DNA from: Spirochaetia bacterium
Lineage (GTDB): Bacteria > Spirochaetota > Spirochaetia > CAKZLE01
NCBI GenBank assembly: GCA_963677595.1
Contig: OY782041.1
Location: 352,001 to 416,000, forward strand
DNA length: 64,000 bases
Reading direction: 5' to 3'
The notes beneath the pieces are model-generated. The model saw only the letters and a program-made list of their open reading frames with translations. It did no database searches and had not been told where the DNA came from. The position numbers and the translations under genes were made by a program. This document shows, piece after piece, positions 1 to 64,000 of this stretch. Within the stretch, counting starts at the first letter, position 1, and each line of letters begins with the position of its first letter.

Positions 1-1
1 C

Positions 2-559
2 ATGAACGGCGTGAGAGAAATCGAGGTAAAATATCAGTATTGGGACACGGACAGGACCCACATCGAGCAGACATGCAGAAAGCTGGGATTCGTTCACATA
101 AAAACAGTCACTGAACACGATATCTATTATACCCCCTCAGGGAGGAACCTGCTGAAGGAAGGCACCGCTTTTCGGTTGCGGTCAATCATGGAGGGGAAGT
201 CCGCAAACTGGGAAATCACCTACAAAGGCCCCAATCTCTCCCCAGGCGGGCAGGATCGCGAGGAATTAGAGGTAGCTGTCCAAAACAATGGAGCCCTCCT
301 TCCACGGATCCTTGAGCATGTGGGGTTCATAAAACTGGCAGAAATTCATAAAACAAGAGCCTACTTTCACCATAAGGATATTACCATATGTATTGATTCA
401 GTGGTGAATCTTGGCGAGTACCTGGAAGTAGAAATATTGGGGACTGAAGAATCATCTGAGGAAGTTTATAACAAGATAGGCAGCATCATCGATGCATTCG
501 GTTTGGCTCATATGGAGAACGAGCCAAGAACTTACCTGGAAATGCTTCTTACCCCCTAA
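2..559 (+). CDS. CYTH-domain protein (class IV adenylate cyclase / triphosphate tunnel metalloenzyme)
   Basis: N-terminal ExExK motif (REIEVKY), HDIYY, FRLR, ITYKGP, REELE, KTR and YLEVE are all typical of the CYTH/CyaB family. The ORF starts at the window edge. Confidence 0.85.
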   Translation: MNGVREIEVKYQYWDTDRTHIEQTCRKLGFVHIKTVTEHDIYYTPSGRNLLKEGTAFRLRSIMEGKSANWEITYKGPNLSPGGQDREELEVAVQNNGALLPRILEHVGFIKLAEIHKTRAYFHHKDITICIDSVVNLGEYLEVEILGTEESSEEVYNKIGSIIDAFGLAHMENEPRTYLEMLLTP

Positions 560-591
560 TATTTTATTCATTTGTCTGATACGGTTCACTT

Positions 592-1578
592 ATGAGAAAG
601 AAGAATGTACTGATTGAGAGAATGACTCTCTATGATGTAGCAAAGATGTATTACATCGATAATAAGAGTCAGCAGGAAATCTCAACAATCATCGGGGTGT
701 CCAGACCTCAGATATCCAAGATGCTCAAGGAAGCGAGAGAACAGAATATCGTCGAGATCAGTTTGAATTTACCGGTCGATATTATAAGTTCCAACCTTGA
801 GAATCGACTGAAAGAGGTACTTGGCATCTCAAAAGTCCATATCGTGATGACCGATGATATTCCCAAAGAGAATTATGACAAAAGACTTGATTCGGTTACC
901 ATCTTCTTTGCATCATACCTGCTGGACAACATGGTTCGCTTCAAGCGAATCGGTCTAGGCTGGGGTCGGACCCTGTATCAGGCAATCCTGAAACTCCCCT
1001 TCAGCTCAAACCATACTGATACGTTGTTCATGCCCCTGGTGGGAGGTGCCGGTATGGAACCCTGGTACCAGACAAACTCTATCATCGATCGAATCGCTGA
1101 GAAGTTCAAATGTGATACCTTTTTTATCAATGCCCCTGCGTTTGTCCTGAACCCCCTGGTTCGCCAGTATATTTCTGAAAAGAAAAACCTGGGGTTTGAG
1201 ATCAACCAGTGGGAACAGCTTGAAGTTGCCTATTTCAGTGTTGGCGGTTCCCTGCGGTATTCAAAAAGTATCCTTACTGCCATCAGCAACGACAAGATTG
1301 CCGATATGCTGATAAATCGTGGTGCCATAGGTGACATTCTGGGGAATTTCTTGAACGATGAGGGAAACCCAGTTCTTTCGGCAGAAGAGGCGATCAGTGT
1401 CTCCATACCCTTAGAAACATTAGCCGCGGTTCCAGAACGTGTATGCATAGCTATAGGAGAAGAAAAGCTCGAGCTTCTGACCGTAGCTGCCAAGAAAGGG
1501 TATATCACGGAATTAATCACCGACAGCCATACAGCCTTGCAGGCCCTGAAATTGTTTGAAAACACAACCGAGCATTGA
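592..1578 (+). CDS. SorC/DeoR-type sugar-binding transcriptional regulator
   Basis: HTH segment VAKMYYIDNKSQQEIS..GVSRPQISKML, plus GLGWGRTL, PLVGG, GDILG and LITD motifs of the SorC/LsrR/CggR family. Confidence 0.9.
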   Translation: MRKKNVLIERMTLYDVAKMYYIDNKSQQEISTIIGVSRPQISKMLKEAREQNIVEISLNLPVDIISSNLENRLKEVLGISKVHIVMTDDIPKENYDKRLDSVTIFFASYLLDNMVRFKRIGLGWGRTLYQAILKLPFSSNHTDTLFMPLVGGAGMEPWYQTNSIIDRIAEKFKCDTFFINAPAFVLNPLVRQYISEKKNLGFEINQWEQLEVAYFSVGGSLRYSKSILTAISNDKIADMLINRGAIGDILGNFLNDEGNPVLSAEEAISVSIPLETLAAVPERVCIAIGEEKLELLTVAAKKGYITELITDSHTALQALKLFENTTEH

Positions 1579-1862
1579 TGTCTACGTGAGATGACTCACA
1601 CAGCAGGGTTCCGATTCAGGATTACCACACATTTCCCTAACGACATGAGCACTACTTCATTTTTAGTCTCCTCCTCCCTGCACTTGAATCCTGCTCCTAT
1701 TCAGTCTGGACAAGACCGTATTTGATACATAATGGTCAAATACAATCATTATATCCTCACTATTACTGTTCATACTTGTGCATTATACAGCTCATACCAT
1801 AAGGACAATTCAGCTTTCCCGTGGTATACTACCAACAAGAATCACCAGTAAAAGGAGTTGAC

Positions 1863-3983
1863 ATGAAAGATATCGATTTCTCAGTACGTTCCCTCGCCGA
1901 GATCTACGGGGAGAACAGTTTCACTGAAGCATTCATGAAGGAACGGCTTCCATCCAATGTGTTCAAGGAGTTCAAGCGGGTCCAGATGGGCGAGAGCACA
2001 CTGACCCGGGAGACTGCGGAGATCATCGCCAACTCCATGAAAGACTGGGCTCTCGAGCGGGGAGCCACCCACTTCTCCCACTGGTTCCAGCCGCTCACCG
2101 GGCTGACTGCTGAGAAGCATGACTCATTCATCAACCCCTGCAGTGACGGCACGGTGCTGATGGAGTTCTCCGGCAAGGAGTTGATCCAGGGCGAGCCTGA
2201 TGCCTCCTCCTTCCCGAGCGGAGGGCTTCGGGCGACCTTCGAGGCCCGCGGGTATACCGCATGGGACACGACCTCCCCTGCGTTCATCAAGGATCAGGAC
2301 GGGGTGAAGACATTGAACATCCCGACGGCATTCGTCTCCTATACCGGCGAGGCACTCGATAAGAAGGTCCCTCTGCTGCGTTCCATGGAGGCAGTGAACA
2401 AGGCTGCCCTCAGGGTACTCAGGGCATTGGGGAACACCACCTCGAAACGGGTCCACGCCCATGTCGGCCCCGAGCAGGAGTATTTCCTCGTAGACAAGGA
2501 GCTCTTTGCAAAACGGCCGGACCTGCTGCTCACCGGTCGCACCGTCTTCGGGACGATGAGCGCCAAGGGGCAGGAGCTCGATGACCACTATTTCGGCGCG
2601 ATCAAGGAGCGGGTAGCCAAGTTCATGCAGGAGCTTAACCTGGAACTCTGGCGACTCGGCATCTCCGCGAAGACCCAGCATAACGAGGTAGCCCCCAACC
2701 AGTTCGAGATAGCCAATGTATTCTCCACGGCGAACTCAGCTACCGACACGAATTAGCTCGTCATGGAGACGCTCAAGACCGTTGCCAACCGTCATGACAT
2801 GGTAGCGCTGCTGCACGAGAAACCCTTCGCAGGGGTGAACGGTTCCGGCAAGCACGACAACTGGTCGATCGATACCGATGACGGCATCCGGCTGCTCAAA
2901 CCAGGCGAGAACCCACAGGAGGATGCCCAGTTCCTCCTCTTCCTCACCGCAGTCATCACCGCAGTGGACCGGTATGCGCCCTACCTGAGGTTGACTGCCG
3001 CGAATGCGGGGAATGACCACAGACTCGGGGCCAACGAAGCCCCGCCGGCAATCATCTCCATCTTCCTCGGTGACCAGCTGACTGAGATCCTGGACTCCAT
3101 CGTCGACGGCACTCCCTACAGGGAGCGTGGAGGCGAGATCCTCAAGATAGGGGCAACGACGCTCCCTTCCTTTCCGAGGGATATATCAGACAGGAACAGG
3201 ACTTCGCCGTTCGCCTTCACCGGCAGCAAGTTCGAGTTCAGGATGGTAGGCTCCTCGCAGTCCCTGGCAGGACCGAACGTCATGCTCAACACCACCGTGG
3301 CCCAGGTACTGACGGAGTTCGCGGAACGGCTCGAGCAGGCTGATGATACGATGGCCGGGATCAATGCCGTCATAAAGGAGTATTATACCACCCATCGAAG
3401 GGTAATCTTCAACGGGAATGGCTACTCGGATGAGTGGGTCGCCGAGGCTGGGAAACGGGGACTGCCGAACCTGACCAATACCGTCGATGCACTGACCCGC
3501 ATGCTCGATGAGGAATGCGTGGACCTCTTCGCGAACCAGAAGGTCCTCAGCAAGGAAGAGCTGGAGTCACGGCTCGAGATCTACCTCGAGACCTACAGCA
3601 AGCAGGTCAACATCGAGGCTGGGGTCATGTTCGAGATGGCGAAACGGCTGGTCGCCCCGGCCGTGAACCGCTACCTGCAGGAGATCATCACCTCGGTGAA
3701 GGAACTGAAGAAGCTCGGGGTGGAGTCCCCGGAGCAGATGAAGCTCATCCGTACGATCACACAGCTGATGAACGATCTCCTCTCACGTGCAGATGAACTA
3801 TCAGACAGGATCACCGAGGCCCTTGCTATCGGGGAAGATGTGCTTGCCCAGGCGAAAGCCTATCGCGGGCAGGTCGTGCCGGCGATGGCAGCACTCCGGG
3901 AGAAGGCCGACGCACTGGAGAAGTGCACCGATAAGAATCACTGGCCCTACCCCTCGTATGAGGATATGCTCTTCAGGCTGTAG
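1863..3983 (+). pseudogene. glnA: Glutamine synthetase type III interrupted by one in-frame TAG (2754-2756)
   Basis: GSIII motifs [54 protein letters not shown] and DRNRTSPFAFTG. ORFs 1821-2756 and 2763-3983 share a frame across AAT-TAG-CTC-GTC-ATG. RBS AAGGAG precedes ATG 1863. Confidence 0.88.
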
Positions 3984-3990
3984 TAATCAT

Positions 3991-4016
3991 GGAGATCCAG
4001 CGCATGCTGGATCTCC
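3991..4016. terminator. Hairpin between convergent genes (probable bidirectional terminator)
   Basis: GGAGATCCAGC-GCAT-GCTGGATCTCC forms an 11-bp perfect stem. U-tracts are weak. Confidence 0.6.
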
Positions 4017-4025
4017 TGTTCACCG

Positions 4026-4862
4026 CTAGCTGCAGAACGCCGCTTTCAGGGTAGCGGCATCCTTCGCCGCCAGCTCAAGATAATCACTGCCTGCGAACTC
4101 GGGGGCGAAATAGAAGGTCTCCGAGATGAACCAGCCGGTATAATCGAGGGCATTGATCGCCTTTACGCACTTGGCGAACCCGCTCTCCCCCTCACCGATG
4201 AGGCGCATGGGGGTCGTGTACTTGGTGAAGTAGCCGTTGGCATTGCGGACACAGTCCTTGACGTGGAAATGGTCGATCACCTCCGTGCCGAGCTCGGTGA
4301 GCAGCGCATGTGGCTCCCCGATGCCGTAGATCGTGGGGTTCATGGTATCGAAGCAGATCTTTAGTCCCGGTCCCACGATGTCGCGCAGCTCCCGGATCTC
4401 AGCCGGGGTCATGTCAGTCTCCATGGAGAGCTGCACCCCGTTCTCCTCACAGACCTCGATGGCATAGCGTATCGCGTCTGTCACATAATCGTACTCCTCC
4501 CGGTTCATGATGCTCGTAGCAGTCATCATCATCGTTGGGATCCCCATCTTCCTGCAGGATACCGCACCGTTGAGCAGGCTGATCCTCGCTTCCTTCCCCT
4601 CTGCACTCCGCGGGGCTTTATGGATGAATCGCTGCTGGAAGAGCGTGTGGAGGTGCAGGGCCTGGAAGGTGATCTCGTTCTCCTCTGCCGACCGCATATA
4701 GGCATCCCGGATCGTCTGGTTCATGAAGGGGTAGGAATTCCGTGATCCCCCGCAGTCTGCCAGCTGCATCCCCTCGAACCCCGCCTTGTGAGCCATACTG
4801 ATCGCGATCGGTCCCCAGCACGGCAGGGAAAACTCGCATACGCCTATCCTGTTTCTATCCAT
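4026..4862 (-). CDS. Sugar phosphate isomerase/epimerase (xylose isomerase-like TIM barrel)
   Basis: AGFEGMQL, LSMET, ICFDTMN, HFHVKD, IGEGE and YTGWFISE metal-binding pattern. Confidence 0.85.
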   Translation of the reverse strand: MDRNRIGVCEFSLPCWGPIAISMAHKAGFEGMQLADCGGSRNSYPFMNQTIRDAYMRSAEENEITFQALHLHTLFQQRFIHKAPRSAEGKEARISLLNGAVSCRKMGIPTMMMTATSIMNREEYDYVTDAIRYAIEVCEENGVQLSMETDMTPAEIRELRDIVGPGLKICFDTMNPTIYGIGEPHALLTELGTEVIDHFHVKDCVRNANGYFTKYTTPMRLIGEGESGFAKCVKAINALDYTGWFISETFYFAPEFAGSDYLELAAKDAATLKAAFCS

Positions 4863-6379
4863 CTCTGTCTCTCCTTCATAAAATTACAATGTATGTAATT
4901 TAAATATCTTTTTAACGATGTTTTCTTATCGTTATTTGATTATAACCGATTATTACTATTCTTACCACCATATTCCGAATTGACTCATCAGTAGACAAAC
5001 TGCCCTCTTTTATCTAAGATCTTCTCATACCTTCAGGAGCAGGCAGCATGGGAACCATCAAGACCGTCTCCGGCAGTATCTGCCGCGGGGCACTGGTAAC
5101 AGTCTCTCTTCTCTACATGATCGGGGCACTCTCCCCGGCAGACCTGTCATCGGTCCTGGGGATCGGCGGCTTACTGATCATGGTCTCAGCGATCCCCCTG
5201 GTCAAACCCTCCTACGGGCGGCCGGCTGCTGTCTTCATCCTGCTGTCAGCGATCGGATACATCCGGTACGGCATGACTGTAGATGTGGTGACAGCCGGGA
5301 TCAACTCCATGCTTTCGATCGTTGCCATCATCACCGTGCTGCAGCTCTTCATCGTCCCTATCAGGGCTGGAGGCTATGATACCGCCCTGAACTGGTACCT
5401 GAAGAGACGCTTCACCACTGAGGCAGGACTCTATCTCTTCATCAGCCTCATCGCCCATTTCCTGGGAAGCTTCATGCTCTTCGGGACGGTCCCGATGCTC
5501 TATGCCCTCTTCGGGAATTCCCTGAAGGAGATGGTGCGTGAACCGGGCAGGTTCACTGTCACAGCCATTGGCAGAAGCTTCACCCTGGTCACACTCTGGG
5601 CCCCCGGGGCGGTCAGCGTCGTATTGGTGCTTGAGAGTACCGGGGCAGCTTGGACCGCGATCCTCCCATCAGTACTGGCGATCGCCCTCCTCGGGCTGCT
5701 GACCTCCCTGGGCCTGGAGCAGGTACGCATGTTCAAGGGAAGGAAGGTCACAGCAGATGAGGCAGATACCCTGTCGGTATCGAACGGTGACAGCAAAAAG
5801 ATCGTCACGCTCTTCGCCGTCGCCGGGATCCTGCTGCTGGGTATTCTGGCTATGGACCTGCTGGACCTGCTCTCAAGCGGTTCAGCACGTGTGATCGTAG
5901 TCGGGCTGGTCATCGCACTGGCCTGGACCTCCCTGCATAGGAAAGGGGGCAATGTACGGAAACACATCGGTGAGTACTGGAACAACTCGCTGAGCATCGT
6001 ACCGGACCTGACGGTGATGTTCCTCGCGATGGGGATCTTCACCGAGGTCATCAAAACCACCCCGTTCATAGGGAATATTGAAAGCTGGATCATGGAGACA
6101 GCCACTAGTATGGGAGCCTTCTATTTCTTCATGATCCCACCGCTGATCATCGGGCTCTCCCTGACCGGGATCCATCCCTTCATCGGGGTGATCTTCCTCG
6201 GGAGCCTGCTCTCATCAGCCATGCCTGACCAGACCAGTCTGACGGCCCTCGCCCTCCTCCTTGGGAGCGCCATCTCCTATTCCGTCTCACCCTTCGCAGG
6301 CACGCTCATCACCCTGTCACGATTCGCAGGCTGTTCACCGGCGAAGGCAGCATTCTCCTGGAACGGGATCTTCTCTTTA

Positions 6380-7676
6380 GGATCTGTGTATAAATAATCT
6401 ATGCGAATATTTCTGATGGAGCAATGCAGTAATTCCATTCTCCATGAAATTCATTCCTCGTAATATTGATCCTCTCAAGTTCTTCAGCTGATACCTTTAT
6501 CCCTGTCTCATAGATGTTCTGATCCAATTCGCATTGTATCTTCAATCCTGATTCGGTCGTTGTTGACTCAATCAGACTGATTATGACAAGGAGGGTTTCA
6601 AGGGGTCTTCCCCTCCAATTCTTTGAGATGTAGCTAAACATTCGATGTTCGATCTTATTCCACTTTGAAGTTCCCGGTGGGAAATGGGAGACATAGATCT
6701 GCAATCCCGTTTCATTCGCCAGTTCCTGCAGTTCGGTCTTCCAGAGTCTGTTCCTGCTCCCGTTACTCCCACCACCGTCTGCGGTAATGTAGAGCTTTGA
6801 TGCTGAAGGGTACCGACTTTTGCCCATCTCATCCCACCATTCCCGGATAGAATTCACCGCAAACTTTGCCGTGTCTGAGCTGACCCCAAGATTGATGAAT
6901 CCTTCATTCTTCGCTATATCATAGATCCCATACGGTGCAACCTTCCCAAGATCAGGCAGCGGAAAGTCGTGATCAAGGACTTTCACCGGATTCCCTGATT
7001 TAGCATACTCTGCACCCTGATTCTTGAAATTACCCACCAGTTCTTTCTTTTTACAATCAATAGAGATCACTGGTAACCCTTCTGCTATGAATCCTTTAGC
7101 CATCTCGTTGATATGCTGAAATTGCTCATCCCGGTCAGGATGGGGCTTCCCGACCTGCAGCATCTTCTGGTTTAGCTGCATGCTGTAGCCCAAGTCGGAA
7201 AGCATCTGCCTGACCTTGGAAAACGAGACCTGAAAGCCCTGTTTACCGAGGACGTCACTCAGGTTCCTTAGACTTTTTGTCGTCCACAGCAGTGGTGATT
7301 CCGGATTACCGAAACTGCTGTCAGCAACCAGGGCTTCTAACGCCTTCGTGATGCCAGGTTGCGTCTCTTCTATTGGCTTGCGGCCACCACCTTCCTTCCG
7401 AATCCTGGTTGAAGATCTTGGATCAACAGGTTCCCTGATCTCCTTGATCCCGGCAGCAATGGTATTACGAGAAACACCAAGCGCTTTACTGATCTGGGTA
7501 ATCCCTCCGCGACCAATACTCTCAGCCTCAGCTGCAAGATATTTACGCTTCTGACTCTCATCTAGTAGAGGAACTATGGTATGTATGCGTTTTATCGTTA
7601 TCTCATCGAGCATGCACCATTCTATCATGAGAAGACAAAGAAATCAATATTGCTTATGTTATTTATGCACAGTTCC
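6380..7676 (-). mobile_element. Complete ISAzo13-family insertion sequence (1297 bp)
   Basis: Terminal IRs GGATCTGTGTATAAATAA / GGAACTGTGCATAAATAA match at 16/18. A 3-bp target duplication TTA lies at 6377-6379 and 7677-7679. Confidence 0.92.
6399..7628 (-). CDS. ISAzo13-family DDE transposase
   Basis: ISIDCKKKELVGNFKN, ITADGGGSNGSR, HFPPGTSKWNKIEHRMFS and FHGEWNY are characteristic of this family. Confidence 0.95.
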   Translation of the reverse strand: MIEWCMLDEITIKRIHTIVPLLDESQKRKYLAAEAESIGRGGITQISKALGVSRNTIAAGIKEIREPVDPRSSTRIRKEGGGRKPIEETQPGITKALEALVADSSFGNPESPLLWTTKSLRNLSDVLGKQGFQVSFSKVRQMLSDLGYSMQLNQKMLQVGKPHPDRDEQFQHINEMAKGFIAEGLPVISIDCKKKELVGNFKNQGAEYAKSGNPVKVLDHDFPLPDLGKVAPYGIYDIAKNEGFINLGVSSDTAKFAVNSIREWWDEMGKSRYPSASKLYITADGGGSNGSRNRLWKTELQELANETGLQIYVSHFPPGTSKWNKIEHRMFSYISKNWRGRPLETLLVIISLIESTTTESGLKIQCELDQNIYETGIKVSAEELERINITRNEFHGEWNYCIAPSEIFA

Positions 7677-7725
7677 TTAGTACTCCTGCTCGAAGGATTC
7701 GCCGTCCTTACGGTCACGGCACTCC

Positions 7726-7947
7726 TTGTGTAGGGGAGCAGGGACCTATGCATATTTGGGTATTCATCAGATACTCAAAAATTGGAATAGAGATACCTTT
7801 CCGATGAAGCTAGAAGGAGATCCAAAAGCATGTAATGCTATGTATGCCCTGAAGGAAGCAAGTCGCATCGCCGGGGAGCACGGTATATCTGATATGACAC
7901 TGGAAGAGATCAATTCAGAGATAGCCGAAGCACGAAGTGACTCGTGA
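7726..7947 (+). pseudogene. Probable remnant of a small antitoxin (RelB/DinJ- or AbrB-like C-terminus)
   Basis: The tail GISDMTLEEINSEIAEAR resembles C-termini I recall from type II antitoxins. There is no good start or RBS and no toxin partner. Confidence 0.35.
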
Positions 7948-7977
7948 TCAATATCCCTGTATGCCGAACCTTTCTCC

Positions 7978-8820
7978 CTATTTCACTCCTCCGAAGGTCA
8001 ACCCACTGATATAGTACTTCTGAAGCATGAGCGACAGCAGGATCACCGGCAGGATCGCCACGACACCCATCGCCGCCATATAGGTCCAGCCCTGCTGCAG
8101 GATCCCGAAGGTGCTGAGCATCCCAAGGGGGAGTGTGCTCGTATCAGGGGAGGTCAACGTCAGGGCGAACAGGAAGTCATTCCAGGAGAAGATGAATGCG
8201 AACAGGGACGAGGTTACCAGTCCCGGCTTGCTCAGCGGTACCGCGATATAGAGGAAAGCCTGCACGGGATTGCATCCGTCAATGCGCCCTGCATCCTCGA
8301 GGTCCGACGGGATCGACTCGAAGATCCCGCTCATGAGCCAGAACGTGAATGCAGCGTTGTACACCGTATCGATCAGGATAACCGCAGCCCTGGTACCGAG
8401 CAGGCCAAAGTTCTGCATGATGATCCGAAAGGGCATCACCAGGACGATGGTGGGGAGAGCCCTGGTCATGAGGATCATGATCAGCAGCAGCTTCTTCCCC
8501 CTGAACTGGATCCTCGAAAAGGCATAGCCTGCCGGGACTCCTATCAGGAGGGAAAGAACCATGGTTCCCAGCGAAATCACCAGGGAGTTCACGATCCAGC
8601 TGTTTATCGCCATGTTGGTGAAGACATACTTGAAATTATCGAAGATGAACGCACCGAAGAGCTTCGGAGGCAGCTTGAACATGGAGATGCGCTGGGCCAG
8701 TGACGTCGACAGGATCCAGACGACAGGCAGCGCGATGAATGCCATAATGAAGATGATCAGGAGGATCCGGAATATATTCATCACAGACTGAAAAGAATTG
8801 CTTTTACCGACTACCGCCAT
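7978..8820 (-). CDS. Carbohydrate ABC transporter permease (MalG-type)
   Basis: EAA motif IPSDLEDAGRIDGC, FSWNDF, and six TM segments. Confidence 0.93.
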   Translation of the reverse strand: MAVVGKSNSFQSVMNIFRILLIIFIMAFIALPVVWILSTSLAQRISMFKLPPKLFGAFIFDNFKYVFTNMAINSWIVNSLVISLGTMVLSLLIGVPAGYAFSRIQFRGKKLLLIMILMTRALPTIVLVMPFRIIMQNFGLLGTRAAVILIDTVYNAAFTFWLMSGIFESIPSDLEDAGRIDGCNPVQAFLYIAVPLSKPGLVTSSLFAFIFSWNDFLFALTLTSPDTSTLPLGMLSTFGILQQGWTYMAAMGVVAILPVILLSLMLQKYYISGLTFGGVK

Positions 8821-8821
8821 C

Positions 8822-9712
8822 TCAGGACTCCTTGTTCTCGTAGATGAATCGTATGAAGAAGACGCCGACGATCACACCGATGATCAGCAGCACATTTGAC
8901 AAGGCCGCAGCGTACCCGATCCGCAGCTGGTTCATCCCGACCTCATAGATCCTGAGGTTCGCGACCGTGGTCGAAGTACCGGGGCCGCCCCCGGTGATTG
9001 CCCAGATGATGTCGAAGACCTTCAGGGCATCAAGGGAACGGATGAGCAGCGCGACAAGCAGCGTCGGCCGCAGGAGCGGCAGCGTGATTCTGAAGAAAAG
9101 CGGGATCTCCCCTGCCCCGTCGATCCTTGCTGCCTCGTAGGGTTCGGAGGGCAGACTCTTCAGCCCGGCGAGTATGATGATCACCATCAGGGGTGTCCAT
9201 TCCCAGATGTCTACCGCGATGACGGCACCAAGGGCGAGGGACCGTTCAACGATGAGCCCCCTCCCGATATCGATGCCCAGCTTCCGGAGGTAATAGGTGA
9301 TCATGCCGAGATCCGGGTGGTAGAGGGACTTCCATACGAGCCCTGCCACCAGAGGGGTGAATACCGTGGGGATCAGGATGAATGTCCTGATGGCCTCCAT
9401 CACGGCATTCTCATGGTTCAGGAGAAAGGCTATGAGCATGCCGAACAGCACCTCTATCGTGACCGCGAAAAAGACGAAGACCAGCGTGGTGATCAGGGAC
9501 TTCAGGAACTGGGTATCCGCGAGCATCTCACGGTAGTTGTCCAGTCCATTGAACACCGGGGTCCTGCCCAGTTTCAGATCAAAGAACCCGATGAAGATGT
9601 TGTACAGCACAGGGTAGAGAAAGAAGATCATCATGTACAGGATGATAGGCACGAGAAACCACATGAGGCTTTTCTTCTTCTTGTCGATGGATAGCAGGGA
9701 GCTGATGGTCAT
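8822..9712 (-). CDS. Carbohydrate ABC transporter permease (MalF-type)
   Basis: YEAARIDGA, DIWEWTP and TGGGPG motifs. ATG 9712 follows GGAGGA. Confidence 0.93.
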   Translation of the reverse strand: MTISSLLSIDKKKKSLMWFLVPIILYMMIFFLYPVLYNIFIGFFDLKLGRTPVFNGLDNYREMLADTQFLKSLITTLVFVFFAVTIEVLFGMLIAFLLNHENAVMEAIRTFILIPTVFTPLVAGLVWKSLYHPDLGMITYYLRKLGIDIGRGLIVERSLALGAVIAVDIWEWTPLMVIIILAGLKSLPSEPYEAARIDGAGEIPLFFRITLPLLRPTLLVALLIRSLDALKVFDIIWAITGGGPGTSTTVANLRIYEVGMNQLRIGYAAALSNVLLIIGVIVGVFFIRFIYENKES

Positions 9713-9728
9713 TTGATCCTCCGACAAA

Positions 9729-9754
9729 GCCGGATGATGAAAAAGTCATCCGGC
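9729..9754 (-). terminator. Stem-loop after the solute-binding protein gene (mRNA stabiliser or partial terminator)
   Basis: GCCGGATGA...TCATCCGGC inverted repeat between the SBP and permease genes. Confidence 0.55.
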
Positions 9755-9783
9755 TCTGTTCTTAGTTCTTCAGTTGTAATGAG

Positions 9784-11133
9784 CTAGAAGATCGCCTTGA
9801 TCTCTTCTGCTGCAAGGTCGAGAGCTTCTTTTGCCCCAAGTTCATGGGTGATCGCCTGGTTCACCCGCAGTCCGAGGATATCCTGGATCTGGCTGTATTC
9901 AGGTACTCGTGGTCGGTAGTCGCCATCCCCATTCTCATACACTGCAAGGATCCTGCTCATCCATGGCATCTCCTGGTTCAGCGCGCTGTCAGTGAGCACT
10001 GAGTAGCGGATCGGTGCCCCGTTGTTCCTTGTCCATGCCAGCTGAGCGTCCTTGCTTGTGATGTACTTGATGAATTCCCAAGCCACTTCAGCATTCTGGT
10101 CTGATGAATCAGCATTGATGGAGATCCCCCATCCGCCTACACCGTATCCGGGGTTTGAGCCGGCGACTCTCGGGGGAACAGCCATGCCTGTCTTGCCGGC
10201 AACGAGAGAGATTGACTCATCCTCATACCCTGCACGTGCGATACTCCAGGAGGACTGCATGACAGTCTGGCCGGTCCTGTAGGAAGACTCCCGGTCATCC
10301 CACCAGTAGCCGATCGCACCCTGGGGAGCCCAATCGTCGAACAGTTCCACGAAGAATTCGAGTGAATCGACACATTCGCTGCTGTTGACCGTCACGTTCC
10401 CATTGCCGTCAAAGATCTGACCGCCGAAGCCCCTCATGAATTCCATCCAGTCCTGTGCTACTGCAGGGCCCCTGGCTCCGCAGGCAACGAGGCCATACAT
10501 GTTCTCATCCGGGCGGGTGAAGAACTCGGAGATGTCGGCGAGCTGGTCCATAGTCTCCGGGGTTTCCAGCTCATACCCGTATTTGGCCTTGAAAGCAGCT
10601 TTCTCTGCAGGATCCTCATAGAGGTCCTTCCGGTAGATCAGGCTGTTCGCATAGGCAGCCATCGGGTACCCGATCTGCTTGCCGTTCCAGTCACCCATGA
10701 CCCACAGGATCGGCATGATGTCATCATAATCGATCTCGGCTTTGTCCCTGGCGATCCAGCTGGTGAGGTCTTTCGTCCATCCCTCCTGCTCGAACTGACC
10801 GGTCCAGACAATGTCCATCGTAGCCAGGTCGTAATCGGCTGACCCGGTCGCGAAATCCTGGGTGATCTTCTGCTGCAGTTCCACATAGCCCAGGACGTCG
10901 ATACGGACATCTGCACCTGTCTTTGCCTTGAATTCAGCACTTAAGGTCGGAAGATGATCCGCAAACTGTTCAGCGGCCACGGCGAAATGCAGGACGACTC
11001 CCTCGTACGGAAGGGCCTGGCTTACCGGTTCCGGAGAAGGACTACTCGCTGTTTCCTTCGCCCCGCCTGCGAAGATCATCACACAGGAGAGAAGCATAAC
11101 CGAGACGATAACCATTACTCTACTCTTTTTCAT
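9784..11133 (-). CDS. Sugar ABC transporter substrate-binding protein (family 1)
   Basis: Signal peptide ending IFAGGAKE, plus YDLATMD, LIYRKDL, GGWGISIN and AWEFIKY. Confidence 0.93.
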   Translation of the reverse strand: MKKSRVMVIVSVMLLSCVMIFAGGAKETASSPSPEPVSQALPYEGVVLHFAVAAEQFADHLPTLSAEFKAKTGADVRIDVLGYVELQQKITQDFATGSADYDLATMDIVWTGQFEQEGWTKDLTSWIARDKAEIDYDDIMPILWVMGDWNGKQIGYPMAAYANSLIYRKDLYEDPAEKAAFKAKYGYELETPETMDQLADISEFFTRPDENMYGLVACGARGPAVAQDWMEFMRGFGGQIFDGNGNVTVNSSECVDSLEFFVELFDDWAPQGAIGYWWDDRESSYRTGQTVMQSSWSIARAGYEDESISLVAGKTGMAVPPRVAGSNPGYGVGGWGISINADSSDQNAEVAWEFIKYITSKDAQLAWTRNNGAPIRYSVLTDSALNQEMPWMSRILAVYENGDGDYRPRVPEYSQIQDILGLRVNQAITHELGAKEALDLAAEEIKAIF

Positions 11134-11199
11134 TTTCCACTCCTAAAAATATTTTCCATCCGAAAGCGCTGAGTCTTACCAAGTGCACCGGATTGGATT

Positions 11200-12228
11200 T
11201 CAAAAATTGATAGCGACCCTGAACGTATCCGGGTCGAGAGCCCGCTCAAAGGCTTTACCAGCCTCATTTGCATCCCACTGCTCGGAGAGGAACTCCTCCA
11301 CGCTGACCAGCCTGCCGGAAAGCAGGCGGGATGCGGTATAGAAGTCACTGGTTGCAGGGCTGTAGGAACCGGTGATCACATACTCCCCGTAGTGGACCCA
11401 GTTGGGGTCGAGCTTGATGGGGTCATTGGGATGGAACGAGCCATAGAACATCATGGTTCCCATCTTCTTGAGGTAGCCCAGGGCCTCCTCGGCTATGGAG
11501 GGTCTCGCGGCAGTGAAGAACACGTATTCAGCACCCTCCCCTGAGGTGATCCCTGAGATGACTGCCTTCGCGTCCTCATTGATCGGGTCAACAGCGTAAT
11601 GTGCCCCCGCCTTCAGGGCCAGCTGACGACGATCCTCTCGCGGCTCTACCATGATTACCCTCGTCCCCCGCAGGAGACTGAGTTTCAGGTGGAGCATCCC
11701 CATGATACCGGCACCGATGATCACCACCGTCTCCCCGAGGTCAGGGTTGGCCCGCTTGATACTGTGCACACAGCAGGCCAGCGGTTCGGTGAAGGCAGCT
11801 TCCTGGAAGCTTATATCACCCGAGACCGTGAACACCTTGTTCACATCCATGGCGATGAGCTCAGCGAGCCCGCCGCTGGACGGGATGTTGTCGTAGGACC
11901 GCTTCTCCGGTGTACCGCCGCAGAGGTTGTTGAACCCCTGGTAGCAGAACGAGCAGTGCCCGCAGTCATCAAGCGTCTTGAACACGACCCGGTCCCCTAC
12001 CTTGAAGGAGGTGATCGTCCCGTCAGGGATCTCCACGATCTCCCCTGCTGCCTCATGGCCGGGGATGAACGGCAGGTTCATGCTCGAGGCACCGGAGAAG
12101 ATACGCTGCTCCCAGGTGCACAGCAGGCAGGTATGGATCCGTATCAGGACCTGTCCATGCCTGGGTTGCGGAGCCGCTACGTTCACGAGCTCTGCCTTCC
12201 TGGTCCCGGTCACTGCTACCGCTCTCAT
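11200..12228 (-). CDS. Zinc-binding alcohol/polyol dehydrogenase (MDR family)
   Basis: GHE motif, CxxCxxC...C structural Zn site, EPLAC, and GAGIMG Rossmann motif. Confidence 0.92.
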   Translation of the reverse strand: MRAVAVTGTRKAELVNVAAPQPRHGQVLIRIHTCLLCTWEQRIFSGASSMNLPFIPGHEAAGEIVEIPDGTITSFKVGDRVVFKTLDDCGHCSFCYQGFNNLCGGTPEKRSYDNIPSSGGLAELIAMDVNKVFTVSGDISFQEAAFTEPLACCVHSIKRANPDLGETVVIIGAGIMGMLHLKLSLLRGTRVIMVEPREDRRQLALKAGAHYAVDPINEDAKAVISGITSGEGAEYVFFTAARPSIAEEALGYLKKMGTMMFYGSFHPNDPIKLDPNWVHYGEYVITGSYSPATSDFYTASRLLSGRLVSVEEFLSEQWDANEAGKAFERALDPDTFRVAINF

Positions 12229-12995
12229 AGGTTCCTCCCGGCTTCCGAGGCCGTCTTCCCGTTATGGACGATATCGACCAGAGCGGCTGTCAATGCGCCC
12301 GGGTCGGGATGCTGCCATACATTCCTGCCTATGGCTACCCCTTGTGCCCCGGCCTCCATAGCCTGTTCCACGACCAGGAACAGGTCCTGCAGGTTCTTCG
12401 ACTTTGCCCCGCCGAGGACGATCACCGGACGGAAGCAGCCGTCCACAATCGTCTTGAACTCAGCAGTGGTCCCCACAAAACTCGTCTTGATGATGTCAGC
12501 ACCAAGCTCAGCCCCGATACGGGCTGCCAGCCTGATGGTCTCGACCGTCTTCGCAGGCTCAGGAGAGAACCCGCCGGGGAGCATCTCTGCCAGGAGCGGC
12601 ATCCCCCAGGCATGGGCCTCTGCCGCGAGCTCTGACACATTCGTCAGGGTCTCGATCTCATTGACCGCACCGGGAAACCCCATGCATGCCAGGCAATCAG
12701 CCCCTGCCTGTAGTGCTGTCTCGGTATCGAGCAGCCGGTTCCCTGTGGGCAGGCTGGAAAGGGCGGAGTTGCCCCCATCCATACGGAGGATCAGTCCGGT
12801 TCCCTTCAACTCTTCCTCAAAACGCGATGCCATACCGTAACCGGCCAGCACTGCGTCAGCACCGCCGGCAACAACGGACCTGATGATACCTGAGGTATCC
12901 TGCATACCGGGAAGCACATCCAATCCAAGACCATGGTCCATCGCAACGACCACCGTCCTCTTGTCTTCCCTGAAGATGTTTCCGAGTCTACGCAT
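12225..12995 (-). CDS. Class I aldolase, DhnA/LsrF family
   Basis: VAMDHG, ELGADIIKT (Schiff-base Lys), VLGG and GVAIGRNVWQ. Confidence 0.9.
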   Translation of the reverse strand: MRRLGNIFREDKRTVVVAMDHGLGLDVLPGMQDTSGIIRSVVAGGADAVLAGYGMASRFEEELKGTGLILRMDGGNSALSSLPTGNRLLDTETALQAGADCLACMGFPGAVNEIETLTNVSELAAEAHAWGMPLLAEMLPGGFSPEPAKTVETIRLAARIGAELGADIIKTSFVGTTAEFKTIVDGCFRPVIVLGGAKSKNLQDLFLVVEQAMEAGAQGVAIGRNVWQHPDPGALTAALVDIVHNGKTASEAGRNL

Positions 12996-12996
12996 T

Positions 12997-14442
12997 TCAT
13001 TCTCCTTCTATCGTTATCTCATGAGTTTTTGTTCTCACGGCAGACAGCCTGTGGGATGTCTCCCGTATTCCTGCATATGTCGTATCGTATATCGCATACA
13101 GCTCATCCCAGAGGTCAGCATGCGGACCTTCAGGCTCGATGCTGAAGTTGATGTTCACCCACCTGTCAGTCAGTTCCCTGATGCTGCCGGCCCCGCCCGC
13201 ATAGGAGGCAAGGATCATGGCCCCTAAGGGAGCGGCATCTGTCTCCTTCATCGAATGGAACACAGCACCGGTGATGTTCGCCTTGTACTGGAGCAGGGCC
13301 CGGTTATTTGCCCCGCCCCCAACCGCGCGTATCGCTCCCATGTCGCGTGAACTTCCTCCATGTACGATCTCGATACACTGCCGCGTACCAAACGAGATCC
13401 CCTGGAGCACGCTCCGTACGAGTTCTTCAGCTGTCGTACCTGAGCTCATCCCGATGAACGAAGCTGAGGCCTTCTCATCCCACACGGGGCTTCGTTCCCC
13501 GTTGAGGTACGGCAGGTAGATCAGGGGGAGCGGTGTGCGAACGTCCATGGACCGTATAGCATCGATCGTCATTCCAGTGAGCCTGCTGACCCAGGCGATG
13601 GATGCCCCAGTCGAGGACATGGTCTCGATGCTCAAGCCTCGCTGCGGGATCACATGCAGGAGCGGAGTCGCTCCTTCTTCCCAGCATCGTGTGATGCAGG
13701 TGGAGGTCCCGGTCCCGTCGACCATCATGCCGTCATCCACAGCCCCGGCACCAATAGCCTCGCACCAGGCATCGATCCCACCCGTCACAACAGGAATACC
13801 AGCGGCCAGACCGCAGTCTTCGGCAAACTGACTGGATGTCACCCCGACGATCTCCCAGGATTCCACCAGTTCAGGGAACACCCCTGAGGGGATACCGCAA
13901 CATGCCGTATCCAGCGTCCTGGTCCCCTTGTCATAGAAAGCAAGTGTGGAGGCCGTCGAGTGATCCAGGCATGTTCTCCCGGTGAGGAGATAGACTGCCA
14001 GGTCCTTGGGGTAGAGCGCCGTGACCGGTTCCTGGAACAGGTCGTTCGATTCCCGATAGAGTTTCAGGAGCTTCGCCTCAAAGCAGGTGCCGTCCTTGGT
14101 GAACCCCGGGATCAGCTGTCTCAACTCACTCGCTGCATCGACTGCGGTATTGTCCTGCCAGGTGATGATGTCCGTCAGCAACTCGCCGTCAGCTGAAACG
14201 AGGATGATGCTCGGGCCATGCCCGCAGAAGCTTATTCCCTCGATGGCCTCATACCGTGCGGAACTAAATGCGGAGAGGTTCTGCATCAGTCTTCTGAACG
14301 CTTCGATGAAATACTCCTGTGAATGTATCCCGGGTTTGAACATTCCGGCAGGATACTGCCGGGAGATCACGTGCAGCTCACCGCCAGCGGTACCAAGCAC
14401 GGCCTTCAGGCTGCCGGTCCCAATATCGATACCCACGTACAT
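12997..14442 (-). CDS. FGGY-family carbohydrate kinase (xylulokinase-like)
   Basis: GIDIGTGSLK, ITWQD, GTGTS, LPYLNGERSP and VGGGA. Confidence 0.92.
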   Translation of the reverse strand: MYVGIDIGTGSLKAVLGTAGGELHVISRQYPAGMFKPGIHSQEYFIEAFRRLMQNLSAFSSARYEAIEGISFCGHGPSIILVSADGELLTDIITWQDNTAVDAASELRQLIPGFTKDGTCFEAKLLKLYRESNDLFQEPVTALYPKDLAVYLLTGRTCLDHSTASTLAFYDKGTRTLDTACCGIPSGVFPELVESWEIVGVTSSQFAEDCGLAAGIPVVTGGIDAWCEAIGAGAVDDGMMVDGTGTSTCITRCWEEGATPLLHVIPQRGLSIETMSSTGASIAWVSRLTGMTIDAIRSMDVRTPLPLIYLPYLNGERSPVWDEKASASFIGMSSGTTAEELVRSVLQGISFGTRQCIEIVHGGSSRDMGAIRAVGGGANNRALLQYKANITGAVFHSMKETDAAPLGAMILASYAGGAGSIRELTDRWVNINFSIEPEGPHADLWDELYAIYDTTYAGIRETSHRLSAVRTKTHEITIEGE

Positions 14443-14452
14443 TACAGCACCC

Positions 14453-15175
14453 CTACCTTTTCAGCGTCACGATATGCTTGTATCGGTCCGCTCGGTAGAC
14501 ACCTTCAGCATATTCGACCGGGCTTCCATCTGTCGCATAGGTCGTGTGCCTGATGATCAGGATAGGGTCACCTTTTGAGATACCCAGGGTGGAGGAGACC
14601 TCGTTCCCCGCGATATCGGCCTCAATGATCTTTGCAGCCTCACCGATCTGTATATGGTATGTTCCCTCGAGCAGGTCATAGATCGACTTGCTGAAATCAT
14701 CCTCTTCCGTCACACCAGTACTGGTCGCAAGGTAGTTCTCAAATACCGCGACCGGTTCATCTTCTACCAGCCTAAGTCGTTTTGCGTAGATCACCGGGTC
14801 CCCGGGATTGATCCGCAGGTGCTCCGCGATTCTCTCGCTGGCTGGGATCCGCAGGACCTCAAGCACCGAAGTGGCGATCTTGACTCCCTGCTGCGCCATC
14901 TTCTCGGTAAAACTCTGGAGCCTTGAGTTCCCGTCATCGGTCATCTTGGGATACGCCACGATAGTCCCGTACCCCTGCTTCTTCACCAGCAGGTCCTCGA
15001 AGACAAGCCCGTGTATTGCATTACGAACAGTGATCCGTGATATCCCGTACATCTTCTGGAGGTCCTTCTCACAGGGGATCAGGTCCCCAGGTTTGTAATA
15101 CCCCTCAAGAATCTGTTTCCTCAGTTTTTCCTGCAGTTGGAAGTAGAGTGGGACGCGACTGTTCTGATCCAGCAT
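14453..15175 (-). CDS. GntR-family regulator with UTRA domain (HutC subfamily)
   Basis: PLYFQL, PGDLIP.E, ISRITVRNAI and QGYGT, with a C-terminal UTRA ending YRADRY. Confidence 0.93.
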   Translation of the reverse strand: MLDQNSRVPLYFQLQEKLRKQILEGYYKPGDLIPCEKDLQKMYGISRITVRNAIHGLVFEDLLVKKQGYGTIVAYPKMTDDGNSRLQSFTEKMAQQGVKIATSVLEVLRIPASERIAEHLRINPGDPVIYAKRLRLVEDEPVAVFENYLATSTGVTEEDDFSKSIYDLLEGTYHIQIGEAAKIIEADIAGNEVSSTLGISKGDPILIIRHTTYATDGSPVEYAEGVYRADRYKHIVTLKR

Positions 15176-15193
15176 GACGGCTCCTTTTTCATC

Positions 15194-15251
15194 ATAACGT
15201 TAGAACGTTATAACGTTTCGTAGCATAACAGGTACATACCAATACTGTCAA
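15194..15251 (-). promoter_or_regulatory. Sigma70 promoter with overlapping palindromic operators for the GntR-sugar operon
   Basis: On the minus strand, TTGACA (15251-15246) and extended -10 TGtTATGCT. Three AACGTT hexamers form ATAACGTT-AG-AACGTTAT (15194-15211) and AACGTTATAACGTT (15204-15217) at the expected start site. Confidence 0.7.
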
Positions 15252-15410
15252 GTCCCTGCCCGTAAACCTGCGAATACGATAAGACTCTGTGAAAGCTATA
15301 CGGTTCTCATATGCTTGCAAATTTATACATAAGTTCTTCGTGTTTCTTATAGACATACCATAGTATACATATAGTAAAGTATAGTCATACTATACAAAGG
15401 AGTTCGTTAC

Positions 15411-15725
15411 ATGAAAAGAGTGCTATTTCTCGTGCTTGTGATCATTTTAGCCAGTTCCCCGCTGTTTGCGCAGGAAGTTCCCGCGATCCAGGACGATGAC
15501 CTGGACAGTATCAACCTTGACCTGGATAGCCTGGGTAAGGATCTCGCGATCGGCATAGCCGTATCAGGGGCTGCTATCGGTATCGGGACGCTTGTAGCTT
15601 CTGCTCTGGATGGCATAGCCCGTAACCCTGAACTGGAATCAAAACTTACCAATACTATGTATACCGGTATCATTGCCTGCGCCGGGCTTGCCCTCGGGGC
15701 CATGGCAGTGACCATCGCTTTCTAA
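15411..15725 (+). CDS. Orphan F-type ATP synthase subunit c homolog lacking the ion-binding carboxylate
   Basis: GAAIGIG helix and polar loop GIARNPE are c-subunit hallmarks. It has a signal peptide and acidic linker, RBS AAGGAG, and no D/E in helix 2. Confidence 0.8.
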   Translation: MKRVLFLVLVIILASSPLFAQEVPAIQDDDLDSINLDLDSLGKDLAIGIAVSGAAIGIGTLVASALDGIARNPELESKLTNTMYTGIIACAGLALGAMAVTIAF

Positions 15726-15753
15726 AGAAGACAGTTTCTCATTGGAATCCATG

Positions 15754-15785
15754 AAGCCCTTCCTGTTCCGGGAGGGCTTTCTTTT
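15754..15785 (+). terminator. Rho-independent terminator
   Basis: AAGCCCTTCC-loop-GGGAGGGCTT followed by TCTTTT. Confidence 0.75.
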
Positions 15786-15932
15786 AAGGGCAAGATTGTA
15801 GCATCGTAGGCATTGACGATATCTCTATCAGGTTTTCTGTATAGCACACCTTCTCCATCACTCACAGAAGCTGCTCAGTACCAACATCTTGTAGAATATC
15901 CTTCTCTTAGGCTCACCGCCAAGAAACCGGAG

Positions 15933-15969
15933 CCTGACAAAATTATGCCATATTTCCCCCCTATGATAT
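15933..15969 (+). promoter_or_regulatory. Promoter / response-regulator box, copy 1
   Basis: CCTGACAAAATTATGCCATATTTCCCCCCTATGATAT is 32/37 identical to the reverse complement of 19962-19998 and includes a -10-like TATGAT. Confidence 0.7.
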
Positions 15970-16008
15970 GACTCATAGAACGGGTGACAACCCATGAGGA
16001 GAAACAGT

Positions 16009-16566
16009 ATGAGAAAGAACAGATTCATCATCCTGCTGGCACTTTTCGCCTTGGCAGTATCAGGGGGCCTCTATGCAGCAAACACCTTCAGTGCAGGCGT
16101 CGCAGGCTACTACACCTACGATGACCTGACTGCAGGCAATTATCGCACATTCCTTCCCGGAGTACGGGTGGAATTCTTCCTGAATGATTTCTTGGGCGTA
16201 TCAGGAGATGCAGTGTTCAAGCAGGATGCCGATTACGAGGATGTCTATTCCGCTACCTGTATTGCCGATGTAGTGCTCCGGCTCCCGCTCGGGCCGCTGG
16301 AACCGTATGTAGCGACAGGTCCTGCGTTCGAGGGTATCATCGTGGGCGACTACTTCGATATCGAGGACAGTGCTTTTGCCTACAACCTCAGAGGCGGAGT
16401 CGACCTGAACCTCTGGGACACATTCTCGGTAGGGACGGAGGTCAACTTCCTGGTAGATGATGTGATCTCATTCGTGGAGGGGTTCTCAGACCTGACCCCC
16501 ACCCAGCAGAGCCAGGTCCTCAAGGAGTACGGTACCATCGGCCTAACAGCTAAGCTCAAGTTCTGA
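16009..16566 (+). CDS. Outer-membrane beta-barrel (OmpA/porin-like) protein
   Basis: Signal peptide (LYA-A), amphipathic strands (LEPYVATGP, YNLRGGVDL) and C-terminal Phe (TAKLKF). ATG 16009 follows AGGAG. Confidence 0.7.
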   Translation: MRKNRFIILLALFALAVSGGLYAANTFSAGVAGYYTYDDLTAGNYRTFLPGVRVEFFLNDFLGVSGDAVFKQDADYEDVYSATCIADVVLRLPLGPLEPYVATGPAFEGIIVGDYFDIEDSAFAYNLRGGVDLNLWDTFSVGTEVNFLVDDVISFVEGFSDLTPTQQSQVLKEYGTIGLTAKLKF

Positions 16567-16591
16567 GCTAAAAAAGCTGTGCTGTCATAGT

Positions 16592-17959
16592 TCAAACTGG
16601 GGGTTGAGTCGGGAACTCGATAATAAAACAGTTCCCGACTCCTTCACGACTCTCCAGCTTGACATCCCCGCCATGCAGCTGTGCTATCTGGCGTACGATC
16701 GAGAGCCCAAGACCGTTCCCCGGTGTTAAACTGCCCCGGGAAGTATCACCGCGGTAGAACCTTTCGAATATCTTCTCACGCAGCAGGGCAGGTATAGGTT
16801 CCCCGTCATCACACACTTCTATCCGGCAGAGATCCTGCTCGATGCTGCCGCTTATCACAACATGCTTACCGCTTCGGTTGTACCGTATCGCATTCTGGAT
16901 GAGGTTGCCGACAGCCCTTCGCATTCTCACCTCATCCATCAAAACAGTACCAGCCTCCCCTTCCGGCAGCCTGCAGGAGAGCGACTTGGCCCCTATGGCG
17001 GCTGCACTCCTCCACTGCCGCTCCACTGTGGAGAGAACCATCCGCAGATCAAGTGCTCGCAGGTTCAGCCGTATCTCTCCGCAGTCCGCCTCAGAGAGGT
17101 ACTCCAGGTCATATACCAGGCCCGAGAGCGAATCGATGCTGCCGATCATGCCCCTGGTTGCCTCATCAACGGTGGTGATGCCGTCTTTGAGAGATCTAGC
17201 CTCAAGCCGGATCGCGTGCAGTGGTCCGTTGAGGTCATGGGCGAGGTCTGCCATCAACTGCCGCCTCAAACCCCTCTGCCGCTCAAGCTCCCCGCTCATC
17301 TCATTGAATGATTCCCCGAGACTCGTGGTCTCGGAACTCCCGGAAGGGATGATCTCCTTCTGCTCCCCTGAGGCGACAGCTGTCATCGCATGCTGAAGCT
17401 CACTGAGCGGCCGTGTGATCCGCCTTGACATGATGGCCAGGATGAGGACTGCGATACCGGCAGTCACGACCTCCCTCCAGAGGAGAGACGTGAGGAGAGA
17501 TGTGAGGTATTTTCTGCTCTCGGCATCGATATAGTCAGCGCTGATATAGAGCGTCACCGACCCGACAGCCTCCAAGGCTTCAAGGTCGCGTATCTCGCAG
17601 CGGTCACCCTTAATCAGGGCGCTGTTTCCCACGGTGGAGAGGGTCTCGAAACTGTTTAGCAGCATCTTCCCCTCGACATCATGGACCACCAGGCGGATGT
17701 GGGCATCCTGCTCTCCGAGGTAATCGAGGGAGATCATATGCTCAAGTTCTGTTTCCAGTTCATCCCACCCCTGGTCCCGTGTGTAGACGGCACTCAGGTA
17801 CCCGCCTATCAGCTCGCTCCTGAAACTCGTCAGGAGCAGCGGCAGGTCTCGCCGATACTGCATATAATCAAGTGCCATACTCAACGCGGATGAGAGGAGG
17901 ACGATGAGGAAGAATACCGATGTGATGTAGACGTACATCGGGACGTTTCTTACTCGCAT
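16592..17959 (-). CDS. HAMP-domain sensor histidine kinase (BaeS-like)
   Basis: Two TM segments, HAMP (ITRPL...LGESFNEM), H-box AHDLNGPL, N-box NLIQNAIRY and G-boxes GNGLGL. Confidence 0.93.
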   Translation of the reverse strand: MRVRNVPMYVYITSVFFLIVLLSSALSMALDYMQYRRDLPLLLTSFRSELIGGYLSAVYTRDQGWDELETELEHMISLDYLGEQDAHIRLVVHDVEGKMLLNSFETLSTVGNSALIKGDRCEIRDLEALEAVGSVTLYISADYIDAESRKYLTSLLTSLLWREVVTAGIAVLILAIMSRRITRPLSELQHAMTAVASGEQKEIIPSGSSETTSLGESFNEMSGELERQRGLRRQLMADLAHDLNGPLHAIRLEARSLKDGITTVDEATRGMIGSIDSLSGLVYDLEYLSEADCGEIRLNLRALDLRMVLSTVERQWRSAAAIGAKSLSCRLPEGEAGTVLMDEVRMRRAVGNLIQNAIRYNRSGKHVVISGSIEQDLCRIEVCDDGEPIPALLREKIFERFYRGDTSRGSLTPGNGLGLSIVRQIAQLHGGDVKLESREGVGNCFIIEFPTQPPV

Positions 17960-18624
17960 ACCAACCGGTACCCCCCTCCATAGACTGTCTGGATCGGGGC
18001 GAATCCATCTGCGTGGATGATCTTCCTCAAACGGCGGATATGAGAGTCTACAGCCCGGTCGTACCCTTCGAACGAATCGGGGAAGGACTGCTCGATGATC
18101 TGCTCCCGGGACAGCACTGCTCCCGGCTGTCTCAGGAGGGTCCAGAGGATGAGGAACTGGGCCTGTGTGACTGGCAGCCGCGCCCCATCCAGGAAGACCT
18201 CAGCGGTATCGCTGTCCGCACTCAGCCGGCCGCAGGTTATCGTTCTGCGCACCTGGCTCCTCGTCCGTCGCAGGAGGGCTTTCACCCGTGCCACAAGCTC
18301 ATCCGGGTCAAAGGGTTTAGTGATATAGTCATCAGCACCGCCGTCCAGCCCTTTCAGGCGGTCATCGCGGGAACCAAGGGCAGTCACCATGATGATAGGC
18401 ACATCCGAATCCTGCCGTATGATCCTACGGAGCTCGCTCCCGTCGATCCCCGGCAGCATGATATCGAGGAGGATCAGGTCGAAGCTCTCAGTGCGAATCG
18501 CCTCCAGCGCCTTCCTGCCGTCCGGGACATGCATAGTCCTGAGACCGGATCGTTCCAGGTACGCGCTGACCAGATGTGCACTGCGCACATCATCCTCAAC
18601 CAGCAGTATCCGGGTCTCACTCAT
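17950..18624 (-). CDS. OmpR/PhoB-family response regulator (BaeR-like)
   Basis: LLVEDD, LLDIMLP, GADDYITKPF, RAVDSHIRRLRK and TVYGGGY. Confidence 0.95.
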   Translation of the reverse strand: MSETRILLVEDDVRSAHLVSAYLERSGLRTMHVPDGRKALEAIRTESFDLILLDIMLPGIDGSELRRIIRQDSDVPIIMVTALGSRDDRLKGLDGGADDYITKPFDPDELVARVKALLRRTRSQVRRTITCGRLSADSDTAEVFLDGARLPVTQAQFLILWTLLRQPGAVLSREQIIEQSFPDSFEGYDRAVDSHIRRLRKIIHADGFAPIQTVYGGGYRLVCE

Positions 18625-19205
18625 CTCTTGCTGGACTCTCTATGGTTCGCGGTTGGTGCTGGCTGCTGAGATGGGGAGGGACCTGACGGTCCCGCACCGC
18701 CGGCTGGGGACGTTTGGGGACTCTCTTCATGATCGGTATGGTCCGAGGGTTGCCCTACGGGTTCATCTGGCTGGTGATTATCCTGCTCATTCGTCTGGTG
18801 ACCTGAAGGTTCATCCACCTGCTCATGAGTCTGTACTGCTGAAGTACTCCCCCCTGTTGGCCGGGAGTTGTCAGTTCGGGTGACCTTACCCCCACTGTTC
18901 ATCCCGGCAAACAGGGATTGGGCCTCATCAGCAGTTAGCTCACCTTCCGCGATACGATAGAGGAGGACCTCGAGCACACCGGAGGTGTCGGTGAAGGGAA
19001 CTCGGTAGTCCCGCCTCAATTCATCGAGGGCAGCCTGAGCTTCCGCCACAGACAGCTCGCCGGTACTGACCTTGAGGCTCAACTCGGAGAAAGTCTGTGA
19101 CAACGTACTTTCGTAGCCTGTCTCTCTGGACCCCAGGCTGTACAAACTGGAGCATAGCAGCAGCATGCAGCAGATAAGAACTACTATGATCCTCTTTCTC
19201 TTCAC
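18621..19205 (-). CDS. Secreted hypothetical protein with duplicated GEL(S/T)xxEAQ motif and a His/Gln/Pro-rich tail
   Basis: Signal peptide and the repeats GELSVAEAQ / GELTADEAQ. Its stop overlaps the response regulator start (ATGA), and it begins with GTG after GGAG. Confidence 0.75.
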   Translation of the reverse strand: MKRKRIIVVLICCMLLLCSSLYSLGSRETGYESTLSQTFSELSLKVSTGELSVAEAQAALDELRRDYRVPFTDTSGVLEVLLYRIAEGELTADEAQSLFAGMNSGGKVTRTDNSRPTGGSTSAVQTHEQVDEPSGHQTNEQDNHQPDEPVGQPSDHTDHEESPQTSPAGGAGPSGPSPSQQPAPTANHRESSKR

Positions 19206-19348
19206 TCGCAGTCACTCCCTTTCAACTGAACAAGACCCTATGGACCCAGTCATTGTACCATGCTGGTTGTTCACCCGCAACTGGGCACGTCATGCTGCGC
19301 GAACAGGGAGCAGGGCGGTCCAGTTTCTCCCAAAAGTGCGTATCATGA

Positions 19349-19924
19349 TCAGTGGGACCCATGCCCGTGGGTCCCTGCAGCAGGAGCACCAGGGCTTGCC
19401 TGTGCTGGGGGTGCAGCATGTTCATGGACAGGGGGTGAAGGCACCTGTGTCAGGTCCGTACCCTCTTCAGAGTCGGGCTCTGTCTCAGTCACTGTACCGA
19501 TACCGCTGTCAACACCGACAGCCGCATGGAGTTCGTGCTGATAGTGCGTCTGAGCCCCAGGTGCATCAAGAGATGCAGCCCCGGTATATGTCACATTCGC
19601 TCCCCCGAACTCCACCAGACCGAGTATACTGGCGAGGGAGGCAAGTTCCTCATCCGTGAGTTCTGCGTCTTCGATCCCGGCAGCGACTGCAGCGTAATCG
19701 AAGCTGCTCCCGTCAGAGAAGCCTTCCAGCCCCAGGATATCGGCAAGTGAAGCCAATTCCTCGTCCGAGAGTGCGTCCTCTGCTGTTCCTGCATCGAGGA
19801 GGGCAGACTGTATGTCAGATACCGTCGTGAGGGCCTCGCTTTCCGATGAGCCCCCGGCAAAGGCCGCACCACATACCAGTACCGTCAGCATGATGCTCAG
19901 CACCACAATCTTCTTCATGTTCAT
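19349..19924 (-). CDS. Secreted acidic protein with an internal duplication and His-rich C-terminus
   Basis: Leader ending AFAGGSSE, repeats LSDEELASLADILGL / LTDEELASLASILGL, tail THGHGSH, and RBS AAGGAG. Confidence 0.8.
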   Translation of the reverse strand: MNMKKIVVLSIMLTVLVCGAAFAGGSSESEALTTVSDIQSALLDAGTAEDALSDEELASLADILGLEGFSDGSSFDYAAVAAGIEDAELTDEELASLASILGLVEFGGANVTYTGAASLDAPGAQTHYQHELHAAVGVDSGIGTVTETEPDSEEGTDLTQVPSPPVHEHAAPPAQASPGAPAAGTHGHGSH

Positions 19925-19961
19925 CCTCTTCTCCTTGCGGGTCGTTACCCAATACCTGAGG

Positions 19962-19998
19962 ATATGATACGGGGGAAATATGACGCAATTTTGTCAGG
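19962..19998 (-). promoter_or_regulatory. Promoter / response-regulator box, copy 2
   Basis: The minus strand reads CCTGACAAAATTGCGTCATATTTCCCCCGTATCATAT, matching 15933-15969. Confidence 0.7.
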
Positions 19999-20106
19999 AG
20001 GATAATTTCTGATCAAGATCTGAGCCTACGGAGCATACGTTGAGTAAAACTCATGCATGAAGAGTTCACCCTGCAGGGGTATCGATCAGGGCTGGTCTTT
20101 TGGACA

Positions 20107-20568
20107 TCATGTACGAGACTCTATCATCTTGTGGTAGGCATTCAGCTTGGTGACATGCGCAAAGTAATCTCCCTGCTCATCAGGCGGCAGGCGATCGAGG
20201 ATCTCTGTCATGTATGCCCAGTGTTCGTTCTTAAAGCGTGTGGTCAGCTCCATACCCGCTTCCGTCAGCACAAGATTGTATACCCGCTTGTCCCCGGCTG
20301 ACTGCTCCTTCTCTATATACCCGCCCGTGATCAGCCTTGCAGCCACAGGGGTAAAGGACCCTTTCGCGATGACGAGCATGCGGCTCAGATCGGACATGGT
20401 CATCTTCCCATGGAACCGAAGTGTCAGCATAGCCTTCATATGGGTGAAGTTCAGGCCTTCCGGGAGCTTGAACACCTCTTCGAAGTCCTTGAAGAATACC
20501 GATATGATGTATCGGTGCAGGTCGAACAGGCTCTCGATCCGCTCTTCTGCTAGGTTAGCTTTTTCCAT
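20107..20568 (-). CDS. MarR-family transcriptional regulator
   Basis: MTMSDLS...LITGGYIEK...DKRVYNLVLTEAG winged-helix pattern. Confidence 0.92.
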   Translation of the reverse strand: MEKANLAEERIESLFDLHRYIISVFFKDFEEVFKLPEGLNFTHMKAMLTLRFHGKMTMSDLSRMLVIAKGSFTPVAARLITGGYIEKEQSAGDKRVYNLVLTEAGMELTTRFKNEHWAYMTEILDRLPPDEQGDYFAHVTKLNAYHKMIESRT

Positions 20569-20582
20569 ACGTCATTATAGTC

Positions 20583-22013
20583 CTACGAGAACTCTTTGAC
20601 TACACGCATCCTGGAGTCTTCCAGGATACAGCCTCCCGTCGTCTCCTTCTCATCATGCAGCCGGTTCAACTCCCGGAAGAACGAGAGGCTCATCAGCATG
20701 GCAACACCGGTAGTGAGGATGTCAGCGATCGGCTGGGCATAGATGAACCCATTGAACCCAAAGAGGTCATTGAGCAGGAACAGCGCTGGGAGATAGATGA
20801 TGCACTGCCTGCCGAGCGATACGACCATTGCCCTGAAGGCTTTACCGACCGACTGGAAGGTGATCATCATCGCCATCTGCAGGCCGATGAACGGCAGCCC
20901 TATGGAGAAAGCCTTGATCATCTTCGTACCAGCCGCTATGGTTGCAGGATCCTTGATGAAGAGGCCTATCAGGTTCTCCCCGAAGAGCAGGAATACGACC
21001 ATGAAGAAGGCAGCGAGTCCTGTTGCGTAGAGGAGTGTTATCTTGAATCCTTCCTTGAGCCTGTCATACTTCTGTGCGCCGTAATTATACCCCGCAAACG
21101 GCTGGTACCCCTGGGCCAACCCCATGATGAGCATGAAGGCCATACTCACGACCCGCATCTGGACACCATTTCCGGCAACGATATGGTCCCCATATCCTGC
21201 GGCGATGATGTTGACGAGCACCATGGAGAAGGACATCACCAGGTTGGACAGCGCGGAGGGGATGCCGATCTTGAAGATCTCCCCGTATATACGCTTCGTA
21301 GGATGAATATGCCGTACCTTCACTGACAGCAGGGTCCTCTTCGACATCAGGTGTGACGCGAAATAGAGAGCCCCGATCCCAGTGCCGATCACGGTCGCCC
21401 AGGCTGCCCCGGCAACCCCCATATCGAGGACGAAGATGAACACAGGGTCCAGGATGATATTAGACCCGATGCCCAGGACCATCCCGATCATGGCCTTGTT
21501 GGTTGCGCCCTCACTCCTGATAAGACCCGATAACGTAATCTGCAGGATGAACACGATCGAGAAGACTGAGATGACTGAGAAATATGCATTGGTCGCCTGG
21601 AATGTCGCGGGGCTTGTCCCGATGACCGAAAGCAAAGGCTGGCGGAATAGCATCAATACTGCAGTTATGATGATCCCTATGGCAGTTGCTGTATATACTG
21701 CCGTGGACGAGGTCCTCTTAGCTTCATCATAGTCCTTCGAACCGAGTTTCCGGGATATGTAGCTGGATGCCCCATTCGCGAAGATGTTCCCGATTGCCTG
21801 GATACCCATGAACACCGGGGTCGCGATCGAGAGGGCGGCGACCAGGTTCGGGTCATTCAGCCTCCCGATGAAGAAGGTATCCGTGAGATTATATATCATG
21901 ACCACGGTCATAGACAGCATCGTGGGCAGGGAGAGTCTCAGGATCGCCTGCCTGACCGGCGCTTTCTCCATGAGCTGTATTCTATCAGTATCCATGTATG
22001 TGCTCCTACGCAT
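20583..22013 (-). CDS. MATE-family efflux transporter (MepA-like)
   Basis: LSLPTML, YNLTDTFFIG, NIILDPVFIF, GVAGAAWAT and GYNYGA, with 12 TM segments. The start may be the second Met (MDTDR). Confidence 0.93.
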   Translation of the reverse strand: MRRSTYMDTDRIQLMEKAPVRQAILRLSLPTMLSMTVVMIYNLTDTFFIGRLNDPNLVAALSIATPVFMGIQAIGNIFANGASSYISRKLGSKDYDEAKRTSSTAVYTATAIGIIITAVLMLFRQPLLSVIGTSPATFQATNAYFSVISVFSIVFILQITLSGLIRSEGATNKAMIGMVLGIGSNIILDPVFIFVLDMGVAGAAWATVIGTGIGALYFASHLMSKRTLLSVKVRHIHPTKRIYGEIFKIGIPSALSNLVMSFSMVLVNIIAAGYGDHIVAGNGVQMRVVSMAFMLIMGLAQGYQPFAGYNYGAQKYDRLKEGFKITLLYATGLAAFFMVVFLLFGENLIGLFIKDPATIAAGTKMIKAFSIGLPFIGLQMAMMITFQSVGKAFRAMVVSLGRQCIIYLPALFLLNDLFGFNGFIYAQPIADILTTGVAMLMSLSFFRELNRLHDEKETTGGCILEDSRMRVVKEFS

Positions 22014-22022
22014 CTGTATAAT

Positions 22023-22088
22023 TAGTTTGTTTTCTAACTAAATATACCGAGCCTTGCAGAAAGAGTCAAGTAGTTTGTTTTCTAACTA
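22023..22088 (-). promoter_or_regulatory. Two identical 18-bp operators bracketing the MATE-MarR promoter
   Basis: TAGTTTGTTTTCTAACTA occurs at 22023-22040 and 22071-22088, each a TAGTT-N8-AACTA dyad. Between them on the minus strand is TTGACT-17 bp-TATATT. Confidence 0.8.
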
Positions 22089-22188
22089 TATACCAGTATG
22101 AGCAGCTGGTATGCGCTGTGATGCACACACATACAGTATTCTCTCCAGGAATTGAATCAAACACGACTTTTTCGTGTTTAGTACCAGT

Positions 22189-23610
22189 ATGGACTATACA
22201 CGAATCAACGACATCGTACAGAAGAAGTTCTCCATCCCCTCCCTCTACCCTTACCAGCAGCTGGTCATCACCAACATCATCGAGGGGATCGAGGAGGATC
22301 TCGAACCCCATGACCAGCTGGTGATCCTGCCCACAGGCTACGGGAAGTCGATCTGCTTCATGGTGCCTGGGCTGCTCATCAAGGGGCTCACGCTGGTGAT
22401 CTATCCCCTCCTCTCCCTGCTCAACGACCAGGAACGGCGCTTCAGGAAGATTGGGGCCCCTGCCATCGTGATCAGGGGTGGTGATGATCGGGAGGAGCGG
22501 CGAAAAGCTGTCTCATATATCGCATCACAGGAACGGGGCTTCATCCTGACGACCCCGGAGTCGCTGGAGACTAACACGGTACAAGCTATGATGCAGAGCC
22601 TCCCCATCCGCCATATCGTCATCGACGAGGCCCATATCGTGAGCTTCTGGGGTAAGAGTTTCCGCCCTGCCTATGCACGGTTGGGGGAGACGATCTCTCG
22701 CTTGAGAGTTTCCCAGATTACTGCCTTCACTGCCACGGCTGCAGCACATACCATCGATGATATCAGACAGCTCCTGTTCCTGGGACGTCCGGTCCACCTC
22801 ATCGAGGGGATGACCGACCGTCCCAACATCTTCTACAAGGTCATCCCCTCGATCAGCAAGGTCCATGACCTGCACTACCTCTTCAGCCGTGAACAGATAC
22901 AGAAACCTATACTCGTGTTCTGCCCCAGGCGGGCACTGACCGAACAGCTTGCCTATCTCTTCCGAATGAGACTCGGCAGCAAAGAGATCTACTACTACCA
23001 TGCAGGGATGGAGAAGGATGAACGGAACTATGTGGAGAAGTGGTTCCACCCCTCGTCTGACGGGATCCTCTTCGCCACATCGGCCTTCGGTCTGGGGGTG
23101 GACAAACCGGATGTGCGGACGGTCATCCACCACACGGTATCCTCGACGGTAGAGGCCTTCCTCCAGGAATCAGGACGGGCCGGCCGGGACGGTAAGCCGT
23201 CCCTCTCAGTCGTCCTCCATCACTGGAAGGATGGTCTCTCAGCATCAGTGAAGCCGTTCATCACGTCCGTCTCCACGTGCAGGAGGACCACCCTGCTCGA
23301 GGGGTTCTCCCTGCAGCCGGACTCCTGCTTCGGCTGTGATGTCTGCAGGAAGAGCGTCATCACCCTCCCCGACGGGTATGAGCAGATCATGAACCTGATC
23401 CGGCAGTACCCCCGCCGTTTCTTAACAGAGCAGGCTGCCTTAGTCCTGTACGGGCGGATGTCATACACCGTGCGCCGGGAGCGTCTCCATGACTGCAGGT
23501 ATTTCGGCATCCTCTCCTCCTGGCAACTCGATGATATCATGGAGGCAGTGGGTTCCATGACGAGGTTGGGGATCCTGAGAACAGATACACACGGCAGGCT
23601 GAGCCAATAA
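22189..23610 (+). CDS. recQ: RecQ-family ATP-dependent DNA helicase (short form, no HRDC apparent)
   Basis: LPTGYGKS, IDEAH, WGKSFRP, FTATA, YHAGM, QESGRAGRDG, Zn site CRR...CFGCDVC and an RQC-like end. Confidence 0.9.
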   Translation: MDYTRINDIVQKKFSIPSLYPYQQLVITNIIEGIEEDLEPHDQLVILPTGYGKSICFMVPGLLIKGLTLVIYPLLSLLNDQERRFRKIGAPAIVIRGGDDREERRKAVSYIASQERGFILTTPESLETNTVQAMMQSLPIRHIVIDEAHIVSFWGKSFRPAYARLGETISRLRVSQITAFTATAAAHTIDDIRQLLFLGRPVHLIEGMTDRPNIFYKVIPSISKVHDLHYLFSREQIQKPILVFCPRRALTEQLAYLFRMRLGSKEIYYYHAGMEKDERNYVEKWFHPSSDGILFATSAFGLGVDKPDVRTVIHHTVSSTVEAFLQESGRAGRDGKPSLSVVLHHWKDGLSASVKPFITSVSTCRRTTLLEGFSLQPDSCFGCDVCRKSVITLPDGYEQIMNLIRQYPRRFLTEQAALVLYGRMSYTVRRERLHDCRYFGILSSWQLDDIMEAVGSMTRLGILRTDTHGRLSQ

Positions 23611-23614
23611 CTCG

Positions 23615-24034
23615 CTATGGTCGTTCTGCAATGAACGTCACAAACCGAGTGGTCTGGGTGTCATCATCCCAGAAGGTGATCGAGAGAGTCGAGTCAGTTA
23701 TGGTGAAGGTGCCGAAGACATCAGTCTCTATCAAATCAGGCCTGTAGTCCTGCTGCTTGATGATATAGTCGAAGTCCTCGCTGCCGACATTGAAGATGAT
23801 ACCGCGTTCGAAGATCGTGTCCTCATCATCGAGGATGAACATCTCATCATCGGTGAAGATGAACATATAGTGGGGAGTCGCGTTATCAGGGTTGGAAGTG
23901 ATCACCTATCTTCCGATCAGGGGATTCGAGTCATCCCCTCCTAAACCTAATAGGGAACATCCCACCCCCATGATCAGGATGATGAGCATCATCAGCATGG
24001 TCACACCCATTGACATGATTCGCTTCTTATTCAT
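23615..24034 (-). pseudogene. Lipoprotein (lipocalin-like 'NPLIGxW' start) with an in-frame TAG at codon 43
   Basis: RBS AAGGAGG, then MNKKRIMSMGVTMLMMLIILIMGVGC (lipobox) SLLGLGGDDSNPLIGR*VITSNPD..., in frame with ORF 23615-23905. The TAG is at 23906-23908. Confidence 0.72.
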
Positions 24035-25469
24035 ACAGACCTCCTTGGTATTCTCTCTGCGGACAGCTTGAAGACCTGTTCGGGCTGCCCGCAGGAACTC
24101 ATAAAAAAGATTATCAGCTTGTATATGGCATGGAGTGGGAGGGCATGGCGAGCTGTACAGACATACACAGGCTCTATGTTCAATTATATGACCGCATTCT
24201 GAGAAGTCAACGTTATATTCATAATATTATTGAGTTTCTTTCTATGTTTCTTTGAGTGTTTTTATCTATTCACCTGCTATACAATCACTTTTACCATGCA
24301 CCCTATCAGTGATCATGGTATAGGGCTACCCTATGTGTCATTCCGTATGATACCTCATTCTGAACCCAGCAGGATGCTCCCCTCCACTGACAAGCCTGCC
24401 GGTATCTGCTACACTGATGCCATTCCTGGCAGTATCAGCCGGGGACTATCTCCCATATCATGGAGGCACTTCAGATGAGACATGACATACAGTTCCCCAG
24501 GATGGCCATGGGCACCTGGACCTTCGCAGGCGATACGATCTGGGACGCCTCTGACGAACAGGAGTCTATCTCCGTCATCCATGCTGCCCTCGATATGGGC
24601 ATCACCCTCTTCGACTCCTCCCCCAATTACGGGAACGGGCGCAGCGAGTCCATCCTGGGTAGGGCCCTGGCTGATCACCCTGAAGCTATGGTCGCAACAA
24701 AGACCAAGATCCAGGGGCAGAGTCGTGACGCTTTGAGGGCTGCTGTAGAAGGTAGCCTGAGGAGGCTCGGAAGAGAAGCGATCGACCTCATACAGATCCA
24801 TTGGCCGGGCACTCCCGAGGAGACCGCTGAGGCACTGGGACTCTTCATGGAGATGCGTCAGGAAGGGGAGATCCGGGCTGTCGGGGTATGTAATTTCGGA
24901 GTATATGACCTGAAAGAGACTGCAGGCTATCCCATCATCAGCAACCAGCTGCCGTACAACCTGATGTGGCGGGTCATTGAGAGGGAGATAGCTCCTCTTT
25001 CCAAAGAGATGGGGAAGCAGGTATGGGTCTATTCCCCGCTTCAGCAGGGGCTGCTGACCGGGAAATATTCCGACCTCACTGGTTTCCCATCGGGGAGGAA
25101 ACGTACACGGCATTATGCATCCTCTCATCCAGCAGCGAACCATGGTGAGGCAGGAATGGAAGCTGAGACACAGGCTGCATTGACAGGATTCCTTGAGATA
25201 GCTGAAGAGACCGGTATTGGACCGCTGGAACTGGGGCTCCGTTATATCCCACATTCCTCACTTTCATGACGCACACATAGCAGGATTTTCCATTTCAGGA
25301 AAGGATTGAGACTACGAAGGGCTATTCATCCTTACCGATCCTCCACACGGCATAAAAATCGGCAAATCCGCCTGGTTGCTACCCCGTCTGAACAGACATG
25401 CTGATGATCAGGACAGTAACCAGCCTTCTCATAGGTTCTGAGGATCAGACGCAGGTACACCTACGAAGT

Positions 25470-27173
25470 TCATGCATGCAGAGAGGTCAGGACACACCTC
25501 ACCCCCTTGTCGTAGAATACGCGTTCATCAAGACCCAATGCAGACAGGAAGGCCAACTGACGGGAAGAGAGCGGATTTACCAGCACCGCTTCTGCTCCCA
25601 TCTCTGCCGCCATGATACCGCCAAACACGGTACTCATCATGAATGAAGTCGGCTTTGCCGTCGGTTTGTTGTCCCAGCCTGGTACCGTAGTACCTTCCTT
25701 CTGGAGATACCGCCGCATCTGCCGCTCCATCAACCGCCAGACCATCAGGGCGATCACGAGAATCATCCCCAATGCATCTATGCGGGAAGGGGTTTTCAGA
25801 AACAGGTCATTGACTACCAGGGGATCCTTGAGGAATGAAAAATCACTCTCGATCCCATACTGGCCTTTGTACGTACGCAGTACCGATGCGGCATCAAGCG
25901 ATGCAACAGCAACATTGGTAAGCAGCACAAAACATCCTGCCTGCTCTCTGAGCACCTGCAGCTTGTCCGACTTTTCGGTGATCTCCCAGTTCAACTCATA
26001 CCGCAGATCTACAGGCGGCGGACCCTCCTTCGGGGGACGTCCACGACGCCGAACCGCCACTTCTTGGATCGTAACCGTTAACGAGTGCAGCGGGGAAGAG
26101 ACCGCAGCGAGGTTGGCAGCAGCAACCTGCGCATCTTCGCTGCAGTAATACTGTCGCTGAACTTTCTTCAATTTCCCGTTCAGCTCCTTCAACGATTGCT
26201 CAATCGCTTTGTCAATCTTCTTCTGCCTTCGCTTATCATGGGAACTCGAATGTATCACGACCCCGCGATAGGGCTTTTCATACAACGTTACCGTCGTCTC
26301 GCACCCCTTATAGATCGCAGGAGGCCGGTTCTTCCCTGTTGGTGTTTCAGCCATCATGCCTATGGGACTCCAGCGACCCGCTCCGATCGCTTCCCTTATT
26401 GCCTGGTCACATGCGCCGTAGGTTGCCGGAAGACGGCTGATGAATGGCATCGACCCTAAAGCCTCCAGATTCTCCTGCGTCACCATGGCCGAGTCTGCAA
26501 CATAGATACAGGCCCCATCTCCCAACCCATGTCGGGAGAGCAGTGTACTGATCCGTGTGAGCATCGCATTGTTAGACGTCTTGTCTGAGGAGTTCCCATT
26601 GAGGGTACTGCTGAAGATTGGGACCCCATGATCCACGCACAGTAACTCCGTCATGAACTGCTTGAGATCCGGTCGGTGATCCTTGGAGTGCCCCAGGACG
26701 ATCGAAGGCCCCGGGGTCTTTTCCTGCTCACTCCCCCGGTATTCCCCCCAGACACTCGTACTGGTAGTATCGTAACTGAGGGCATGCATATCCAGATCGA
26801 AGACCTGTGCTGCCCGAATCCCCAGTTCGGTCACAATCTTCGATGGGCCGGCATCGAAGATCGCATCCAGGGACCGAGCTATGTTCGTGTCATTGAACAG
26901 ATGCGGATCTACCTCCTGTCCCAGCAATAGGCTGCGGTTCTGCTGCTCGATGAACTGCTCGATCCGATACAGCGGCGACCGTCCATGCAGGACATCGAGC
27001 ACCATCGTCTGCACCACGAGCCCCGGAGATAGCTGCATACGGGTCTCCACCGCCGCATCCACGATGTCTCTCAACCCGAGCATGCGGCAGTAGGCCGCCG
27101 CAATGGGCAGGTAGGAATGGGTATAGATTCTGGTATGCTGAAACAGGGTTGAAAGGGGCGGAGTACTGGCCAT
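25470..27173 (-). CDS. IS1634-family transposase
   Basis: FNDTNIARSLD (DUF4277-like), YDTTS, GHSKDHRPDLKQ, NGNSSD, YVADSA and YKGQYGIESDFSFLKDP. Confidence 0.93.
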   Translation of the reverse strand: MASTPPLSTLFQHTRIYTHSYLPIAAAYCRMLGLRDIVDAAVETRMQLSPGLVVQTMVLDVLHGRSPLYRIEQFIEQQNRSLLLGQEVDPHLFNDTNIARSLDAIFDAGPSKIVTELGIRAAQVFDLDMHALSYDTTSTSVWGEYRGSEQEKTPGPSIVLGHSKDHRPDLKQFMTELLCVDHGVPIFSSTLNGNSSDKTSNNAMLTRISTLLSRHGLGDGACIYVADSAMVTQENLEALGSMPFISRLPATYGACDQAIREAIGAGRWSPIGMMAETPTGKNRPPAIYKGCETTVTLYEKPYRGVVIHSSSHDKRRQKKIDKAIEQSLKELNGKLKKVQRQYYCSEDAQVAAANLAAVSSPLHSLTVTIQEVAVRRRGRPPKEGPPPVDLRYELNWEITEKSDKLQVLREQAGCFVLLTNVAVASLDAASVLRTYKGQYGIESDFSFLKDPLVVNDLFLKTPSRIDALGMILVIALMVWRLMERQMRRYLQKEGTTVPGWDNKPTAKPTSFMMSTVFGGIMAAEMGAEAVLVNPLSSRQLAFLSALGLDERVFYDKGVRCVLTSLHA

Positions 27174-27204
27174 CGGTATCCTCCTGTAGCGGTCGTGGAA
27201 ACAG

Positions 27205-27263
27205 GACTTGACTGATCACTGAACCTACTGTATTATACAGTAGGACAAGAGAGGAGTCAAGTC
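27205..27263. promoter_or_regulatory. Symmetric overlapping divergent sigma70 promoters with a central palindrome
   Basis: GACTTGACT-N10-CCTACTGTA-TTA-TACAGTAGG-N10-AGTCAAGTC gives TTGACT-17-TATTAT on the plus strand and TTGACT-17-TATAAT on the minus strand. Confidence 0.8.
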
Positions 27264-27626
27264 ATGACCACCGAGACGGCACAGAAGCGCCTTCAGGTAC
27301 TTCGCCGCAAACAGCAGGAACTCGCCAAGGAACTGAGCACGATCGAATTTATCTGGTCAGGATCCATCTCCAAACGGTTTCTTACCTGCGGGAACCCCTC
27401 GTGCAAGTGTCATACAGACACTGAGGCCAAGCATGGACCGTATTACTATTGGACGACCAAAAAGGGCGGGAAGACCGTAGCCAGGAAGCTCACAGAGCAG
27501 CAGGCTGAGGTCCTCCAACCATGGATTGAGAACAGGAGAACCCTGGAGAAGACGATGAATGCCATGAAGAAGCTCTCTCAGGATGCGTATGAAGCCATTT
27601 TGGTCCTCTTGGACGATGAAGGGTAG
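27264..27626 (+). CDS. DUF6788-like putative Zn-binding protein carried inside the IS
   Basis: GSI...CGNPSCKC...HGPYYYW motif flanked by coiled helices, with RBS GAGGAG. The family is assigned from memory of the motif. Confidence 0.8.
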   Translation: MTTETAQKRLQVLRRKQQELAKELSTIEFIWSGSISKRFLTCGNPSCKCHTDTEAKHGPYYYWTTKKGGKTVARKLTEQQAEVLQPWIENRRTLEKTMNAMKKLSQDAYEAILVLLDDEG

Positions 27627-27902
27627 CGCTTTTTAAACCGATTTTAGCCCGAAATTAAATACCCGTTTTTTGCTGAGAAATAGTGAGGAATGTGGGTTAT
27701 ATCATGAGCCACAGCTTCATAGACACCCTGCTTGTAGGAGCCCGATCAGTCAAGCAGCTTGCCGACCTGTATGCATCAAGTGAGGGATCACTTGATCCAT
27801 CGATCGTCGAACGGCTTGATGCCGTATCACAGCCGCTCCTTACAGCGACGAAAGGGAACCCGGACATGTACCAGTCGGTATCGCGGGTACGGTACTGATC
27901 AG

Positions 27903-28121
27903 ATGGACATCATACCAAGGATACGCAATCTCTCCCCTCCTGCGCAGCAGGAGCTCTTCAGAAGAATCTCACATGTCATCTCGAATCGGGACCTGACCCA
28001 TATCATGGAGGATGTCGCTCGTGGCATCTCGATCATGCGGGCACACCAGCGGCAGGGTATATTCCGCCGCTATATCGCAGACATCCTGCGGTTCCTTGAC
28101 GAGATCGAGGGGATTGTTTGA
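27903..28121 (+). CDS. Small hypothetical protein (72 aa)
   Basis: ATG lies 4 nt after the AKR stop and the ORF fills the gap to the convergent gene. No recognisable motif. Confidence 0.5.
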   Translation: MDIIPRIRNLSPPAQQELFRRISHVISNRDLTHIMEDVARGISIMRAHQRQGIFRRYIADILRFLDEIEGIV

Positions 28122-28130
28122 AGTATTTCC

Positions 28131-29477
28131 CTACTTATTCAATTTGCTGACAGCAACATTGCCGGCAGTATTCATGACATCCCAGGTCCGTGCGAACGGC
28201 GGTGCGTAGCAGAGGTCAGCCATGGCCAGGTCCTCGACGGTTGCCTTCTGCCCGATAGCCATCGCGATGGTATCTATACGCAGTACAGCCCCGTTCTTCC
28301 CGGCACTCTGCGCCGAGAGGATCTCACCGGTATCAGCGTTATAGGTGAGCTTCACCATGATATCTTCCTGCCCGGGGTAATAATCGGTCTGGTTCTTGTC
28401 GTTGATCGTGACCGATGCAATCTTCATCTCCAGGGCTTCCAGGTCTCTCGATGAGAGACCGGTACGACCGAGCTCAAGGTCGAAGACCTTGACGCAGGAC
28501 GAAGAGAGTGTGCCGGGATACTCCCGCGTTCCCCCGGCGATATGCTCCCCGATGATCCTGCCTACCTTGTTCGCCGTGGTAGCCAGGGGAACGAAGACCG
28601 CTTCCCCGGTGATCATATGGGGAACAGCAGCGCAGTCGCCTGCGGCATAGACTCCTTCCACACTGGTCCTTCCGAATCCGTCGGTGATGATCGCACCGTT
28701 CGGGAGCTTCTCGATTCCGGATCCTTCGGAGAACAGGGTATCGGGCCTCACCCCGACCGAGAGGATTACCAAGTCAGCAGGATAGGTACCCTGGTCAGTG
28801 ACGACCCCGGAAACCTTCCCCTCTTCCCCCTGGAAACTCATCACCCGCTCCCCAAGACTGCAGGAGACACCATGGGCCTCGAGCTCGGTGAGGATCAGGT
28901 CCGAGAACTCCCTGTCGACAGCCGGCTTCATGAGCTGGTCCTCCAGCTCGATGAGCCTCACTGATTTGCCCTGTTTTGTGAGGGCTTCAGCAAGCTCCAG
29001 CCCGATGAACCCCCCGCCCTCGATGACGGCATGCTCACCGACAGAGGAGAGGGCCTGCCTGATCGACTGGCCGTCGTGCAGGTTTCGCAGGGTGAATATA
29101 TTACTCAGATCCTTACCCGGGAAGGGCGGGATCACAGCCGAGGCACCGGTCGCGATGATCAGCTTATCGTAGGTATCAGGGAAGGACTCCCCCTCCCCGT
29201 TCGTGACGGTCAGGCTCCGGGCCTGTGTGTCTATCGAGGTGACCGTATGGTTGAGCCTCAGGTCGATGCCTGAGGCGATGAATGCCTCCGGGGTTCGTGC
29301 GACCATACGTTCGGTATCATCGAAGTATCCCGCTATATAGTACGGGAGGCCGCAGGAGCCGAAGGAGACAATCTCCCCCTGCTCATAGACAGTCACGATA
29401 CTACCCTTGAGCGCACGTTTCACCTTCGCTGCGGCACTCATCCCTGCAGCGTTGGCCCCGATGACTATAATATGCAT
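28131..29477 (-). CDS. CoA-disulfide reductase / NADH oxidase family flavoprotein
   Basis: GANAAGMSAA, SFGSCGLPY (redox Cys), IIATGA, GGGFIGLE, YAAGDCA and YAPPF. Confidence 0.92.
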   Translation of the reverse strand: MHIIVIGANAAGMSAAAKVKRALKGSIVTVYEQGEIVSFGSCGLPYYIAGYFDDTERMVARTPEAFIASGIDLRLNHTVTSIDTQARSLTVTNGEGESFPDTYDKLIIATGASAVIPPFPGKDLSNIFTLRNLHDGQSIRQALSSVGEHAVIEGGGFIGLELAEALTKQGKSVRLIELEDQLMKPAVDREFSDLILTELEAHGVSCSLGERVMSFQGEEGKVSGVVTDQGTYPADLVILSVGVRPDTLFSEGSGIEKLPNGAIITDGFGRTSVEGVYAAGDCAAVPHMITGEAVFVPLATTANKVGRIIGEHIAGGTREYPGTLSSSCVKVFDLELGRTGLSSRDLEALEMKIASVTINDKNQTDYYPGQEDIMVKLTYNADTGEILSAQSAGKNGAVLRIDTIAMAIGQKATVEDLAMADLCYAPPFARTWDVMNTAGNVAVSKLNK

Positions 29478-29497
29478 ATGATCCCCCTGAAAGAATT

Positions 29498-30055
29498 CTA
29501 GTGGTGAGGCACCACGAAGAAGATGACCTCTGAGACATTGGTATGGATGTTCCGTGCTGAATGGGGTTCGTCCGTCTTCATATTGAGCGAATCCCCCTTG
29601 TTCAGGATGAAGACCTCATCCCCGAGCCGTGCTTCCACCTTGCCCCTGCTCACGAACATGACCTGGCTCCCGAACCTCTTATAGGAGGAGGCATCATCGC
29701 CGGTCTGTGCTCCGACCTGGAGCTCGACCACCGCGACCTCCATGATCTTCGAGAGGACGCTGTTCGTGGCGAAGGAGATGGAGATCCCCTCGTTGAGCGA
29801 GGAGGCCATCCTCCGGTTCTCTTTCCTGATGACCGGGCTCTCATCCCTGCTCGAGACCTCCTCGAAGAGGCCCTGGATCGTCGTCCCGAGGGAGTCGGCG
29901 ATCTTCACCAGGGAAGAGAGGGAAGGAGAGACCTTCCCGTTCTCTATCTGCGAGATATAGCTGGAAGAGAGACCGGTGCGGTCAGCGAGTTCCCTGAGGC
30001 TGTAGCCGCAGGCTTCCCTGTTATGTTTTATGATCAATCCGATAGCTTCGTTCAA
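29498..30055 (-). CDS. XRE-family HTH regulator with cupin sensor domain
   Basis: SLRELADRTGLSSSYISQIENGKVSPSL, followed by a cupin (LNKGDSL...PHSARN). TTG start. Confidence 0.9.
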   Translation of the reverse strand: MNEAIGLIIKHNREACGYSLRELADRTGLSSSYISQIENGKVSPSLSSLVKIADSLGTTIQGLFEEVSSRDESPVIRKENRRMASSLNEGISISFATNSVLSKIMEVAVVELQVGAQTGDDASSYKRFGSQVMFVSRGKVEARLGDEVFILNKGDSLNMKTDEPHSARNIHTNVSEVIFFVVPHH

Positions 30056-30199
30056 TGGTGTTCTCCGTAATTACCTAGACAGCCTGCTGCTCCTTCGTCC
30101 TGTGCCGCATCACGAACCTGAAGCAGTAGAACCTATTCAATAATATACAATATAGATGTCATGCCTGTAAAGATTTGCGCCTCTCTAGGTGTTCTCTCA

Positions 30200-30562
30200 T
30201 CAAATTTGTGATAGAAAAATCTTCAATCCCTTGAACACTGTAGCCTTCTGCATACCGCCCCCGAAGACCGTCGCATCGGTCTTCGACCCGGCCATATGGA
30301 TATGGATGAACCATCCATCGTCGTCTACCCGGCAGATCTCCCCGCAGAATGAGAGGATCTCGAACGGTCCCGCTATATGGGTGTAGTTCACCTCCGGCGG
30401 GATGGTCGTGGTCGCGGCATTACCGACGGTCACGTCCACGACTGAGCCGAGGGCTCCCGTAACGACGGCTGTCTCCCAGCCGTTCTCTTCCATATACTCT
30501 TCCAGTTTCTCCTTGACCTGGTCCCCTTTCACGAGTTCCAGTATCTGTATACCTTTCGCCAT
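30200..30562 (-). CDS. PPC domain / DUF296 protein
   Basis: GALGSV, GPFEILSFCGEI, HIH and VFGG. Confidence 0.85.
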   Translation of the reverse strand: MAKGIQILELVKGDQVKEKLEEYMEENGWETAVVTGALGSVVDVTVGNAATTTIPPEVNYTHIAGPFEILSFCGEICRVDDDGWFIHIHMAGSKTDATVFGGGMQKATVFKGLKIFLSQI

Positions 30563-30574
30563 CTTACGTTATCC

Positions 30575-31771
30575 TTATCTTATGTATTCAACACTCATAT
30601 AATCCAGCACCATACCAACCATAGTTTTAACTCCTACGGCTAAGCTCTTCTCATCACTATAATACGTAGGTGAGTGCATGGAACCATAGTCTCCACCAGG
30701 AGTCCTGGTCCCTAGCCGGATGAATACTCCAGGCTTTTTCTCAACAATATAAGCAAAATCTTCCCCACCCATAGAAGGCCTTTCCATCATAATTACATTA
30801 TCATTCCCAAGAAGTCTGGTACCTACCCTTATCACCCGCGCGACCCACTCTTCTGAACTGATAAGCGGTGGAGGGCCAGTATGGATTGTAGGAGAAATCT
30901 CTGTCCTCGTCGTTCTAGAAACACCTTCACAAACCGCTTTTATGCGTTCGTGCATCATCTTGCGAGTATCAGGATTAATCGTCCTTACCGTACCTGTAAG
31001 CTCTAACTTATCGGGAATGATATTACTTGTTTTACCCGCATGAATTGTTCCAAAAGACACAACAGATGAATCAGTTGCTGATGTATCTCGAGAAACTAGT
31101 GTTTGCAGTGCCATGATAAGCTGTGCTGCTGCAGTAATCGGATCTCTGACAGTATCAGGATGTGCAGCATGACCCTGTTTGCCTTTAATAGTGATTTCTA
31201 ATTTATCAGGAGCGGCTAGGATCGGCCCCCTACGAATACCGATTGTCCCAGAGGGAATCTCCGGCGACACATGAAGTGCTGCTACACCATCGATCTCATT
31301 GAATGGTACATCTTTATCTTCCAGGAGTAGCTTGGCACCAGCTAATATTTCCTCTCCAGGCTGGAAAAAGCAGTAAAGTGTACCAGAGAAGGTATCTTTC
31401 AGTTTATCAATAATACGGACTACTGCTAAGAGTATCGAGGTATGCACATCATGCCCACAGGCATGCATAACCCCATCAACCTGAGAAGCATACGGTAACC
31501 CAGTAGCCTCAGTCACAGGTAATGCATCCATATCGCCCCGGAGAAGCATTGTCCCACCATCACCAGGTTTATTGCCTTTGATCGCAACAAGCAAACCAGT
31601 CTCTCCAATCTTACGGATTGCATTAACTGTAGTCTTACTAAGAATCTCATGTTCAATAAAACGCGATGTATTATATTCTTTCATGCTCAATTCAGGATTC
31701 TGATGCAAGTGTTTCCAGCAGGAAATAACCTCTGGTTCAATTTCGTCTATAAATTTTTCAATTTCTATCAT
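30575..31771 (-). CDS. M20D-family amidohydrolase
   Basis: HQNPELS, LRGDMDALP, MHACGHDVH, FQPGEE, GHAAHP, GGEDF and HSP. Confidence 0.95.
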   Translation of the reverse strand: MIEIEKFIDEIEPEVISCWKHLHQNPELSMKEYNTSRFIEHEILSKTTVNAIRKIGETGLLVAIKGNKPGDGGTMLLRGDMDALPVTEATGLPYASQVDGVMHACGHDVHTSILLAVVRIIDKLKDTFSGTLYCFFQPGEEILAGAKLLLEDKDVPFNEIDGVAALHVSPEIPSGTIGIRRGPILAAPDKLEITIKGKQGHAAHPDTVRDPITAAAQLIMALQTLVSRDTSATDSSVVSFGTIHAGKTSNIIPDKLELTGTVRTINPDTRKMMHERIKAVCEGVSRTTRTEISPTIHTGPPPLISSEEWVARVIRVGTRLLGNDNVIMMERPSMGGEDFAYIVEKKPGVFIRLGTRTPGGDYGSMHSPTYYSDEKSLAVGVKTMVGMVLDYMSVEYIR

Positions 31772-31917
31772 CTAAAAATATCCCTGAGAGTTTTTTGAAC
31801 TTGGATCAGATTTGTCTGATCCATTTTAAATAGCTCTAATATTTGGCTCTTATCGTAAATATAATTTCTGTGCAAAAAGCAAATATCATGAGTTTACGAA
31901 AAGAGCCATTTGGTATT

Positions 31918-33333
31918 TTATAATCCTGTCCATTGAATGGACTGAAGTATAGTAATGACAATAAAGCCTAATGCCAACTGAGAAACTAAGAGAGGCCAAA
32001 CCCATTTGAAGTATTTAGGATAAGCGACTTTAGCGAATCCAAGTCCGCCCATAAGAGTGCCAACTGTAGGTACGATAATATTGGTAAATCCATCACCGAA
32101 CTGGTAAGCCTGCACAGCAACCTGTCTTGTAATACCTGTGATATCTGCTAAAGGAACCATAATTGGCATTACTGATGTAGCTTGACCTGATCCTGATGAG
32201 ATGAACAAGTTTATGATGATGTTTGAAAGATACATCATGTTTGCCCCGAATACAGATCCAAATTGTTTGATTGGTATAGAAAGACCATAAACAATTGTGT
32301 CAAGGATTAACCCATCAGTCATTATTATTGTGATACCGCGTGCAAGTCCTACGATGAATGCAGCAAAAACCATTTTCTGGCAGCCCTGGATGAATTCTTT
32401 TGCTGTCCCATTAATCCCGAATCCATTGATCAGCCCCACAAATAATGAAAGCATTAAAAACACGGAAGTATATTGATTAGGTCCCCATTTCCAATTAAGA
32501 ACTCCGAATATAACAAAAGCAAAACTTACAAAGATCGCTATGAGGCTGACAGTCTGTTTCCAGTTCAGAGAATCTCCTCCATCCCTCTTCTCATCTTCAT
32601 CGGCAAGAGAGAAAACTTCTTCTTTTGTCATCCCGGTCTCGTAATTCAAGCTTTTTGTAAAATCCTTTTTAATGTTTCTTGCATACAGTAAAACAAACCC
32701 ATAGCAGAGAGCAAAATTTATAATATGTATAACAACTCTCACATTCATACCAGAAAACATAGGAATTTCTGCAATATTCTGAGCAATACCGATTGTTCCC
32801 GCATTTGCCCAACCAACATTAAAGCCAGAAAACATTCCGAAGAAGACAATTGCAAAACCAAGACCTTTATCGAACCCCATAGACTGTGAAAGAAGTATCC
32901 CGATAGGGATCAAAGCCAGTGTAGCATTACTTATGGCTCCAGTTGCCCCACCTAATGATAATGTTGCCATGACGATGAGTATAGCAATCCATTCTTTTCC
33001 CTGCACTTTTGATGCTAGATTTCTGAAACTAATCTCAATTGCACCACTAACTTGTAACATATGTATTGCTGCACCAGCAAAGAAGATCATAAAGATCAAA
33101 GATGCAGATTTACCAAATCCAATTGTGATAGCATAGAAGACAGCCCAAAGTCCTTGAGGATTCTGGTCAACATTTTTGTAAGAGTCAGCAACTACAACAC
33201 TTCTTCCACCTGCTTGAATTCGTTCGAATTGACCTGCAGGTATAATCCAAGTCAATAAAGCTGCTAACAATACCATCATGAATAGTATTACATACACATT
33301 TGGAATCCCAAATTTCTTCTTCTCCCCTTTCAT
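31918..33333 (-). CDS. YfcC-family (ArcD/C4-dicarboxylate anaerobic carrier-like) transporter
   Basis: LTWIIPAGQF, TIGIAQNIAEIPMFSG, ISSGSGQA, MPIMVPLAD and AYQFGDGFTN. Confidence 0.92.
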   Translation of the reverse strand: MKGEKKKFGIPNVYVILFMMVLLAALLTWIIPAGQFERIQAGGRSVVVADSYKNVDQNPQGLWAVFYAITIGFGKSASLIFMIFFAGAAIHMLQVSGAIEISFRNLASKVQGKEWIAILIVMATLSLGGATGAISNATLALIPIGILLSQSMGFDKGLGFAIVFFGMFSGFNVGWANAGTIGIAQNIAEIPMFSGMNVRVVIHIINFALCYGFVLLYARNIKKDFTKSLNYETGMTKEEVFSLADEDEKRDGGDSLNWKQTVSLIAIFVSFAFVIFGVLNWKWGPNQYTSVFLMLSLFVGLINGFGINGTAKEFIQGCQKMVFAAFIVGLARGITIIMTDGLILDTIVYGLSIPIKQFGSVFGANMMYLSNIIINLFISSGSGQATSVMPIMVPLADITGITRQVAVQAYQFGDGFTNIIVPTVGTLMGGLGFAKVAYPKYFKWVWPLLVSQLALGFIVITILQSIQWTGL

Positions 33334-33391
33334 ATTCCACTCCTCAAATTAATATAAAAGTCACAAATGGACTTAATTCGAACACAAATCC

Positions 33392-34303
33392 TTAAACGCC
33401 GTACTTCTTCCGGATCTCGAATTCATCGAGGACCGCATACAGCTCCTGGAGCTTCTTCCCGTGCAGTGACGGGTTCGGGCTCCGCAGGCTTCCACCGGGC
33501 AGACCCATGTAATCCAAAGCCGGCTTGATGACGATCGGGTTGGAGAACCAGTAGAGTGCTGAGGTCAGCGGGTAGTACTGGTAATAGAGCTCCCTCGACC
33601 TGTTCACCTGCTCGATCGAGTCCCAGGGGAGCGTCATCTCCGCCATCTCGTCGGGGATGATGTTACCCCCGATGTTCGCAGCCCCCTGACCGCCCAGGGC
33701 CATGGTCGGCAGCACGATGGAGTACTTGGGGAAGTCGCAGCAGAGGATGCTCAACTTGTCCCCTACCCGTCTCTTCACCTCCGCAAGCTGCTGGACACTC
33801 GGTACAGCCTCCTTGTCGGCGACGAAATGGGGAAACTCGTTCGCGAGCTTCTCGATCGTCTCGGGGTTGATATTCACCACGACCCGCGTCGGGTTGTTGT
33901 AGATACCAACGGGAATGTTGACTGACCCCATACAGGCCCTCAGGTACTCGTAGAGTGAACTCTGCGTCAGCAGCAGGTACGGCGGGGCGGTGAAGACCAG
34001 CCCGTCGGCACCTTCAGCCTCGGCATACTGCGCGAAGGCAACCGTCTGTTCGGTGGTCGGGAGCGAGGAACCGAAGAACACCGGGATCTTCCCCTTGGCA
34101 TACTTCGCCACATGAGAGACGATCTGCTTCCGCTCTTCGACGGTGAGGAGGGTGACCTCCCCTGCCGATCCCATGATCAGGATCATGGATGTCCCATGCG
34201 CTGTATGGAAATCGATCAGTGTATCGAATCCGCCGAGATCGACGGATCCATCCTCATTGAAGGGTGTAGGTATTGCGACCCAGGAACCTTGAGGCTTAAT
34301 CAT
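33392..34303 (-). CDS. DapA/NanA-family class I aldolase/lyase
   Basis: TPFNEDGSVD, GSAGE (GTTGE in true DapA), YNNP and the catalytic Lys in ADKEA. It is probably not the lysine-pathway DapA. Confidence 0.88.
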   Translation of the reverse strand: MIKPQGSWVAIPTPFNEDGSVDLGGFDTLIDFHTAHGTSMILIMGSAGEVTLLTVEERKQIVSHVAKYAKGKIPVFFGSSLPTTEQTVAFAQYAEAEGADGLVFTAPPYLLLTQSSLYEYLRACMGSVNIPVGIYNNPTRVVVNINPETIEKLANEFPHFVADKEAVPSVQQLAEVKRRVGDKLSILCCDFPKYSIVLPTMALGGQGAANIGGNIIPDEMAEMTLPWDSIEQVNRSRELYYQYYPLTSALYWFSNPIVIKPALDYMGLPGGSLRSPNPSLHGKKLQELYAVLDEFEIRKKYGV

Positions 34304-34662
34304 GACTTACAACTCCTTGTACTAAAGTTTTCATTACATCACACACTGGCGTATCTTTTTAGATATACCGTACATTATTTTGAAAATACTGGATGACTGA
34401 TTTACAGCAATCATACAGCACCAAACTCCAGCTGTAAAGTATTTATAAGCACTTGTTCACTAGATTTTTCTTACCAAGATGTCGGTACGCACGATTCATA
34501 TTTCTATTTATTACTTTATTTATAATGTTTTATATAATTTTCAAGCCTTGTTTGGCATCTGGGAAAATTTTCTACAAGACCAGTATATAACGAAAAAATA
34601 TACAAAAATGTAGTATTTCCCATCTAGCCAAACCGGGATTATCGTGTTACTCTCAAGCCGCT

Positions 34663-35961
34663 ATGAAAGAGAAAAATGAGAAATATGTATCCATACTCAG
34701 GCGTGAGCTGAAGACGGCGATGGGCTGTACCGAGCCGGCAGCCGCTGCTCTGGCGGGCTCCCTTGCCCGTGAGACGCTCGGGCGGACGCCTGAGCAGATC
34801 CAGGTCTTCGCGAGCCGCGACATGATCAAGAACGTCATGGGGGTGGGCATACCGAACAGCACCCATACCGGTCTTGAGGCAGCCGTCCTGCTGGGGGTCT
34901 TCTACGGGGAACCCGATAACGGGCTCAACATCCTGTCGAGCATCTCGGACAGCTCCCAGGAGGAACTCGCGCGGTTCAGGGAACAGGGAAAGATCCGGGT
35001 CCTCCTCGCCGAGGAGGTCCCCTCCGTCTATATCAGGGTCCTCATCAGCGAGGGAGCAGATTCCGCATCGGTGACGATCTCCGATGAACACGACCATGTC
35101 GTGGAGAAGGTGCGTAACGGCATCATCCTCTTCCATGCTGAGCCTGCAGCTGAGACAGCGGCAGAAGAGGCGGTCTTCCCGGATGACTGGAGTATCAACG
35201 GCATTGTCGATTTCGTGCAGCATGCCCCGGAAGAGGACCTGCTCTTCCTCCTCGATGTCGCAGAGACGAACCGGGCGATCGCCGAACACGCCCTGAAGAA
35301 CTCCTTCGGGCTGAACGTCGGAAGGATCATGTACGAGGACCTTGCCGGGGGTATCAATACCCGTGACGACGCATTCAAGTACGGTGCCGTACTCGCTTCC
35401 GCTGCTTCAGATGCGAGGATGGCAGGCTGTTCGCTGCCGGTCATCATCAACTCAGGCAGCGGAAACCAGGGGATCACGGCTACCCTGCCGCCCTACGTCT
35501 TCGGGACCTTCCTCGAAGCAGACCAGCAGACCCTCGTGCGGGCCATGGCGCTCAGCCACCTGGTCGCCATCTTCCTTGCCTACCATAAGGGTCGGCTCTC
35601 CGCCCTCTGCGGGGCATTCACCGCGGCGATCGGCACGAGCTGTGCCTATGTCTACCTGCTCGGCGGTGATGGGAAGCAGATCGAGAATGCGATCAATATC
35701 ATGGTGGCGAACCTGATGGGGATCCTCTGCGACGGGGCGAAAAAGACCTGTGCCCTGAAGATCTACTCCTGCGTCGACTCAGCGGCCATGAGTGCCAAAC
35801 TGGCGATCAACGACTGCTACGTCGGCAGTGAGTCGGGCATCCTCGGTAATGACTCCCTCACGACCATCACGAACGTGCAGAAGGTCAGCCATGAGGGGAT
35901 GGAGATGACCGACAAGACCATCCTCAACATCATGGTGAACAAGCAGGGACCTCAAGCATAA
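34663..35961 (+). CDS. L-cysteine desulfidase CyuA/YhaM-like (serine dehydratase alpha family)
   Basis: GCTEP, KNVMGVGIP, SDARMAG, NSGSGNQG, GRLSALCG and CDGAKKTCALK. Confidence 0.88.
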   Translation: MKEKNEKYVSILRRELKTAMGCTEPAAAALAGSLARETLGRTPEQIQVFASRDMIKNVMGVGIPNSTHTGLEAAVLLGVFYGEPDNGLNILSSISDSSQEELARFREQGKIRVLLAEEVPSVYIRVLISEGADSASVTISDEHDHVVEKVRNGIILFHAEPAAETAAEEAVFPDDWSINGIVDFVQHAPEEDLLFLLDVAETNRAIAEHALKNSFGLNVGRIMYEDLAGGINTRDDAFKYGAVLASAASDARMAGCSLPVIINSGSGNQGITATLPPYVFGTFLEADQQTLVRAMALSHLVAIFLAYHKGRLSALCGAFTAAIGTSCAYVYLLGGDGKQIENAINIMVANLMGILCDGAKKTCALKIYSCVDSAAMSAKLAINDCYVGSESGILGNDSLTTITNVQKVSHEGMEMTDKTILNIMVNKQGPQA

Positions 35962-35996
35962 TACGGCAGCCCGCCTGAACAGGCGGGTTGTCGTAT
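35961..35996. terminator. Long hairpin between convergent genes
   Basis: ATACGGCAGCCCGCCTG-AA-CAGGCGGGTTGTCGTAT. Confidence 0.65.
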
Positions 35997-36034
35997 GAAT
36001 ATATATATCCGGTGTTCAGTAGGTATCTTCGAGC

Positions 36035-36703
36035 CTACTCGTCAGCAGCAGTCTCCGGGTTATAGGCATTCCAAAGCGTCCAGTTCAGGGTAGCCCAGTT
36101 CTTGGCGACCCGCATGGCCTTCCTGTCGTTCCTGTCGCCCGAGATGCGGACGGAAGACTCCACCATCTTCCATCGGTCGTCGGTAGTCCCGCTCGCTCCG
36201 CCGACATACTTCGACTCAACGAAATACCTTCCGAACGTCTCGATGGACCTTGAGCCCAGGGATATGGTCACCTCCCTATCCAGGGGGAAATACTGCCTGA
36301 GGTCATAGGCATAGTTGCTGAATGGTCCGTAGGTGGGGATGATATCCTCCGGGAGTATGCTGTAATCGACATAGACATGCATGAAGCCCTTCAGAGTATA
36401 GGTCCCGGGACTCAGGTTCTCAGAATAGTAGAATGAGTCCACCCGTGATTCGGTATCGAACGGCTTGAACGGGATCTCATTACCGCGGTCATCGACAACC
36501 CAGGGGGCCCAGCCCGATACGTTCGTATTCCATAAGGCCTGGGTCTCAGAACCATTGTGGACTCCTGCTTCCACGATGAGCATCGACCCATCCCCTACCG
36601 GGGGGTCGACATTCGGCCAGAACGCCATGATAGAAAGGCATGAAGTGAGCAGCAATGGCAGAACCACTGCTGTACCAACCAGGAAACGTACACTTCTTCT
36701 CAT
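36035..36703 (-). CDS. Hypothetical lipoprotein
   Basis: ATG 36703 follows GGAGGA, with leader MRRSVRF...LLLTSC (lipobox). Confidence 0.75.
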   Translation of the reverse strand: MRRSVRFLVGTAVVLPLLLTSCLSIMAFWPNVDPPVGDGSMLIVEAGVHNGSETQALWNTNVSGWAPWVVDDRGNEIPFKPFDTESRVDSFYYSENLSPGTYTLKGFMHVYVDYSILPEDIIPTYGPFSNYAYDLRQYFPLDREVTISLGSRSIETFGRYFVESKYVGGASGTTDDRWKMVESSVRISGDRNDRKAMRVAKNWATLNWTLWNAYNPETAADE

Positions 36704-36927
36704 ATTGTCCTCCTCAGAACGTACTCTGTCACGAACCCACAACGCACATGGCCCGCAGCTATTCGAGAAAAAACCATCAATACCAGAAGGATCATCGGGT
36801 GACACAGTTCTAGCGCATTACCTGAAACCTTCCAGATAATGAGGGATTCACAGGGAACAGATACCTCGTGTCTCATTCGATTATATAATACCTGACCATT
36901 ACAGTAAAGGAATCTTATGATAGGAGA

Positions 36928-38436
36928 TTAGAACCCCTTCATCCCGGAGGTAGCATAGGCAAGGATCTCCTCCTTGCTCGCCTCCTCCCCACGAAGCTCC
37001 CCGGCTATGACGCCCCGTGCGAGAACGAGGATCCGGTCGCTCATCCCGATGATCTCCTCGATCTCGGAGGAGATCAGGATGATGGAGGCTCCCTTGCTGA
37101 CCAGGTCGTTCATGGCATTGTAGATGTCGATCTTGGAGGCGGCATCGATGCTGCGGGTCGGTTCATCCATGATATAGACGAGAGAGCGGTTGAGGAACCA
37201 GCGGGAGATCAGGACCTTCTGCTGGTTCCCTCCCGAATAGTGGTCGATATGATCGAAGTTCTGCCCGGGCTCGATCGTGAACTCATGGACATAGTCCTGG
37301 GTGACCGACTGCATGCTGTAGTCATCGAGGAAGCCAGAGTTCATGAACCGTATCAGGGATGCATTCGTGACGTTATGCACGAGGTCCTGGTGCATGAAGA
37401 TGCCGTTGTCGATACGGTTCTCCGGGATCAGAGAGATGCCGCTGCGCATCGCGTCGCTGGGGTTGCTGAAATCGACAGTCGCACCTTTGACCGACAGGCT
37501 CCCCCCGTCGGGCTTTACAAGCCCGAAGAGACAGTTCGCAAGCAGGGTCCTCCCAGAACCCATCAACCCGGTGATCCCGAGGATCTCTCCCCTCCTGAGC
37601 GAGAAGGAGACATCCGTGAGGACCGGCTGCTTCGCCAGCCTGTCGACTGAAAGGACCTCCTCTCCAAGCGGGACCCTGATGCGGGGATACCGCTCCTTCT
37701 GGACATCCCCGGTAAGCATGTGGACGAGCGAGCGCAGGTCGATATCGGAGCAGTCCTGTGTATCCCGTACCCTCCCCTTGCTCAACACCGAGATACGGTC
37801 CCCGACCTCCTTGATCTCATCGATCCTGTGAGAGATATAGAAGATCGCCTTCCCCTGGTCACGCAGCTGCCTGATGAGGGAGAAGAGGATCCCCCGCTCG
37901 AAGTCATTCATCGCCGAGGATGGTTCATCGAAGATCACGAGGTCAACATCGCTCACATAGCCCTGGATAGCAGCAAGCAGCTGCCGCTCGGCATAGCCGA
38001 GTCCAGCCACCTTCATCTCAGGATCCAGGTCGACATCCAGCTTCTCGAAGAGCCTGCGGCACTCAGAGAGGATCTTGTACCGGTTCAGGGTGAACCCCTG
38101 CTTCCCGACCTTCTCATAGACCCCGAAGAAGACGTTCTCCGCCACGGTGAAGTTGTCGAAGAGCTGCACGTCCTGGTTCATGTAGACGATACCGTGTTTC
38201 TTGGCCTCGAAGATCGAGCCATAGGAGACCGGCTCTCCCTTGTAGATGATGCTGCCGGTATCCGGCCCGAACCAGCCGCTGACGAGCTTCATGAGGGTCG
38301 ACTTCCCGGCCCCGTTCTCCCCGATCAGGACATGCACCTCGCCGGGGTAGAGATCAAGGTCTATCTCCTCGAGATGGAAGAGGTCGAACTGCTTGCAGAT
38401 CCCCCGCAGGGAAAGGATCGGTTCCCGGTTACTCAT
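36928..38436 (-). CDS. Sugar ABC ATP-binding protein (RbsA/MglA-type double domain) with no cognate permease in its operon
   Basis: [33 protein letters not shown] and ISSEIEE. Confidence 0.92.
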   Translation of the reverse strand: MSNREPILSLRGICKQFDLFHLEEIDLDLYPGEVHVLIGENGAGKSTLMKLVSGWFGPDTGSIIYKGEPVSYGSIFEAKKHGIVYMNQDVQLFDNFTVAENVFFGVYEKVGKQGFTLNRYKILSECRRLFEKLDVDLDPEMKVAGLGYAERQLLAAIQGYVSDVDLVIFDEPSSAMNDFERGILFSLIRQLRDQGKAIFYISHRIDEIKEVGDRISVLSKGRVRDTQDCSDIDLRSLVHMLTGDVQKERYPRIRVPLGEEVLSVDRLAKQPVLTDVSFSLRRGEILGITGLMGSGRTLLANCLFGLVKPDGGSLSVKGATVDFSNPSDAMRSGISLIPENRIDNGIFMHQDLVHNVTNASLIRFMNSGFLDDYSMQSVTQDYVHEFTIEPGQNFDHIDHYSGGNQQKVLISRWFLNRSLVYIMDEPTRSIDAASKIDIYNAMNDLVSKGASIILISSEIEEIIGMSDRILVLARGVIAGELRGEEASKEEILAYATSGMKGF

Positions 38437-39220
38437 GGGCCCCCTCGAATGCGGCGATCGTGGTAAACAGTGCGATGTTGTTGGAGAAGATCCGCTCCTT
38501 GAATCGCTCGGTGATATCGGAGTTGGAGATGATGCGTCTGATCATCTTCAGGTTGCCGAGCCGGAAGAAGGCATTCCTGCCGAACCGGTCAGACGGGCAG
38601 ATGACGGTAGCCTTGTCGGCGAGTTCGAGCGCGCCCAGGATCAGGTCCGCCTTGTCCTGGTTGTTCACTGTCAGCAGCAGGTCCTCGTTGATCCCGTCGA
38701 CCTCGATGAAGAGATGGCTCACATAGAACTTCTGGAGGTTCGTCAACGCCATGGTACCGAACACGGCCAGTTCACTCCTGTTCATGTCCCCGCCGAGCAG
38801 GACTACCCGGTTGCTCTTCTGCAGGGTGATCCGCAGGGCGATCTCGACGTCGTTGGTCAGGACGGTCAGCCCGGAACGTTCCCCCAGCTTCGAGGCGATC
38901 ACCGCATTGACCGGGCCGTTCGTGAGCATGACGACCTCCCCGTCCTGGATCATCTTGATCGCGACCGAAGCTATCCGTTCACTTGATTCGTCCTCATCGG
39001 TCCTGTCGATGAGGTCTATGATGGGATCTGGCGTATCAGGGCGGTTGATGACCGCACCGCCGTGGGTCCGGGTCAGCCAGCCTTCAGCCTCGAGGCGCTC
39101 GAGGTCCCGCCGTACGGTGACCTCGGATACCCCGAGTATTCCGCTGAGCTCCTGGACCTGGGCCTGGTTGTGTTCCTTGAGGTACTCTTTGATGATTCTC
39201 TTTCGTTCGATGGCGTACAT
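38429..39220 (-). CDS. DeoR/GlpR-family transcriptional regulator
   Basis: VSEVTVRRDLERLE..G.LTRTHGGA HTH plus a DeoR C-terminal domain. Confidence 0.92.
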   Translation of the reverse strand: MYAIERKRIIKEYLKEHNQAQVQELSGILGVSEVTVRRDLERLEAEGWLTRTHGGAVINRPDTPDPIIDLIDRTDEDESSERIASVAIKMIQDGEVVMLTNGPVNAVIASKLGERSGLTVLTNDVEIALRITLQKSNRVVLLGGDMNRSELAVFGTMALTNLQKFYVSHLFIEVDGINEDLLLTVNNQDKADLILGALELADKATVICPSDRFGRNAFFRLGNLKMIRRIISNSDITERFKERIFSNNIALFTTIAAFEGAHE

Positions 39221-39315
39221 GCTTCTTCCTCACTTGAGATTATAGGGTTTATTTCGCGTATTCACAACAGAATAATCAGAAATGTTCCGGTTCAATGAAC
39301 AATGAAGAATTTTTC

Positions 39316-39345
39316 TTGACAAATAAAAAAAGTCGATCCTATAAT
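39316..39345 (+). promoter_or_regulatory. Consensus sigma70 promoter for the chvE operon
   Basis: TTGACA (39316-39321), an 18-bp spacer, and TATAAT (39340-39345). Confidence 0.75.
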
Positions 39346-39428
39346 TAATCATAAACGAAAGCAATGTGTTATTTTCTTGATTATTTACTTACGTTTCTGC
39401 TTTCAAACATCAAAAAAGGAGTGTATCT

Positions 39429-40496
39429 ATGAAAAAGATCGTAATGATCGCGCTGCTCGTCCTCATCGCCATGGCACCGGTATTCGCCGGCGGCCAGCAG
39501 GAGTCAGCACAACAGACCGTAGGGATCGCCATGCCGACCCAGTCCTCACAGAGGTGGATCCAGGATGGTAACTACATGAAGCAGATCCTCGAGGAGAGGG
39601 GCTACAAGGTGGACCTGCAGTATGCAGAAGATAATATCGACGCACAGGTGTCCCAGATCGAGAACATGATCGTGAAGGGTGCCAACGTACTGGTCATCGC
39701 CGCTATCGACGGCGAGTCCCTGACCAACGTACTCGACCAGGCAGCCCAGAACGATGTCAAGGTCATCGCATATGACCGTCTGATCAAGAACTCGGCACAT
39801 GTCAGCTACTATGCTACCTTCGACAACTTCCTCGTCGGCGTACAGCAGGGCGGCTATATCGTGAAAGCCCTTGACCTCGCTTCAGGCGCAGGTCCCTTCA
39901 ACGTGGAGCTCTTCGCAGGGTCACCTGACGACACCAATGCCTACTACTTCTTCGATGGCGCCATGAGTGAACTGCAGCCCTACATCGATAACGGGCAGGT
40001 CATCATCGCCAGCGGCCAGACCGACTTCGACGAAGTCGCTACCCTCCGATGGGACGGGGCTACCGCCCAGCAGAGAATGGACAACATCCTCGCAGCCTTC
40101 TACACAGACAAAAAGATCGATGCAGTGCTCTCACCCTATGACGGCATCTCCATCGGTATCCTCTCAGCCCTCAAGAGCGTCGGCTACAACAAGGCCCAGG
40201 GCATGCCGATCGTGACCGGACAGGATGCAGAGATCCCTTCAGTCAAGTCGATCCTTGCCGGCGAGCAGGCTGCAACGGTATTCAAGGATACCCGAACCCT
40301 CGCAAAACGTGCATCTGACATGGTAGACGCAGTCCTCCAGGGAACCACACCTGAGATCAACAACACCACTACCTATGACAACGGCGTGTTCATCGTACCG
40401 TCATTCCTCGAAGTCCCGGTATCAGTCGATATCAGCAACTGGGAATCGGCACTGATCGACACCGGCTACTATGAGAAATCGGATCTCGGGCTGTAA
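39429..40496 (+). CDS. chvE: Multiple monosaccharide ABC transporter substrate-binding protein
   Basis: GIAMPTQSSQRWIQDG, YYATFDNFLVG, ELFAGSPDD and VLSPYDGIS are typical of ChvE/SbpA. Confidence 0.92.
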   Translation: MKKIVMIALLVLIAMAPVFAGGQQESAQQTVGIAMPTQSSQRWIQDGNYMKQILEERGYKVDLQYAEDNIDAQVSQIENMIVKGANVLVIAAIDGESLTNVLDQAAQNDVKVIAYDRLIKNSAHVSYYATFDNFLVGVQQGGYIVKALDLASGAGPFNVELFAGSPDDTNAYYFFDGAMSELQPYIDNGQVIIASGQTDFDEVATLRWDGATAQQRMDNILAAFYTDKKIDAVLSPYDGISIGILSALKSVGYNKAQGMPIVTGQDAEIPSVKSILAGEQAATVFKDTRTLAKRASDMVDAVLQGTTPEINNTTTYDNGVFIVPSFLEVPVSVDISNWESALIDTGYYEKSDLGL

Positions 40497-40535
40497 TCCC
40501 CTACCAACCGGAAACCTAACGTAAAGATTTGGAAG

Positions 40536-40559
40536 CCAGTGCCGAAGCTTCGGCACTGG
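40536..40559 (+). terminator. Perfect 24-bp palindrome after chvE (mRNA-stabilising stem-loop or attenuator)
   Basis: CCAGTGCCGAAGCTTCGGCACTGG. Confidence 0.6.
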
Positions 40560-40635
40560 TCTTCTCAACGAATAATCCTGTCATACCGCTGATCGGTGGT
40601 ATAATGGAACAAATAAATCGGGAGAATGTTGAATC

Positions 40636-42180
40636 ATGGCAGAAACGATTCTGGAGATGCGCAAGATCACCAAGAAGTTCTCAGGAGTTGTGGCCCTTCG
40701 TGATGTCTCCTTGCAGGTGACGAACGGTGAGATCCATGCACTGGTCGGGGAGAACGGTGCCGGGAAGTCGACCCTGATGAACGTCCTGTCTGGCGTCTAT
40801 CCCCACGGCACCTATGAGGGAGACATCATCCTTCACGGTGAGCACTGCAGCTTCAGGAACATCAAGGACAGCGAGCAGCTCGGGATCGTCATCATCCACC
40901 AGGAGCTTGCCCTCATCCCATTCCTCTCCATCGCGGAGAATATCTTCTTAGGGAATGAATGCGCGAAGTCAGGGTTCATCAACTGGAATGACACCACCAA
41001 CCGGGCCGCTGTGCTGCTGAAGCAGGTTGGACTCGATGAGAACCCCAACACCCTCATCCGCGATATCGGGGTCGGCAAGCAGCAGCTCGTGGAGATCGCG
41101 AAAGCCCTCTCCAAGGACGTGAAGCTGCTCATCCTCGATGAGCCGACCGCGGCACTCAATGACGAGGAGTCTGACAAGTTGCTCACCCTGCTCACCGGGC
41201 TTCGTGACAAGGGCGTCACTTCGATCCTGATCAGCCACAAGCTGAACGAGGTCGAGAAGGTCGCTGACAGCATCACGGTGATCCGTGACGGCCAGGTCAT
41301 CGAGACCATGTACAAGGAGAAGGAGCCGTTCCATGAGGACCGCATCATCTCCAGCATGGTAGGCAGGGAGATCACCGACCGGTGGCCAGGCAGGGACAAC
41401 TCCATCGGGGACGAGATCTTCAGGGCTGAGGAGTGGACGGTCTTCCACCCGCAGTATGAGGAACGCAAGGTCATCAACAAGGCCAGCTTCTCCGTGAAAC
41501 GAGGAGAAGTCGTGGGATTCGCGGGACTCATGGGAGCCGGACGCACAGAGATCGCCATGAGCATCTTCGGCCGGGCATACGGGGTCGGCCACTCAGGGAA
41601 GCTCTTCAAGGACGGGAAGGAGATCCAGCTCAACTCCGTGACCGACGCGATCGATAACGGGATCGCCTACGTCACCGAGGACAGGAAGAACTTCGGCCTC
41701 GTGCTGATCAATGATATCAAGACGAACATATCATTGGCGAACCTGAAGAAGGTCACGAACTCAGGGGTCCTGGACCTCAATGACGAGATCTACCAGGCCG
41801 GTGAATACCGGAAGAAGCTGAACATCCGCTGCAGCGGTCTCCAGCAGCCGGTCGAGAGCCTTTCAGGCGGGAACCAGCAGAAGGTGGTCTTGAGCAAGTG
41901 GCTCATGGCCGAGCCGGACTTCCTGATGCTCGACGAACCAACCAGGGGGATCGATGTCGGGGCGAAGTACGAGATCTACACGATCATCAACGAACTGGCG
42001 GCTGAAGGGAAAGCCGTACTCATGATCTCATCGGAGATGCCCGAGCTCTTGGGCATGTGCGACAGGATCTATGTAGTGAATCAAGGGGAGATCGCCGGAT
42101 GCCTCACAAAGGAAGAGGCATCCCAGGAATCGATCATGAAGACGATCATGAATCATCAGAAGGCATTAATAAGGGAGTGA
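40636..42180 (+). CDS. gguA: Multiple monosaccharide ABC transporter ATP-binding protein (GguA/MmsA)
   Basis: [36 protein letters not shown], and position downstream of chvE. Confidence 0.9.
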
Positions 42181-42183
42181 CAG

Positions 42184-43356
42184 ATGAATAAAGTGATGTC
42201 AATAGTAAAAAACAATATCCGCAAGAACGGTATGTTCACGGCACTGATCTTTATCATGCTGCTGTTCCAGATCCTGACAAGGGGGATCCTCTTCAGGCCG
42301 ATGAACGTGAACAACATCGTCCTGCAGAACGCATACGTCCTGATCCTGGCAACGGGGATGCTGCTGTGCATCCTCACCGGGAACATCGATCTCTCGGTCG
42401 GTTCCGTCGTAGCCTTCGTCGGCGCCGTCTCGGCTATCATGATGGTAGACTGGGGATGGCCGGTACTCCTGACCATGATCTTCGCACTGCTGATCGGGAT
42501 CGCGGTAGGGGCTTTCCACGGCTACTTCATCGCCTATATGAGGATACCGGCGTTCATCGTCACCCTGGCAGGGATGCTCATCTGGCGGGGACTCACGATG
42601 GTCATCCTCAAGGGGCAGACGAAAGCCCCGTTCGACGAGAGCTTCCAGGCGATCGCCGCAGGGTACCTTCCCGGGCGTGACTGGAGAATCGGGGGACTGA
42701 ACATCCTGGCACTGCTCATCGGGATCGCCATCTCGATCATCTTCACCCTCATGATCCTGCGCTCCAGGCGGAATAAGGTAAAGTACAACTTCGAGGTCCC
42801 CTCCTTCTGGATGGAGCTCATCAAGATCACCCTGATCATCCTCGGGGTCAACCTGCTGACCGTCAGCCTCGCACGCTACAACGGCATCCCGATCATCCTC
42901 GTGCTGCTGCTCTTCCTCATCTCCCTCTATACGTTCATCACCCAGAGGACGATCTTCGGGCGCCATATCTATGCCCTCGGTGGGAACGAGAAGGCTGCCA
43001 AGCTCTCAGGAGTGAAGACGAAGCGGGTCATGTTCCTCGTCTATACCAACATGGGACTGCTCTCAGCCCTGGCCGGCCTCGTAGTCGCAGGTCGGCTCAA
43101 TGCCGCCACCCCGAAAGCCGGGAACATGTTCGAGCTCGATGCCATCGCATCCTGCTTCATCGGCGGCGCCTCGGCATCAGGGGGTATCGGGACGGTCGTG
43201 GGAGCGATCGTCGGAGGTCTTGTCATGGGTGTCCTCAATAATGGTATGTCGATCATGGGCGTCAGCGTCGACTGGCAGCAGACGATCAAGGGGCTCGTCC
43301 TCCTCGGGGCCGTGTTCTTCGACGTACTGACCAAGAACAGGGGCAAGGCTGAATAA
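42184..43356 (+). CDS. gguB: Multiple monosaccharide ABC transporter permease (GguB/MmsB)
   Basis: IDLSVGSV, IPAFIVTLAGML, RLNAATPKAG and FELDAIASCFIGG. Confidence 0.9.
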   Translation: MNKVMSIVKNNIRKNGMFTALIFIMLLFQILTRGILFRPMNVNNIVLQNAYVLILATGMLLCILTGNIDLSVGSVVAFVGAVSAIMMVDWGWPVLLTMIFALLIGIAVGAFHGYFIAYMRIPAFIVTLAGMLIWRGLTMVILKGQTKAPFDESFQAIAAGYLPGRDWRIGGLNILALLIGIAISIIFTLMILRSRRNKVKYNFEVPSFWMELIKITLIILGVNLLTVSLARYNGIPIILVLLLFLISLYTFITQRTIFGRHIYALGGNEKAAKLSGVKTKRVMFLVYTNMGLLSALAGLVVAGRLNAATPKAGNMFELDAIASCFIGGASASGGIGTVVGAIVGGLVMGVLNNGMSIMGVSVDWQQTIKGLVLLGAVFFDVLTKNRGKAE

Positions 43357-43379
43357 CCACTGCTTCACCGAATCCAACA

Positions 43380-43417
43380 GACCGGCAGCTCTTTCTGAGC
43401 CTGCCGGTCTTTTTTTA
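43380..43417 (+). terminator. Rho-independent terminator
   Basis: GACCGGCAG...CTGCCGGTC followed by T8. Confidence 0.8.
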
Positions 43418-43419
43418 GG

Positions 43420-45594
43420 TCATGCTTCCGTGTTTAGACCTTTCCAAAACCGGACCCCCTCAAGGATCCCATCTGCAAATGATGCTGAGGAAAAGTATAC
43501 CCTCCTCCTCTGTTTCAGGTCCGCTAGTTCCGGTTCATGGTTGCCGACCACGATCCCCTTCATGCCGCCGATCAGCATGTCGCGGTCATTCCCCGAGTTC
43601 CCAGCAGTGTAGATGTTCCCTATCGGGAACTGCCACTTATGGGCAAGGTACCGGATGGCTTTCCCCTTCGATGCCCTGCTCGGGAGGATGTCGACATAGG
43701 AACCATGGGAGTAGATGAGGTTGTAGGAGAGCTTCCTCTCCATGAGTGCGGTATGCATGAGCGGGAGGGCCTCATCACCGGGCATGGATGCATCAAGATC
43801 ATAACTGACCTTGAACGGACGCTGGGCTGCAGGGTTCTCCTGCAGCTTCAGCCAGGGGAAACAGCTCAGGGCTTCCCGTATCTGTTCAGGCTTCCACTTG
43901 TACTGGATATGGGAGGACCAGCCGGTATCATAGAGGCCTTCGTCGAAGTAGTAGATCTCAGAACCGACCGATGCGATGATGCAGTCCACATTCACGATCC
44001 CATGGCTCTCCAGGATCTCTTTCGCGGAGCTGATATCGCGGCCGGTAGCCACCCCGAACCCGATAGTCTCATGCTCCTCCATGAAGCGCAGCAAGGCTCG
44101 GACTGCCTCATCATCACCGAGCAGCGTATCGTCGATATCGACGATGAGCAGCTCCTTGAGGGAATGGATACGCTTCCCGATACTCGCATACTCCTTCCCA
44201 GTGGCGAAGGGGTCGCTCGCCCGTTCAGCCTGCAGCTTCTCGAGCTCACTGATATAGGTACGGCTATGGTGTTCCCAGCTGTAGGTCTTCCTGGTGTTAT
44301 TGATGCCGTGCTCGGAGAGTTCGCTCCAGCAGGAAGAGTCAGTGAGTACCTTCTTCATAGCCTGAGCGATGGTCTCAGGGGCCTCGATATCGACCAGGAT
44401 ACCGCTTTCGCAGTTGCGCTGGATATCCACGGGCCCGCCCTTGTCGGTGGCGATGAACGGGAGCCCGCAGGCTGATGCCTCGATGAAGGTCAGGCCGAAG
44501 GTCTCAAGGTAGGAGGTGCTCACGAAGACGCCGCCGGTGAGCGCTGCTATCCGGTACATCTCAGGGACATCCTTCTCGGGGTCATGGTATTTCGGGATAG
44601 CCATCTTCCCGTAGAGGTCATACTTGTCCATGGCAAGGAGGATGTCGGTCAGGACCTGACGCTCCCCCTCCTCCATCGTGCTGATGTCCTCCCGGATCCC
44701 GGCGAAGACCGCAAGGTTCGCGATGGCCTGAAGCTCCTTGTCCTTCCCGTACACATCGATGAGGATGTCGATGTTCTTCCTCGAGTCTGGCCGGCAGAGT
44801 GCAAGGATCAGGGGCTTCTCGGGCTCGAAGAGGAACCGCCTCAGCTCCATCAGGGTCCGGTGGTGGGCCTGCTTCGTCTGTTCGTCGATCTCACTGCCCT
44901 GGATCTCATAGTAGTAATAGGGGAAGAACTTCTCCAGGGAGACCCCTGGCGGGTCCGTGACGTACCGGGGAGTATCCCGGTGCTCATACTGCCCATAGAG
45001 GCTCTCCCGTTCATAATTCGTGCTGGTGACCACCAGGTTCGCCTGTGAGAGGATCTGTTCCTCGGCATCGATCCTCGTCTGTATGGCAAACCGGCTTCGT
45101 GCCTGCTGGTCATCCATGCCCGTTGACCGGAGGAAGGAGAGCTTGTTCCTGCCCAGGGAGTGGCCGGTGAAGATGAGCGGGATCCCGAACAGACCCGAGA
45201 GCTTGGCTGCCACATAACCGGCATCGGCATAATGACCGTGGAAGAAGTCGGGAAGCCGGTCCAGGCGCTGCAGGTACTCGATCAGCCTGTCAGTGAACTC
45301 ATCAAGATGAGGCCAGAGCTTTTCCTTGCGGATATAGCTCTTTCCCCCGCAGGGAAGACGTACGACCGCTGACTTCTCATTCAGCTTCTCGCGCCCGACC
45401 CCATAGGAGGAGTGGACCCTCCTGTCAACGATCTTCCTGGTCGCGAGGTCCACATAATCTACCTCTGCCTGCTGCGAGAGGCTCTCCACCAGTTCGATGA
45501 TGTAGCGGGTCTGTCCACCCGTATCTGCATCCCTGCCTATCTCCGGTTGGTTACCACGGACGAGACCGTGGATATTGATCATCATAATATACAT
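43420..45594 (-). CDS. Sucrose-phosphate synthase-type GT4 glycosyltransferase fused to a HAD-IIB phosphatase
   Basis: IHGLVRG..EIGRDADTGGQ, HGHYADAG, TGHSLG, RPDSRKN and ETFGLTFIEA, with C-terminal DIDDTL, ATGR, DILP.RASKG and GNSGND. Confidence 0.9.
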   Translation of the reverse strand: MYIMMINIHGLVRGNQPEIGRDADTGGQTRYIIELVESLSQQAEVDYVDLATRKIVDRRVHSSYGVGREKLNEKSAVVRLPCGGKSYIRKEKLWPHLDEFTDRLIEYLQRLDRLPDFFHGHYADAGYVAAKLSGLFGIPLIFTGHSLGRNKLSFLRSTGMDDQQARSRFAIQTRIDAEEQILSQANLVVTSTNYERESLYGQYEHRDTPRYVTDPPGVSLEKFFPYYYYEIQGSEIDEQTKQAHHRTLMELRRFLFEPEKPLILALCRPDSRKNIDILIDVYGKDKELQAIANLAVFAGIREDISTMEEGERQVLTDILLAMDKYDLYGKMAIPKYHDPEKDVPEMYRIAALTGGVFVSTSYLETFGLTFIEASACGLPFIATDKGGPVDIQRNCESGILVDIEAPETIAQAMKKVLTDSSCWSELSEHGINNTRKTYSWEHHSRTYISELEKLQAERASDPFATGKEYASIGKRIHSLKELLIVDIDDTLLGDDEAVRALLRFMEEHETIGFGVATGRDISSAKEILESHGIVNVDCIIASVGSEIYYFDEGLYDTGWSSHIQYKWKPEQIREALSCFPWLKLQENPAAQRPFKVSYDLDASMPGDEALPLMHTALMERKLSYNLIYSHGSYVDILPSRASKGKAIRYLAHKWQFPIGNIYTAGNSGNDRDMLIGGMKGIVVGNHEPELADLKQRRRVYFSSASFADGILEGVRFWKGLNTEA

Positions 45595-45743
45595 ATATTA
45601 GTTAGTGTACAAAATATTTCTCTGTCAGTCAATCGGTAAACCGTGAGTAGCAGTATCTTATTATGCTTATATACAAAGATTTACTTGATTTCTTACTGAA
45701 CCACACTAGATAATTAATAGTTAGAGGTGGAAGTAGTTAGCCC

Positions 45744-46481
45744 CTACAGCACACGAAGCACCCCATTGGAGCAGATATGGCCAGGCTCGAGATGTGCATA
45801 GTACTCCTTGTTATAGCTGATGATCTCGCCGCCGGCTCGCTGGAGGATCAGCCCGGCTGCAGCCTTACCCTCGATGCTCGACCCGGTGTCGATATAGGCA
45901 TCGATCCTTCCCCGTGCAACATTGCAGATGGTCAGCGATGGGGTGATCAAGGGCAGGGCCTTCCTGCAGCAGACCATAAGGTCCCCCCACTCGGAGGCAT
46001 ACTGTTCCATGGCTTCAAGGTTCGCACTGAAACCGAAAGCGATGAGGGCTTCTGAGAGCTCCTCGGTCTCGGAGACATGGATCTTCTCCCCATTGAGTCG
46101 TGCATGCGCATCGCCCCTGAGTGCCGTGTACAGTTCATCGGCGACAGGGTTGTAGACATAGCCTTCGACGATGCCTCCATCTGCCTCAAGGGCAGCCGAG
46201 ATCGCGAAATAGGGGACGCCGAAGACGAAGTCAGCCGTCCCGTCGATCGGGTCGATGATCCAGCGGCGCCCGGAACTCCCGTGGTAGCTCCCCGACTCCT
46301 CCGCATAGATGCCGTCATCCGGGAAGAAGCTCCTGATCTCCCTGATGATGAACTTCTCCACCTCCTGATCAGAGACCGTGACCAGGTCATACCGCTGTTT
46401 CTCCGAGACCTCCCGGGCAGAACGGTACTCATCTGCGAGATACTTCCCGGCGGACCTGATGATCGCCTCCATAGTCCTCAT
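45744..46481 (-). CDS. Inositol monophosphatase family protein
   Basis: DLVTVSD, AEESG and WIIDPIDGT. The C-terminal WD motif has diverged (EGKAAAG). Confidence 0.85.
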   Translation of the reverse strand: MRTMEAIIRSAGKYLADEYRSAREVSEKQRYDLVTVSDQEVEKFIIREIRSFFPDDGIYAEESGSYHGSSGRRWIIDPIDGTADFVFGVPYFAISAALEADGGIVEGYVYNPVADELYTALRGDAHARLNGEKIHVSETEELSEALIAFGFSANLEAMEQYASEWGDLMVCCRKALPLITPSLTICNVARGRIDAYIDTGSSIEGKAAAGLILQRAGGEIISYNKEYYAHLEPGHICSNGVLRVL

Positions 46482-46694
46482 GCTGTTTCTCCCTGATTTA
46501 CATTCTTTACATACTGTTTACAGCAGTGTAACAACGATGACTGAATTATCTGGTATATTCAGTATATCAGCTTAGCAGTGCTGATACGAACAGAACAGTA
46601 CCTTTTTTCATAACTCCTTTTTGTGTTCAGCCCCTCACATCCTCCTCAGGGGCTGTTTTCATATTGAGGCTATATGCGTGGTGTGGGGGACCTG

Positions 46695-47930
46695 CTACAG
46701 ATACTGGTAGGAAACTGCCGTGACCCGGTCAGAAAGGTGGAAGTTCGCCTCCCCAAGATGGACCACAAGCCCTCTGGCGATATCGAGGCGGGGATAGGTA
46801 TCCATGAACGCATGGATGCCGAGCGCATCTTTCTTCGCCGGCCTGGAAGTGGATTTTATCTCGATAGGATAGAACCTGCCGTCCTTCTCCAGGACGAGGT
46901 CCACTTCTGCCCCCCCGTGACTGCGCCAGTGATAGACCCCCACCCCGAATGGGAGCATGCTCAAGGTCTTGAGGATATCTCCCACGATGAATGTCTCGAT
47001 GATACTTCCCCACTGCGGATGGGATGGGATCGCGGCATGAGAGGAGAGGAACAGACTTCTGCACAAGAGTCCCGTGTCGGAGAGATAGCCTTTCGGTCTA
47101 CTGCTGATACGTTTTACCGTGTTCCCTGAGAATGCCGGGATCTCTATCCACTGGAAGGTCTGCTGCAGGATATCGAGCCATCGCTTCGAGGTCTGCGGGC
47201 TCACCCCGATATCTCGCCCAAGCTGGCTGAAGTTCACCTCCTGGGCACTCAAGGCAGCACATAACCGATAGAACCTCCCGAACTGCTGCAGGTCGGAGAT
47301 CTCAGCCATAAGGCGGGCATCCCGCTCCACATAGGTCCTGAGATAGGAATCAAGGTAGAGGGGAACCATATCCAGCGGCAGTTCCTGTACCCCCGGTAAT
47401 TGCCCCCTGTACAGATGGTCATTCAGGATGGACTGCAGGTGCTGCTGATTCACAGGAAGCCCCGCATCCGCTCCCTCCTGAAGATACTGCTCGATCCAGC
47501 GGGTCATCCGTCCCGACCCCGCCATCTCAGGCAGGTGGTATCCCATCAGGCCCAGCAGGACAGCCCTACCTGCCAGTGATTCTGAGATCGTCCTCAGCAC
47601 ACCCCACTGCTGTGACCCGGTTAGGACGAAGCATCCCGGATCACGTCCCTGATCAACGAGCCGTTTGATGACTGGGATCAGCTCCGGGGCATACTGTATC
47701 TCATCAAGGACCACAGGGCCTGGATGGTTCTGGAAGAAGAGCTCGGGTTCACTGCGGGCATTCTCGACATCAAGGACAGGATCGAACACGATGATCTCAT
47801 GCGTCCCTGAGAGCAGGTGTGTAAGCAGGGTCGACTTGCCGACCTGCCGTGCCCCGGTCAGCACGACCACCGGGAAATACTCCATCACCTTCTGGAGCCT
47901 TTCTGTCAAGAACCGGTATTGATAGTTCAT
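46695..47930 (-). CDS. AAA ATPase with DUF4143 and C-terminal PD-(D/E)xK-like motif
   Basis: GARQVGKST, LDEIQYAPEL, LTGSQ, ESLAGR, YLRTYVERD, DTGL and EVDL...IEIK. Confidence 0.9.
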   Translation of the reverse strand: MNYQYRFLTERLQKVMEYFPVVVLTGARQVGKSTLLTHLLSGTHEIIVFDPVLDVENARSEPELFFQNHPGPVVLDEIQYAPELIPVIKRLVDQGRDPGCFVLTGSQQWGVLRTISESLAGRAVLLGLMGYHLPEMAGSGRMTRWIEQYLQEGADAGLPVNQQHLQSILNDHLYRGQLPGVQELPLDMVPLYLDSYLRTYVERDARLMAEISDLQQFGRFYRLCAALSAQEVNFSQLGRDIGVSPQTSKRWLDILQQTFQWIEIPAFSGNTVKRISSRPKGYLSDTGLLCRSLFLSSHAAIPSHPQWGSIIETFIVGDILKTLSMLPFGVGVYHWRSHGGAEVDLVLEKDGRFYPIEIKSTSRPAKKDALGIHAFMDTYPRLDIARGLVVHLGEANFHLSDRVTAVSYQYL

Positions 47931-48050
47931 AATACCAAACTACCACACGTTACCTTGATAATCAATGATGACATCTTTAGTTTTCAAGTTAGATTCCAGA
48001 AACACCCTGCTGCAAGGTGACGCCTGACAGCCCTCGATACCACATACCGG

Positions 48051-49865
48051 TCAGTAACCCATCTCCCACCAGGTGATCCTCACCTGGTCCGCACTGAGCA
48101 GGTCCTGATCCCCGTCCCCGTCAAAATCGACCGCGTCGGTATGCCGGCCGTAGTAGAAGTCTGTCGCTATCTCCCTATAGGCATAACCGCCGGTGCCGTC
48201 ATTCTCAAGCCAGAGCAGTGTTGCTGAATCATTCGTGACGAATGGCCCTGATACATCGAGATCACCGTCCCCGTCGAGGTCTGACAGTTCCACGGAATGG
48301 TAATTCGAGGTAGTCGATCCTGCATCATAGATCGTGGCGGCAGTGAAGGTACCTGTCCCGGAATTCTCATAGAGGGTGATGTACTGACGCCCGCTGCTGA
48401 TGATGTCCACATCCCCATCACCGTCCACGTCACCGGTATCGAGGGCCTTGCCGCCATCCGAGTCCCCATCGAACTGGTGCGAGGAGAAGTTCTCGGAACC
48501 GTCATTCTCATACCACAGCAACTGACTGTTCCCTGCGATGATGATGTCGGTCTCACCATCCCCATCCAGGTCATCTGCGTTGATGATCCAGTACCCGTAG
48601 AAGGTGTCCGGGAGCGTTCCTTGAGTAAACCCCTCACCGATATTCCTGAACCAGCATACCGAATCATCCCCGGCTGCAAGGAGATCAAGCTGGCCGTCAC
48701 CGTCGATATCGACAGGCTCCAGTGAGCAGGGATCCGCGAAACCGGAGGCTACCACATGTTCGGTGAACGACCCGGTCCCGTCATTCTCGAACCAGCTGAT
48801 CACATCATCATAGTAGGCGACTGCAGCGACATCCTGGTCCCCGTCACCGTCGAAGTCAAGGACTCTCAGTAGCCAGGCCCCGGTGAGATCCTCCTTGATC
48901 GTGTACTCAGGATAGGTGGAGGTGCCGTCATTCCTGAACCATACGAGGTCTGCCCGAGAGTTTGAGGGATACTCGCCGTCAAAGGCCGTCCCCGCGAAGT
49001 CTATATCACCGTCGCCGTCAAAGTCGGCTCCTGCGACTTCGGTGCCCAGATAGAACCAGTCAATAAGGACGTGCTTCCTGGTCCCGGCGGCTGTACTGCC
49101 GGTAGCAGACAAAGAGTATTCGGAATTCCCTGGGAACCCATAGGCATACATCCTGAGATCGTAAGAGGTCGACGGGGACAGCTCCTCGATCTCCGTCGAG
49201 GTCTGCCCATCAGCAACGTACTGCCGGTTCTCCGCCGGGTACTCCGCATCACCTGCTTCCTTATACTCGATGCAGAACCCCGTCTCATTGGGGGAGTCAT
49301 CGTTCCATTGGAGGCTCACGCTGTTCCCGGAAGCAGGTTCCACCGATAGGCCTGAGGGAGGTGCTATGGAGCCATTAAGGGAATCGCCGGGACCGGCAAT
49401 GATGAAATCATCGGGAAAGGAGAACTCGATCACCATGTCACCGTCTATCTCGATGTTCTCTGCGATGGTTATGTAGTCGACACCGGGGGCGACCGGCTGT
49501 CCTCCAGCCTCATCAACCATATCGATATAGCCGCCGAGGGCATGCAGTTCCCCGCCTGCGAACTCCATGGGGGACTCATCCTCCGAGTAGGTATCGTACA
49601 GCGTGACCTCTACTGTGGCTGATGCTATCGTCACCGTGGCCTGATACCCGAAGGGATCGGTGAAACTCGAGCCGTCTGACTCCACCGGGCTTTCCAGGCA
49701 GATGAACTCCTTACCGATGAACTCTGTCAGGTTCGTGATCCTGACGGTTACCGTCCCGCTCGCAGGGTTGGTCCCGGGGACAGGGCAGCTTGCTACAAAC
49801 AGGGAAAGGATCCCTGCTGCCAGAAACCATACAATCACCCGGTATCGGAAGCCTCTTTTGTTCAT
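48051..49865 (-). CDS. Lipoprotein with an FN3 domain and seven FG-GAP/VCBS repeats
   Basis: Lipobox LFVASC after ATG 49865, FN3 (LQWNDDSPNETGF...LSPSTSY), and seven DxDGDGxxD motifs. Confidence 0.85.
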   Translation of the reverse strand: MNKRGFRYRVIVWFLAAGILSLFVASCPVPGTNPASGTVTVRITNLTEFIGKEFICLESPVESDGSSFTDPFGYQATVTIASATVEVTLYDTYSEDESPMEFAGGELHALGGYIDMVDEAGGQPVAPGVDYITIAENIEIDGDMVIEFSFPDDFIIAGPGDSLNGSIAPPSGLSVEPASGNSVSLQWNDDSPNETGFCIEYKEAGDAEYPAENRQYVADGQTSTEIEELSPSTSYDLRMYAYGFPGNSEYSLSATGSTAAGTRKHVLIDWFYLGTEVAGADFDGDGDIDFAGTAFDGEYPSNSRADLVWFRNDGTSTYPEYTIKEDLTGAWLLRVLDFDGDGDQDVAAVAYYDDVISWFENDGTGSFTEHVVASGFADPCSLEPVDIDGDGQLDLLAAGDDSVCWFRNIGEGFTQGTLPDTFYGYWIINADDLDGDGETDIIIAGNSQLLWYENDGSENFSSHQFDGDSDGGKALDTGDVDGDGDVDIISSGRQYITLYENSGTGTFTAATIYDAGSTTSNYHSVELSDLDGDGDLDVSGPFVTNDSATLLWLENDGTGGYAYREIATDFYYGRHTDAVDFDGDGDQDLLSADQVRITWWEMGY

Positions 49866-50235
49866 CTGTTCTCTCTCCCTCCAAAGGCAGATTTGAAGGA
49901 GAGACCGTTGGGGTACCGGGAAGAGAAGTTCTGCTGCAAAGCGACTGCCCTCTAGGTAAACGATACTGCTTCTGCACCTGGAATGCAATGGAACTGAGAG
50001 AAACTTCCTGGCCAAAGGAACTGTACAGACTTATGCATATCCTCCCCACCGTGCATAGCCTATTACCTCCCCATGCAGGTACGAGATCAAGAAGACCAGG
50101 CCGATGAGCATGGACATGGACCCGCTAAAGGATTGCGTGCTGAAACTACCCTCAACTGGTAATATACAGGAGTAAGACACCATGCTATGCTTTGGAAAGC
50201 AGTTGGTAACTGCTTGATTTCTTTGAACAAGGTTT

Positions 50236-50270
50236 TGAGTATCCCCCGGTCGATACCGCGGGGATACTCA
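50236..50270. repeat. GC-rich hairpin resembling a REP or IS200/IS605 end
   Basis: TGAGTATCCCC-CGGTCGATACCGC-GGGGATACTCA has an 11-bp outer stem plus an inner CGGT/ACCG stem. Confidence 0.4.
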
Positions 50271-50339
50271 CCTCCACAAGACTCATGGGCAGCTCGGATC
50301 TTATGGTGAAAACCTTGAATACCTTGTATACTCATATGT

Positions 50340-50687
50340 ATGGATAGTGAAGTTGAGAGCGGTTTAGCGAACCTTCCTGAGGTGATCGAGAGGATCAAGG
50401 ATTCCCTGGTTCAAGTGTATCACCCTGAAGCTATCTACCTCTTTGGATCGTATGCCTGGGGAACTCCTGACAAACACAGCGATATTGATGTTGCCGTGAT
50501 CCTTGACTCATCGGATCTGACGTTACCAGAGAGGATACGGCAGTCTTCGGATATCCTATGGGGTATCGGAATCCCTGTTGACATCCTGGTGTATACCCGT
50601 GAGGAGATTGAGAATCGGGCTGCTTTTCGTTCTACACTGCAATATAAGATACTTCATGAGGGAATGAAGATCTATGAAGCCGTATGA
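50340..50687 (+). CDS. Minimal nucleotidyltransferase (MNT antitoxin-like)
   Basis: YLFGSYAWG.P...SDIDVAV, VDILVYT and ILHEGMKIYE. Confidence 0.88.
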   Translation: MDSEVESGLANLPEVIERIKDSLVQVYHPEAIYLFGSYAWGTPDKHSDIDVAVILDSSDLTLPERIRQSSDILWGIGIPVDILVYTREEIENRAAFRSTLQYKILHEGMKIYEAV

Positions 50688-50719
50688 AACATGGCTATGC
50701 AAGGCACCCATCCCATGGG

Positions 50720-51730
50720 TTACCCAGAGACCAGCACGGGACGGATGACCTCCCTGTGGGGAGCAGTTGCCCCTGACGGGGAGCCCAGCCGCTCTATGAG
50801 CATCTTCGCCGCACGCTCGTAAATCCTCCGCTGCTGGATGTCCACACTCGGGAGACGGTACGGGATGATGTCCCTGACAGGGTTCGCATCATAGCCGACG
50901 AGGGGTACGCCCCTGAAGGTGACCCGGTTGAGTACCCTCAGCATGAGGACATCATTGAGGGAGGCAATCCCGTCAGCCTCCTTCCCCGAAAGCTCAGCCA
51001 TCGGTATCATCTCTTCCAGTCTCCGGTACCTGCTTTCCATCTCGAGGACGACCGGTTCACAGTCTGAAAGCTCCCTCCACCTACTCAAGAACCCCTGGAG
51101 CCGGTCGGCATGGGGGATGACGTCCTGGAGGTGGCTGGTCAGGTAGAGCGGTCTCTTCACTCCCCGGTCATAGAGCTCCTGGGCCTGCAGCATCCCGCCG
51201 TACCGGTTATCAGTAGAGCAGCTGTAGAGATGCTCATAGGCATTGGTATGGTGGGCAGCCACATAGGGAACCCTCACCTTCTCTATCATCGATACCTCAT
51301 GCTCGTCATCCACATCGAAGAAGAGGAATGCATCTGAGGACTCCTGCAGCGCAAGCAGCTCCTCCTCGTCGGAGACGGTGGCGAGGTTGAGCGTGTACAT
51401 CGTGTGGTCGATCGTCTGTTTCACCCCCTTGATCACGTCGCCGTAGAACCAGTTGAATACCGGGAGGTCGTTCCAGTAGTAGGGTCTCGCCCCCTTGTCG
51501 AACTCGACCAGGGTAATGATGCCCGTCCCCTGCCTTCTCAGCGCACTCGCTGACTTGTTGGGGGTATACCCGAGCCTCCTCGCTGCTGAGGTGACCGCAG
51601 CACGCTTTTCCGGGCTGACCGAATCGGGGCTGTTATAGACCCGGGAGACGGTTGCTGAGCTCACCCCGGCCTCCGAGGCTACCATATTACGGGTGACTGA
51701 GGTTCGATTCTTCTTGACAAACTGCTTCAT
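50720..51730 (-). CDS. LacI-family transcriptional regulator (galactose genes)
   Basis: VASEAGVSSATVSRV, LGYTPNKSA and VGYD. It is divergent from galT. Confidence 0.92.
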   Translation of the reverse strand: MKQFVKKNRTSVTRNMVASEAGVSSATVSRVYNSPDSVSPEKRAAVTSAARRLGYTPNKSASALRRQGTGIITLVEFDKGARPYYWNDLPVFNWFYGDVIKGVKQTIDHTMYTLNLATVSDEEELLALQESSDAFLFFDVDDEHEVSMIEKVRVPYVAAHHTNAYEHLYSCSTDNRYGGMLQAQELYDRGVKRPLYLTSHLQDVIPHADRLQGFLSRWRELSDCEPVVLEMESRYRRLEEMIPMAELSGKEADGIASLNDVLMLRVLNRVTFRGVPLVGYDANPVRDIIPYRLPSVDIQQRRIYERAAKMLIERLGSPSGATAPHREVIRPVLVSG

Positions 51731-51753
51731 ACCGGGTATTGTACACGTGTACA
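51714..51753 (+). promoter_or_regulatory. galT promoter and LacI-type operator
   Basis: TTGACA (51714-51719)-17-TATTGT, with the perfect CG-centred palindrome TGTACACGTGTACA at 51740-51753. Confidence 0.8.
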
Positions 51754-51789
51754 TTAGTTTAATCAAGCAGGATCGAAAGGAGTTTTTTT

Positions 51790-52836
51790 ATGGATCTGCA
51801 GGAACACCCTCACCGAAGGTATAACCCGCTCTTAGGAGAGTGGATAAAAGTCTCCCCCCACCGGACGAAGCGTCCCTGGCAGGGACAGGTCGAGAAACCG
51901 CAGGTCGACCTGCTGCCTGCATATGATGAGAAATGCTATCTCTGCCCCGGCAACGAACGGGCAGGCGGTCACACGAACCCCGAGTACACGGGGACCTTCT
52001 CCTTCACCAACGACTTCGCGGCCCTGATCCCCGATGTGCCGGAAGGAGCTATCAGCACTGGGCCGAACGGCATGCTGAAGGCTGAGACGGAGCGGGGCAT
52101 CTGCCATGTCATCTGCTTCTCCCCAAGACATGACCTGACCCTCTCGAGGATGGAGACCGAAGATATCCGGAAGGTGGTAGACCTCTGGGCAGACGAGTAC
52201 CGGGAGCTCGGGGAAAAGGACTTCATCAACCATGTCCAGATCTTCGAGAACCGCGGGGCGGTCATGGGTTGTTCCAACCCCCACCCCCACGGGCAGGTCT
52301 GGGCTGAGGAGAACATCCCGGACATACCGGCGAAGGAGATCGAGAACCAGACAACCTATTATGAGGAGCATGGCTCCTCCCTCCTGTGCGACTACCTTGC
52401 CTATGAACTCGAGCAGCAGGAGCGCATCGTCCTCGAACAGGAGCACTTCGTCGTGCTCGTCCCCTACTGGGCGGTCTGGCCCTACGAGGTCATGGTACTG
52501 CCGAGACGGCCGGTTAGCAACCTCCTGGAACTCACGGATGAAGAACGGGCGGACCTGGCAGTGACGATCAAGCGTCTCGGCATCAGGCTCGACAACCTCT
52601 TCCAGACCAGCTTCCCCTACTCCATGGGGATCCACCAGGCCCCGACTGACGGAAAGGACTACCCGATGGTGCAGCTGCACCTCCACTACGCCCCCCCGCT
52701 TCTGCGTTCAGCGACCGTGAAGAAGTTCATGGTAGGCTATGAACTGATGGCTATGCCCCAGCGGGACATCACCGCCGAGTCGAGCGCTGCCAGGCTGCGT
52801 GAACTGCCTGAGACCCATTACCGGGAGACCCTCTGA
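51790..52836 (+). CDS. galT: Galactose-1-phosphate uridylyltransferase
   Basis: [34 protein letters not shown] and KKFMVGYE. Confidence 0.97.
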
Positions 52837-52837
52837 C

Positions 52838-54127
52838 ATGAACGATATGAACACTGAGAACCTGCTGAAAGGCATCTCATCCGGACTGCTCAACCCGACC
52901 TATCCCTCGCTCTACGGAAGCCTCTATGACGAGCATGATATGGACGCACGGTTTGCGTCCCTGGTGGGGCGCCACCAGGCTCTCTTCGGGGAGCAGGAGA
53001 TACTTCGTCTCTACAGCACCCCGGGGAGGACCGAGCTCGGGGGTAACCACACTGACCACAACCACGGCCATGTCCTCGCGGCAAGCATCAACCTCGACAC
53101 TATCGCAGCGGTCTCTCCTACTGACGACATGGTCGCCGTCCTTGACTCCGAGGGGTTCGACCCGGTCTCGATCGACCTGAAAGACCTCTCCATCCACCCC
53201 GAGGAGGAGGGCACGACCCATGCCCTGCTGCGGGGGATCGCCTCACGCTTCGCGGCAAAGGGTTGCAGCCTTCGGGGATTCCGTGCTGCGACCTCTACCC
53301 GGGTACTCAAGGGGTCAGGCTTGAGTTCCTCAGCTGCTGTTGAGGTACTGATCGGCACCATCTTCAACGACCTCTACGCCGAGAACAGCTGTTCGACCAC
53401 GGAACTTGCCATCTTCGGGAAGTATGCGGAGAACACCTACTTCATGAAGCCCTCAGGCCTCATGGACCAGATCGCCTGTGCGAACGGGGGCATCGTCGGC
53501 ATCGACTTCGCCGACACCGCTGCCCCGGTGATCGACCCGGTCGCCTATGATTTCACCTCCCGGGGCTACACCCTGGCAGTCGTCGATACCGGCGGGAACC
53601 ATGCGAACCTGACCCCGGAGTATGCCGCCATCCCCACCGAGATGCGCGCCGTCGCGAAGGAACTCGGGAAGTCTACCTGCCATGAGATAACATTCGATGA
53701 GCTTCTTGATCATATGGGAACACTTCGCAGCCGGCTCGGCGACAGGGCGGTGATCCGGGCATGTCATTTCCTCAGCGAGGATGAACGGGCTGTGAAGATG
53801 GCAGGACTGCTCCATGCAGATGACATCACAGGGTATATCGCCATGGTGCGGGAGTCCGGGAGGTCCTCAGGCATGTACCTGCAGAACCTCTACCCCACCT
53901 CACTGCCCCAGGAACAGGGGGTGACCCTTGCCCTCGCCCTGACGGACGGGTTCCTCTCCGGGGAGGGTGCCTGCAGGGTTCACGGGGGAGGCTTCGCCGG
54001 TACCATACAAGCATATATCCCGAACGAACGGTTCAAAGAGTATACGATCCGGATGGAATCGGTCTTCGGGGACGGGAGCGTGACCCCGCTGGCTGTCAGG
54101 AACGTGCCGACGGGGAGGATCAGCTAG
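52838..54127 (+). CDS. galK: Galactokinase (GHMP family)
   Basis: PGRTELGGNHTDH, GSGLSSSAA, KPSGLMDQ and RVHGGGFAG. Confidence 0.92.
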   Translation: MNDMNTENLLKGISSGLLNPTYPSLYGSLYDEHDMDARFASLVGRHQALFGEQEILRLYSTPGRTELGGNHTDHNHGHVLAASINLDTIAAVSPTDDMVAVLDSEGFDPVSIDLKDLSIHPEEEGTTHALLRGIASRFAAKGCSLRGFRAATSTRVLKGSGLSSSAAVEVLIGTIFNDLYAENSCSTTELAIFGKYAENTYFMKPSGLMDQIACANGGIVGIDFADTAAPVIDPVAYDFTSRGYTLAVVDTGGNHANLTPEYAAIPTEMRAVAKELGKSTCHEITFDELLDHMGTLRSRLGDRAVIRACHFLSEDERAVKMAGLLHADDITGYIAMVRESGRSSGMYLQNLYPTSLPQEQGVTLALALTDGFLSGEGACRVHGGGFAGTIQAYIPNERFKEYTIRMESVFGDGSVTPLAVRNVPTGRIS

Positions 54128-55392
54128 CCGAAGAGGTTTTTGACCTCAGCATCGATCTCAGTGAAGACGCTCTCCTTGTCGAAGAGCATGGAGAGTGCTT
54201 CAGGGATCGGCAGTTCCTCGCCGATCACCGGCTCCACGATCGTCTCGAACTTCGCTGGATGGGCGGTGGAGACGACGATGGTGTCAGGATCCTCCACATA
54301 CCGGTTCCGCACGTACTCGCCTGCTGCGGTATGGGGACATACCGCATAGCCGTACTGCTTCCAGACATTCGCGATCGATTCCTTGATCTGTTCATCGGAG
54401 ACGCTGAAGGCACTGACATGTTTCCTGATCTCCTCGATGGAGTCATACATATAGCGCATACGTTCCATATTGCTCGGGTCTCCCACGTCCATGGCATTCG
54501 CCAGGGTGGCGATGCTCTGCCGTGCCTCATAGGTACCTGATGAGAGGTAGTCGGGGATGGTCGTGTTGGCATTGGTCGCCAGGACGATGTCCTTGATCGG
54601 AGCTCCCATCTCCTTGGCGAAGTAGGCCCCAACAGAGTTCCCGACATTGCCGCTCGGGATGATGAAGACAGGCTCCCGTCCCGTCTTCGCCCTGTACTGC
54701 ACCGATGCATAGACGTAGTAGACCGACTGGGGGAGCAGTCGCCCGAGGTTGATGCTGTTCGCCGAGGTGAGCCCGTACTTCCCTTTGAGCTCACTGTCCA
54801 TGAAGGCCTTCTTTACCATGGCCTGGCAGTCATCGAAGGCGCCCCTCACCGCATAGGATTCCACATTGTCACCCCAGCAGGTGAGCTGCTTCTCCTGCCG
54901 GGCAGATACCCTCCCCTTGGGGAAGAGTACCTTCACCCCGATATGGTTCTTCCGATGGAAGGCGGCGGCCACTGCCCCGCCGGTGTCGCCGGAGGTCGCC
55001 ACCAGGATGGTAAGGGGCTGCTTCTTCACCGCATAGGAGTGTTCCATGAAGCTTGCGAGGAACCGTGCCCCGAAGTCCTTGAATGCGGCAGTCGGCCCGT
55101 GATAGAGCTCAAGAACGGCTTCTGTGCCATTGAGGAAATGGAGGGGTACCGGAAAATCGAAGGCATCCTCGCAGATCTCCTTGAGGGAACCCTCGAGCGG
55201 GTCCGCGATGAAGAAGGGGGTGAGGACCTCATAGGCCATCTGCTGGTAGCTCATCTCAGGGTCGAGGAGCTCCTTCGGGAGCTTTGGCAGCTCCGTCGGC
55301 ATATAGAGCCCCCCGTCCGGTGCCAGTCCCTGCAGGATGGCATCGAAGGCGCTGACTTCCGGTGATTTTCCTCTTGTACTCACAAATCTCAT
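54124..55392 (-). CDS. thrC: Threonine synthase
   Basis: GLAPDGGLY, ELYHGPTAAFKDFG (PLP Lys), ATSGDTG, SANSIN and TAHPAKF. Confidence 0.96.
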   Translation of the reverse strand: MRFVSTRGKSPEVSAFDAILQGLAPDGGLYMPTELPKLPKELLDPEMSYQQMAYEVLTPFFIADPLEGSLKEICEDAFDFPVPLHFLNGTEAVLELYHGPTAAFKDFGARFLASFMEHSYAVKKQPLTILVATSGDTGGAVAAAFHRKNHIGVKVLFPKGRVSARQEKQLTCWGDNVESYAVRGAFDDCQAMVKKAFMDSELKGKYGLTSANSINLGRLLPQSVYYVYASVQYRAKTGREPVFIIPSGNVGNSVGAYFAKEMGAPIKDIVLATNANTTIPDYLSSGTYEARQSIATLANAMDVGDPSNMERMRYMYDSIEEIRKHVSAFSVSDEQIKESIANVWKQYGYAVCPHTAAGEYVRNRYVEDPDTIVVSTAHPAKFETIVEPVIGEELPIPEALSMLFDKESVFTEIDAEVKNLFG

Positions 55393-55424
55393 TGACTGCT
55401 CCTCTTCTCTTCCTTGTAGTCTCT

Positions 55425-57911
55425 CTAGAAACGTGCCCCGAGGTATGCCCCGAGCCGCAGCAGGTCGGCGAACACGCCTCCTGCCGTCACTTCCGGTCCC
55501 GCACCAGGTCCCTGGATGACCAGCGGCTGCTGGTGGTACCGGTCGGTGGTGAATGCCACGATATTATCTGTGCCCGAGATCCTCGCGAAGGGATGATCCT
55601 TGGGGTAGCCCTTGAGTTCGACCCTGCAGGTGCCCTGAGACGGTTCTATGATCCCGACATACTTCAGGAGCTTTCCCTCTGAAGCGGCTTCCTGCTGCAT
55701 CGACAGCAGCTCATCATCGATCATGGGGAGCTGCTCAAGGAACTCCGCGATGGAGACATCGTTCAGCTGCTCTGGTACGAGGTTCCGTACCGGGACCTCC
55801 TCGATCTCAGGCCGCATGCCGATCTCGCGAGAGAGGATGACGGCCTTCCGTACGATATCCATGCCGGTGAGGTCATCCCTGGGGTCGGGTTCCGTATAGC
55901 CAAGCTCCTTCGCCTCCCGGACCAGCTGGCTGAACGGCACCGTGCCGTCAAAGCGCCAGAAGAGGTACGCGAGGGTTCCTGAGAAGACTCCTTCTATCCT
56001 CCGGATGGTATCACCTGTCTGGATCAGGTCCTTCAGGGTCCCGATGATCGGTAGGCCTGCCCCCACGGTGGTCTCATAGAGGAAGTGCTTGCCATGCCTG
56101 CGGCCGACTGTCATCAGCTCCTCGTACTGGGGATAGGGGAAGGTCCCGGCCTTCTTGTTCGGCGTGATCAGGTGGATACCCCGTTCGATCCAGCCCTTGT
56201 ACTGGGCCGGCACGACACTCGAGGTCGAGCAGTCGATCAGGACTGAATGGGGGAAGTAATCTGCCGCTACGTGGTCTGCGAACCGCTCGAGGTCCGCGGG
56301 CTCCCCGGCACTGTCGAGGGTCTCCTCCCAGGATGAGAGGTCGATCCCCTGCTCGGAGAGGAGCATCTTCCGAGAGTTCGCGATCCCGCGTACCCGCAGG
56401 TCGACGTTGAACTCCGACTTGAGCCGCTCGGACTCCGCTGCTATCTGCTTCAGGAGGGTGGACCCTATGAGGCCCGGGCCGATGAGCCCGATGCTCAGGG
56501 TCTGCCTTGAGAGGAAGAAGCCTGCATGGAGGGCCCTCAGTGCCTTGGTCGCGTCAGAGCTCCTGATCACCGCACTGATGTTCCGTTCACTCGACCCCTG
56601 GGCTATGGCCCGTACATTGACATGGGCCTTCCCGAGGGCACCGAAGAACTTAGCCGCGATACCCGGGACACCGGGCATCTGCTCACCGACGGCGGCAAGG
56701 ATGGCACAGTCAGACTCCACCTCGATGGAGTTGATCCGGTAGCTGTCAAGTTCCTCCGCGAAGACACGCCTCGCGGTAGCCGAGGCGAGTTCCGCATCCT
56801 CCGAAGGCACGGCGAAGCAGATGGAGTGCTCGCTCGATGCCTGGGAGATCAGGATCACGGAGATCCGGCTCTCCCTCATGGCGGTGAAGAGCCGGGAGGA
56901 GACACCGGGCACCCCGATCATCCCCGCCCCCTCGATATTGATCAGGGCTGTCCCGTGGATCGCGGAGAACCCCTTCACCTGCTGGTTGTCTGCTTCAGCC
57001 CGCTGCGGGAGCACCAGGGTCCCCGGGTGGGTGATATCACGGAAGCACCTGAGCCGGATGGGGATCTGCTTCGCGATCGCGGGGACGAACGCATGCGGGT
57101 GGAGGACCTTCGCACCGAAGAAGGAGAGCTCGGTAGCTTCGGCATAGGTGATCTCCCCGATGACGACTGCCCCGGGTACCTCCGCCTTGTCTGCCGTGGT
57201 GAGGAACTCATCCTCGTTCCAGAAGGTGATCTCCTTCGCCTCGAGCAGGTACCCGCAGGCTGATGCGATAAGCTCGCTGTCGGTGTTCCCGTTGTCGAGG
57301 AGCTTAGCCGACCGGTCGGAGACCCAGCCGCCAGAGATGCAGATCGTATCACACTCCCCGTGTTCGGCGATCTGTTCCTGCAGCCGCTCGAGCGATGCCT
57401 GGTAATCGAAGCGGATGCCGCTCTCATCGATGGTTCCTGAGAAGATCCGGGCTGAGTCTGCGACCACCACCGAGTGGCCTGCCTGCTCGAACCTGCGCTT
57501 GAGGCTGCTCAGGACCCAGGAGAGCTCGATGGCGTCCACATACTTCCTGGAAGCCATGGATGCATCCCGGATGAGCCAGACCGCCTTGAGGATGTCCTCG
57601 ATCTGGTCGAACCCCTCTTTCAGCTCCTGGTGGAGCTCTACCTGCTCACTAGCCCCGGCAAGCCCCTCAATCGTGTCGGACCAGGCTTCGAACCGGTTCT
57701 CGAGCTTCGCCCAGATGGAATCATCATGGGCGATCGCATCATCGATCAGTGAGGTCAGGGAACCGGTCTCCTGGCCCAGGGGTGAGACGACGAATACCGT
57801 CGCCCCCCCGGTGTTCTCCCGGATCCTCACTACCTGGTCACTTCCGTGATCCGTGACGCACATCGCCCCCGATATCGCATGGATGCTCCAATCGTTCCTG
57901 TCGTTCTTCAT
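55425..57911 (-). CDS. thrA: ThrA-type aspartokinase-ACT-ACT-homoserine dehydrogenase with a degenerate kinase domain
   Basis: The HSDH domain is intact (GPGLIG, TPNKK, YETTVGAGLP, SGTL, YTEPDPRDDL, GPGAG) and there are two ACT domains. The AK motifs are eroded. An alternative start lies at 57926. Confidence 0.9.
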   Translation of the reverse strand: MKNDRNDWSIHAISGAMCVTDHGSDQVVRIRENTGGATVFVVSPLGQETGSLTSLIDDAIAHDDSIWAKLENRFEAWSDTIEGLAGASEQVELHQELKEGFDQIEDILKAVWLIRDASMASRKYVDAIELSWVLSSLKRRFEQAGHSVVVADSARIFSGTIDESGIRFDYQASLERLQEQIAEHGECDTICISGGWVSDRSAKLLDNGNTDSELIASACGYLLEAKEITFWNEDEFLTTADKAEVPGAVVIGEITYAEATELSFFGAKVLHPHAFVPAIAKQIPIRLRCFRDITHPGTLVLPQRAEADNQQVKGFSAIHGTALINIEGAGMIGVPGVSSRLFTAMRESRISVILISQASSEHSICFAVPSEDAELASATARRVFAEELDSYRINSIEVESDCAILAAVGEQMPGVPGIAAKFFGALGKAHVNVRAIAQGSSERNISAVIRSSDATKALRALHAGFFLSRQTLSIGLIGPGLIGSTLLKQIAAESERLKSEFNVDLRVRGIANSRKMLLSEQGIDLSSWEETLDSAGEPADLERFADHVAADYFPHSVLIDCSTSSVVPAQYKGWIERGIHLITPNKKAGTFPYPQYEELMTVGRRHGKHFLYETTVGAGLPIIGTLKDLIQTGDTIRRIEGVFSGTLAYLFWRFDGTVPFSQLVREAKELGYTEPDPRDDLTGMDIVRKAVILSREIGMRPEIEEVPVRNLVPEQLNDVSIAEFLEQLPMIDDELLSMQQEAASEGKLLKYVGIIEPSQGTCRVELKGYPKDHPFARISGTDNIVAFTTDRYHQQPLVIQGPGAGPEVTAGGVFADLLRLGAYLGARF

Positions 57912-57977
57912 ACAAGCTGCCCTCATCGACCCAAGGCTGGTACCAGCAGATGGCCACTGGTATCAGCTTCAGGGTAT

Positions 57978-58009
57978 AAAAAAAGGACCCTACAGTAAGG
58001 ATCCTCTTT
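57978..58009 (-). terminator. Rho-independent terminator of rpmB
   Basis: The minus strand reads AGGATCCTTAC-T-GTAGGGTCC followed by T7. Confidence 0.75.
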
Positions 58010-58045
58010 CTGGTTCACACCACAAGACTAATCACGAATATGTGA

Positions 58046-58273
58046 TTATACCTTCTGTACCTTTCCGCTCTTCAAGCATCTAGTGCAGACTTTGATGGTC
58101 TTTGTGGTTCCTTCGATGTTGGCTTTGACTTTCACGATATTGGGCTTGAAGACACGTTTGGTCTTTACGCCGATGTGCTGCCCGACACCGCCTTTCTTCT
58201 TAGCCTGTCCTTTCCTTGGTACGTTATTTCCTGCGACCGTACCCTTTCCGCATATCTCACATCTACGTGCCAT
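58046..58273 (-). CDS. rpmB: 50S ribosomal protein L28 (Zn-binding form)
   Basis: MARRCEICGK...TKRVFKPN...KVCTRCLKSG, with RBS GGAG. Confidence 0.96.
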   Translation of the reverse strand: MARRCEICGKGTVAGNNVPRKGQAKKKGGVGQHIGVKTKRVFKPNIVKVKANIEGTTKTIKVCTRCLKSGKVQKV

Positions 58274-58464
58274 ACTATATCTCCACCTTATAGGAATAAT
58301 GCTATACATCTATGATCGAACATGTCTCATCTTCTCTTCTCCGGACATGCATCGACATCGCAGATATCAGAATATGAAACTATAGCTCGTTGAAAATAGC
58401 AAATAATCAGGATTATGTAAAGTCCTCTCTTGCAATTATTATGAATTTTGGTAAGGTGTGAACC

Positions 58465-58941
58465 ATGAACATCCTCCTGCATGCGCTGACACTCTCACAA
58501 TCGGCACACCTCGCGCTAACATCCTACAAGAGAACGCTCTACAGGGAATCTGACTGCGTCTCGGCGATCGCGCTGCCGCCGCTCATCCCCCTCGGCTGGG
58601 CACCTTCTGGATCCGGGTCTGATCCTCCCTATATCACCCCGCTCACCGAGCCGCTGGTAACGGGCACGATCCCCCTGCGTTCGGGAGATTCCTGGTACCT
58701 CCCGACAGACTGGACCCATAAGGGAGAAGATGGGGATCCCCACTCCATGCAGGGACTCTTTACGGTATACCCGGGGATCTACATCTGTGCCGCAGAAGAG
58801 GGGTTCATCCCCTCCCCCCTAGGGCAGTCCTGCAGGGTGACGGATCTCTGGCTTTCCACCTTCCGGCTCACCGTCAGGGAGACTGTCTCCTGGTGGGAAG
58901 ACCTCTTTGTCTCAACACTCTCTTCCAGGCATATCAGGTAA
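58465..58941 (+). CDS. Hypothetical protein
   Basis: A 158-aa ORF fills the gap, with AAGGTG upstream. No confident motif. Confidence 0.6.
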   Translation: MNILLHALTLSQSAHLALTSYKRTLYRESDCVSAIALPPLIPLGWAPSGSGSDPPYITPLTEPLVTGTIPLRSGDSWYLPTDWTHKGEDGDPHSMQGLFTVYPGIYICAAEEGFIPSPLGQSCRVTDLWLSTFRLTVRETVSWWEDLFVSTLSSRHIR

Positions 58942-59589
58942 TCAGAGGCCTGCCTTCAGGCAGATACCAGTGATCGGGCAGTCTGCACAGGAAGGCTTCC
59001 TGGCATGGCAGTACTCCCGTCCATGGTTGTTGACCGTCATGGAGAAGCGGTACTGGTACTGCTCATCGAGCAGCCCCGCGATCGCGTACTCCACCTTCAC
59101 GGGGTCGGTCTCTTCCGTCAGCCCGATCCGCTTCACCACCCGCTTGAAGTGGGTGTCCACGATGATCGCCGGTTGCCCGAAGACTGAACCGAGCACCACC
59201 CCGGCAGTCTTCCTCCCGACCCCCGGGAGGGTCACGAGCTCCTCCATGGTCCTTGGGACGTTCCCGCCGAACTCTTCGACGATTCCCCTGGCAGCCCCGA
59301 TGATGTTCTTTGCCTTCGCACGGTAGAAGCCGGTCGAGTGGATGATCCGCTCGACATCCGACTGGTCAGCAGCAGAGAGCTCCTCCGGGCCGGGATAGGC
59401 ACTGAAGAGCTCGCCACTGATCAGGTTGACCTGGCGGTCGGTCGTCTGGGCGGAGAGGATCACGGCTATCAGCAGCTCGTAGGGGCCCTGTGCATGGGCC
59501 TCGAGGAACCCGATCTTCTCTGGATAGAGTCGGTCAAGCCGTTCATGTACGGTGAGGGCAAGCTCCCTCTTCTGTGTGATCGTCATCAT
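58942..59589 (-). CDS. nth: Endonuclease III
   Basis: LIAVILSAQTTD, HhH LPGVGRKTA, VDTH and the 4Fe-4S motif C-x6-C-x2-C-x5-C. Confidence 0.96.
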   Translation of the reverse strand: MMTITQKRELALTVHERLDRLYPEKIGFLEAHAQGPYELLIAVILSAQTTDRQVNLISGELFSAYPGPEELSAADQSDVERIIHSTGFYRAKAKNIIGAARGIVEEFGGNVPRTMEELVTLPGVGRKTAGVVLGSVFGQPAIIVDTHFKRVVKRIGLTEETDPVKVEYAIAGLLDEQYQYRFSMTVNNHGREYCHARKPSCADCPITGICLKAGL

Positions 59590-59605
59590 CGCTCCTGGGA
59601 CTGAG

Positions 59606-59633
59606 AAGGCCCCTGATGACTGTCAGGGGCCTT
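59606..59633 (-). terminator. Hairpin downstream of the URO-D-like gene
   Basis: AAGGCCCCTGA-TGACTG-TCAGGGGCCTT. Confidence 0.6.
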
Positions 59634-59637
59634 GCGG

Positions 59638-61005
59638 TTACATATACTTCTTCAGCTCTTCCACGAGCTCGTCGGTACCCGGTATGATCGACGGGTACTT
59701 CAGCTCCCCGTTGATGTAGATACTCGGGAGGCAGGAGATCTTCAGCTTCTGTATCCTCGCGATATCATCGGGGTTGTTGTACTGGTAGGAGGCGAAATCG
59801 ACCGCATCGCCGAGCACCTCCTTCGCAGACTTCGCCGCTGCCTCCATGTAGGTGCAGGCGGCACAGGCTACCGGGTCGAGCAGGAAGGCCTCCATCAGGG
59901 GCTTCTCAAGGTTCTCGTAATCAGGCAGCGCGACTTCGATATCATCGAAGGAGGTGCCTGAATGGTTCTCGACGAGCTTACGTACCACCTCGGTCTCCTG
60001 GACAGCCTGAGCTACCGCTACGGCGTTCTGGGGCGGTACATCATAGGGCATGTCGCAGCCCGGGGCAACGATCAGGTTCTTCGTAGTCGAGAGCCCTGCC
60101 GCAGAAAGCCCGTCGAGCATGTCGACGGTGTACTTCATGTTGTCCTGCTGGTTGCCGAAGAGCATGACCGTGGTCAGCGGGATGTTACCCCCGAGCACGA
60201 CGTTGTGGCGGTCGGTGATCTTCTTGGCCTCGATCATACTGACGTTCTCGTCCACGGCGATCGCATCGGGACCGCACTGGCACATCAGGTCTATGTTGTG
60301 GATGGCATTCCCGCATACGAAGAAGGAGCTGTAGGCTCCCTTCTCCCGTATATAGGTAAAGAGCTTCGTATAGGGTTCGAGGAAGAACTGGGTGAAGTGC
60401 TTCGGCGAGATCTGCGACATGAGCGGGTCCACCGGCACGATGATGTCCATCTCCTCCTCGATGTAGAAATCAGACATCCGGCAGGCGACTTCGGTAGTAT
60501 AGGCAAGCAGTTCATGGAGGGCATCCGGGTTCTTGATCATGTCCATGAAGATCTTCGTCCCCCGCAGGTGGGAAGCCAGCGTGAAGGGACCGCAGAAGAG
60601 CCCGTAGAGAGCCGTGTGGTCCCCCACTGCCTCCTTGAACCGCCTCATGACGTTCCAGACCATGGGGAGCCTGCCGTCATCCTTCTCGATCATCTTCTCA
60701 GGGATCTTCGATTCCTTCTTCAAGGGATGGGAAACGACTGAGGGGAGGTTCTTCTCCACCCACTTCAGCTCGCAGCCGAGGATCTCGGCCTCGAGCTGCA
60801 GGTCGAACATGACCGTCTGCCCGTCCGGGCTGTAGAGCCTGTTCACCTCGAGCAGCGATTCCAGCAGCTTGTCCTCATCCTGGAGCACCTCCAGGGCATT
60901 GTATCCCTTCGTCTTCCCCGCATGGATCCCTGCATAGGGAACCCATGCAGGCCGCGGGACCTCCTTGTGATTCAGGATGTCAATGATCAACTCTTTTCCA
61001 TTCAT
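59638..61005 (-). CDS. Uroporphyrinogen decarboxylase / MtaA-CmuA family protein fused to a thioredoxin-like domain
   Basis: FDLQLEAEILGC, GPFTLASHLRG, DP...ISP, VCGN, LGGNIP and APGCD, with C-terminal CAAC...LPSIYING. Confidence 0.85.
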   Translation of the reverse strand: MNGKELIIDILNHKEVPRPAWVPYAGIHAGKTKGYNALEVLQDEDKLLESLLEVNRLYSPDGQTVMFDLQLEAEILGCELKWVEKNLPSVVSHPLKKESKIPEKMIEKDDGRLPMVWNVMRRFKEAVGDHTALYGLFCGPFTLASHLRGTKIFMDMIKNPDALHELLAYTTEVACRMSDFYIEEEMDIIVPVDPLMSQISPKHFTQFFLEPYTKLFTYIREKGAYSSFFVCGNAIHNIDLMCQCGPDAIAVDENVSMIEAKKITDRHNVVLGGNIPLTTVMLFGNQQDNMKYTVDMLDGLSAAGLSTTKNLIVAPGCDMPYDVPPQNAVAVAQAVQETEVVRKLVENHSGTSFDDIEVALPDYENLEKPLMEAFLLDPVACAACTYMEAAAKSAKEVLGDAVDFASYQYNNPDDIARIQKLKISCLPSIYINGELKYPSIIPGTDELVEELKKYM

Positions 61006-61033
61006 CCAACCGGTAGTTTCTCCTTATATGAAA

Positions 61034-63910
61034 TTATCTGACCTTGCCCAGTGCCCGGAGGATCTTCTCCGGGGTGATGGGCAGTTCTCTCATCCAGACG
61101 CCTACGGCATCATGGATGGCATTCGCGATTGCCGGAGCGGCGCCGTTCATGGCGATCTCCGATACGGACTTGCTCCCGAAGGGGCCGAAGGGGTCCGTCG
61201 TCTCGATGAGCTTCACCCTGAAGTCCCCGGGGATGTCCCCGATCATCGGGGCACCGTAGGACTCGAGGTCCGTGGTGAGGCAGGTCCCGTCAGCTGCCAG
61301 CTTCACCTCCTCATAGAGGGTATGGCCGATGGACTTCATGACCGCCCCGTAGATCTGGCCCTCTGCCAGTTCCGGGTTGATTGGTGTCCCGCAGTCCTGC
61401 AGTGCGTAGTACTTTTGGACGGTGACCTTCCCGGTCCTCCGGTCCACAGCCACCTGCACGAAGTGGGCACCGTAGGGGAAGGATGCATCGTCACAGGTGA
61501 ACGAGGCATGTCCCACGAGCTGGCCGATGCCGTCCCCACCATGGGTCGCCTGGGCGATCTCCCGGAAGGAGACTGAACCGCTGCGTCCGTTCACCTGCTC
61601 ATTGAACGCAAAAGTGAGATCGTCTGCGGGTTCGCCGAGCAGCGCTGCTGCAGATGCGAGGATCTTCTTCCGCAGCTCCTCCGCGGCGTTCCTGACGGCA
61701 CCGCCGGAGAAGAAGGTGCCGCTCGATGCGAAGGCACCGGTATCGAAGGGTGTCTGGTCGGTATCGCCGGAGATGATGGTGATGCGTGAGGGATCCATGT
61801 TGAGGATCTCGGCAGTCATCTTGACGCTGATGGTGTCGAGCCCGGTACCGAGGTCGGCCCCGCCCGAATGGATGATCACCGACCCGTCATTGAGCAGCTT
61901 CACCGAAGCGTTCGACAGGTCGAGCCCGGGGAGTCCTGATCCCTGCTGGATCAGCGCCATCCCCTTCCCGATCTTGATATCGATGTCACCACTGGTCTCT
62001 TTCTTTCCCCACTCGATCATCTTCGCGCCTTCTGATACCGCACGGGCAAGCCCGCAGCTCTTGATTACAGCAGGGGCTCCTTCCCGGCCCTCACCGAGGC
62101 ACCTGAGGATCTCGAGGGTGACACCCTCATCGACCCGGTTCTTCTCCACGACTTCGAGCATATCGATTCCGAGTGCATCGGAGAGCTCGGCGATGGCCAT
62201 ATGGAGTGCATAGTTTGCCTTAGGAGCACCATAGCCCTGGTAGGCTCCCGTCGGCATGATGTTCGAGTAGAAGACATTCACGTCAAATGCGATGTTGTCG
62301 CTCAGGTAGAGCGGCAGCGACTTGGAACAGCCGTTCATCGGGACGGTAAGGCAGTGGTTGCCGTACGGCCCGGTATTAGCCTTGAGGTCCATGTACATGG
62401 CGGTGAACGTCCCGTTCTTCTTCGCCCCGAGCTTCACCCGTATCTTCATCGGAAAACGGGAGACACTGTTGGTGTACTCCTCCTCCCTGGTGAAGTGGAA
62501 GAGGACCGGCTTCCCAGTCACCCAGGTGGCGAAGGCGCAGACATCCTCGAGGAGGATCTCCTGCTTGGAACCATAGCCGCCCCCGACTCGCTCCTTGATG
62601 ACACGGATCCGGTTCTCATCGATCCCGATCACCTTGGAGACGATCCTTCTCACGAAGAACGGGACCTGCGTCGAGGCATGGATGACGAGCCGGTCGGACT
62701 CCATCCTGGTATAGACGATATGGGTCTCGCAGGGAGTGCACTGGAACTGGCCGGTCTCATAGGTCCGCTCGATGACGGTATCAGCCTCGGCGAACCCCTT
62801 CTCGATGTCACCGATAGCCCCGGAGACGCTCGCAGCCTTGTTCACATGAGGGTCTGCCCCGATGGGGAACTGGATCTCGATCCTCCCGTCGCGCGGGTCG
62901 GCTCCCCGGTTCTTCTCCTCAAGGTCCTCAGGTGCCCCGACGGCATAGGAGACCTTGGCATTATGGACGATGGGTGCTCCCGGTGCTGAAGCCTCGTCGA
63001 TGGAGAACACAGGTTTGAGCACCTCGTATTCCACCATGATCGCATCAAGTGCGGCGATGGCATGCTCCTCGGTATCAGCCACGACGGCAGCTACCCGGTC
63101 GCCCACATGGTGGAGCTTCTGGGAGAACATGCGCCGGTCATAGGGGGAGGGTTCAGGGAACCCCTGTCCTGCAGGTGTGTAGTAGGTATCGGGGACGTTC
63201 TTGTAGGTGAGGACGAGCTCCACTCCCGGCTTGGTCTCAGCGACAGAGGTGTCGATCATCTTGATATAGGCATGGGCATGGGGACTGTGGAGCATCTTCA
63301 TGACCAGAGATCCCGGGAGCACCATATCCTCGACGAAGGCACGCTCCCCCCTGACGAGTTTCGCGCCGTCGACCTTCCGGTGTGCCTTGCCCACATACTT
63401 CAGGTCATCCCTGAACTCATCGCTCACGCGCATGACGGCATCAGAGTCCTTCATCCGCCTTTTTGCGAGTTCCACGGCATTGAAGAACTGCTCATAGCCG
63501 GTAGCACGGTTGTAGAGACCTGAGAGGGCATCCTTGATCTCTTCCCGGGTCGGGTCCGGCCTCCTCTCGAGCAGTTCGGTCAGCAGCAGCGCCGCTGCCG
63601 GTGCATTGTAGCCCGACTGGACGATCCCGGCATCGATCATGGCTGACTGCACGGGACTCAAGGGCCGGTCCATCGAGGCGAGGGACTCAGCCGTCCTGAT
63701 CTCGTGCCCGTCTATCTGGGCCGTGACCATCAGACCGGCATTCACCGGCCTGCCGTCAAAGAGGATCGTGTCAGACCCGACGAACCCACGGTGGTTGTCG
63801 CTGTCGCGCACGGAGAGCATCCCCAACCGCTTGAGGAACTCCTGCAGGTTCTCACCCGCGGATGCCTGTTCATTCCGGACTATGCCATTCAGGGTAAAAC
63901 TCACTTTCAT
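61034..63910 (-). CDS. xdhD: Molybdopterin oxidoreductase Mo-binding subunit with a Cys-less Fe-S-like N-domain (XdhD/YgfN-type)
   Basis: The N-terminus SVRDSD..GFVGSD, QSGYN.PAAAL resembles E. coli XdhD as I recall it. Also VGGGYGSKQ, GAYQGYGAP, GADLGTG and GPFGSKSVSE. Confidence 0.88.
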   Translation of the reverse strand: MKVSFTLNGIVRNEQASAGENLQEFLKRLGMLSVRDSDNHRGFVGSDTILFDGRPVNAGLMVTAQIDGHEIRTAESLASMDRPLSPVQSAMIDAGIVQSGYNAPAAALLLTELLERRPDPTREEIKDALSGLYNRATGYEQFFNAVELAKRRMKDSDAVMRVSDEFRDDLKYVGKAHRKVDGAKLVRGERAFVEDMVLPGSLVMKMLHSPHAHAYIKMIDTSVAETKPGVELVLTYKNVPDTYYTPAGQGFPEPSPYDRRMFSQKLHHVGDRVAAVVADTEEHAIAALDAIMVEYEVLKPVFSIDEASAPGAPIVHNAKVSYAVGAPEDLEEKNRGADPRDGRIEIQFPIGADPHVNKAASVSGAIGDIEKGFAEADTVIERTYETGQFQCTPCETHIVYTRMESDRLVIHASTQVPFFVRRIVSKVIGIDENRIRVIKERVGGGYGSKQEILLEDVCAFATWVTGKPVLFHFTREEEYTNSVSRFPMKIRVKLGAKKNGTFTAMYMDLKANTGPYGNHCLTVPMNGCSKSLPLYLSDNIAFDVNVFYSNIMPTGAYQGYGAPKANYALHMAIAELSDALGIDMLEVVEKNRVDEGVTLEILRCLGEGREGAPAVIKSCGLARAVSEGAKMIEWGKKETSGDIDIKIGKGMALIQQGSGLPGLDLSNASVKLLNDGSVIIHSGGADLGTGLDTISVKMTAEILNMDPSRITIISGDTDQTPFDTGAFASSGTFFSGGAVRNAAEELRKKILASAAALLGEPADDLTFAFNEQVNGRSGSVSFREIAQATHGGDGIGQLVGHASFTCDDASFPYGAHFVQVAVDRRTGKVTVQKYYALQDCGTPINPELAEGQIYGAVMKSIGHTLYEEVKLAADGTCLTTDLESYGAPMIGDIPGDFRVKLIETTDPFGPFGSKSVSEIAMNGAAPAIANAIHDAVGVWMRELPITPEKILRALGKVR

Positions 63911-64000
63911 GACAGCACCTCCCTGCATGCTTCGGCACATGCGATCACGGTCCGTGCCGCAATGTAATTCTTATAGGCTGCAGTCCCTGCTGCATCACTG
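63907..64000 (-). CDS. 3' end of a FAD-binding subunit (YgfM/CoxM-like), partial
   Basis: The minus strand reads SDAAGTAAYKNYIAARTVIACAEACREVLS*, like the D.RGS..Y(K/R) C-terminus of Mo-enzyme flavoproteins. It has an ATGA overlap with xdhD. Confidence 0.65.
   Translation of the reverse strand, partial: SDAAGTAAYKNYIAARTVIACAEACREVLS

Follow-up and report, generated by a model that had tools for sequence, protein, structure and literature searches.

The carboxylate of subunit c, which is Asp61 at the ion site of the Escherichia coli protein, is treated as the one indispensable residue of its family; in the A24D/D61G relocation this ion-site carboxylate has been moved to helix 1. The outer side of helix 2 meets subunit a in real rotors. 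The c1 subunit of Acetobacterium woodii and the V-type c/K subunits contain c-type hairpins without an ion site within a working rotor; in A. woodii, nine one-hairpin c subunits accommodate a single V-type subunit that has only one Na+ site (PMC9171764). A single E56Q exchange in a fused c10 abolished ATP synthesis (PMC8809890, citing Mitome 2004). The blank hairpins encountered in the literature each form one half of a fused, functional rotor subunit. Moreover, c-rings have been proposed to act without the catalytic sector: the isolated human c-ring (mitochondrial ACLC) conducts in bilayers (PMC9433415) and the yeast V-ATPase ring (Vo) conducts with about 8.3 nS (PMC4838861). The idea of a c-ring pore is contested (PMC10417283, PMC10743364).

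The window analysed here, a DNA stretch of 64,000 nt, contains a stand-alone gene for a 104-aa homolog of subunit c that lacks this carboxylate, and the deduced features of the gene region are compiled in Table 1. The open reading frame starts with ATG and is preceded by a Shine-Dalgarno-like sequence, the ribosome-binding site of an earlier note on this DNA. The term monocistronic rests on the divergent gntR gene upstream and on a gap of 268 nt to the downstream neighbour, an outer-membrane beta-barrel gene, and is supported neither by the hairpin located in this gap nor by a promoter. The terminator of the earlier note is present as a hairpin that does not exceed chance expectation (1 found versus 0.5 expected; folding z-score -0.57), and no sigma-70 promoter consensus was found upstream of the gene on the + strand. 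No further match to PF00137 or PF00006 was detected in the window, in agreement with the stated absence of other atp genes from the 64 kb.

Table 1. Features of the carboxylate-less c-subunit gene region, in window coordinates
Feature	Position	Strand	Basis and remarks
Carboxylate-less F-type c-subunit homolog CDS (P0001), 104 aa	15411..15725	+	ORF reading, Pfam, AlphaFold2 model, Foldseek
Shine-Dalgarno-like AAGGAG	15397..15402	+	8 nt before ATG; read from sequence
Predicted type I signal peptide, residues 1-20	15411..15470	+	style common in G000; cleavage inferred
Amphipathic N-terminal helix, about residues 28-44	15492..15542	+	prediction; sidedness inferred from c-subunit topology
Transmembrane helix 1 (45-66), ring-packing G48, G53, G57, G59	15543..15608	+	model and family alignment
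Loop ARNPE (70-74); R71, P73, E74 invariant 15/15	15618..15632	+	family alignment
Remodelled helix 2 core (84-96); invariant G86, A89, C90; new GxxxG = G92 and G96	15660..15698	+	family alignment
Ala91 codon GCC at Glu/Asp site	15681..15683	+	sequence
Intrinsic-terminator-like hairpin, then T-rich tail; alone not above chance	15758..15776	+	sequence
Intergenic stretch upstream, 88% copy at G000:C1:2306177-2306310	15232..15366	.	duplicated-segment remnant; not common to orthologs

The pattern of a signal peptide is present in the deduced protein; its loose form MK[KR]..L[FYW]A also occurs in 42 frames of the window's genome (G000), and cleavage is a prediction. Among near relatives, 7 of the 10 changed codons for residues 5-23 are non-synonymous. 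The "very acidic linker" described earlier turned out to be specific to the window allele; the family keeps an amphipathic helix there instead, with hydrophobic residues at positions 31, 34, 38 and 41 and Asn35 in 9 of 14 members. This helix is predicted to be continuous with helix 1 and would lengthen it toward the outer side of the membrane, provided that the usual c-subunit topology applies.

The window segments 7781-8202 and 15232-15366, flanks of a sugar-utilisation cluster, have a second copy with 88-93% identity at G000:C1:2305302-2306310 that is without a counterpart of window positions 8203-15231, and an antitoxin/PIN-like pair as well as transposase-like remains, named by eye, lie beside it. 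A contig of run X2 contains the same junction as this second copy and continues into the c-like gene. The upstream repeat at 15232-15366 was considered as a clue to co-regulation and rejected, as it represents a deletion remnant of the duplicated segment. Multi-copy elements resembling insertion sequences bracket the region at 6376-7683 and 25242-26000+; elsewhere in G000, 2 and at least 7 further copies of them, respectively, occur with 99-100% identity. In addition, a 71-nt stretch of 76% identity is common to window positions 15933-16003, upstream of the beta-barrel gene, and 19929-19998, upstream of a His-rich exported gene (19349-19924); by sequence similarity, both sites may serve as an operator for the two-component system that lies between them.

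The assignment of the 104-aa protein to the c-subunit family is based on sequence and fold. The PF00137 search proposed earlier gave a match with an E-value of 1.4e-7 (32 bits, cut-off 24), so that a lack of c-family hits can be dismissed, and 2 of 4 scanned family members exceed this cut-off. The best NCBIfam matches are F-type c models, although every cut-off was missed (e.g. TIGR01260, 30.2 versus 43.95). The AlphaFold2 model (pLDDT 76.7, pTM 0.50) contains helices at residues 2-22, 28-71 and 73-103, and the top matches of Foldseek and HMMER searches against the PDB are all c subunits, with a best Foldseek E-value of 3.3e-4; for the Foldseek match 9itt, a TM-score of 0.82 on the target and an rmsd of 1.5 were obtained. 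The c-ring packing motif and the loop ARNPE of the earlier note were recovered, the former as the glycine motif at residues 53-59, and so were Ala91 twenty residues after R71 (R+20) and the absence of Asp and Glu from helix 2.

At the ion site itself, an ungapped HMMER alignment places the glutamate of the Bacillus PS3 c subunit on the Ala91 column. When 80 unrelated c loci among the matches listed were read in the same way, Glu was present at R+20 in 78 and Asp in one, and one was unreadable. The carboxylate-less family carries Val (11), Ala (2), Cys (1) or Leu (1) at this position and Glu or Asp in none of its 15 members, which disposes of the idea of a singleton allele. The facing helix-1 site (R-17) is occupied by Ala, Thr, Ile or Val and never by an acid, G59E of one member being the sole acid in the scanned helix stretches. 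The polar ligands of a Na+ site, which we take to be Gln at R-13 and Ser or Thr directly after the carboxylate (E+1), are likewise absent: R-13 is Ile in 15 of 15 members and E+1 is Gly in 13 of 15. Three trivial explanations were thus rejected, namely a register shift concealing an acid, since the alignments are ungapped and helix 2 is free of acids; a relocation of the carboxylate to helix 1 of the A24D type; and a sequencing error or singleton, considering the 15 members and a relative with a synonymous change in the Ala91 codon. In the databases, the members are annotated either as hypothetical proteins or as an ordinary c subunit, under the name "F-type H+-transporting ATPase subunit c", and the latter label is wrong for a family without the carboxylate.

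The family comprises 15 sequences or clusters, including a 59-aa fragment, and all members are single-hairpin proteins. A single-sequence search with the window protein detected one weak canonical match only. Apart from G000, five genomes of the host family (f1) were searched, and three of them contain an ortholog. A profile of four orthologs recovered 13 members from the 7,995 candidates with the highest scores, and two full members plus a fragment were gained by searching 1.84 billion representatives exhaustively. The gene is present in 4 of 6 genomes of f1 and in 1 of 258 genomes of family f12, which was surveyed because the metagenome member L142 pointed there; the carriers are G000, G001, G002, G004 and, from f12, G421. 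Only f1 genomes scored as members in a 400-genome sample of the class, the other 11 matches being canonical c subunits with Glu. A viral sequence search with the window protein yielded 91 pattern matches, none of which was confirmed, and the ESM Atlas contained only ordinary c clusters (0.88-0.90). Among six longer matches, four of which were read, no fused form with the invariant Ala-Cys signature that directly precedes the ion site in the family was seen, which by the tool's own note is weak evidence. The 186-aa protein P0140, a double-hairpin c-like protein outside the carboxylate-less family, has Gln and Ile at its R+20 sites and is possibly a second, independent lineage without carboxylate, as far as its sequence indicates.

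In a phylogenetic tree of 82 hairpin cores (66 columns), the 14 family rows included, from which the 59-aa fragment was left out, group as a single clade (100/99*), which falls with the F-type subunits at the split from K. The F-type rows, which had been chosen for their similarity to the family, consisted of every second of 80 listed loci and of 16 sequences from the class, and the exact sister of the clade within the F-type c subunits is not fixed by this tree. An origin from the K subunit of the host was rejected, as the family is placed inside F-type c.

Some copies of the gene appear worn. The ortholog of G001 (L005:1489-1827) shows TTA instead of the expected ATG behind a good ribosome-binding site, and neither ATG, GTG nor TTG at the start position; it also carries G59E. 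Judged from its sequence, it might have become a pseudogene recently, be translated from a restart without the signal peptide, or reflect an error of assembly. The G002 copy is without the basic N-region. A 1039-bp record of run X1 contains a 68-bp, 91% copy of codons 68-90 (window 15612-15679) with unlike flanks, which was not found in G000 and looks like an internally deleted, decayed copy. These sequences suggest that the gene may be being lost in some lineages.

The codons of the family were compared by a Nei-Gojobori-type count. Whole-gene dN/dS ratios of 0.15-0.27 were obtained for 5 of the 15 pairs among six DNA sequences, dS being saturated in the remaining 10, and ratios of 0.05-0.24 for residues 41-104, likewise in 5 of 15 pairs; the core of the G001-G002 pair gave 0.05. 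In codons 30-96 of contigs that are about 90% identical and derive from another sample, all 18 of 18 listed differences are synonymous, including one at the third base of the Ala91 codon, against a synonymous share of 34% expected for a random transition. The nominal value of 3e-9 for this result is overstated, because the differences are non-independent and changes near contig ends are omitted from the listed ones (e.g. 11 of 16 listed for one record). By these codon counts the family is under purifying selection. The loss of the carboxylate (15 of 15 members) and the orphan status (six contexts) are conserved together with dN/dS values below 1, which is the check that the earlier note had proposed. 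If the gene were a slowly decaying, functionless remnant of an F-type operon that has been lost, this would account for its patchy presence, for the worn G001 and G002 copies, for the broken-looking copy of run X1 and for a location where a duplicated segment ends close to insertion sequences. However, the frames are open at 38-64% protein identity despite saturated synonymous divergence, the listed differences are synonymous throughout, and residues absent from canonical c subunits are invariant; a relic is thus very improbable, and at the family level it is largely refuted.

The ATPases of the carrier genomes (86-97% complete) were catalogued. The genome G000 consists of one contig of 4.33 Mb (completeness 95.4%, contamination 6.28%) and contains three PF00137 matches: besides the c-like gene, two V/A-type operons (C1:2853618-2861888 and 3767881-3775065) contribute one K subunit each. 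The former operon encodes a single-hairpin K (C1:2856755-2857111) with a signal peptide, in which no Na+ ligands were seen, and the latter a double-hairpin K of 142 aa (C1:3774637-3775065) whose residues, as we presume, resemble the Na+ set of the E. hirae NtpK protein; these sequences suggest that H+ and Na+ enzymes occur side by side. Four of the five PF00006 matches in G000 are the A and B subunits of the two operons, and the fifth, a 666-aa frame, is taken to be Rho. F-type a and gamma subunits were found in none of the 6 genomes of f1, with positive results in 9 of 14 controls, and G421, in which two V/A-type K subunits are present, has no F-type a above the cut-off and no gamma. A tblastn search of G000 with F-type a, b, delta and gamma subunits from four operons gave nothing at an E-value of 1e-3, and AtpI was detected in none of the five carriers, its controls being positive in only 5 of 14 cases. 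The comparison of F- and V-type operons recommended earlier thus revealed only V/A-type ATPases in all five carriers.

The gene has no ATPase gene beside it in any of six contexts (G000, G001, G002, G004, G421/L142 and L140), and no neighbour is conserved across genera in these contexts. A LUD-domain neighbour is common to G001 and G002; two-component genes lie near the c-like gene in G000 and G001 only and were treated as a coincidence. No upstream motif common to six orthologs was seen, the G002 sequence contributing only 62 nt. In view of the missing carboxylate, Na+ ligands and F-type partner, the protein cannot function as a rotor subunit in the class from which it derives, and we infer from the sequences that a coupling of ion flow to rotation is excluded for it.

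The proposal of the earlier note that a blank subunit brakes or re-gears a c-ring has to be modified accordingly: there is no F-type ring in the carriers, and a mixed ring with a V/A-type K subunit would be needed. In this form, a separately regulated blank would insert into the single-hairpin A-type K ring of the host and stall or re-gear the ATPase, and the E56Q exchange implies that one blank would be a strong brake, while the A. woodii rotor indicates tolerance of an unlike subunit. Three of the five carriers (G000, G004 and G421) possess a single-hairpin K, those of G000 and G421 share the signal-peptide architecture with the orphan, and helix 1 and the loop align with K free of gaps (hhalign probability 84.5, residues 7-78). 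Moreover, the most worn copies reside in G001 (97% complete) and G002 (86% complete), the two carriers in which no single-hairpin K was found, a distribution that is better fitted by a brake on K than by a ring acting alone. On the other hand, the family descends from F-type c and not from K, it has kept the F-type loop and the longer spacing (R+20 versus R+16 in K), the gene is never located in or beside an ATPase operon, G003 has a single-hairpin K without the orphan, and the G001-G002 core is constrained (see above) although neither genome yielded a single-hairpin K. Insertion into the K ring is consequently regarded as unlikely, even if it deserves more weight than the other alternatives.

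A comparison with 209 canonical c sequences, selected for Glu or Asp at R+20, revealed which parts of the hairpin have been kept and which have been rebuilt. Residues G48, G53, G57, G59, D/E67, R71, P73, E74, M83 and G86 are as in canonical c, and the ring-packing glycines are conserved in 15 of 15 (G48, G53) or 14 of 15 members (G57, G59). By contrast, C90 is present in 15 of 15 members versus none of the 209 canonical sequences, and A89 in 15 of 15 at a position with Leu or Phe in 94% of canonical c. The family also has N84 (11 of 15 versus 8% canonical), Y88 (9 of 15; canonical Ala or Gly in 84%), G96 (12 of 15; canonical mostly Phe, Tyr, Ile or Leu), Lys or Gln at position 43 (14 of 14) and S52 (11 of 15). 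This pattern points to a new constraint rather than to drift at the conserved family-specific positions.

A model of four copies (residues 21-104) scored 0.60, compared with 0.00 for the best of 3 controls, four copies lying outside the calibration, in which 20 of 30 solved homo-pairs but just 1 of 23 single chains attained the mark. The contact agreement between runs was at least 94% and the pLDDT at least 77; the predicted contacts run between the first helices of adjacent copies, with C90 of one copy meeting residue 55 of the next. Because c-rings are solved and the score may reflect these known structures, it is a measure of likeness and not of binding, and the model covers side-by-side packing, not a closed ring. 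Residues 84, 88, 92, 95 and 99 would face outward according to this model, since they are absent from its listed interface.

These data bear on the possibility that the protein is not a ring subunit at all but an accessory hairpin that binds another membrane protein through a new small-residue face, with the loop as a structural turn. Helix 2 has indeed gained a conserved GxxxG and small residues at positions 85, 89 and 96, and the loop motif is reused in tandem in proteins other than c subunits; the retained helix-1 glycines and the four-copy score argue against this reading, which is doubtful to a degree close to that of the relic. The reuse of the loop also means that the "F1-contact loop" of the earlier note is no sign of motor engagement, as the same motif recurs 3-8 times in such proteins. 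The proteins P0124, P0127, P0130, P0156, P0172, P0230, P0235 and P0280 contain 3-8 tandem c-loop motifs, mostly with a spacing of 41-48 residues, in amphipathic helices, some with beta-sandwich domains and most with a signal-peptide- or lipoprotein-like start. Seven of the eight were scanned against Pfam, whereby five matched PF00137 and P0230 did not, P0280 being a precomputed match, and the Atlas gave no named cluster above 0.76. Their sequences would be compatible with a soluble repeat family possibly derived from the c hairpin.

The interior of a putative ring was deduced by comparison with spinach c14, in which the pore is lined by Ile11, Leu15 and Leu19, whereas Val26, Thr30 and Gln34 are located on the inside close to the stroma (PMC6897951). 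With a register inferred from Glu61, the first three residues correspond to positions 41, 45 and 49, which are large and hydrophobic in the family, and the equivalents of positions 56 and 60 face inside. The side chains at positions 52, 56 and 60 of helix 1 average about 115 cubic A in the family versus 161-166 cubic A in canonical c. With large residues retained at positions 41, 45 and 49 and side chains reduced at positions 52, 56 and 60 (about 115 instead of about 165 cubic A), a ring would stay plugged on the outer side and be roomier on the cytoplasmic side. A free c-ring acting as a gated, non-selective pore or leak would benefit from these smaller residues, among them Ser at position 52 in 11 of 15 members, and conduction by isolated human and yeast rings offers a precedent. 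Yet the outer positions remain large and hydrophobic, spinach itself has Val and Thr at the equivalents of 56 and 60, no F1 is present to gate such a pore, and the pore concept as such is disputed; a pore is therefore quite unlikely, though slightly less so than the accessory hairpin.

The explanation that we favour, with a probability of roughly 0.45, is that a descendant of F-type c self-assembles into an ion-blind ring that is used outside any ATP synthase. Observed are the F-type ancestry, the family-wide loss of the carboxylate, the purifying selection and the orphan status, and no F-type partner was found. According to the proposed course of events, an F-type c subunit lost its ion-binding acid and was kept by selection in genomes without an F-type motor. 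The protein would be exported and its signal peptide cleaved; the hairpins are predicted to pack side by side via helix 1 and might close into a c-type membrane ring. This ring would carry no ions, its outer half being plugged by residues 41, 45 and 49 and lengthened by the N-terminal helix. The surface of helix 2 comprising N/Y/K84, Y88, A89, C90, G92 and G96 might represent a new binding face in place of the subunit-a track, and the ring would probably scaffold a partner other than subunit a. Both the conserved ring-packing surfaces and the rebuilt outer face are best matched by a ring that assembles by itself and has acquired a new binding partner, and a motor-less ring is likely, since the ion-carrying acid has been lost and a matching F-type motor is missing from the genome. 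Of the two readings offered in the earlier note, the repurposed c-ring scaffold is the better fitting one. The small and patchy family and the lack of a partner gene conserved nearby were counted against a ring scaffold. The broader statement that the family represents a c-ring freed from the motor, acting either as an ion-blind ring alone (scaffold or gated pore) or as a trans-acting brake dosed into another rotor class, is rather probable.

No description of a stand-alone carboxylate-less c family was found in a full-text literature search that covered few subscription papers, and tables of c-subunit surveys might list proteins of this family. Should a scaffold, a pore or a trans-acting brake prove true, the family would represent a naturally occurring blank c subunit encoded on its own, for which the search gave no description. 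With a selected gene that has neither the acid nor the motor, nature provides a test case for functions of c-rings that are independent of the motor, such as the disputed c-ring pore, and for the tuning of a rotary ATPase by blank subunits that the cell supplies in trans, within the limits set by a small family of 15 clusters.

Judged by its sequence, the protein is plainly built from F-type c and yet lacks defining features of both c and K subunits, and it would work like neither of them. With F-type AtpE (PF00137; Bacillus PS3, 1wu0/7wem; Chloroflexus, 9itt) it shares, according to the models, the two-helix hairpin with a glycine-rich helix 1, as well as the E-x-x-A-R-[QN]-P-E loop, the clade membership and the predicted side-by-side packing. 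In contrast to AtpE, the family has neither Glu/Asp nor Na+ ligands, carries an invariant Cys beside the site, a remodelled helix 2 and an N-terminal helix extension, and is encoded outside an atp operon; F-type a and gamma were not found in the carriers, and the window protein stays below every NCBIfam cut-off. The single-hairpin K of G000 (C1:2.857 Mb) resembles the orphan in its signal peptide, linker, one hairpin and alignable helix 1, whereas it has the loop GEKPE, Glu at +16, an operon of its own and a position in a separate clade. Multi-hairpin fusions of F-type c with 3-5 hairpins and mixed Glu/Gln sites, c1-like gearing variants, were noticed in P0122, P0128, P0157, P0190 and P0275-P0279, with P0276-P0279 as database examples of the E/Q pattern. 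The isolated c-ring pores are ordinary carboxylate-bearing rotors released from the enzyme and not a dedicated gene family. Finally, the blank hairpins of A. woodii c1 and of V-type subunits are fused to a carboxylate hairpin and are part of an ATPase, whereas the orphan is a separate, whole gene.

Follow-up and report, generated by a model that had tools for sequence, protein, structure and literature searches.

A two-gene IS1634 element and its copies in the host genome

The window, by which the whole analysed stretch of 64,000 nucleotides is meant, contains an insertion sequence that has broken an aldo/keto reductase-like host gene and that carries a transposase gene and a divergent small gene between its ends (Table 1). 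The small ORF had been called DUF6788-like from the letters alone, and the profile search bears this out, with 111.5 bits for PF20586 against a gathering cut-off of 27.2 and profile positions 3-101 of 103 covered. The transposase exceeds the cut-off of the NF033559 family, and PF14104 (DUF4277) spans its residues 20-117; it also contains a basic motif, RRRGRPPK, at residues 375-382, which resembles an AT-hook.

Table 1. Features of the element and its surroundings, in window coordinates
Feature	Position	Strand	Basis or remark
Aldo/keto reductase-like host gene, 5' part	24460..25247	+	outside the element; broken by the insertion
Left target-site duplication TTATAT, 6 bp	25242..25247	+	sequence
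IS1634-family insertion sequence, 2,449 bp	25248..27696	.	8 copies in the host genome
Terminal inverted repeat, transposase 3' side, 15 bp perfect	25248..25262	+	
IS1634-family transposase, 567 aa	25470..27173	-	NF033559 287.2 bits, cut-off 100
Shine-Dalgarno-like AGGAGG, for the transposase	27180..27185	-	sequence
Split dyad, 59 bp (two -35 boxes and central palindrome)	27205..27263	.	
Predicted sigma70 promoter toward DUF6788, TTGACT-17-TATTAT	27208..27236	+	promoter scan; kept in relatives
Predicted operator CCTACTGTA-TTA-TACAGTAGG	27224..27244	.	over the two -10 boxes and the predicted starts of both genes; family consensus CYTACNGTA-N3-TACNGTARG
Predicted sigma70 promoter toward the transposase, TTGACT-17-TATAAT	27232..27260	-	promoter scan; reverse -35 in 39/48 relatives
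Shine-Dalgarno-like AGGAG, for DUF6788	27252..27256	+	sequence; abuts the reverse -35 box
DUF6788 gene, 120 aa; C42/C47/C49/H57	27264..27626	+	predicted homodimeric DNA-binding repressor
Terminal inverted repeat, DUF6788 3' side	27682..27696	-	
Right target-site duplication TTATAT, 6 bp	27697..27702	+	sequence

In the available part of a source on the family (PMC2266710), the IS1634 family is characterized by an NF033559 transposase, target duplications of 5-6 bp that are mostly AT-rich, ends starting with C (consensus C-----YT) and a length of 1,500-2,000 bp, and no mention of an accessory ORF was found there. The ends of the present element, terminal inverted repeats starting with CCCACATT... 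and perfect over 15 bp, fit the C-----YT consensus, and its target duplications are 6 bp long in all 8 host copies, with a TT start in 6 of them and at least four A/T among the six bases in 6 of them. Its size and second gene lie outside the published range and the usual single ORF, both of which are typical rather than defining, and the excess in length is due to the extra gene, so the element is a two-gene variant of IS1634. A literature search returned no title on a two-gene IS1634 element, ISfinder and TnCentral, which may list such elements, being outside that search; extra ORFs of insertion sequences are described, in the part available of another source (PMC3281130), as having a mostly unknown and probably regulatory role.

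The host genome (G000) holds eight copies with 99.9-100% identity, six of them intact and two broken by later insertions, and all eight are flanked by target duplications, which indicates recent movement of the element. One of the broken copies was split by the element itself (C1:1683475-1688378), a second copy lying inside its transposase gene with a 6-bp duplication of its own. The other has within its transposase gene a different IS1634-family element with a 575-aa transposase and other ends (C1:1735102-1737253), and no operator-like site was found upstream of that 575-aa transposase gene. With the target duplications of the eight sites read in the orientation of the element, 6 of 8 start with TT and the junction at the right end is always GGG-target, which suggests an oriented target preference. 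Another peculiarity is a non-coding stretch of about 220 bp 3' of the transposase stop (window 25248-25470), whose length but not sequence is kept in the close clade, the other clade having about 60 bp.

The presence of the small ORF inside the terminal repeats had led to the expectation that it moves with the element, and copies lacking it would have spoken against any role in it. In fact, all eight host copies carry both the ORF and an identical dyad, and the inverted repeats enclose the two genes in 27 of 29 related loci that have a long divergent ORF and flanking DNA, one of the two misses having no transposase.

A split dyad over two overlapping predicted promoters

The intergenic block 27205-27263 reads GACTTGACT-N10-CCTACTGTA-TTA-TACAGTAGG-N10-AGTCAAGTC and is symmetric about position 27234 in 23 of 29 positions, the next best centre of the window reaching 18. 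Its dyad score of 20.8 compares with a maximum of 11.6 in 100 shuffles, and there are 14 centres with at least 23 symmetric positions genome-wide, including those of the 8 IS copies. The sequence-only reading was correct about this symmetry but not about the gap between the genes, which it gave as 59 bp: the start codons are 90 bp apart (27174-27263), and the 59 bp are the symmetric part. With the sigma70 consensus as the term of comparison, a promoter scan recovers exactly the two overlapping promoters with 17-bp spacers and -10 boxes in the central palindrome that had been proposed, against 0.9 sites expected. By the usual spacing, transcription would start at about 27243 (+) and about 27225 (-), the two edges of the central palindrome.

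Conservation of the 21-bp core in related elements

A metagenome scan gave 152 confirmed DUF6788 loci, of which the best 80 were kept. A divergent IS1634-like transposase lies beside DUF6788 in 64 of these 80; in 7 the DNA upstream is too short by the rule applied, and the remaining 9 have another arrangement or escaped detection. The IS1634 transposases of these relatives fall into two clades, A and B, which are 29% identical to each other and have different terminal repeats, and the DUF6788 proteins are 45% identical between the clades. Among sequenced genomes, DUF6788 was found above cut-off in 10 of 401 of the phylum of the window, including the host genome itself, and in 1 of 401 of a second phylum. 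A plasmid search gave one record, and an order-level search gave no further loci. The sole single-protein match in GTDB contigs (L011) was discarded as spurious, there being no DUF6788 in that genome, as was the sole protein match in viral contigs (L116); 13 exact operator matches in viral contigs were treated as chance, none of them lying beside DUF6788 and most falling inside ORFs.

Forty-eight sites, taken from 56 distinct divergent loci and anchored on the forward promoter (eight loci without the anchor were left out), define what is kept: the forward -35 box, the central CYTACNGTA-N3-TACNGTARG and the reverse -35 box, with nearly free stretches between them. Offsets ±4, 7, 8, 9, 10 and 11 from the centre carry 1.0-2.0 bits, and offsets 12-20 mostly less than 0.75 bits. 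The forward -35 is nearly fixed, whereas the reverse one is present in 39 of 48 sites, at spacers of 15-18, and in the other 9 none is found at 15-19 nt. Since the stretches between the -35 boxes and the core are nearly free, the outer arms are simply the two -35 boxes, and the four-arm symmetry of 59 bp that had been put forward as a unit stands for its central 21 bp, which are conserved, but not for the outer 9-bp arms.

At most two mismatches to the consensus occur upstream of DUF6788 in 62 of the 75 loci with enough upstream DNA (from the best 80 of 152, not deduplicated), a figure that measures conservation and not independent prediction, since the consensus was derived from the same loci. 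As a control, an equal stretch inside the ORF never had fewer than five mismatches, so that 0 of 75 came to two or fewer. The dyad is therefore conserved in related elements, as a core of 21 bp rather than over the whole 59 bp.

The DUF6788 protein

The family comprises 1,606 representatives at 50% clustering, and no paper naming DUF6788 or PF20586 was found in the literature outside subscription journals and bioRxiv supplements. In an alignment of 109 sequences, H57, G58 and P59 never vary, and conservation reaches 90% or more at C42, C47 and C49; to judge from this pattern, C42, C47, C49 and H57 are putative zinc ligands. The gene is under purifying selection, with dN of 0.03-0.10 against dS of 0.19-0.85 in 8 of 8 pairs.

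An AlphaFold2 model with a pLDDT of 97 shows a helix (residues 3-24), strands at 34-40, 57-67 and 70-76 and a second helix (78-119), that is, a predicted helical hairpin and a three-stranded beta-sheet head with the Cys3His group. The head (34-76) has 9 K/R against 2 D/E. A homodimer is predicted with a score of 0.79, the best control giving 0.00; at least 97% of the contacts recur between runs, and the pLDDT is at least 91. Of 30 proteins whose structures were solved as pairs, 20 come up to the scoring mark, as does 1 of 23 single chains, counts that hold only roughly here. The predicted interface consists of residues 17-32 and 79-116 and runs through the helices, which would leave the two heads free.

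Comparison with solved structures gave a best E of 0.2 in the PDB by sequence and, with Foldseek, no match at E<=0.001 for either the whole protein or the head. VIA-align found for the whole protein helical hairpins only (best Z 9.0), and for the head a best Z of 4.7, to a PH domain; from the beta-sheet DNA-binding folds considered (integrase arm-binding, AP2, WRKY), an arm-binding domain (Z 3.0, rmsd 4.1, 47 residues aligned) came up within background; a missing structural match does not by itself demonstrate a new fold. The ESM Atlas returned DUF6788 clusters only, with no usable match once these were skipped, and no fused domain exceeded the cut-off in 19 longer homologues. Two assignments were tried and rejected. 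One was a detached N-terminal (beta) domain of long IS1634 transposases, for which hhalign gave a probability of 0.8% and a score of 14.1 against 12.3 for the best of 30 column shuffles. The other was a ribbon-helix-helix protein: Pfam gives DUF6788 only, with no ribbon-helix-helix family down to E=1, and the modelled order is helix, three strands, long helix.

DUF6788 beside other transposase families

The sequence-only reading treated the gene pair as an IS1634 feature, but the cassette is not specific to that family. DUF6788 adjoins transposases of the IS1182 (L097, L100, L105), IS630 (L019) and ISNCY (L120) families above cut-off, and below cut-off those of ISNCY (L121), IS1380 (L115), IS701-like (L021, L117), IS630-like (L042), IS66-like (L016) and IS6-like (L017) elements, with the two genes either codirectional or divergent. 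Beside the three IS1182 transposases and the IS1380 one, the promoter of DUF6788 itself retains a GTA-N3-TA(C/T) dyad. For these proteins of the same subfamily, the operator has 3 mismatches in L105, 4 in L100, 4 in L115 (with 11/11 symmetric positions) and 5 in L097, the last being the floor of the control; no clear site was seen in L042 (5 mismatches) or L043 (7 mismatches). The examples of the operator outside IS1634 are few and degenerate. Promoters in distant DUF6788 subfamilies are overlaid by different or weak dyads, which a shuffle test finds significant in L018, L021, L025 and L028 and not significant in L015 (p=0.97), L030 (p=0.30) and L032; in L019 and L117, dyads over the promoter are visible by eye.

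A candidate autorepressor and its operator

Considering these data together, it is likely, with a probability of roughly two in three, that a DUF6788 homodimer binds the 21-bp palindrome at which the two predicted promoters overlap and represses both genes at once. Each head would read one TACNGTA half-site, the half-sites being 10 bp, one helical turn, apart, and the modelled two-headed dimer would suit a two-fold site of this spacing. The dimer would cover both -10 boxes and block RNA polymerase at them. In a naive cell, a newly arrived copy would then give a burst of transposase and repressor, after which the repressor would damp all copies in trans through their common site, in a negative feedback on DUF6788 and transposase alike. 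The brake would tighten with rising copy number. Such feedback on every copy would amount to a copy-number brake rather than a toggle, and the best reading of the sequence evidence is a portable autorepressor-operator cassette.

The small protein could also bind asymmetrically and repress one promoter while the other is permitted or activated, which would be a true switch between transposase and small ORF, as had been suggested for this locus. The two promoters are indeed mutually exclusive, since their -10 boxes overlap, and the greater variability of the reverse -35 box next to the nearly fixed forward one fits an unequal treatment of the two. However, a single two-fold symmetric site over both -10 boxes and both predicted starts, read by a dimer that is itself predicted to be symmetric, would be expected to cause joint shut-off and not a choice between genes, and the codirectional DUF6788-IS1182 loci have no opposing gene to switch to. 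A switch appears improbable for these reasons, and the symmetry of the site points away from the one proposed earlier.

A similarly improbable explanation is that the symmetry is a by-product of overlapping sigma70 promoters and template-switch repair, with DUF6788 assisting transposition in some other way and not binding to this site. In its favour, offsets ±2 and ±3 and the outer arms coincide with the -10 and -35 boxes, and DUF6788 stands almost always beside a transposase. Yet sigma70 needs account for offsets ±2 and ±3 only, those at ±4, 7, 8, 9, 10 and 11 lying beyond them; ±4, 7, 8 and 10 are near-invariant in identity without a sigma70 role, and the 21-bp core survives in the nine sites that have no reverse -35 at 15-19 nt. 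Moreover, the partner transposases come from unrelated families, which argues against a transposase-specific protein contact.

The dyad could also form a cruciform or hairpin in the DNA through which supercoiling would gate the two promoters, whether or not a protein takes part. The site of the window folds at -7.5 kcal/mol, and offsets 6 and 10 show double changes that keep the symmetry, L089/L098, L107, L078, L091 and L111/L114 being examples, with offset 6 symmetric in 39 of 48 sites against 49% expected (0 of 2000 permutations, among kin that are not independent). A stem could produce such double changes, and so could half-sites that coevolve or a quasi-palindrome repaired by template switching. 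Against a cruciform, offset 5 pairs in 22 of the 48 sites and is unpaired in 26 (11 T.T, 5 A.A), the folding energies vary between 0 and -9.3 kcal/mol, 12 of the 48 sites being weaker than -2 on both strands, and the loop has no fixed sequence beyond the needs of the -10 boxes; the mismatches at offset 9 are 7 T.G and 7 C.A. In a duplex site read by a protein, some positions are fixed in identity while the rest may vary, and the 21-bp site looks to be of this kind rather than a hairpin. Gating by a cruciform is quite unlikely, and an RNA hairpin is unlikely as well, since neither predicted transcript would hold both arms.

If a protein reads the duplex, the transposase might be the one that does so and regulate itself through the dyad. 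The site usually adjoins an IS1634 transposase, and IS1 InsA, in the part of the source available (PMC12428005), sets the precedent of a transposase DNA-binding domain that can repress. The terminal repeats of the two clades, however, differ from each other and from the operator, and operators from clade A resemble those from clade B (77%) as closely as clade B operators resemble one another (73%), despite a transposase identity of only 29% between the clades. In a scan of the phylum, 24 of 26 IS1634 loci lacked DUF6788, and in all 24 (15 of them with the full 260 nt upstream) the site had at least five mismatches. The two IS1634 loci with DUF6788 have 1 mismatch (L155) and, in a distant subfamily, 6 (L153). 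The dyad also occurs beside IS1182 and IS1380 transposases. As the site is unlike the terminal repeats, equally alike across clades and missing from IS1634 loci without DUF6788, the transposase is an unlikely reader on sequence grounds, and autoregulation by it carries very little weight.

Least credible is a LexA-like host regulator, whose case rests on the likeness of the half-site TACTG to the SOS box of E. coli: the spacing is 3 bp shorter than in that box, the T of its CTG falls on a free position, and the 8 exact sites of the host genome all lie within IS copies, with none at one mismatch and two at two mismatches, which makes the host an unlikely reader too. The inner core TACNGTA-N3-TACNGTA without the outer bases occurs just upstream of a host gene (G000:C1:4271358), at near chance level.

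It is DUF6788, and neither the transposase nor the host, to which the dyad is linked, and circumstantial evidence points to DUF6788 as the likely binder of the predicted operator. The covariation of palindrome and protein for which a survey had been proposed did not show up within the subfamily, operator and DUF6788 distances giving a Spearman rho of 0.07 (50 loci). The trees of DUF6788 and transposase are largely congruent (rho 0.71, 50 loci), so the two mostly travel together and are hard to separate.

Comparison with known regulators of insertion sequences

IS-encoded repressors are already known as a kind, and what is new here is the unstudied family DUF6788 with a well-defined candidate operator. 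The closest analogue is Arc, which in IS605 elements occupies the bidirectional promoter and represses it, according to ChIP-seq and reporter data in the available part of a preprint (Moon, Zedaveinyte, Wiegand, Sternberg; bioRxiv 10.64898/2026.09.24.754181). In both systems, proven for Arc and predicted for DUF6788, a small separate IS-encoded protein binds a bidirectional promoter between genes of the element that encodes it and represses transposon genes, its own among them; homologues of Arc, too, adjoin many other mobile and cellular genes (10.64898/2026.09.24.754181). Two marks of such an autorepressor, a separate small gene inside the ends of the element and a conserved site overlapping the promoters of the element itself, are both present here. 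As far as the part consulted of that source goes, Arc is a ribbon-helix-helix protein in IS605, whereas DUF6788 has a predicted Cys3His beta-sheet/helical-hairpin structure and occurs in DDE elements; the Arc motifs of P. xylanilyticum overlap one -35 and one -10 box, whereas here one palindrome covers two overlapped -10 boxes; and repression by Arc was shown experimentally, whereas that by DUF6788 is predicted from sequence and model.

Looser parallels, again from sources available in part, are InsA and Orf121. InsA of IS1 is an element-encoded autorepressor with a zinc-finger motif that damps the transposase in trans (PMC12428005), as predicted for DUF6788, but it corresponds to the N-terminal region of the transposase, produced when the -1 frameshift does not occur, and its binding sites are the terminal repeats (PMC12428005), whereas DUF6788 is a separate divergent gene whose predicted site is internal and unlike the terminal repeats. 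Orf121 of IS91, likened here by description, is an accessory ORF of about 120 aa that lowers transposition in cis or in trans (10.1101/2025.01.24.634351); it differs in being codirectional and bicistronic with tnpA and in acting partly at the insertion step (10.1101/2025.01.24.634351).

If joint autorepression by DUF6788 is correct, an unstudied family whose head has no clear match among solved structures would gain a function and a precise 21-bp binding site, and DDE insertion sequences, usually drawn as single-gene elements, would be able to carry a dedicated and exchangeable repressor cassette. What was found in 2026 for Arc and IS605 would then hold for another fold and for several further IS families, and the compact pair of overlapped promoters with one operator may serve as a small bidirectional regulated promoter. 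A bolder version, which is doubtful, sees in DUF6788 a class of DNA-binding regulators not described so far, dimeric and with a zinc knuckle, which would pass like a plug-in from one transposase family to another unrelated one and take its palindromic operator and its promoter along. Zinc shortage or oxidation would release the brake through the Cys3His group, and the elements themselves would thereby sense host stress.

Unusual loci among the relatives

Several loci depart from the common arrangement. In L062, at about 410-500 and just 3' of DUF6788, the right end of the element is followed by 6 bases, the left end and then the 3' end of the transposase, which is either a circle junction or two copies with one common target duplication. 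In L046 (1161-1455), two copies in the same orientation enclose some 265 bp that do not belong to the element, which amounts to a minimal composite structure. DUF6788 genes without a transposase occur in L043, L061, L063 and L036; L061 and L063 have the right half of the operator only, and L036 has the whole operator and adjoins an IS200-like gene. Finally, in L120 (58-1827) DUF6788 continues in frame into the ISNCY transposase, with 589 codons open, whereas its close relative L118 has a separate DUF6788 ORF, so that the joined frame of L120 is either a fusion or a frameshift variant.
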